This document shows, piece by piece, positions 1-64,000 of a stretch of DNA of 64,000 bases. The DNA is taken from the NCBI RefSeq assembly GCF_003334355.1, contig NZ_QOWP01000002.1; one strand, written 5' to 3'. Numbering within the stretch: position 1 is the first letter of the stretch; every line of letters starts with the position of its first letter. Under the pieces are notes generated by a model. The model worked only from the letters and a program-made list of their open reading frames with translations, did no database searches and was not told the origin of the DNA. The position numbers were made by a program, and so were the translations under genes. This DNA is from Escherichia coli (GTDB lineage: Bacteria; Pseudomonadota; Gammaproteobacteria; Enterobacterales; Enterobacteriaceae).

Positions 1-11830: not shown

Positions 11831-12878
11831 TTTCGCTGACAAGGAAGCTTTTAAACTGTGGTGACATCCAGGTTTTAAAGCTATCGCCTTCTTTGGTGAT
11901 CATATAAACCGCCAGCCCTTCCCGGCGAACAACCTCTTTGGCTTTCTCCGGCCCGAGTACCATCAAGCCAGTATCCCAGGCATCGGCTTCCAGCGCCGTC
12001 GGAGCAATCACCGTCACGGATACCAGATTGTGTTCGATGGGACGCCCGGTTTGCGGATCGATAACATGGGAAAGACGTTTGCCGTCCAGTTCGTAATAGT
12101 TACGGTAGCTGCCAGAGGTGCTAATCCCATGACCGTTGATATCCACCACAGCCTGAACCGCGTTTTCTTTATCGGTTGGTTTTTGAATCGCTACCCGCCA
12201 CGGCAGGCCTTCGCCGTTCATACCACGGCTGTTCAGCGCGCCGCCCACCGACACCAGATAGCGGGAAATCCCTTCCTGCTCCATCAAGCGTGCCAGGTGA
12301 TCCGCCGCATAACCTTCACCGACGGTGGAGAGATCGACATATAAATCCGGCAGGTCTTTTTGCAGATATTGCTGATGCGACTGATTAATGACCGTCAGGT
12401 GCTGTAAGCCGGTTTTGGCTTTCATCGCATCAATCTGTTCCTGGCTCGGGATTTGTACCGGCTGTTGTTCCGGGCCAAAACCCCACAGATTCACCAGTGG
12501 CCCGACGGTTATATCCATCGCACCATCGGTCCTTGCGCCAATGCGCAGCGAGGTGGTGACGATATCGGCCATCGCTTCACTTACCGGCCACGGCGACAAA
12601 CTTTGCGAGTCGTTAAAGCGCATCAGCGCGGAATCTTTTTTATAGGTCGAAAGCAGCTGATCGTCGGCGTCCAGCTGGGTCTGAATCTTTTCTTTAAGTT
12701 CGGCACTGCGTTTGGCATCAATGCCCGGGATGCTGGCACGCCAGAAGGTACCCATGGTTTTGCCTTCAAGAACGGTAACTTCAGTAGCGTGGGTTTTGGC
12801 GGGTTGTGGTTTTTGATCGCAACCAACAAAGAAGAGCGCGGCAGCCAGCAGTGCCACGCGGGTAAAGCTTATTTCCAT
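11823..12878 (-). CDS. apbE: FAD:protein FMN transferase (ApbE/Ftp) lipoprotein
   Basis: 351-aa ORF with lipoprotein-type signal (LFFVGC); ApbE family. Confidence 0.9.
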   Translation of the reverse strand: MEISFTRVALLAAALFFVGCDQKPQPAKTHATEVTVLEGKTMGTFWRASIPGIDAKRSAELKEKIQTQLDADDQLLSTYKKDSALMRFNDSQSLSPWPVSEAMADIVTTSLRIGARTDGAMDITVGPLVNLWGFGPEQQPVQIPSQEQIDAMKAKTGLQHLTVINQSHQQYLQKDLPDLYVDLSTVGEGYAADHLARLMEQEGISRYLVSVGGALNSRGMNGEGLPWRVAIQKPTDKENAVQAVVDINGHGISTSGSYRNYYELDGKRLSHVIDPQTGRPIEHNLVSVTVIAPTALEADAWDTGLMVLGPEKAKEVVRREGLAVYMITKEGDSFKTWMSPQFKSFLVSEKN

Positions 12879-12944
12879 ACGTGATTATCCTCATGCGAAC
12901 GGTCGCAAGAGTACACCAAAAAACTGTGTTTGTACGCTGAAAAC

Positions 12945-12972
12945 AATGAAAAAAGGGCCCGCAGGCCCTTTG
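12945..12972 (-). terminator. Rho-independent terminator downstream of ompC
   Basis: aaaaaaGGGCCCgcaGGCCCtttg: GC-rich hairpin flanked by an A-run and a T-run; on the minus strand the stem is followed by TTTTTT just after the ompC stop. Confidence 0.75.
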
Positions 12973-12989
12973 TTCGATATCAATCGAGA

Positions 12990-14454
<1,465 letters not shown>

Positions 14455-14549
14455 GCTATCATCATTAACTTTATTTATTACCGTCATTCATTTCTGAATG
14501 TCTGTTTACCCCTATTTCAACCGGATGCCTCGCATCCGGTTTTTTTTTA
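14455..14549 (+). ncRNA. micF: MicF antisense sRNA
   Basis: Sequence GCTATCATCATTAACTTTATTTATTACCGTCATTCATTTCTGAATGTCTGTTTACCCCTATTTCAACCGGATGCCTCGCATCCGG plus T9 terminator matches micF; divergent from ompC. Confidence 0.9.
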
Positions 14550-14858
14550 CCCTTCTTTACACACTTTCATTATTCTGTGCTACCACAGAAAAACTATAAC
14601 TCTTGTTAACTATTTCACAAATAATTAACATCAGCATAATTTCCAGCAATCTTCGTTTATTTGCAATTAATTTCGTTGGGCTTTTTGTAGGTTATTTGTA
14701 CAGCAAAATGGCGCTTGTACATCTATTTCCCCCAATGCAGGATGATAAATATCACGGGAGAATAGAGAATCATCAATCAGGTAAGAGTCTGGAATTTCAC
14801 ACTGTACCCTTTATACTGCCCTATCACTTCGCGAAGTTTTAACAGGTCATAAACACGA

Positions 14859-17531
14859 ATGCGTCAGAAAGAGACAACGGCCACGACCCGCTTTTCACTC
14901 CTACCGGGGAGCATTACCCGCTTCTTTTTACTGTTGATCATTGTGTTACTGGTGACGATGGGTGTAATGGTACAAAGCGCCGTTAACGCCTGGCTGAAAG
15001 ATAAAAGTTACCAGATTGTCGACATTACCCATGCTATCCAAAAGCGCGTCGATAACTGGCGTTACGTGACCTGGCAGATCTACGACAACATTGCCGCGAC
15101 GACCTCCCCCTCCTCCGGCGAAGGTTTACAAGAGACGCGCCTGAAACAGGATGTCTACTATCTGGAGAAACCACGCCGCAAAACGGAAGCGTTAATCTTT
15201 GGCTCTCACGACAACTCAACGCTTGAGATGACTCAGCGGATGTCCACTTATCTGGATACATTGTGGGGCGCAGAAAATGTACCGTGGTCGATGTATTACC
15301 TGAATGGTCAGGATAACAGTCTGGTGCTGATCTCAACCCTACCCCTTAAAGATCTCACCTCCGGATTTAAAGAATCGACCGTCAGCGACATTGTTGATTC
15401 ACGTCGTGCAGAGATGTTGCAACAGGCCAACGCCCTCGATGAACGCGAAAGCTTTTCTAACATGCGCCGCCTGGCCTGGCAGAACGGTCATTACTTTACC
15501 TTGCGTACCACGTTCAACCAGCCGGGACATCTGGCAACGGTCGTGGCTTTTGATCTGCCGATTAATGATTTGATCCCACCGGGTATGCCGCTGGACAGTT
15601 TCCGCCTTGAGCCAGACGCGACGGCAACGGGAAACAATGATAATGAGAAAGAAGGGACGGATAGCGTCAGTATCCACTTTAACAGTACGAAGATTGAAAT
15701 CTCCTCGGCACTCAACTCTACCGATATGCGCCTGGTCTGGCAGGTTCCTTATGGCACCTTATTGCTGGATACGTTGCAAAACATTCTGCTGCCACTGCTG
15801 CTGAACATCGGTTTGCTGGCGCTGGCGTTATTTGGCTATACCACATTCCGCCATTTCTCCAGCCGCAGTACAGAAAACGTCCCCAGCACGGCGGTCAATA
15901 ACGAATTGCGCATTTTACGGGCAATCAATGAAGAGATAGTCTCACTGCTGCCGCTCGGCCTGCTGGTTCACGATCAGGAATCGAACCGCACTGTCATAAG
16001 TAACAAAATTGCCGATCATTTGCTGCCGCATTTGAATCTGCAAAACATCACCACCATGGCGGAACAGCATCAGGGGATTATTCAGGCGACGATCAATAAC
16101 GAGCTGTATGAGATCCGCATGTTCCGCAGCCAGGTCGCGCCGCGCACACAAATTTTCATTATTCGCGATCAGGATCGCGAAGTGCTGGTAAACAAGAAAC
16201 TCAAGCAGGCGCAGCGTCTGTATGAGAAAAACCAGCAGGGGCGGATGATCTTTATGAAAAACATTGGCGATGCGCTGAAAGAACCCGCACAGTCCCTGGC
16301 GGAGAGCGCGGCTAAACTCAACGCCCCGGAAAGCAAACAACTGGCGAATCAGGCAGATGTGCTGGTGCGGCTGGTTGATGAAATACAGTTAGCGAACATG
16401 CTTGCGGATGATAGCTGGAAAAGTGAGACGGTGCTGTTCTCCGTGCAGGATTTAATTGATGAAGTTGTGCCTTCAGTGTTGCCTGCCATCAAGCGTAAAG
16501 GTCTGCAACTGCTGATTAACAATCATCTGAAAGCACACGATATGCGCCGCGGCGATCGCGATGCCTTACGACGTATTTTGCTGCTACTGATGCAATATGC
16601 CGTGACCTCAACGCAATTGGGAAAAATCACCCTTGAGGTTGATCAGGATGAGTCCTCCGAAGACCGCCTGACGTTCCGCATTCTGGACACGGGAGAAGGC
16701 GTAAGTATTCATGAAATGGATAATTTGCACTTCCCGTTTATCAACCAGACCCAAAACGATCGCTATGGCAAGGCGGACCCGCTGGCATTCTGGCTGAGCG
16801 ATCAACTGGCACGTAAACTGGGCGGTCATTTAAACATCAAAACGCGGGATGGGCTTGGTACACGCTACTCTGTGCATATCAAAATGCTCGCAGCTGACCC
16901 GGAAGTTGAAGAGGAAGAAGAGCGTTTACTGGATGATGTCTGCGTAATGGTGGATGTTACTTCGGCAGAAATTCGGAATATTGTCACTCACCAGTTAGAA
17001 AATTGGGGTGCAACCTGTATCACACCCGATGAAAGATTAATTAGTCAAGATTATGATATCTTTTTAACGGATAATCCGTCTAATCTTACTGCCTCTGGCT
17101 TGCTTTTAAGCGATGATGAGTCTGGCGTACGGGAAATTGGGCCTGGTCAATTGTGCGTCAACTTCAATATGAGCAACGCTATGCAGGAAGCGGTCTTACA
17201 ATTAATTGAAGTGCAACTGGCGCAGGAAGAGGTGACAGAATCGCCTCTGGGCGGAGATGAAAATGCGCAACTCCATGCCAGCGGCTATTATGCGCTCTTT
17301 GTAGACACAGTACCGGATGATGTTAAGAGGCTGTATACTGAAGCAGCAACCAGTGACTTTGCTGCGTTAGCCCAAACGGCTCATCGTCTTAAAGGCGTAT
17401 TTGCCATGCTAAATCTGGTACCCGGCAAGCAGTTATGTGAAACGCTGGAACATCTGATTCGTGAGAAGGATGTTCCAGGAATAGAAAAATACATCAGCGA
17501 CATTGACAGTTATGTCAAGAGCTTGCTGTAG
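14859..17531 (+). CDS. rcsD: Phosphotransfer intermediate RcsD (HPt domain protein)
   Basis: 890-aa ORF with N-terminal TM segments and a C-terminal HPt-like region. Confidence 0.93.
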   Translation: MRQKETTATTRFSLLPGSITRFFLLLIIVLLVTMGVMVQSAVNAWLKDKSYQIVDITHAIQKRVDNWRYVTWQIYDNIAATTSPSSGEGLQETRLKQDVYYLEKPRRKTEALIFGSHDNSTLEMTQRMSTYLDTLWGAENVPWSMYYLNGQDNSLVLISTLPLKDLTSGFKESTVSDIVDSRRAEMLQQANALDERESFSNMRRLAWQNGHYFTLRTTFNQPGHLATVVAFDLPINDLIPPGMPLDSFRLEPDATATGNNDNEKEGTDSVSIHFNSTKIEISSALNSTDMRLVWQVPYGTLLLDTLQNILLPLLLNIGLLALALFGYTTFRHFSSRSTENVPSTAVNNELRILRAINEEIVSLLPLGLLVHDQESNRTVISNKIADHLLPHLNLQNITTMAEQHQGIIQATINNELYEIRMFRSQVAPRTQIFIIRDQDREVLVNKKLKQAQRLYEKNQQGRMIFMKNIGDALKEPAQSLAESAAKLNAPESKQLANQADVLVRLVDEIQLANMLADDSWKSETVLFSVQDLIDEVVPSVLPAIKRKGLQLLINNHLKAHDMRRGDRDALRRILLLLMQYAVTSTQLGKITLEVDQDESSEDRLTFRILDTGEGVSIHEMDNLHFPFINQTQNDRYGKADPLAFWLSDQLARKLGGHLNIKTRDGLGTRYSVHIKMLAADPEVEEEEERLLDDVCVMVDVTSAEIRNIVTHQLENWGATCITPDERLISQDYDIFLTDNPSNLTASGLLLSDDESGVREIGPGQLCVNFNMSNAMQEAVLQLIEVQLAQEEVTESPLGGDENAQLHASGYYALFVDTVPDDVKRLYTEAATSDFAALAQTAHRLKGVFAMLNLVPGKQLCETLEHLIREKDVPGIEKYISDIDSYVKSLL

Positions 17532-17547
17532 CAAGGTAGCCTATTAC

Positions 17548-18198
17548 ATGAACAATATGAACGTAATTATTGCCGATGACCATCCGATAGTCTTGTTCGG
17601 TATTCGCAAATCACTTGAGCAAATTGAGTGGGTGAATGTTGTCGGCGAATTTGAAGACTCTACAGCACTGATCAACAACCTGCCGAAACTGGATGCGCAT
17701 GTGTTGATTACCGATCTCTCCATGCCTGGCGATAAGTACGGCGATGGCATTACCTTAATCAAGTACATCAAGCGCCATTTCCCAAGCCTGTCGATCATTG
17801 TTCTGACTATGAACAACAACCCGGCGATTCTTAGTGCGGTATTGGATCTGGATATCGAAGGGATCGTGCTGAAACAAGGTGCACCGACCGATCTGCCGAA
17901 AGCTCTCGCCGCGCTGCAGAAAGGGAAGAAATTTACCCCGGAAAGCGTTTCTCGCCTGTTGGAAAAAATCAGTGCTGGTGGTTACGGTGACAAGCGTCTC
18001 TCGCCAAAAGAGAGTGAAGTTCTGCGCCTGTTTGCGGAAGGCTTCCTGGTGACCGAGATCGCTAAAAAGCTGAACCGCAGTATTAAAACCATCAGTAGCC
18101 AGAAGAAATCTGCGATGATGAAGCTGGGTGTCGAGAACGATATCGCCCTGCTGAATTATCTCTCTTCAGTGACCTTAAGTCCGGCAGATAAAGACTAA
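17548..18198 (+). CDS. rcsB: Response regulator RcsB (LuxR/FixJ family)
   Basis: 216-aa protein MNNMNVIIADDHPIVLFGIRK... from an internal ATG of the tracked 231-aa ORF; start lies 17 nt after the rcsD stop. Confidence 0.95.
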   Translation: MNNMNVIIADDHPIVLFGIRKSLEQIEWVNVVGEFEDSTALINNLPKLDAHVLITDLSMPGDKYGDGITLIKYIKRHFPSLSIIVLTMNNNPAILSAVLDLDIEGIVLKQGAPTDLPKALAALQKGKKFTPESVSRLLEKISAGGYGDKRLSPKESEVLRLFAEGFLVTEIAKKLNRSIKTISSQKKSAMMKLGVENDIALLNYLSSVTLSPADKD

Positions 18199-18200
18199 TC

Positions 18201-18397
<197 letters not shown>

Positions 18398-18400
<3 letters not shown>

Positions 18401-21247
18401 CGAATCCCGCGATTTCCTGACCCTCTCGGCATATACCGTCAGCGTCTGTTTTATCACATCCAGCGTTACCGGCTTCGACAGGCAGCTGTCCATACCGGAC
18501 TCCAGACACCGCTGCTTCTCTTCAGCCAACGCATTAGCAGTTACTCCGATTACCGGCAACGTCAGTCCCAACTGACGAATGCGTTGCGTCAAGCGGTAAC
18601 CATCCATATTTGGCATGTTGACGTCGCTAAGCACGATATCAATATGATTCTTGCTAAGTACATTAAGCGCATCGACACCATCATTCGCGGTTTTACATTG
18701 ATAGCCCAACGATCCCAACTGATCTGCCAGCAGACGTCGGTTAATCGGATGATCATCCACGACCAGAATCATCATATCGTCATTATCGCTGACCGCTTTG
18801 TCCGTCGACGGCAGAGCGTTAGCAGGATCGTCGCTCTCCATCTCGATCAAATAAATACGCGCCAACAATGCCGGTAGCTCATGCGGGGCAGCCACACTGT
18901 GTACCCACTCCCCTGGCGCTTTCTCCAGCGGAATACCAATATGGCGACGACAGAAGGTCACTACCGCTCTACCCTGCCATTTTTTACTCACTACCTCGTC
19001 AGTAATTAACACATCTTCGGGAGTCGGTTCCTGCCCTTCGTATGTTGTAACGACGATGCCGCTGCGCTGCAAACTGGTTTCCAGGAACTGACAGAGCGAC
19101 GCATTGCGGACCGCCAGCCAGCAGCGTTTACCACTCAACCCTTCCACGCCTTTTTTCTGCGGGTACTGAGCGCCGTACAACGGAATACGCACGGTAAACT
19201 GGCTGCCCATTCCCGGTTCTGAATCTACCGAGATATCGCCGTCCATCATGCTGATCAGTTTTTCACAAATCGCCAGACCCAGACCGGTCCCCTGGAAGTT
19301 TCGCTGTACGCCCGTTCCGACCTGGAAGAAGGGATCAAACAAGCGCACCACTTCTTTCGCCGGAATCCCCACGCCGGTATCGCGAACACGGATAGAGAGA
19401 TAATCGCCATCAGCGCGGACATGCAAAACTATACAGCCGGTATCGGTGAATTTTATGGCGTTACTCAACAGGTTGGAGATGACCTGCTGTAAACGCATCG
19501 GGTCGCCATTTAAGGCCACTGGCACATCCGGTTCAATAAAGCAGTACAAGCCTAACTGCTTGCGTACCACCAGCGGTAAATAGTTGGCGGTGATGTGGTT
19601 CATCACTTCACGCGGTGAAAACTCACGCGGTTCGATCTTCAACTGTTCCGATTCAATCTTCGAGAAATCGAGAATATCGCTGATAATTTTCAACAACAGG
19701 CTGGAAGAGTTGTTCATTGCCGTCACCAGCCGATCGACGCCTTTCGGTAACTCTTTGGTTTGCAACAGATCCAGGTTACCGATAATGCCATACAGCGGCG
19801 TTCGCAGCTCATGACTGACGGTGGCAAGGAACATCGATTTTGACTGGCTCGCCTGTTCCGCTGCTTGTGCCATCTCCTGCAACGACTCTTCCATCTTCAC
19901 GCGCGAAGAAACATCCACCAGCACACAAATGGCCACGTTTTCATTACGATAGCGCGAATGGACGAAGCTGATTTGCAGATTGGTATTGTTGCTGGTCAGG
20001 ACATCAACAAAATTGACCTGCTGCCCACAGATAATTTGCGTCAGTCGTTGGCGGTCCTCATGCGTAAGCATATTGAGATAGGTATGCGCCAGTTCGTTAC
20101 TTAAAATATTGACGCCATCAGCGGTACGCAAAATGCAGATACCCACTGGCGCGGAGGCGACAATCTTGCGATTGAACTGCTCATGTTCTTCCAGTCGCAG
20201 GGCGTCGCTTTCCGCCGGAATGAAAATACGTCGCTCGTACATCCGTGCGAGAGTAAACAATGCAGCTCCGGCAAGCACATTCAGCAAAATTGCGTTAAGG
20301 ATCAACATGCGAATGCGTTCCAGCACCTTATCAACCGGCACCGAATACACGATGCTTAGCGATGAGGGTGGCAGATTTTTCTTCAGCACCAGCTCCCGGA
20401 ACCCTTCCGTATAGCCAAACCAGGAGCGTTCCTGCATCCAGCGAGGATCGCCCTTAATTTTACTTTCTGGTCCGGTAAGCGAAATCAGGGTATGACCATT
20501 TTCATCAAGAATGGTAACCCCCATCGGCAACGTACCCGGTAAGAAAAAGTTCTCCATCCGGATGGTCTGCTCGACACCCAAAAGCGCCTGCAACCGGTTC
20601 GCCAGATAAACTGGCGTCAACGCGTAAAAATACCCGACGCCAGGGCGCGGACCTTCGCTGATCCAGTAGAGGTTACTGCCGCTATCATCTTGTGGTGCAT
20701 TTCGATATTTATTGATGCGTTCATGCAAAGCTTTCAACGCGGTATCGCGTTCCACTGGCATATCACGCAGACCGAAATTGGCCATGCAGAGGTTATCGCT
20801 GCCGATTAAAAATACCCGGTTTAGATCGTAAGCCGCAGAAAAATTATCGCGCCAGTAGCGCATAAACCACGCCAATGACTCCAGAGAACCTCGCCAGGTG
20901 TTACTCATTGCGGAACAATCGGAGTCGGCAAACAGCGGTTCAAACGCAGGCACATCCGCCTGCGTTTCTCGTCCACGCGGGGAAAGCACACCGTTTTCTG
21001 CCGATAAGCGATTTTCGGCGATGTACTTCAGCTCTTTCATCACATCAGAGGTGCGTTGAATAAAGCGCTGAGCCTGATCGGAACTCAGATTAAATTCCTG
21101 ACGAATTTCCGATTCTCGCTGATGTAACGCATTAACGATGTAAAAAACGGATGAAAAAGCAATCAACAGCCAGAGCACTAACGCCAATGCTCTGAACATG
21201 TAGCGCGAGGCTTTCAGGGTTGTACGAAAAGAAGCAAGGTATTTCAA
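18398..21247 (-). CDS. rcsC: Hybrid sensor histidine kinase RcsC
   Basis: 949-aa ORF; TM segments, HisKA (SHELRTP), ATPase and C-terminal receiver (VVDDHPINRRLL) domains. Confidence 0.95.
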
Positions 21248-21413
21248 AGGGGCGAAGCTCCGCCTCAGGTGACCGATGGAGTGTGGTTAAGGTAGCGGTA
21301 AAAGCGTGTTACCGCAATGTTCTCTCTTCTCTGGAATATGATACACCGCCGAGAAATCATCACCTTAACCTCTGATAATCGTCATATACCGGACAAGACT
21401 AGTGGATTTCAGC

Positions 21414-23240
21414 ATGCATTATATGAAGTGGATTTATCCACGCCGCTTACGCAATCAAATGATCCTGATGGCAATCCTGATGGTCATTGTCCCAACGCTT
21501 ACTATTGGTTATATCGTAGAAACGGAAGGACGTTCAGCAGTCTTATCTGAAAAAGAGAAAAAACTTTCTGCCGTGGTCAACCTGCTTAATCAGGCACTAG
21601 GCGATCGCTATGATCTCTACATCGACTTACCACGTGAGGAGCGTATCCGCGCATTAAATGTAGAACTTGCCCCCATTACCGAAAATATCACTCACGCCTT
21701 CCCTGGCATCGGTGCTGGTTATTACAACAAAATGCTGGATGCGATAATCACCTACGCGCCTTCAGCGCTATATCAGAATAATGTCGGCGTTACCATTGCC
21801 GCAGATCACCCTGGTCGCGAAGTCATGCGTACAAATACCCCTTTGGTTTATTCAGGCAGGCAGGTGCGCGGCGATATTTTGAATTCAATGCTCCCCATTG
21901 AGCGTAATGGTGAAATCCTCGGCTATATCTGGGCCAATGAATTAACCGAAGATATTCGCCGCCAGGCCTGGAAAATGGATGTGAGGATTATCATTGTGCT
22001 CACCGCCGGTTTGCTGATAAGCCTGCTATTGATTGTCCTTTTCTCCCGTCGCCTGAGCGCCAATATTGATATCATCACCGATGGCCTCTCGACTCTGGCA
22101 CAAAATATTCCCACTCGATTACCACAATTGCCCGGTGAAATGGGGCAAATCAGTCAGAGTGTTAATAACCTCGCCCAGGCACTGCGTGAAACGCGGACAC
22201 TTAACGATCTGATTATTGAAAACGCTGCCGATGGCGTCATTGCCATTGACCGCCAGGGTGATGTAACCACCATGAACCCAGCAGCAGAAGTTATCACTGG
22301 CTATCAACGCCATGAACTGGTAGGGCAGCCTTACTCCATGTTGTTCGACAATACTCAGTTCTACAGTCCAGTACTGGATACGCTGGAACATGGCACCGAA
22401 CATGTGGCGCTGGAGATCAGTTTTCCAGGTCGTGACCGCACCATTGAACTCAGTGTCACTACCAGTCGTATTCATAACACGCACGGTGAAATGATAGGTG
22501 CTTTGGTGATTTTCTCTGATTTAACTGCCCGCAAAGAAACCCAGCGCCGCATGGCGCAAGCAGAACGCCTCGCCACACTGGGTGAGCTGATGGCTGGCGT
22601 CGCGCATGAAGTACGTAATCCGTTAACGGCTATTCGTGGTTATGTACAGATCTTGCGCCAACAAACCAGCGACCTAATACATCAGGAATATCTGTCCGTA
22701 GTACTCAAAGAAATCGATTCAATTAACAAAGTTATTCAGCAATTGCTCGAATTTTCACGTCCACGCCACAGTCAATGGCAACAAGTCAGCCTCAATGCAT
22801 TGGTTGAAGAAACTCTGGTACTGGTACAAACCGCCGGCGTACAAGCGCGGGTCGACTTCATAAGCGAACTGGATAATGAATTAAACCCGATTAACGCCGA
22901 TCGTGAACTGCTCAAACAGGTACTACTGAATATCCTGATCAATGCCGTCCAGGCTATCAGCGCACGAGGGAAAATTCGCATTCAAACCTGGCAATACAGC
23001 GACTCACAACAGGCCATTTCGATAGAGGACAACGGCTGTGGCATTGATCTCTCGCTGCAAAAAAAGATCTTCGATCCCTTTTTCACCACCAAAGCCTCAG
23101 GAACCGGGCTTGGTCTGGCGTTAAGTCAACGCATCATTAATGCCCATCAGGGTGATATTCGCGTCGCCAGTTTGCCGGGCTACGGCGCAACCTTCACGCT
23201 TATTTTACCGATCAACCCGCAGGGAAATCAGACTGTATGA
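21414..23240 (+). CDS. atoS: Sensor histidine kinase AtoS
   Basis: 608-aa protein MHYMKWIYPRRLRNQ... from an internal ATG of the tracked ORF; PAS and HisKA (AHEVRNPL) motifs. Confidence 0.92.
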   Translation: MHYMKWIYPRRLRNQMILMAILMVIVPTLTIGYIVETEGRSAVLSEKEKKLSAVVNLLNQALGDRYDLYIDLPREERIRALNVELAPITENITHAFPGIGAGYYNKMLDAIITYAPSALYQNNVGVTIAADHPGREVMRTNTPLVYSGRQVRGDILNSMLPIERNGEILGYIWANELTEDIRRQAWKMDVRIIIVLTAGLLISLLLIVLFSRRLSANIDIITDGLSTLAQNIPTRLPQLPGEMGQISQSVNNLAQALRETRTLNDLIIENAADGVIAIDRQGDVTTMNPAAEVITGYQRHELVGQPYSMLFDNTQFYSPVLDTLEHGTEHVALEISFPGRDRTIELSVTTSRIHNTHGEMIGALVIFSDLTARKETQRRMAQAERLATLGELMAGVAHEVRNPLTAIRGYVQILRQQTSDLIHQEYLSVVLKEIDSINKVIQQLLEFSRPRHSQWQQVSLNALVEETLVLVQTAGVQARVDFISELDNELNPINADRELLKQVLLNILINAVQAISARGKIRIQTWQYSDSQQAISIEDNGCGIDLSLQKKIFDPFFTTKASGTGLGLALSQRIINAHQGDIRVASLPGYGATFTLILPINPQGNQTV

Positions 23241-24622
23241 CTGCTATTAATCGCATCCTTATTGTGGATGATGAAGATAATGTTCGCCGTATGCTAAGCA
23301 CCGCTTTTGCACTACAAGGATTCGAAACACATTGTGCGAACAACGGACGCACAGCATTACACCTGTTTGCCGATATTCACCCTGATGTGGTGTTGATGGA
23401 TATCCGCATGCCAGAGATGGACGGCATCAAGGCACTAAAGGAGATGCGCAGCCATGAGACCCGGACACCCGTTATTCTGATGACGGCCTATGCGGAAGTG
23501 GAAACCGCCGTCGAAGCGCTACGCTGCGGAGCCTTCGACTATGTTATTAAACCGTTTGATCTCGATGAGTTGAATTTAATCGTTCAGCGCGCTTTACAAC
23601 TCCAGTCAATGAAAAAAGAGATCCGTCATCTGCACCAGGCACTGAGCACCAGCTGGCAATGGGGGCACATTCTCACCAACAGCCCGGCGATGATGGACAT
23701 CTGCAAAGACACCGCCAAAATTGCCCTTTCTCAGGCCAGCGTCTTGATTAGCGGTGAAAGCGGCACCGGGAAAGAGTTGATTGCCAGAGCGATTCACTAC
23801 AATTCGCGGCGGGCAAAGGGGCCGTTCATTAAAGTCAACTGCGCGGCGCTGCCGGAATCGTTGCTCGAAAGTGAACTGTTTGGTCATGAAAAAGGTGCAT
23901 TTACTGGTGCACAAACCTTGCGTCAGGGATTATTTGAACGAGCCAACGAAGGTACTCTGCTCCTCGACGAAATTGGCGAAATGCCGCTGGTACTACAAGC
24001 CAAATTACTACGCATTCTACAGGAACGGGAATTTGAACGGATTGGCGGCCATCAGACCATAAAAGTTGATATCCGCATCATTGGTGCCACCAACCGTGAC
24101 TTGCAGGCAATGGTAAAAGAAGGCACCTTCCGTGAAGATCTCTTTTATCGCCTTAACGTTATTCATTTAATACTGCCGCCTCTGCGCGATCGCCGGGAAG
24201 ATATTTCCCTGTTAGCTAATCACTTTTTGCAAAAATTCAGTAGTGAGAATCAGCGCGATATTATCGACATCGATCCGATGGCAATGTCACTGCTTACCGC
24301 CTGGTCATGGCCGGGAAATATTCGAGAGCTTTCCAACGTTATTGAACGCGCCGTCGTGATGAATTCAGGCCCGATCATTTTTTCTGAGGATCTTCCGCCA
24401 CAGATTCGTCAGCCAGTCTGTAATGCTGGCGAGGTAAAAACAGCCCCTGTCGGTGAGCGTAATTTTAAAGAGGAAATTAAACGCGTCGAAAAACGCATCA
24501 TTATGGAAGTGCTGGAACAACAAGAAGGAAACCGAACCCGCACTGCTTTAATGCTGGGCATCAGTCGCCGTGCATTGATGTATAAACTCCAGGAATACGG
24601 TATCGATCCGGCGGATGTATAA
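23237..24622 (+). CDS. atoC: Sigma-54-dependent response regulator AtoC (NtrC family)
   Basis: 461-aa ORF; receiver domain, AAA+ Walker A (GESGTGKE), GAFTGA sigma-54 contact motif, C-terminal HTH; overlaps atoS stop. Confidence 0.95.
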   Translation: MTAINRILIVDDEDNVRRMLSTAFALQGFETHCANNGRTALHLFADIHPDVVLMDIRMPEMDGIKALKEMRSHETRTPVILMTAYAEVETAVEALRCGAFDYVIKPFDLDELNLIVQRALQLQSMKKEIRHLHQALSTSWQWGHILTNSPAMMDICKDTAKIALSQASVLISGESGTGKELIARAIHYNSRRAKGPFIKVNCAALPESLLESELFGHEKGAFTGAQTLRQGLFERANEGTLLLDEIGEMPLVLQAKLLRILQEREFERIGGHQTIKVDIRIIGATNRDLQAMVKEGTFREDLFYRLNVIHLILPPLRDRREDISLLANHFLQKFSSENQRDIIDIDPMAMSLLTAWSWPGNIRELSNVIERAVVMNSGPIIFSEDLPPQIRQPVCNAGEVKTAPVGERNFKEEIKRVEKRIIMEVLEQQEGNRTRTALMLGISRRALMYKLQEYGIDPADV

Positions 24623-24633
24623 CACCAAAACTT

Positions 24634-24674
24634 GCTATGCAGAAATTTGCACAGTGCGCAATTTTCTGCATAGC
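24634..24674 (+). promoter_or_regulatory. 41-bp near-perfect palindrome upstream of atoD, candidate AtoC enhancer site
   Basis: GCTATGCAGAAATTTGCACAGTGCGCAATTTTCTGCATAGC: outer 12-bp arms are perfect reverse complements; lies about 85-125 nt upstream of the sigma-54 promoter. Confidence 0.6.
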
Positions 24675-24756
24675 CGCTCATTCTCCTTATAAATCCCCAT
24701 CCAATTTATCCCTTCATATTCAATTAGTTAAATAACTAAATCCAATAATCTCATTC

Positions 24757-24772
24757 TGGCACTCCCCTTGCT
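24757..24772 (+). promoter_or_regulatory. Sigma-54 (-24/-12) promoter of atoDAEB
   Basis: TGGCACtccccTTGCT matches the TGGCAC-N5-TTGC consensus with correct GG-N10-GC spacing, about 45 nt upstream of the atoD ATG. Confidence 0.7.
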
Positions 24773-24817
24773 ATTGCCTGACTGTACCCACAACGGTGTA
24801 TGCAAGAGGGATAAAAA

Positions 24818-25480
24818 ATGAAAACAAAATTGATGACATTACAAGACGCCACCGGCTTCTTTCGTGACGGCATGACCATCATGGTGGGCGGATTTATGGG
24901 GATTGGCACTCCATCCCGCCTGGTTGAAGCATTACTGGAATCTGGTGTTCGCGACCTGACATTGATAGCCAATGATACCGCGTTTGTTGATACCGGCATC
25001 GGTCCGCTCATCGTCAATGGTCGAGTCCGCAAAGTGATTGCTTCACATATCGGCACCAACCCGGAAACAGGTCGGCGCATGATATCTGGTGAGATGGACG
25101 TCGTTCTGGTGCCGCAAGGTACGCTAATCGAGCAAATTCGCTGTGGTGGAGCTGGACTTGGTGGTTTTCTCACCCCAACGGGTGTCGGCACCGTCGTAGA
25201 GGAAGGCAAACAGACACTGACACTCGACGGTAAAACCTGGCTGCTCGAACGCCCACTGCGCGCCGACCTGGCGCTAATTCGCGCTCATCGTTGCGACACA
25301 CTTGGCAACCTGACCTATCAACTTAGCGCCCGCAACTTTAACCCCCTGATAGCCCTTGCAGCTGATATCACGCTGGTAGAGCCAGATGAACTGGTCGAAA
25401 CCGGCGAGCTGCAACCTGACCATATTGTCACCCCTGGTGCCGTTATCGACCACATCATCGTTTCACAGGAGAGCAAATAA
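24818..25480 (+). CDS. atoD: Acetate/acetoacetate CoA-transferase alpha subunit
   Basis: 220-aa ORF; 3-oxoacid CoA-transferase subunit A family. Confidence 0.95.
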
Positions 25481-26130
25481 TGGATGCGAAACAACGTATT
25501 GCGCGCCGTGTGGCGCAAGAGCTTCGTGATGGTGACATCGTTAACTTAGGGATCGGTTTACCCACAATGGTCGCCAATTATTTACCGGAGGGTATTCATA
25601 TCACTCTGCAATCGGAAAACGGCTTCCTCGGTTTAGGCCCGGTCACGACAGCGCATCCAGATCTGGTGAACGCTGGCGGACAACCGTGCGGTGTTTTACC
25701 CGGTGCAGCCATGTTTGATAGCGCCATGTCATTTGCGCTAATCCGTGGCGGTCATATTGATGCCTGCGTGCTCGGCGGTTTGCAAGTAGACGAAGAAGCA
25801 AACCTCGCGAACTGGGTAGTGCCTGGGAAAATGGTGCCCGGTATGGGTGGCGCGATGGATCTGGTGACCGGGTCGCGCAAAGTGATCATCGCCATGGAAC
25901 ATTGCGCCAAAGATGGTTCAGCAAAAATTTTGCGCCGCTGCACCATGCCACTCACTGCACAACATGCGGTGCATATGCTGGTTACTGAACTGGCTGTCTT
26001 TCGTTTTATTGACGGCAAAATGTGGCTCACCGAAATTGCCGACGGGTGTGATTTAGCCACCGTGCGTGCCAAAACAGAAGCTCGGTTTGAAGTCGCCGCC
26101 GATCTGAATACGCAACGGGGTGATTTATGA
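25480..26130 (+). CDS. atoA: Acetate/acetoacetate CoA-transferase beta subunit
   Basis: 216-aa ORF; start overlaps atoD stop (ATAATG). Confidence 0.95.
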   Translation: MDAKQRIARRVAQELRDGDIVNLGIGLPTMVANYLPEGIHITLQSENGFLGLGPVTTAHPDLVNAGGQPCGVLPGAAMFDSAMSFALIRGGHIDACVLGGLQVDEEANLANWVVPGKMVPGMGGAMDLVTGSRKVIIAMEHCAKDGSAKILRRCTMPLTAQHAVHMLVTELAVFRFIDGKMWLTEIADGCDLATVRAKTEARFEVAADLNTQRGDL

Positions 26131-27449
26131 TTGGTCGCATATCGCGTTTTATGACGCGTTTTGTCAGCCGGTGGCTTCCCGATCCACTGATCTTTGCCAT
26201 GTTGCTGACATTGCTAACATTCGTGATCGCGCTTTGGTTAACACCACAAACGCCGATCAGCATGGTGAAAATGTGGGGTGACGGTTTCTGGAACTTGCTG
26301 GCGTTTGGTATGCAGATGGCGCTTATCATCGTTACCGGTCATGCCCTTGCCAGCTCTGCTCCGGTGAAAAGTTTGCTGCGTACTGCCGCCTCCGCCGCAA
26401 AGACGCCCGTACAGGGCGTCATGCTGGTCACTTTCTTCGGTTCAGTCGCTTGTGTCATCAACTGGGGATTTGGTTTGGTTGTCGGCGCAATGTTTGCCCG
26501 TGAAGTCGCCCGCCGAGTACCCGGTTCTGATTATCCGTTGCTCATTGCCTGCGCCTACATTGGTTTTCTCACCTGGGGTGGCGGCTTCTCTGGCTCAATG
26601 CCTCTGTTGGCTGCAACACCGGGCAACCCGGTTGAGCATATCGCCGGGCTGATCCCGGTGGGCGATACTCTGTTCAGTGGTTTTAACATTTTCATCACTG
26701 TGGCGTTGATTGTGGTGATGCCATTTATCACCCGCATGATGATGCCAAAACCGTCTGACGTGGTGAGTATCGATCCGAAACTACTCATGGAAGAGGCTGA
26801 TTTTCAAAAGCAGCTACCGAAAGATGCCCCACCATCCGAGCGACTGGAAGAAAGCCGCATTCTGACGTTGATCATCGGCGCACTCGGTATCGCTTACCTT
26901 GCGATGTACTTCAGCGAACATGGCTTCAACATCACCATCAATACCGTCAACCTGATGTTTATGATTGCGGGTCTGCTGCTACATAAAACGCCAATGGCTT
27001 ATATGCGTGCTATCAGCGCGGCAGCACGCAGTACTGCCGGTATTCTGGTGCAATTCCCCTTCTACGCTGGGATCCAACTGATGATGGAGCATTCCGGTCT
27101 GGGCGGACTCATTACCGAATTCTTCATCAATGTTGCGAACAAAGACACCTTCCCGGTAATGACCTTTTTTAGTTCTGCACTGATTAACTTCGCCGTTCCG
27201 TCTGGCGGCGGTCACTGGGTTATTCAGGGACCTTTCGTGATACCCGCAGCCCAGGCGCTGGGCGCTGATCTCGGTAAATCGGTAATGGCGATCGCCTACG
27301 GCGAGCAATGGATGAACATGGCACAACCATTCTGGGCGCTGCCAGCACTGGCAATCGCCGGACTCGGTGTCCGCGACATCATGGGCTACTGCATCACTGC
27401 CCTGCTCTTCTCCGGTGTCATTTTCGTCATTGGTTTAACGCTGTTCTGA
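26127..27449 (+). CDS. atoE: Short-chain fatty acid transporter AtoE
   Basis: 440-aa polytopic membrane protein; overlaps atoA stop. Confidence 0.93.
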   Translation: MIGRISRFMTRFVSRWLPDPLIFAMLLTLLTFVIALWLTPQTPISMVKMWGDGFWNLLAFGMQMALIIVTGHALASSAPVKSLLRTAASAAKTPVQGVMLVTFFGSVACVINWGFGLVVGAMFAREVARRVPGSDYPLLIACAYIGFLTWGGGFSGSMPLLAATPGNPVEHIAGLIPVGDTLFSGFNIFITVALIVVMPFITRMMMPKPSDVVSIDPKLLMEEADFQKQLPKDAPPSERLEESRILTLIIGALGIAYLAMYFSEHGFNITINTVNLMFMIAGLLLHKTPMAYMRAISAAARSTAGILVQFPFYAGIQLMMEHSGLGGLITEFFINVANKDTFPVMTFFSSALINFAVPSGGGHWVIQGPFVIPAAQALGADLGKSVMAIAYGEQWMNMAQPFWALPALAIAGLGVRDIMGYCITALLFSGVIFVIGLTLF

Positions 27450-27479
27450 CGGCACCCCTACAAACAGAAGGAATATAAA

Positions 27480-28664
27480 ATGAAAAATTGTGTCATCGTC
27501 AGTGCGGTACGTACTGCTATCGGTAGTTTTAACGGTTCACTCGCTTCCACCAGCGCCATCGACCTGGGGGCGACAGTAATTAAAGCCGCCATTGAACGTG
27601 CAAAAATCGATTCACAACACGTTGATGAAGTGATTATGGGTAACGTGTTACAAGCCGGGCTGGGGCAAAATCCGGCGCGTCAGGCACTGTTAAAAAGCGG
27701 GCTGGCAGAAACGGTGTGCGGATTCACGGTCAATAAAGTATGTGGTTCGGGTCTTAAAAGTGTGGCGCTTGCCGCCCAGGCCATTCAGGCAGGTCAGGCG
27801 CAGAGCATTGTGGCGGGGGGTATGGAAAATATGAGTTTAGCCCCCTACTTACTCGATGCAAAAGCACGCTCTGGTTATCGTCTTGGAGACGGACAGGTTT
27901 ATGACGTAATCCTGCGCGATGGCCTGATGTGCGCCACCCATGGTTATCATATGGGGATTACCGCCGAAAACGTGGCTAAAGAGTACGGAATTACCCGTGA
28001 AATGCAGGATGAACTGGCGCTACATTCACAGCGTAAAGCGGCAGCCGCAATTGAGTCCGGTGCTTTTACAGCCGAAATCGTCCCGGTAAATGTTGTCACT
28101 CGAAAGAAAACCTTCGTCTTCAGTCAAGACGAATTCCCGAAAGCGAATTCAACGGCTGAAGCGTTAGGTGCATTGCGCCCGGCCTTCGATAAAGCAGGAA
28201 CAGTCACCGCTGGGAACGCGTCTGGTATTAACGACGGTGCTGCCGCTCTGGTGATTATGGAAGAATCTGCGGCGCTGGCAGCAGGCCTTACCCCCCTGGC
28301 TCGCATTAAAAGTTATGCCAGCGGTGGCGTGCCCCCCGCATTGATGGGTATGGGGCCAGTACCTGCCACGCAAAAAGCGTTACAACTGGCGGGGCTGCAA
28401 CTGGCAGACATTGATCTCATCGAAGCTAATGAAGCATTTGCTGCACAGTTCCTTGCCGTTGGGAAAACCTTGGGCTTTGATCCTGAGAAAGTGAATGTCA
28501 ACGGCGGGGCCATCGCGCTCGGGCATCCTATCGGTGCCAGTGGTGCTCGTATTCTGGTCACACTATTACATGCCATGCAGGCACGCGATAAAACGCTGGG
28601 GCTGGCAACACTGTGCATTGGTGGCGGCCAGGGAATTGCGATGGTGATTGAACGGTTGAATTAA
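27480..28664 (+). CDS. atoB: Acetyl-CoA acetyltransferase (thiolase II)
   Basis: 394-aa ORF; thiolase motifs (VNKVCGSG, C-terminal [12 protein letters not shown]). Confidence 0.95.
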
Positions 28665-28669
28665 CGAAC

Positions 28670-28708
28670 AAAAACGCCCGATAGCGAAAGTTATCGGGCG
28701 TTTTCTTG
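28670..28708. terminator. Bidirectional rho-independent terminator between atoB and convergent yfaP
   Basis: aaaaACGCCCGATAgcgaaagtTATCGGGCGTtttctt: 10-bp perfect stem with T-run on the plus strand and A-run upstream (a T-run for the minus strand). Confidence 0.7.
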
Positions 28709-28737
28709 AACATCGACAGCGAAGGTAACCCCATTAA

Positions 28738-29514
28738 TCACCAGTCAAAACTTTTCACCAGCGTCAGCTCGCCAGCATTACGCATCGGTACAATAAATGT
28801 TTCCTGTTTCTCATTGACCGATCCTTCATCGGTGATCAGCGTCAGTTGGGCGGTGGTTAATTCCGTTTCGCTGCGTCCGCCATAGTAGTTGATATACACT
28901 TGATAGCGTCCGTGAACTGGCGCTGGCATGGCGAAAATCTCGGGTCCGTACCCCGTCGTGACATCCATATCCAGTGCACCACTGTTTTTCAGCACCGTGT
29001 TACCGTACCAGGCGTGTTCGCCATCGGGCGTGACAACATGGAGATCGAGATCGGTATTGTCCGTATCCCACGAGAGAACCAGCCGTAAACGTGCACGAAT
29101 CGTTCCTGTACCCGGCGTTGAGTAAAACTGCATTTTTTGTCGGCTTTGCCCATCCGGGCTGATGACCTGCACGCTGTTGCTGCCTTCAGTGAAAATATAA
29201 GGGCGTGCAAATGAACCATCGGATTCAATTCTCTGCGGCATACTGGCACCGTTGACCACCAGCCGGCCCTGCTGAACTTTACCCGCCGCAGCATAATTCT
29301 TTATTTTGCCGCGGATCTGCGCTGAGATATTTTGATCATCTGCCATGTTGACGGACGACGCCGGGTAATTGATCGATTGTGAAAAACTGGCATCTTCGCC
29401 CTCTACCGGATGCCAGCCAGAGAGCGGTGCGTCAATCTCGACTTCCTGCACACCTTCACTGTGAGCGACAGGCGAAAGTGCCACCAGTAACAACGGAAGA
29501 AAAATCTTTCGCAT
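28738..29514 (-). CDS. yfaP: Exported protein YfaP (DUF2135 family), last gene of the yfaA-T-S-Q-P operon
   Basis: 258-aa ORF with Sec signal peptide (MRKIFLPLLLVALSPVAHSEG); 4 nt downstream of yfaQ. Confidence 0.85.
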   Translation of the reverse strand: MRKIFLPLLLVALSPVAHSEGVQEVEIDAPLSGWHPVEGEDASFSQSINYPASSVNMADDQNISAQIRGKIKNYAAAGKVQQGRLVVNGASMPQRIESDGSFARPYIFTEGSNSVQVISPDGQSRQKMQFYSTPGTGTIRARLRLVLSWDTDNTDLDLHVVTPDGEHAWYGNTVLKNSGALDMDVTTGYGPEIFAMPAPVHGRYQVYINYYGGRSETELTTAQLTLITDEGSVNEKQETFIVPMRNAGELTLVKSFDW

Positions 29515-29518
29515 AGCA

Positions 29519-31168
29519 TTAGTCCATTAATAATTGTCGGGTCAGCGTTTCGATATAGTTCTCATCAAGCCCGGTGGGATAACCATCAAAGGCCAGGTGC
29601 AGATACTCATGGGTTAAATCCAGCCGATCCTGAAGCGTAAAGAAGTTACGAATAAACAGCCGTTTCTGCTGCCGATCGGTATAGGGGAAACCTGAGACTA
29701 AACGGCAAACCGCAAACACGTCTGGTTCGTTGTACCCCGTCTCAGCTTGTAATATACGCCGCCACTGCGGCATTTTTTTCGCCAGCCAGGCTTTCGCTTT
29801 GGGTAATAACTGGCAGGTTGAGCGTGGCGCTCCCCAGCGGCTAAGGCTGTTGTCGGGATAAGCAAACGCGAGTATCTGGTCGTAACGCTCTCCCTGCCCC
29901 GCCTGGGCCGTGGCTTGCCGCCAGGAAAGCGTCCCTTCGGTAGCGCGACTGCCATGATAATGAACCGGATCGCCCGCATAGATGAGATCCTGCGTCCAGG
30001 CGGCCATCGTTCGCGCCCCCGTCGTAGCTGGCGAAGCCGAAACACGCTGCGTGGCGCTGCTGTCAGGGATGGTCAGGCAATCGCCTTCCCGATTGGCGTT
30101 TTGCTGTAAAAAAGTGCGAATCGCCACGGTCATGGCTTTCGCTGCCTCAGGGGGCGTACTTTTCGCCTCGCGATCCAGAACTCTGGCAACGTACTCTTCA
30201 CGATCGAGATGTGACTGCAATTTCAGTTTGCCCTTTTCGCTCAGTAAGGTCGTCTCACCGTGGCTGACAAACGTAATGTGGTTACCATTAGTAAACGTCA
30301 CACGATAGCGCCCATTAAGTACGCCGGGTTTTACTGCCGTCGTACTCTTTTCCGCTGTGATTTTCTTCAGCGGATAGCGGGCAAACAGCTCCACCTCTAC
30401 ACATTGCCCACTGGCAACCTGCGTCGGCACTGGCAAAACCCGATTAAGCACCGTCGCATAACGGGTTAGTACCGTTTTGCTGGTGCCACTGCCAGTAACC
30501 CACAGCGGTGTACCATCGGTTAACCAGCCAGCAAAACCACCCTGGCGGATTTCCTGTTTATCATCGGCAAACCAGCTCCAGGTTTTCACCCGTACCCGAC
30601 TACCGAGCATGGATGCGACACCGATTTTCGCCTCGTCCAGCACCACATCCAGTAAGACTTCCTGAGCTTTGTTTTGCGCAGGTAACGTCGCTAATGAATC
30701 GAGCAGCGATTTAACCGTTACCGAGGTTTCTGGCTTCAGCGTTGTAAGAGACGCTAACCACGCAGGTGCCTGACGCTGTTGCCAGTATTGCCCCCACACA
30801 TCTGCGCCAATATGCAACCGCTGCGGCGCAAAATAGAGCCCACAGGAACGTACCAGCGCGGTATCGCGCGTTATGCTCTCCCCAGCCTGACAACAATAAA
30901 CCTCTTCCGGGGAGTTTCCGCGACACTGGTAGGGCTGCTCCGGTTGATGGGTATCCTCCAGCCAGGCGTAAACATACAGTTTCCACAAACTCCCTAACGG
31001 CGTGGTGAGCGAGTCAGGTAATGCTGAGACTTTGGTCACGCCTGATGACGACAGCTGATACAGTTGATCGTGCTGCGCACCGCGCAGCACCAGTTGTAAC
31101 GGCGTCTCCTCCGCAAGCGTTGGCAGAGTAACCAACGCCAATAGCCAGACGATTCTGCGCCAGTTCAC
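29519..31168 (-). CDS. yfaQ: Exported protein YfaQ (DUF2300 family)
   Basis: 549-aa ORF with signal peptide (MNWRRIVWLLALVTLPTLAEE); abuts the yfaS stop. Confidence 0.85.
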   Translation of the reverse strand: MNWRRIVWLLALVTLPTLAEETPLQLVLRGAQHDQLYQLSSSGVTKVSALPDSLTTPLGSLWKLYVYAWLEDTHQPEQPYQCRGNSPEEVYCCQAGESITRDTALVRSCGLYFAPQRLHIGADVWGQYWQQRQAPAWLASLTTLKPETSVTVKSLLDSLATLPAQNKAQEVLLDVVLDEAKIGVASMLGSRVRVKTWSWFADDKQEIRQGGFAGWLTDGTPLWVTGSGTSKTVLTRYATVLNRVLPVPTQVASGQCVEVELFARYPLKKITAEKSTTAVKPGVLNGRYRVTFTNGNHITFVSHGETTLLSEKGKLKLQSHLDREEYVARVLDREAKSTPPEAAKAMTVAIRTFLQQNANREGDCLTIPDSSATQRVSASPATTGARTMAAWTQDLIYAGDPVHYHGSRATEGTLSWRQATAQAGQGERYDQILAFAYPDNSLSRWGAPRSTCQLLPKAKAWLAKKMPQWRRILQAETGYNEPDVFAVCRLVSGFPYTDRQQKRLFIRNFFTLQDRLDLTHEYLHLAFDGYPTGLDENYIETLTRQLLMD

Positions 31169-38015
<6,847 letters not shown>

Positions 38016-38125
38016 TGCCACATTCCTTGTGTATAGCCAGCCATTTTTTACGGGCACAGCCAAACTTTACCGTGCCCTAATACGACAAAAGCCCAGACTT
38101 TGCAGCCTGGACTTTTCAATTCAAA

Positions 38126-38150
38126 CAAGGGAGATAGCTCCCTTTTGGCA
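38126..38150 (-). terminator. Candidate rho-independent terminator after gyrA
   Basis: GGGAGatagCTCCC hairpin about 20 nt downstream of the gyrA stop; on the minus strand it is followed by the T-rich TTGTTTG. Confidence 0.5.
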
Positions 38151-38163
38151 TGAAGAAGTAAAA

Positions 38164-40791
38164 TTATTCTTCTTCTGGCTCGTCGTCAACGTCCACTTCC
38201 GGAGCGATTTCATCGTCCCCTTCCGCGGCACTGCCGTCGATGGTATCCAGATCTTCCTCGTCAACCGGTTCAGCAACACGTTGCAGACCCACTACGTTTT
38301 CATCTTCCGCAGTACGGATGAGGATCACGCCCTGGGTGTTACGGCCCACGATGCTGATTTCCGAAACGCGAGTACGTACCAGCGTACCGGCATCGGTGAT
38401 CATCATGATCTGGTCGCAGTCATCTACCTGTACCGCGCCAACAACTAAACCGTTACGTTCGGTAACCTTGATGGAGATAACCCCTTTCGTCGCACGCGAC
38501 TTGGTTGGGTATTCCGCCACTGCGGTACGTTTACCGTAACCGTTTTGCGTTGCGGTGAGGATTGCGCCATCGCCACGAGGCACGATCAGAGAGACGACTT
38601 TATCGCCTTCACCTAAGCGAATACCGCGAACACCGGTGGTGTTGCAGCCCATCGCACGGACAGAAGACTCTTTAAAGCGCACCACTTTACCTTCAGCGGA
38701 GAACAGCATTACTTCGTCTTCGCCGCTGGTCAGGTCAACGCCGATCAGCTCATCGCCGTCAACCAGTTTGATCGCCACTTTACCGGCGGTACGCAGACGG
38801 TTGAACTCGGTGAGGACAGTTTTCTTCACGGTACCGTTAGCGGTCGCCATGAAGACTTTCACGCCTTCTTCAAACTCGGTCACTGGCAGGATCGCAGTGA
38901 TACGTTCGTCCTGCTCCAGCGGCAGCAGGTTGACGATCGGACGACCGCGCGCGCCACGAGTGGCTTCCGGCAACTGATAAACTTTCATCGAATAGACGCG
39001 ACCACGGCTGGAGAAGCACAGAATATGGTCGTGAGTGTTCGCCACCAGCAGTCGGTCGATAAAGTCTTCTTCTTTAATACGTGCGGCAGATTTACCTTTC
39101 CCGCCACGACGCTGCGCTTCGTATTCAGAAAGCGGCTGATACTTAACGTAGCCCTGGTGAGAGAGCGTCACTACCACATCTTCCTGAGTGATCAGATCTT
39201 CCAGGTTGATGTCTGCGCTGTTGGCGGTGATTTCAGTACGACGTTTGTCACCGAACTGTTCACGAACCAGCTCCAGTTCTTCACGGATCACTTCCATCAA
39301 ACGATCGGCGCTACCAAGAATACGCAACAGTTCCGCGATCTGATCCAGCAGCTCTTTGTATTCGTCGAGCAGTTTTTCGTGCTCAAGGCCGGTCAGTTTC
39401 TGCAAACGCAGATCCAGAATCGCCTGAGCTTGCTGTTCGGTCAGGTAGTACAGACCATCACGCACGCCGAACTCTGGCTCCAGCCATTCCGGACGCGCAG
39501 CATCGTCGCCAGCACGTTCGAGCATCGCGGCAACGTTGCCCAGCTGCCACGGATTAGCAACCAGCGCAGTTTTCGCTTCTGCAGGCGTCGGCGCATGACG
39601 GATCAGTTCGATGATCGGGTCGATGTTCGCCAGCGCCACGGCTAATGCTTCAAGGATATGAGCACGATCGCGAGCTTTACGCAGTTCGAAAATAGTACGA
39701 CGGGTCACCACTTCACGGCGGTGACGAACAAACGCCGCGATGATGTCTTTCAGGTTCATGATCTTCGGCTGACCATGGTGCAATGCCACCATGTTGATAC
39801 CGAAAGAAACCTGCAACTGGGTCTGGGAGTAGAGGTTGTTGAGCACAACTTCACCGACCGCATCGCGTTTCACTTCAATCACGATGCGCATACCGTCTTT
39901 GTCAGACTCGTCACGCAGCGCGCTGATGCCTTCCACGCGTTTTTCTTTTACCAGTTCCGCAATCTTCTCGATCAGGCGCGCTTTGTTTACCTGATACGGA
40001 ATTTCGTGGACGATAATGGTTTCACGACCGGTTTTGGCGTCAACTTCCACTTCTGCGCGAGCGCGGATATACACCTTGCCGCGACCGGTACGGTAAGCTT
40101 CTTCAATACCGCGACGACCGTTAATGATTGCCGCCGTCGGGAAGTCCGGCCCCGGGATGTGTTCCATCAGCCCTTCAATGCTGATGTCTTCATCATCGAT
40201 ATACGCCAGACAACCGTTGATGACTTCCGTCAGGTTGTGCGGCGGGATGTTGGTTGCCATACCTACGGCGATACCGGAAGAACCGTTCACCAGCAGGTTA
40301 GGAATTTTGGTTGGCATGACGTCGGGAATTTTTTCCGTGCCGTCATAGTTATCAACGAAATCGACCGTCTCTTTTTCGAGATCGGCCATCAGTTCATGGG
40401 CAATTTTCGCCAGACGGATTTCCGTATAACGCATTGCCGCCGCAGAGTCGCCGTCGATGGAACCGAAGTTACCCTGACCGTCTACCAGCATGTAACGCAG
40501 CGAGAATGGCTGCGCCATACGGACGATCGTGTCATAAACCGCCGAGTCACCATGGGGATGGTATTTACCGATTACGTCACCAACGACACGGGCAGATTTT
40601 TTATAGGCTTTGTTCCAGTCATTGCCTAGTACGTTCATGGCGTAAAGTACGCGACGGTGTACCGGCTTCAGGCCATCTCGGACATCTGGCAGCGCACGGC
40701 CAACAATGACCGACATCGCATAATCCAGATAGGAGCTCTTCAGCTCTTCCTCAATGTTGACCGGTGTAATTTCTCTCGCAAGGTCGCTCAT
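38164..40791 (-). CDS. gyrA: DNA gyrase subunit A
   Basis: 875-aa ORF; active-site region and QRDR ([11 protein letters not shown]) present; acidic C-terminal tail. Confidence 0.97.
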
Positions 40792-40937
40792 CTAACCGCT
40801 ATCCCTCTACTGTATCCCGGATTCAAAGGTCGCAAATTATAACACAGCCGCGCAGTTTGAGGTAAACCTATACGCTTTATTCACATCCAATGCCTGATAT
40901 ACTCGTTTGTCTTGCCAATTACGGAGTAGAAGTGCCA

Positions 40938-41660
40938 ATGAATGCCGAAAAATCGCCGGAAAACCATAACGTAGACCACGAAGAGATCGCTAAATTTGAA
41001 GCCGTCGCCTCCCGCTGGTGGGATCTTGAAGGTGAGTTCAAACCGTTGCACCGCATTAACCCGCTGCGTCTGGGCTATATTGCCGAGCGTGCTGGCGGTT
41101 TATTTGGCAAAAAGGTGCTCGATGTCGGTTGTGGCGGCGGCATTCTGGCCGAGAGTATGGCGCGCGAAGGCGCGACGGTGACCGGTCTGGATATGGGCTT
41201 TGAGCCATTGCAGGTGGCAAAACTGCACGCGCTGGAAAGCGGCATTCAGGTGGATTATGTGCAGGAAACCGTGGAAGAGCACGCGGCAAAACATGCCGGG
41301 CAGTATGATGTGGTGACCTGCATGGAGATGCTGGAGCACGTCCCCGATCCGCAGTCAGTGGTCAGAGCCTGTGCGCAACTGGTGAAACCAGGCGGCGATG
41401 TCTTTTTCTCGACACTTAACCGCAACGGCAAGTCATGGCTGATGGCGGTGGTTGGTGCGGAATATATTTTGCGCATGGTGCCCAAAGGCACGCATGATGT
41501 GAAGAAGTTTATTAAACCGGCAGAATTGCTGGGCTGGGTGGATCAGACCAGTTTAAAAGAGCGGCATATCACTGGGCTGCATTACAACCCGATCACTAAT
41601 ACTTTTAAACTCGGCCCCGGCGTGGATGTGAACTATATGCTGCACACGCAGAATAAGTGA
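40938..41660 (+). CDS. ubiG: Ubiquinone biosynthesis O-methyltransferase UbiG
   Basis: 240-aa protein [16 protein letters not shown]... from an internal ATG; SAM-binding motif [11 protein letters not shown]. Confidence 0.93.
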
Positions 41661-41664
41661 GGTT

Positions 41665-41785
<121 letters not shown>

Positions 41786-41787
41786 GA

Positions 41788-64000: not shown

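Follow-up and report, generated by a model that had tools for sequence, protein, structure and literature searches.

The intergenic stretch between atoC and atoD is almost certainly the control region of atoDAEB, an operon for short-chain fatty acids, and constitutes a classical enhancer-dependent sigma-54 promoter; this reading is founded on the anatomy of the sequence, on its conservation and on published binding data. Each element of the region is present, unique and conserved, and the literature documents AtoC binding at these exact sites, sigma-54 binding at the exact promoter motif, inducibility by acetoacetate and dependence on sigma-54. Since the published experiments concern this exact sequence and match the interpretation, the reading can be regarded as right and the feature is not new; indeed, it was already known, and the E. 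coli K-12 sequence is identical to the published one. The scientific gain is accordingly small, the atoDAEB promoter being already documented as a case of enhancer-dependent sigma-54 transcription, and the value of the exercise is that of a positive control, in which a reading made from the letters alone recovered, at the right coordinates, the experimentally defined AtoC sites along with the sigma-54 promoter and the region where the DNA is likely to be bent. What is added here, as an extra to the published accounts of this promoter that were consulted, is a cross-genus comparison: ten other Enterobacterales genera share the three-part layout 3′ of atoC, the AtoC site has a putative kernel consisting of its inner dyad, and the enhancer–promoter distance falls into roughly three classes (~105, 120 and 138 bp).

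The elements suggest the following course of events. Sigma-54 RNA polymerase would be held as a closed complex on the −24/−12 element (24756–24772) and, in the presence of acetoacetate, AtoS would phosphorylate AtoC; the phosphorylated AtoC, placed on the two inverted 20-bp sites of 24634–24674, would be looped onto the polymerase by the A+T-rich spacer, presumably bent at the IHF-like site 24718–24730, and its AAA+ domain, through the GAFTGA loop, would couple ATP hydrolysis to promoter opening, with transcription proceeding from near 24783. The looping geometry, the oligomeric state of AtoC and the exact start site are those parts of the scheme that we infer. The same AtoSC system has also been put to use in biosensors for acetoacetate (PMC7618054).

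The ato locus

The RefSeq annotation of a K-12-like genome maps base for base onto the window, i.e., the whole 64-kb stretch of DNA analysed, and gives the gene order rcsC, atoS, atoC, atoD (24818–25480), atoA, atoE, atoB (ending at 28664) and yfaP. The genes relevant to the control region are:

21414–23240, + strand: atoS, sensor histidine kinase of the AtoSC two-component system (RefSeq annotation; NCBIfam NF008468)
23237–24622, + strand: atoC, NtrC-family sigma-54 enhancer-binding response regulator (NCBIfam NF008469, motifs)
24818–28664, + strand: atoD-atoA-atoE-atoB operon, encoding the alpha and beta subunits of acetate CoA-transferase, a short-chain fatty acid transporter and acetyl-CoA acetyltransferase (RefSeq annotation)

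The atoC–atoD spacer (24623–24817, 195 bp), enclosed between two + strand genes, is 100% identical to that of K-12 derivatives such as C600, the window being E. coli K-12-like. The antisense sRNA MicF, found upstream of ompC at 14454–14547 on the + strand (Rfam RF00033, 116.8 bits), also fits the K-12 map.

The identity of the proteins is given by scores well above the cut-offs of the respective NCBIfam equivalogs, namely 991.9 bits for AtoS (NF008468, cut-off 646), 999.8 bits for AtoC (NF008469, cut-off 714) and 444.7 bits for AtoD (NF007394, cut-off 315). AtoC is built of a receiver domain, an AAA+ domain with GAFTGA and a Fis-type helix-turn-helix; its translation contains both a Walker A motif (GESGTGKE) and GAFTGA (...HEKGAFTGAQT...), and the Pfam domains PF00072, PF00158, PF25601 and PF02954 are found on a near-identical AtoC protein cluster. 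The preliminary description, which had an AtoC with GAFTGA encoded directly upstream, is borne out by the motif in the translation and by the equivalog match.

The palindrome and the AtoC sites

The enhancer consists of the following parts:

24634–24653, + strand: left 20-bp AtoC half-site GCTATGCAGAAATTTGCACA, matching the published verified site at −184 to −165 from atoD
24655–24674, − strand: right 20-bp AtoC half-site GCTATGCAGAAAATTGCGCA (as read on the − strand), matching the published verified site at −163 to −144
24648–24660, no strand: inner dyad core TGCACA-g-TGCGCA, the part of the palindrome common to all eleven genera compared

Together the half-sites form a palindrome of 41 bp (24634–24674) that starts 12 nt 3′ of the atoC stop codon and whose two 20-nt arms, complementary at 18 of 20 positions (90%), flank one central G; the right arm reads TGCGCAATTTTCTGCATAGC on the + strand and has two mismatches with respect to the left one. 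The palindrome lies 83–123 nt upstream of the −24 element, with its centre (24654) ~105 bp upstream of the GG, in agreement with the near-perfect 41-bp palindrome that had been placed ~85–125 nt above the −24/−12 element. Because the two TGCA-type tetramers of each 20-bp arm (TGCA-N6-TGCA) are 10 bp apart and the arm centres are separated by 21 bp, the four AtoC contacts would be expected to lie on the same side of the helix.

Counted from the atoD ATG at 24818, the two sites listed in Table 5 of Pilalis et al. 2011 as experimentally verified AtoC sites, identical to the half-sites above in sequence, strand and distance from atoD, coincide exactly with 24634–24653 and 24655–24674 (PMC3118216). 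The same study, citing Matta et al. 2007, describes the verified AtoC target as an inverted 40-bp palindrome of two 20-bp sites which, upstream of atoDAEB, controls both acetoacetate inducibility and AtoC binding, as confirmed in vivo by ChIP, and from which bound AtoC activates sigma-54-dependent expression (PMC3118216). Thus, the proposal that the palindrome sits where an NtrC-family enhancer is expected holds, both of its arms being AtoC sites in print.

Dyad symmetry alone is silent on which protein is bound, and the palindrome might be thought of as the operator of another regulator (e.g., a repressor), with AtoC acting elsewhere. The chances of this are minimal: the verified AtoC sites in print are these exact sequences (PMC3118216), the half-site has no further copy in the window (at ≤3 mismatches to GCTATGCAGAAATTTGCACA the two arms are the only matches, where 0.02 would be expected by chance), the core accompanies atoC in each of the eleven genera, as far from a sigma-54 promoter as enhancers commonly are, and the recognition helix of AtoC is as invariant as the core itself. 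The published ChIP of AtoC and its reported footprint contradict another regulator as well.

Assignment to AtoC being preferred, one might further suppose that these elements have no regulatory role and either match by chance or stem from a dispersed repeat of the REP/BIME type. A single exact −24/−12 match is indeed not rare in 64 kb, and the window does contain REP-type repeats at other places; however, this explanation can be given next to no weight, insofar as the palindrome is unique, no second palindrome with 20-nt arms matching at ≥18 of 20 positions and a spacer of 0–3 nt being present anywhere in the 64-kb window, and none of 30 first-order Markov simulations of the window produced a comparable one. 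Furthermore, the elements are found in the same order and at corresponding positions in eleven genera, and within E. coli they do not vary (one palindrome column excepted, see below) while the flanking sequence does; this conservation and the published binding data already refute a chance or repeat origin. A REP-type repeat or a known RNA is also excluded because Rfam finds no family in the spacer, REP-type or other, the REP-type matches being all elsewhere. These are six matches to the REP-derived naRNA4 (RF02564), three of which are located between eco and mqo (5988–6297, + strand), two between rcsB and rcsC (18208–18398, − strand) and one between nrdA and nrdB (48578–48648, − strand). Pilalis et al. 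2011 found one AtoC-like motif within a conserved ~40-bp repeat of many promoters (PMC3118216), a repeat that may be a naRNA4/REP-type element.

The sigma-54 promoter, the predicted transcription start and the atoD leader

Downstream of the enhancer the region contains:

24756–24772, + strand: sigma-54 promoter atoDp, CTGGCACTCCCCTTGCT, 17 nt (exact motif; ChIP-seq motif for atoD)
24783, + strand: predicted transcription start, giving a 35-nt 5′ UTR (spacing rule; in agreement with the "35" of the ChIP-seq table, PMC4591121)
24806–24810, + strand: Shine-Dalgarno-like GAGGG, 7 nt before the atoD ATG (read from the sequence)

The −24 GG (24758–24759) and the −12 GC (24770–24771) are one helical turn apart, on the strand of atoD and upstream of it, and TGGCACTCCCCTTGC at 24757–24771 (+ strand) is the sole exact TGGCAC-N5-TTGC in the window on either strand; with 46 nt between the C of TTGC (24771) and the atoD ATG (24818), the match is where it had been announced, ~45 nt above the gene. 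The sigma-54 promoter consensus is YTGGCACG-N4-TTGCW, from which CTGGCACTCCCCTTGCT departs once (G>T). The motif alone is not rare, shuffles of the window giving a mean of 0.32 exact matches and at least one match in 28 of 100 cases; its significance derives from its being located in the right spacer and on the right strand, behind the gene of an enhancer-binding protein, and from its conservation.

In the sigma-54 ChIP-seq study of Bonocora et al. 2015 the motif CTGGCACTCCCCTTGCT is given for atoD on the + strand with a distance of 35 and in class "C", which we read as designating a previously confirmed promoter (PMC4591121). That motif is, letter for letter, the sequence of 24756–24772, and with this the claim of a sigma-54 promoter at atoD, made from the letters, coincides with a published binding site (PMC4591121). 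In addition, in the gSELEX analysis of Shimada et al. 2021 the RpoN holoenzyme selects the atoC>atoD spacer in vitro (PMC8743547).

As to the start site, it is predicted at 24783 because C24771 is counted as −12. Matta et al. 2007 (J Bacteriol 189:6324) reportedly obtained a DNase I footprint of AtoC extending from −146 to −107 with respect to the start site and are said to have established the sigma-54 dependence of the promoter, which they reportedly also mutagenized; the numbering of this footprint would place the start ~3 nt upstream of the one predicted here. The AtoC binding assays and the promoter mutagenesis with sigma-54 dependence that the preliminary description had called for are thus already in print, according to Pilalis et al. 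2011 and, reportedly, Matta et al. 2007; published work is likewise reported to have AtoC protecting 24634–24674 and the acetoacetate induction of atoD affected by loss of rpoN or atoC and by mutations in GG (−24), GC (−12) or the TGCA tetramers. A scan of the + strand between 24300 and 25000, based on the consensus only, found no sigma-70-like −35/−10 site.

The A+T-rich spacer and the IHF-like site

Between enhancer and promoter two further features can be distinguished:

24675–24756, no strand: A+T-rich enhancer–promoter spacer, presumed looping/bending region (base composition)
24718–24730, + strand: IHF-like core ATTCAATTAGTTA, with one mismatch to the IHF core WATCAANNNNTTR

The GC content of the spacer goes down to 0.27 (60-nt windows) and A+T makes up 69% of the sequence that separates the dyad core from the −24 element, so that an AT-rich stretch does lie between palindrome and promoter, as had been noticed. 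The suggestion, made at the same time, that this stretch could accommodate a DNA-bending protein fits a candidate IHF-like core which does not vary within E. coli and recurs at a similar place in the other genera. The window as a whole shows no enrichment of the IHF pattern, with 58 matches vis-à-vis 49.8 expected, and the match at 24718–24730 is weak by itself. Matta et al. 2007 reportedly found IHF to be required at ato; taken together with the conserved motif, this makes 24718–24730 the candidate site at which IHF would probably bend the DNA. Literature searches on IHF at ato found no confirming source.

Conservation within E. coli

Of 5,426 complete E. coli genomes, 3,924 contain the ato control region. 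Variation was assessed in an alignment of eight divergent spacers that cover the identity range 94.8–100%. The −24/−12 element and the Shine-Dalgarno sequence are invariant in all of these, and so is the block 24717–24736 that contains the IHF-like core; a single column of the 41 that make up the palindrome varies (A24644T, in one strain). As many as 13 of the 82 columns of the spacer 24675–24756 are variable, and all of them fall outside the IHF-like block.

Conservation across genera

Loci for comparison were retrieved by one AtoC protein search and ten contig look-ups, with AtoC identities from 88% down to 65%; the ten loci belong to another Escherichia species, Klebsiella, Citrobacter, Enterobacter, Edwardsiella, Entomohabitans, Atlantibacter, Pragia, Leminorella and Morganella. 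The synteny atoS-atoC-atoD-atoA-atoE is found in all ten, the Morganella locus having no listed atoS gene call.

All eleven genera have TGGCA[CT]-N5-TTGC once per 6.4-kb locus, with the C of the −12 element 42–50 nt before atoD, and an IHF-like match with 0–2 mismatches 34–49 bp upstream of the −24 GG. The dyad core TGCRCA-N1-2-TGYGCA is present in every atoC–atoD spacer of the eleven genera, with TTCACA in Enterobacter, and the full 41-bp palindrome sequence is kept only in the closer genera. None of the eleven AtoC proteins deviates in the recognition helix, LGISRRALMYKLQEY, or in GAFTGA. Thus, judging from the sequences compared, the conserved kernel of the AtoC site appears to be the inner dyad TGCRCA-N1-2-TGYGCA and not the whole 41-bp palindrome, and the invariant recognition helix would match this invariant inner core.

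The distance between core and −24 GG is ~104–107 bp in eight loci including that of E. coli, 120 bp in Entomohabitans and 137–140 bp in Pragia, Leminorella and Morganella. The core of the last three is ~33 bp (three helical turns) farther from the promoter than that of E. coli, and their atoC–atoD spacers (L137, 3877–4185; L138, 3877–4161; and L139, 3886–4163, respectively) are 80–110 bp longer.

A scan of genome contigs with the pattern ATGCAGAAA-N15-19-TTTCTGCAT returned at least 120 loci (L010–L129) whose palindromes are unrelated and belong for the most part to MAGs of Lachnospiraceae and Clostridia; the pattern is loose, and no Enterobacteriaceae are found among the matches listed. Among these same matches, several contigs, and in one case at least eight, belong to one and the same Lachnospiraceae, Oscillospiraceae or Clostridia MAG (e.g., L116–L123, L016–L018, L060–L062 and L067–L069), which suggests that the pattern represents a multicopy palindromic element of those MAGs, unrelated to ato.

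A possible transcript-level role of the palindrome

Given that the palindrome begins so close to the atoC stop codon and that E. coli has no other terminator-like site on the + strand between atoC and atoD, it would form the final structured part of the atoSC mRNA. It could be supposed, accordingly, that it functions mainly at the level of the transcript, as a 3′ hairpin terminating or stabilising this mRNA, and not as a protein-binding enhancer. The predicted RNA fold is stable (−23.3 kcal/mol, z = −5.3), but any palindrome folds well as RNA, and an intrinsic terminator is not apparent: the stem, though long, is rich in A+T, CGCTCATTCTCC comes next in place of a T-run, and the terminator scan made no call on the + strand in 24300–25000. 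In favor of the supposition, the outer arms undergo symmetric double changes in Entomohabitans and Atlantibacter, and the three genera with a separate hairpin and T-run 3′ of atoC no longer have the long palindrome; on the other hand, the inner core is kept across genera even where the hairpin is weak (−7 to −10 kcal/mol), and the binding of AtoC to exactly these arms, together with their control of inducibility, is published (PMC3118216). A mainly transcript-level function is therefore very improbable, and a terminator or hairpin as the sole function of the palindrome is excluded by its conflict with the published AtoC binding.

The palindrome being first of all the AtoC enhancer, it might in E. 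coli and its close relatives double as a 3′-end barrier or stabiliser of the atoSC mRNA, shielding atoDAEB from read-through. This dual role is unlikely. The comparative pattern with which it would agree comprises, in Entomohabitans and Atlantibacter, outer arms that differ from those of E. coli by paired changes at four mirrored positions, so that symmetry is kept even though the recognition helix of AtoC is invariant, and, in Pragia, Leminorella and Morganella, symmetry restricted to the inner core (10–11 of 22 mirrored positions) along with the separate hairpin and T-run directly 3′ of atoC. The latter were recognized by folding the segments directly, the terminator scans of these three loci and of Edwardsiella being prone to flag the AtoC core wherever its context is T-rich and to miss loops of >8 nt. 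The pattern is consistent with a dual role, spanning only two or three independent lineages, and the paired changes of the arms would have simpler causes, either the reading of both arms by the same protein or template switching that corrects a quasi-palindrome.

Comparison with known systems

The E. coli K-12 atoDAEB promoter (Matta 2007; PMC3118216) is the same object as the one described here, with identical half-sites, positions and −24/−12 element. Among other systems, glnAp2 with NtrC (NRI), the paradigm of sigma-54 promoters, resembles ato in having a phosphorylated activator of the receiver–AAA+–HTH type with GAFTGA, dyad sites located ~100–140 bp above a TGGCAC-N5-TTGC promoter and DNA looping. 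AtoC is a paralogue of NtrC, since its 473 bits against the NtrC model fall short of that model's cut-off. NtrC sites have the consensus TGCACC-N5-GGTGCA, from which ato differs by its four TGCA-type tetramers in a 41-bp palindrome; moreover, glnAp2 is not known to need IHF, whereas the ato spacer contains the conserved IHF-like site. The three-part layout is shared with IHF-assisted sigma-54 promoters such as nifH/NifA and prpBCDE/PrpR, in which the −24/−12 element is preceded by an A+T-rich spacer that has an IHF-type site near its middle and, farther upstream, by the sites of the activator; prpBCDE requires prpR, ntrA and ihf (cited in PMC2965739). These two systems differ from ato in their activators, signals and site sequences, and the IHF site of ato is here a candidate recognized from its sequence.

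Integrity of the locus

Loss of or damage to the ato locus is common in E. coli (21414–28664 of the window; L001, 3595–4575; L009, 1501–1666), ~1,500 of the 5,426 complete genomes being without the ato region. In strain PSS-12 an IS5 is inserted within atoS. In strain CUVM53 the match to the spacer ends just past the −24 GG (query base 166, corresponding to 24765 of the window) and the annotation gives atoD as a pseudogene truncated at its N terminus, which is consistent with a deletion. Many E. coli contigs encode an AtoC of 309–310 amino acids that has no receiver domain, a single such protein (P0084) accounting for 295 contigs. Outside E. coli, atoD is called short or split on the Klebsiella contig (L131, 4083–4577) and on the Citrobacter contig (L132, 551–2504, 4085–4753 and 5403–6386), the latter having atoS and atoE split as well; these short or split genes could reflect either pseudogenisation or assembly errors, and atoC and the control region are intact on both contigs.

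Follow-up and report, generated by a model that had tools for sequence, protein, structure and literature searches.

Does the gyrA gene of this Escherichia coli strain carry a target-site substitution of the kind that confers quinolone resistance, and does anything else in the gene or next to it depart from a susceptible reference? We addressed this within a 64-kb stretch of DNA (hereafter, the window), which contains the complete gene. The site in question comprises codons 83–87 of chromosomal E. coli gyrA in the ancestral, quinolone-susceptible form, a reading to which we assign a probability of about 0.97. The allele is the familiar wild-type one, in a gene that has been studied thoroughly. 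The elements on which the argument depends are as follows.

38164–40791, minus strand: gyrA coding sequence (DNA gyrase subunit A), 875 amino acids and a stop codon, ATG start, from the list of open reading frames and its translation.
40474–40593, minus strand: quinolone resistance-determining region (QRDR), codons 67–106 by the conventional definition; amino acids identical to those of K-12.
40543–40545, minus strand: codon 83, TCG (Ser), wild type, the same codon as in K-12.
40531–40533, minus strand: codon 87, GAC (Asp), wild type, the same codon as in K-12.
40426–40428, minus strand: codon 122, TAT (Tyr122), read from the sequence in the context AMRYTE; this tyrosine is the catalytic residue of the GyrA DNA breakage-reunion site.
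39094–39114, minus strand: GyrA box QRRGGKG, residues 560–566, read from the sequence in the first blade of the C-terminal beta-pinwheel.

The identity of the gene has to be settled before its codons can be interpreted. ParC (topoisomerase IV subunit A) is a paralogue whose N-terminal breakage-reunion domain is homologous to that of GyrA, and its QRDR motif, HPHGDSACYEA, is near-identical, with S80 and E84 as the equivalent Ser/acidic pair. On family-model scores, the window protein is GyrA and not ParC. It scores 1310 bits over residues 8–840 with the GyrA equivalog model TIGR01063 (cut-off 877) and 1259 with NF004043 (cut-off 902), whereas the ParC models all remain below their cut-offs (TIGR01062, 580 vs. 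629; TIGR01061, 694 vs. 813). The GyrA box, which is required for supercoiling and is missing in ParC, separates the two proteins; the window protein differs from ParC in having both this box and six pinwheel blades. In the Pfam annotation, the breakage-reunion domain of type IIA topoisomerases (PF00521) covers residues 32–507 (E = 8e-163), and six PF03989 repeats between residues 538 and 839 correspond to the six-bladed C-terminal beta-pinwheel. As the QRDR motif is situated within a full-length reading frame that scores 1310 bits with TIGR01063, a chance occurrence of the motif is not at issue.

The genomic setting is that of the K-12 locus, with the gene order yfaA-gyrA-ubiG-yfaL, and every one of the 5,426 genomes searched has a gyrA match of at least 95% identity. 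At the nucleotide level, the reading frame is 100% identical to the annotated gyrA of MLI023K1, MLI023K2, PSS-12, PCP06021, and others; the gene is nucleotide-identical to that of six independent complete E. coli genomes. The RefSeq non-redundant GyrA annotated in MLI023K1 and PSS-12 is WP_001281242.1. Chain A of PDB entry 6RKS (E. coli GyrA) aligns from end to end (residues 1–875 to 1–875, 1919 bits), and this full-length match, together with the identity to K-12 GyrA, suggests that the window GyrA assembles with GyrB into an A2B2 enzyme that introduces negative supercoils. The mechanical list of open reading frames also contains two long putative frames antisense to gyrA, both on the plus strand, at 39025–39645 (206 aa) and 39658–40629 (323 aa).

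The minus strand from position 40560 downwards reads cat ccc cat ggt gac tcg gcg gtt tat gac acg, i.e., GyrA residues H78 P79 H80 G81 D82 S83 A84 V85 Y86 D87 T88. The sequence-only reading had placed Ser83, encoded by TCG, at about 40543–40545 and Asp87, encoded by GAC, at about 40531–40533; counting codons from the ATG at 40791, both positions are exact, and the 11-residue QRDR peptide that it gave (residues 78–88) is reproduced letter for letter in the minus-strand translation. Its further claim, that the two common substitutions are absent, is borne out by comparison with gyrA of K-12 MG1655, in which Ser83 and Asp87 are the same. None of the target-site resistance substitutions at Ser83 (L, W, A, or V) or Asp87 (N, Y, G, or H) is present in the window gyrA. 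Resistant alleles, e.g., those of pandemic multidrug-resistant lineages, have TTG at codon 83 and, in the double mutant, AAC at codon 87, in contrast to TCG and GAC here.

The codon-level alignment to a reference gyrA that had been proposed as a check extends this result to the whole protein. The K-12 MG1655 GyrA (b2231, NP_416734.1) is an 875-aa protein identical to that of the window at 875/875 residues, and the 11 nucleotide differences between the genes, at codons 85, 91, 100, 111, 156, 198, 468, 498, 505, 535, and 540, are all synonymous. Three of them are situated within the QRDR, namely, codon 85 (GTT in the window vs. GTC in K-12), codon 91 (CGT vs. CGC), and codon 100 (TAC vs. TAT). 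The flanks are likewise conserved. The 146-nt intergenic region between gyrA and the divergent ubiG, upstream of gyrA and including the promoter, is identical in the window and K-12, and so is the 148-nt yfaA-gyrA region downstream. Two elements were identified in these flanks.

40836–40844, minus strand: extended -10 element TGtTATAAT in the gyrA-ubiG intergenic region, read directly from the sequence and assigned to the gyrA promoter on the basis of that of K-12.
38127–38144, minus strand: putative terminator-like hairpin 20 nt 3' of the gyrA stop codon, with a 7-pair stem (4 G-C pairs) and a weak T tail.

The gyrA promoter was not flagged in the consensus promoter scan because its -35 element is weak; within gyrA itself, the scan yielded a single promoter-like match, fewer than shuffled sequences predict. 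Compared residue by residue and across both intergenic regions, the gyrase A enzyme and its local regulatory DNA do not differ from the susceptible K-12 reference. The claim of the sequence-only reading that gyrA gives no evidence of fluoroquinolone selection is thus supported both by the wild-type codons and by the whole-protein identity to K-12; as judged from its codons, the gene records no history of such selection.

To place this allele among known ones, we searched 5,426 complete E. coli genomes with 30-mers of codons 80–89, using megablast with an exact 28-nt word, which makes each search in effect a test for one exact allele. The window 30-mer (wild type at 83 and 87, GTT at codon 85) was found in 2,014/5,426 genomes (37%), always in gyrA, and the K-12 30-mer (GTC at codon 85) in another 639. 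Together they give 2,653 wild-type genomes (48.9%), a lower bound, as the 586 genomes with other 30-mers (10.8%) may hold further synonymous wild-type variants. The double mutant S83L + D87N accounts for 1,702 genomes (31.4%; 1,371 with GTT and 331 with GTC at codon 85), and S83L alone for 485 (8.9%; 413 and 72, respectively); since the collection is enriched in clinical and resistant isolates, none of these shares is a population prevalence. The resistant alleles are found in the same gene, at the same locus, and on the same codon-85 synonymous backgrounds as the window gyrA. Wild type at codons 83 and 87 is the commonest state among complete genomes, and its presence here is unsurprising.

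At codon 85 (40537–40539, minus strand), GTT is the majority allele, present in 3,798 of the 4,840 typed genomes, whereas the K-12 codon GTC is in the minority (1,042/4,840). Hence, a mismatch to K-12 in a sequenced QRDR is ordinary polymorphism. For the synonymous variation at codons 85 and 91 of the QRDR, a literature search gave nothing of use. The S83L + D87N 30-mer also occurs in a gyrA copy on one collection record typed as a plasmid, and gyrA is matched twice in a few genomes, giving 5,432 places across the 5,426. Duplication, an assembly artefact, or wrong assignment of a replicon could account for such plasmid-typed or doubled copies.

The window as a whole is colinear with positions 2,298,433–2,362,823 of K-12 at approximately 99% identity and spans the genes from napH to rhmR (yfaX). 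Relative to K-12, no inserted resistance gene or mobile element was detected within its 64 kb, and searches with 25-kb segments retrieved no identical match to it among the collection genomes. Outside one REP array, approximately 17 SNPs over the 64 kb distinguish the window from the closest relative found, PSS-12 (human faeces, Ecuador), which also has one extra 113-bp repeat unit in that array and an IS5 element in its atoS gene. This IS5 (6495–7475 of the PSS-12 locus) corresponds to window positions of approximately 23121–23125, where atoS of the window is uninterrupted. A mosaic origin of the window, considered because the best match of the left 25 kb was only 99.5%, was rejected, as direct alignment demonstrated that PSS-12 is close across the whole window. 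The low ranking on the left side is probably an artefact of the PSS-12 alignment being split by the atoS insertion and the difference in repeat copy number.

The biochemical side of the argument is taken from published work. The Mg2+ ion that the quinolone keto-acid chelates is anchored in E. coli gyrase by Ser83 and Asp87, through water molecules; cleavage induced by ciprofloxacin is strongly lowered by S83L or D87N alone and abolished in the double mutant (PMC9917921). In the enzyme encoded here, GyrA and GyrB would assemble as A2B2, Tyr122 would cut the DNA, and negative supercoils would be introduced via the C-terminal beta-pinwheel and the GyrA box. A fluoroquinolone would trap the cleavage complex, with its C3/C4 keto-acid chelating Mg2+ and the water ligands of the ion expected to form hydrogen bonds to Ser83 and Asp87, both of which are present. 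Since both anchors are intact and the rest of GyrA equals that of K-12, the gyrase is expected to be fully drug-sensitive; we infer a susceptible phenotype for the enzyme from its sequence.

The wild-type allele is strong evidence against resistance mediated by the target. Among clinical E. coli, S83L is nearly always the mutation of the first step (PMC6695352); with GyrA fully wild type, target-mediated resistance of a high level is therefore very unlikely, which is of use in genotype-based resistance prediction. On the other hand, plasmid-mediated determinants are possible without any chromosomal mutation (PMC6695352), and wild-type gyrA therefore leaves room for low-level non-target mechanisms. 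A strain of this type could combine wild-type gyrA with reduced fluoroquinolone susceptibility owing to determinants outside the window, a situation well documented in other strains, the candidates being plasmid-borne qnr, aac(6')-Ib-cr, qepA, and oqxAB and changes in efflux or permeability, such as mutations in marR, acrR, or soxR or porin loss. The window amounts to no more than about 1.4% of an E. coli genome of typical size and includes no plasmid sequence, and parC, parE, gyrB, marR/acrR/soxR, and any plasmids all lie beyond its ends. What can be seen nevertheless speaks against such a mechanism: the colinearity with K-12 is not broken by any inserted gene, and two permeability-related loci are intact in the window.

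12990–14120, minus strand: ompC, intact, 376 aa vs. 367 aa in K-12.
14454–14547, plus strand: micF small RNA, intact (Rfam RF00033, 116.8 bits).

Moreover, PSS-12 has wild-type ParC (S80, AGC; E84, GAA) and a ParE unchanged at positions 355, 416, 445, 458, 460, 475, and 529, both serving as a proxy only for the strain of the window. On balance, we consider non-target resistance unlikely in this strain. It does not contradict the present result, because the latter concerns gyrA only, and if the strain did turn out non-susceptible despite its wild-type GyrA, the interest would be epidemiological rather than mechanistic.

Two further explanations would affect the gyrA call itself. The wild-type call could be a consensus that masks a minority resistant subpopulation, or the result of a reversion from TTG to TCG that left no trace. 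We regard either as very improbable, given that TCG and GAC are the ancestral codons, common to K-12 and at least 2,653 complete genomes, and that nucleotide identity of the whole gene in six complete genomes is what would be expected of an undisturbed lineage allele. A resistance-conferring change beyond codons 83 and 87 (e.g., at 51, 67, 81, 82, 84, 106, or 196) might also have been overlooked in a reading limited to 11 residues. This suggestion, to which we attach a practically negligible probability, is refuted by the complete identity to K-12, within which each of these positions was checked; no amino-acid change relative to K-12 was observed at GyrA positions 51, 67, 81, 82, 84, 106, 119, 122, or 196. 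The ancestral susceptible form thus remains the preferred reading of the window gyrA. It alters nothing in the knowledge of gyrase or of quinolone resistance. Among complete E. coli genomes in RefSeq, about one-half are in the same state.

Several other loci of the window differ from their K-12 counterparts. Within the window, mismatches to K-12 are densest in the kilobase containing ompC, at 47 per kb. This gene has many small in-frame indels clustered at 13168–13183, 13413–13446, and 13578–13590; the signal peptide and the N-terminus are identical to those of K-12. The indel clusters are taken to be surface-loop regions, consistent with typical ompC allelic diversity. In micF, one base differs from K-12, in the terminator stem (GCATTCGG to GCATCCGG), which we read as a probable replacement of a G-U pair by G-C. 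The inaA gene, a member of the mar/sox/rob regulon, is present with one substitution, N166K.

The yfaS gene (alpha-2-macroglobulin family; 31169–35683, minus strand) is intact in the window, whereas the K-12 copy has TGA at codon 1368 and is for that reason annotated as a pseudogene. In the annotated frame of the pseudogene, this codon (31672–31670) is TGG (Trp) in the window, and an intact 1504-aa protein is annotated in both MLI023K1 and PSS-12. Next to gyrA, ubiG (40938–41660, plus strand) has five nucleotide differences from K-12 and a single amino-acid change (V8E). Its start is at 40890 in the list of open reading frames (256 aa) but at 40938 (240 aa) according to the annotation of K-12 and the relatives.

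The eco-mqo gap (5958–6407, plus strand) contains a tandem array of approximately 113-bp REP-containing units with three Rfam naRNA4 matches, two units fewer than in K-12 and one fewer than in PSS-12. Further naRNA4/REP matches are located at 18208–18398 (the rcsB/rcsC gap) and 48578–48648 (the nrdA/nrdB gap). Finally, the glpC-rpnE-ypaA segment (approximately 58086–59120) is locally more diverged from K-12, with 34 mismatches per kb. Near 59063, in the region of the ypaA pseudogene, 12 bp of the K-12 sequence are deleted, and rpnE encodes 300 aa in the window vs. 299 aa in K-12.
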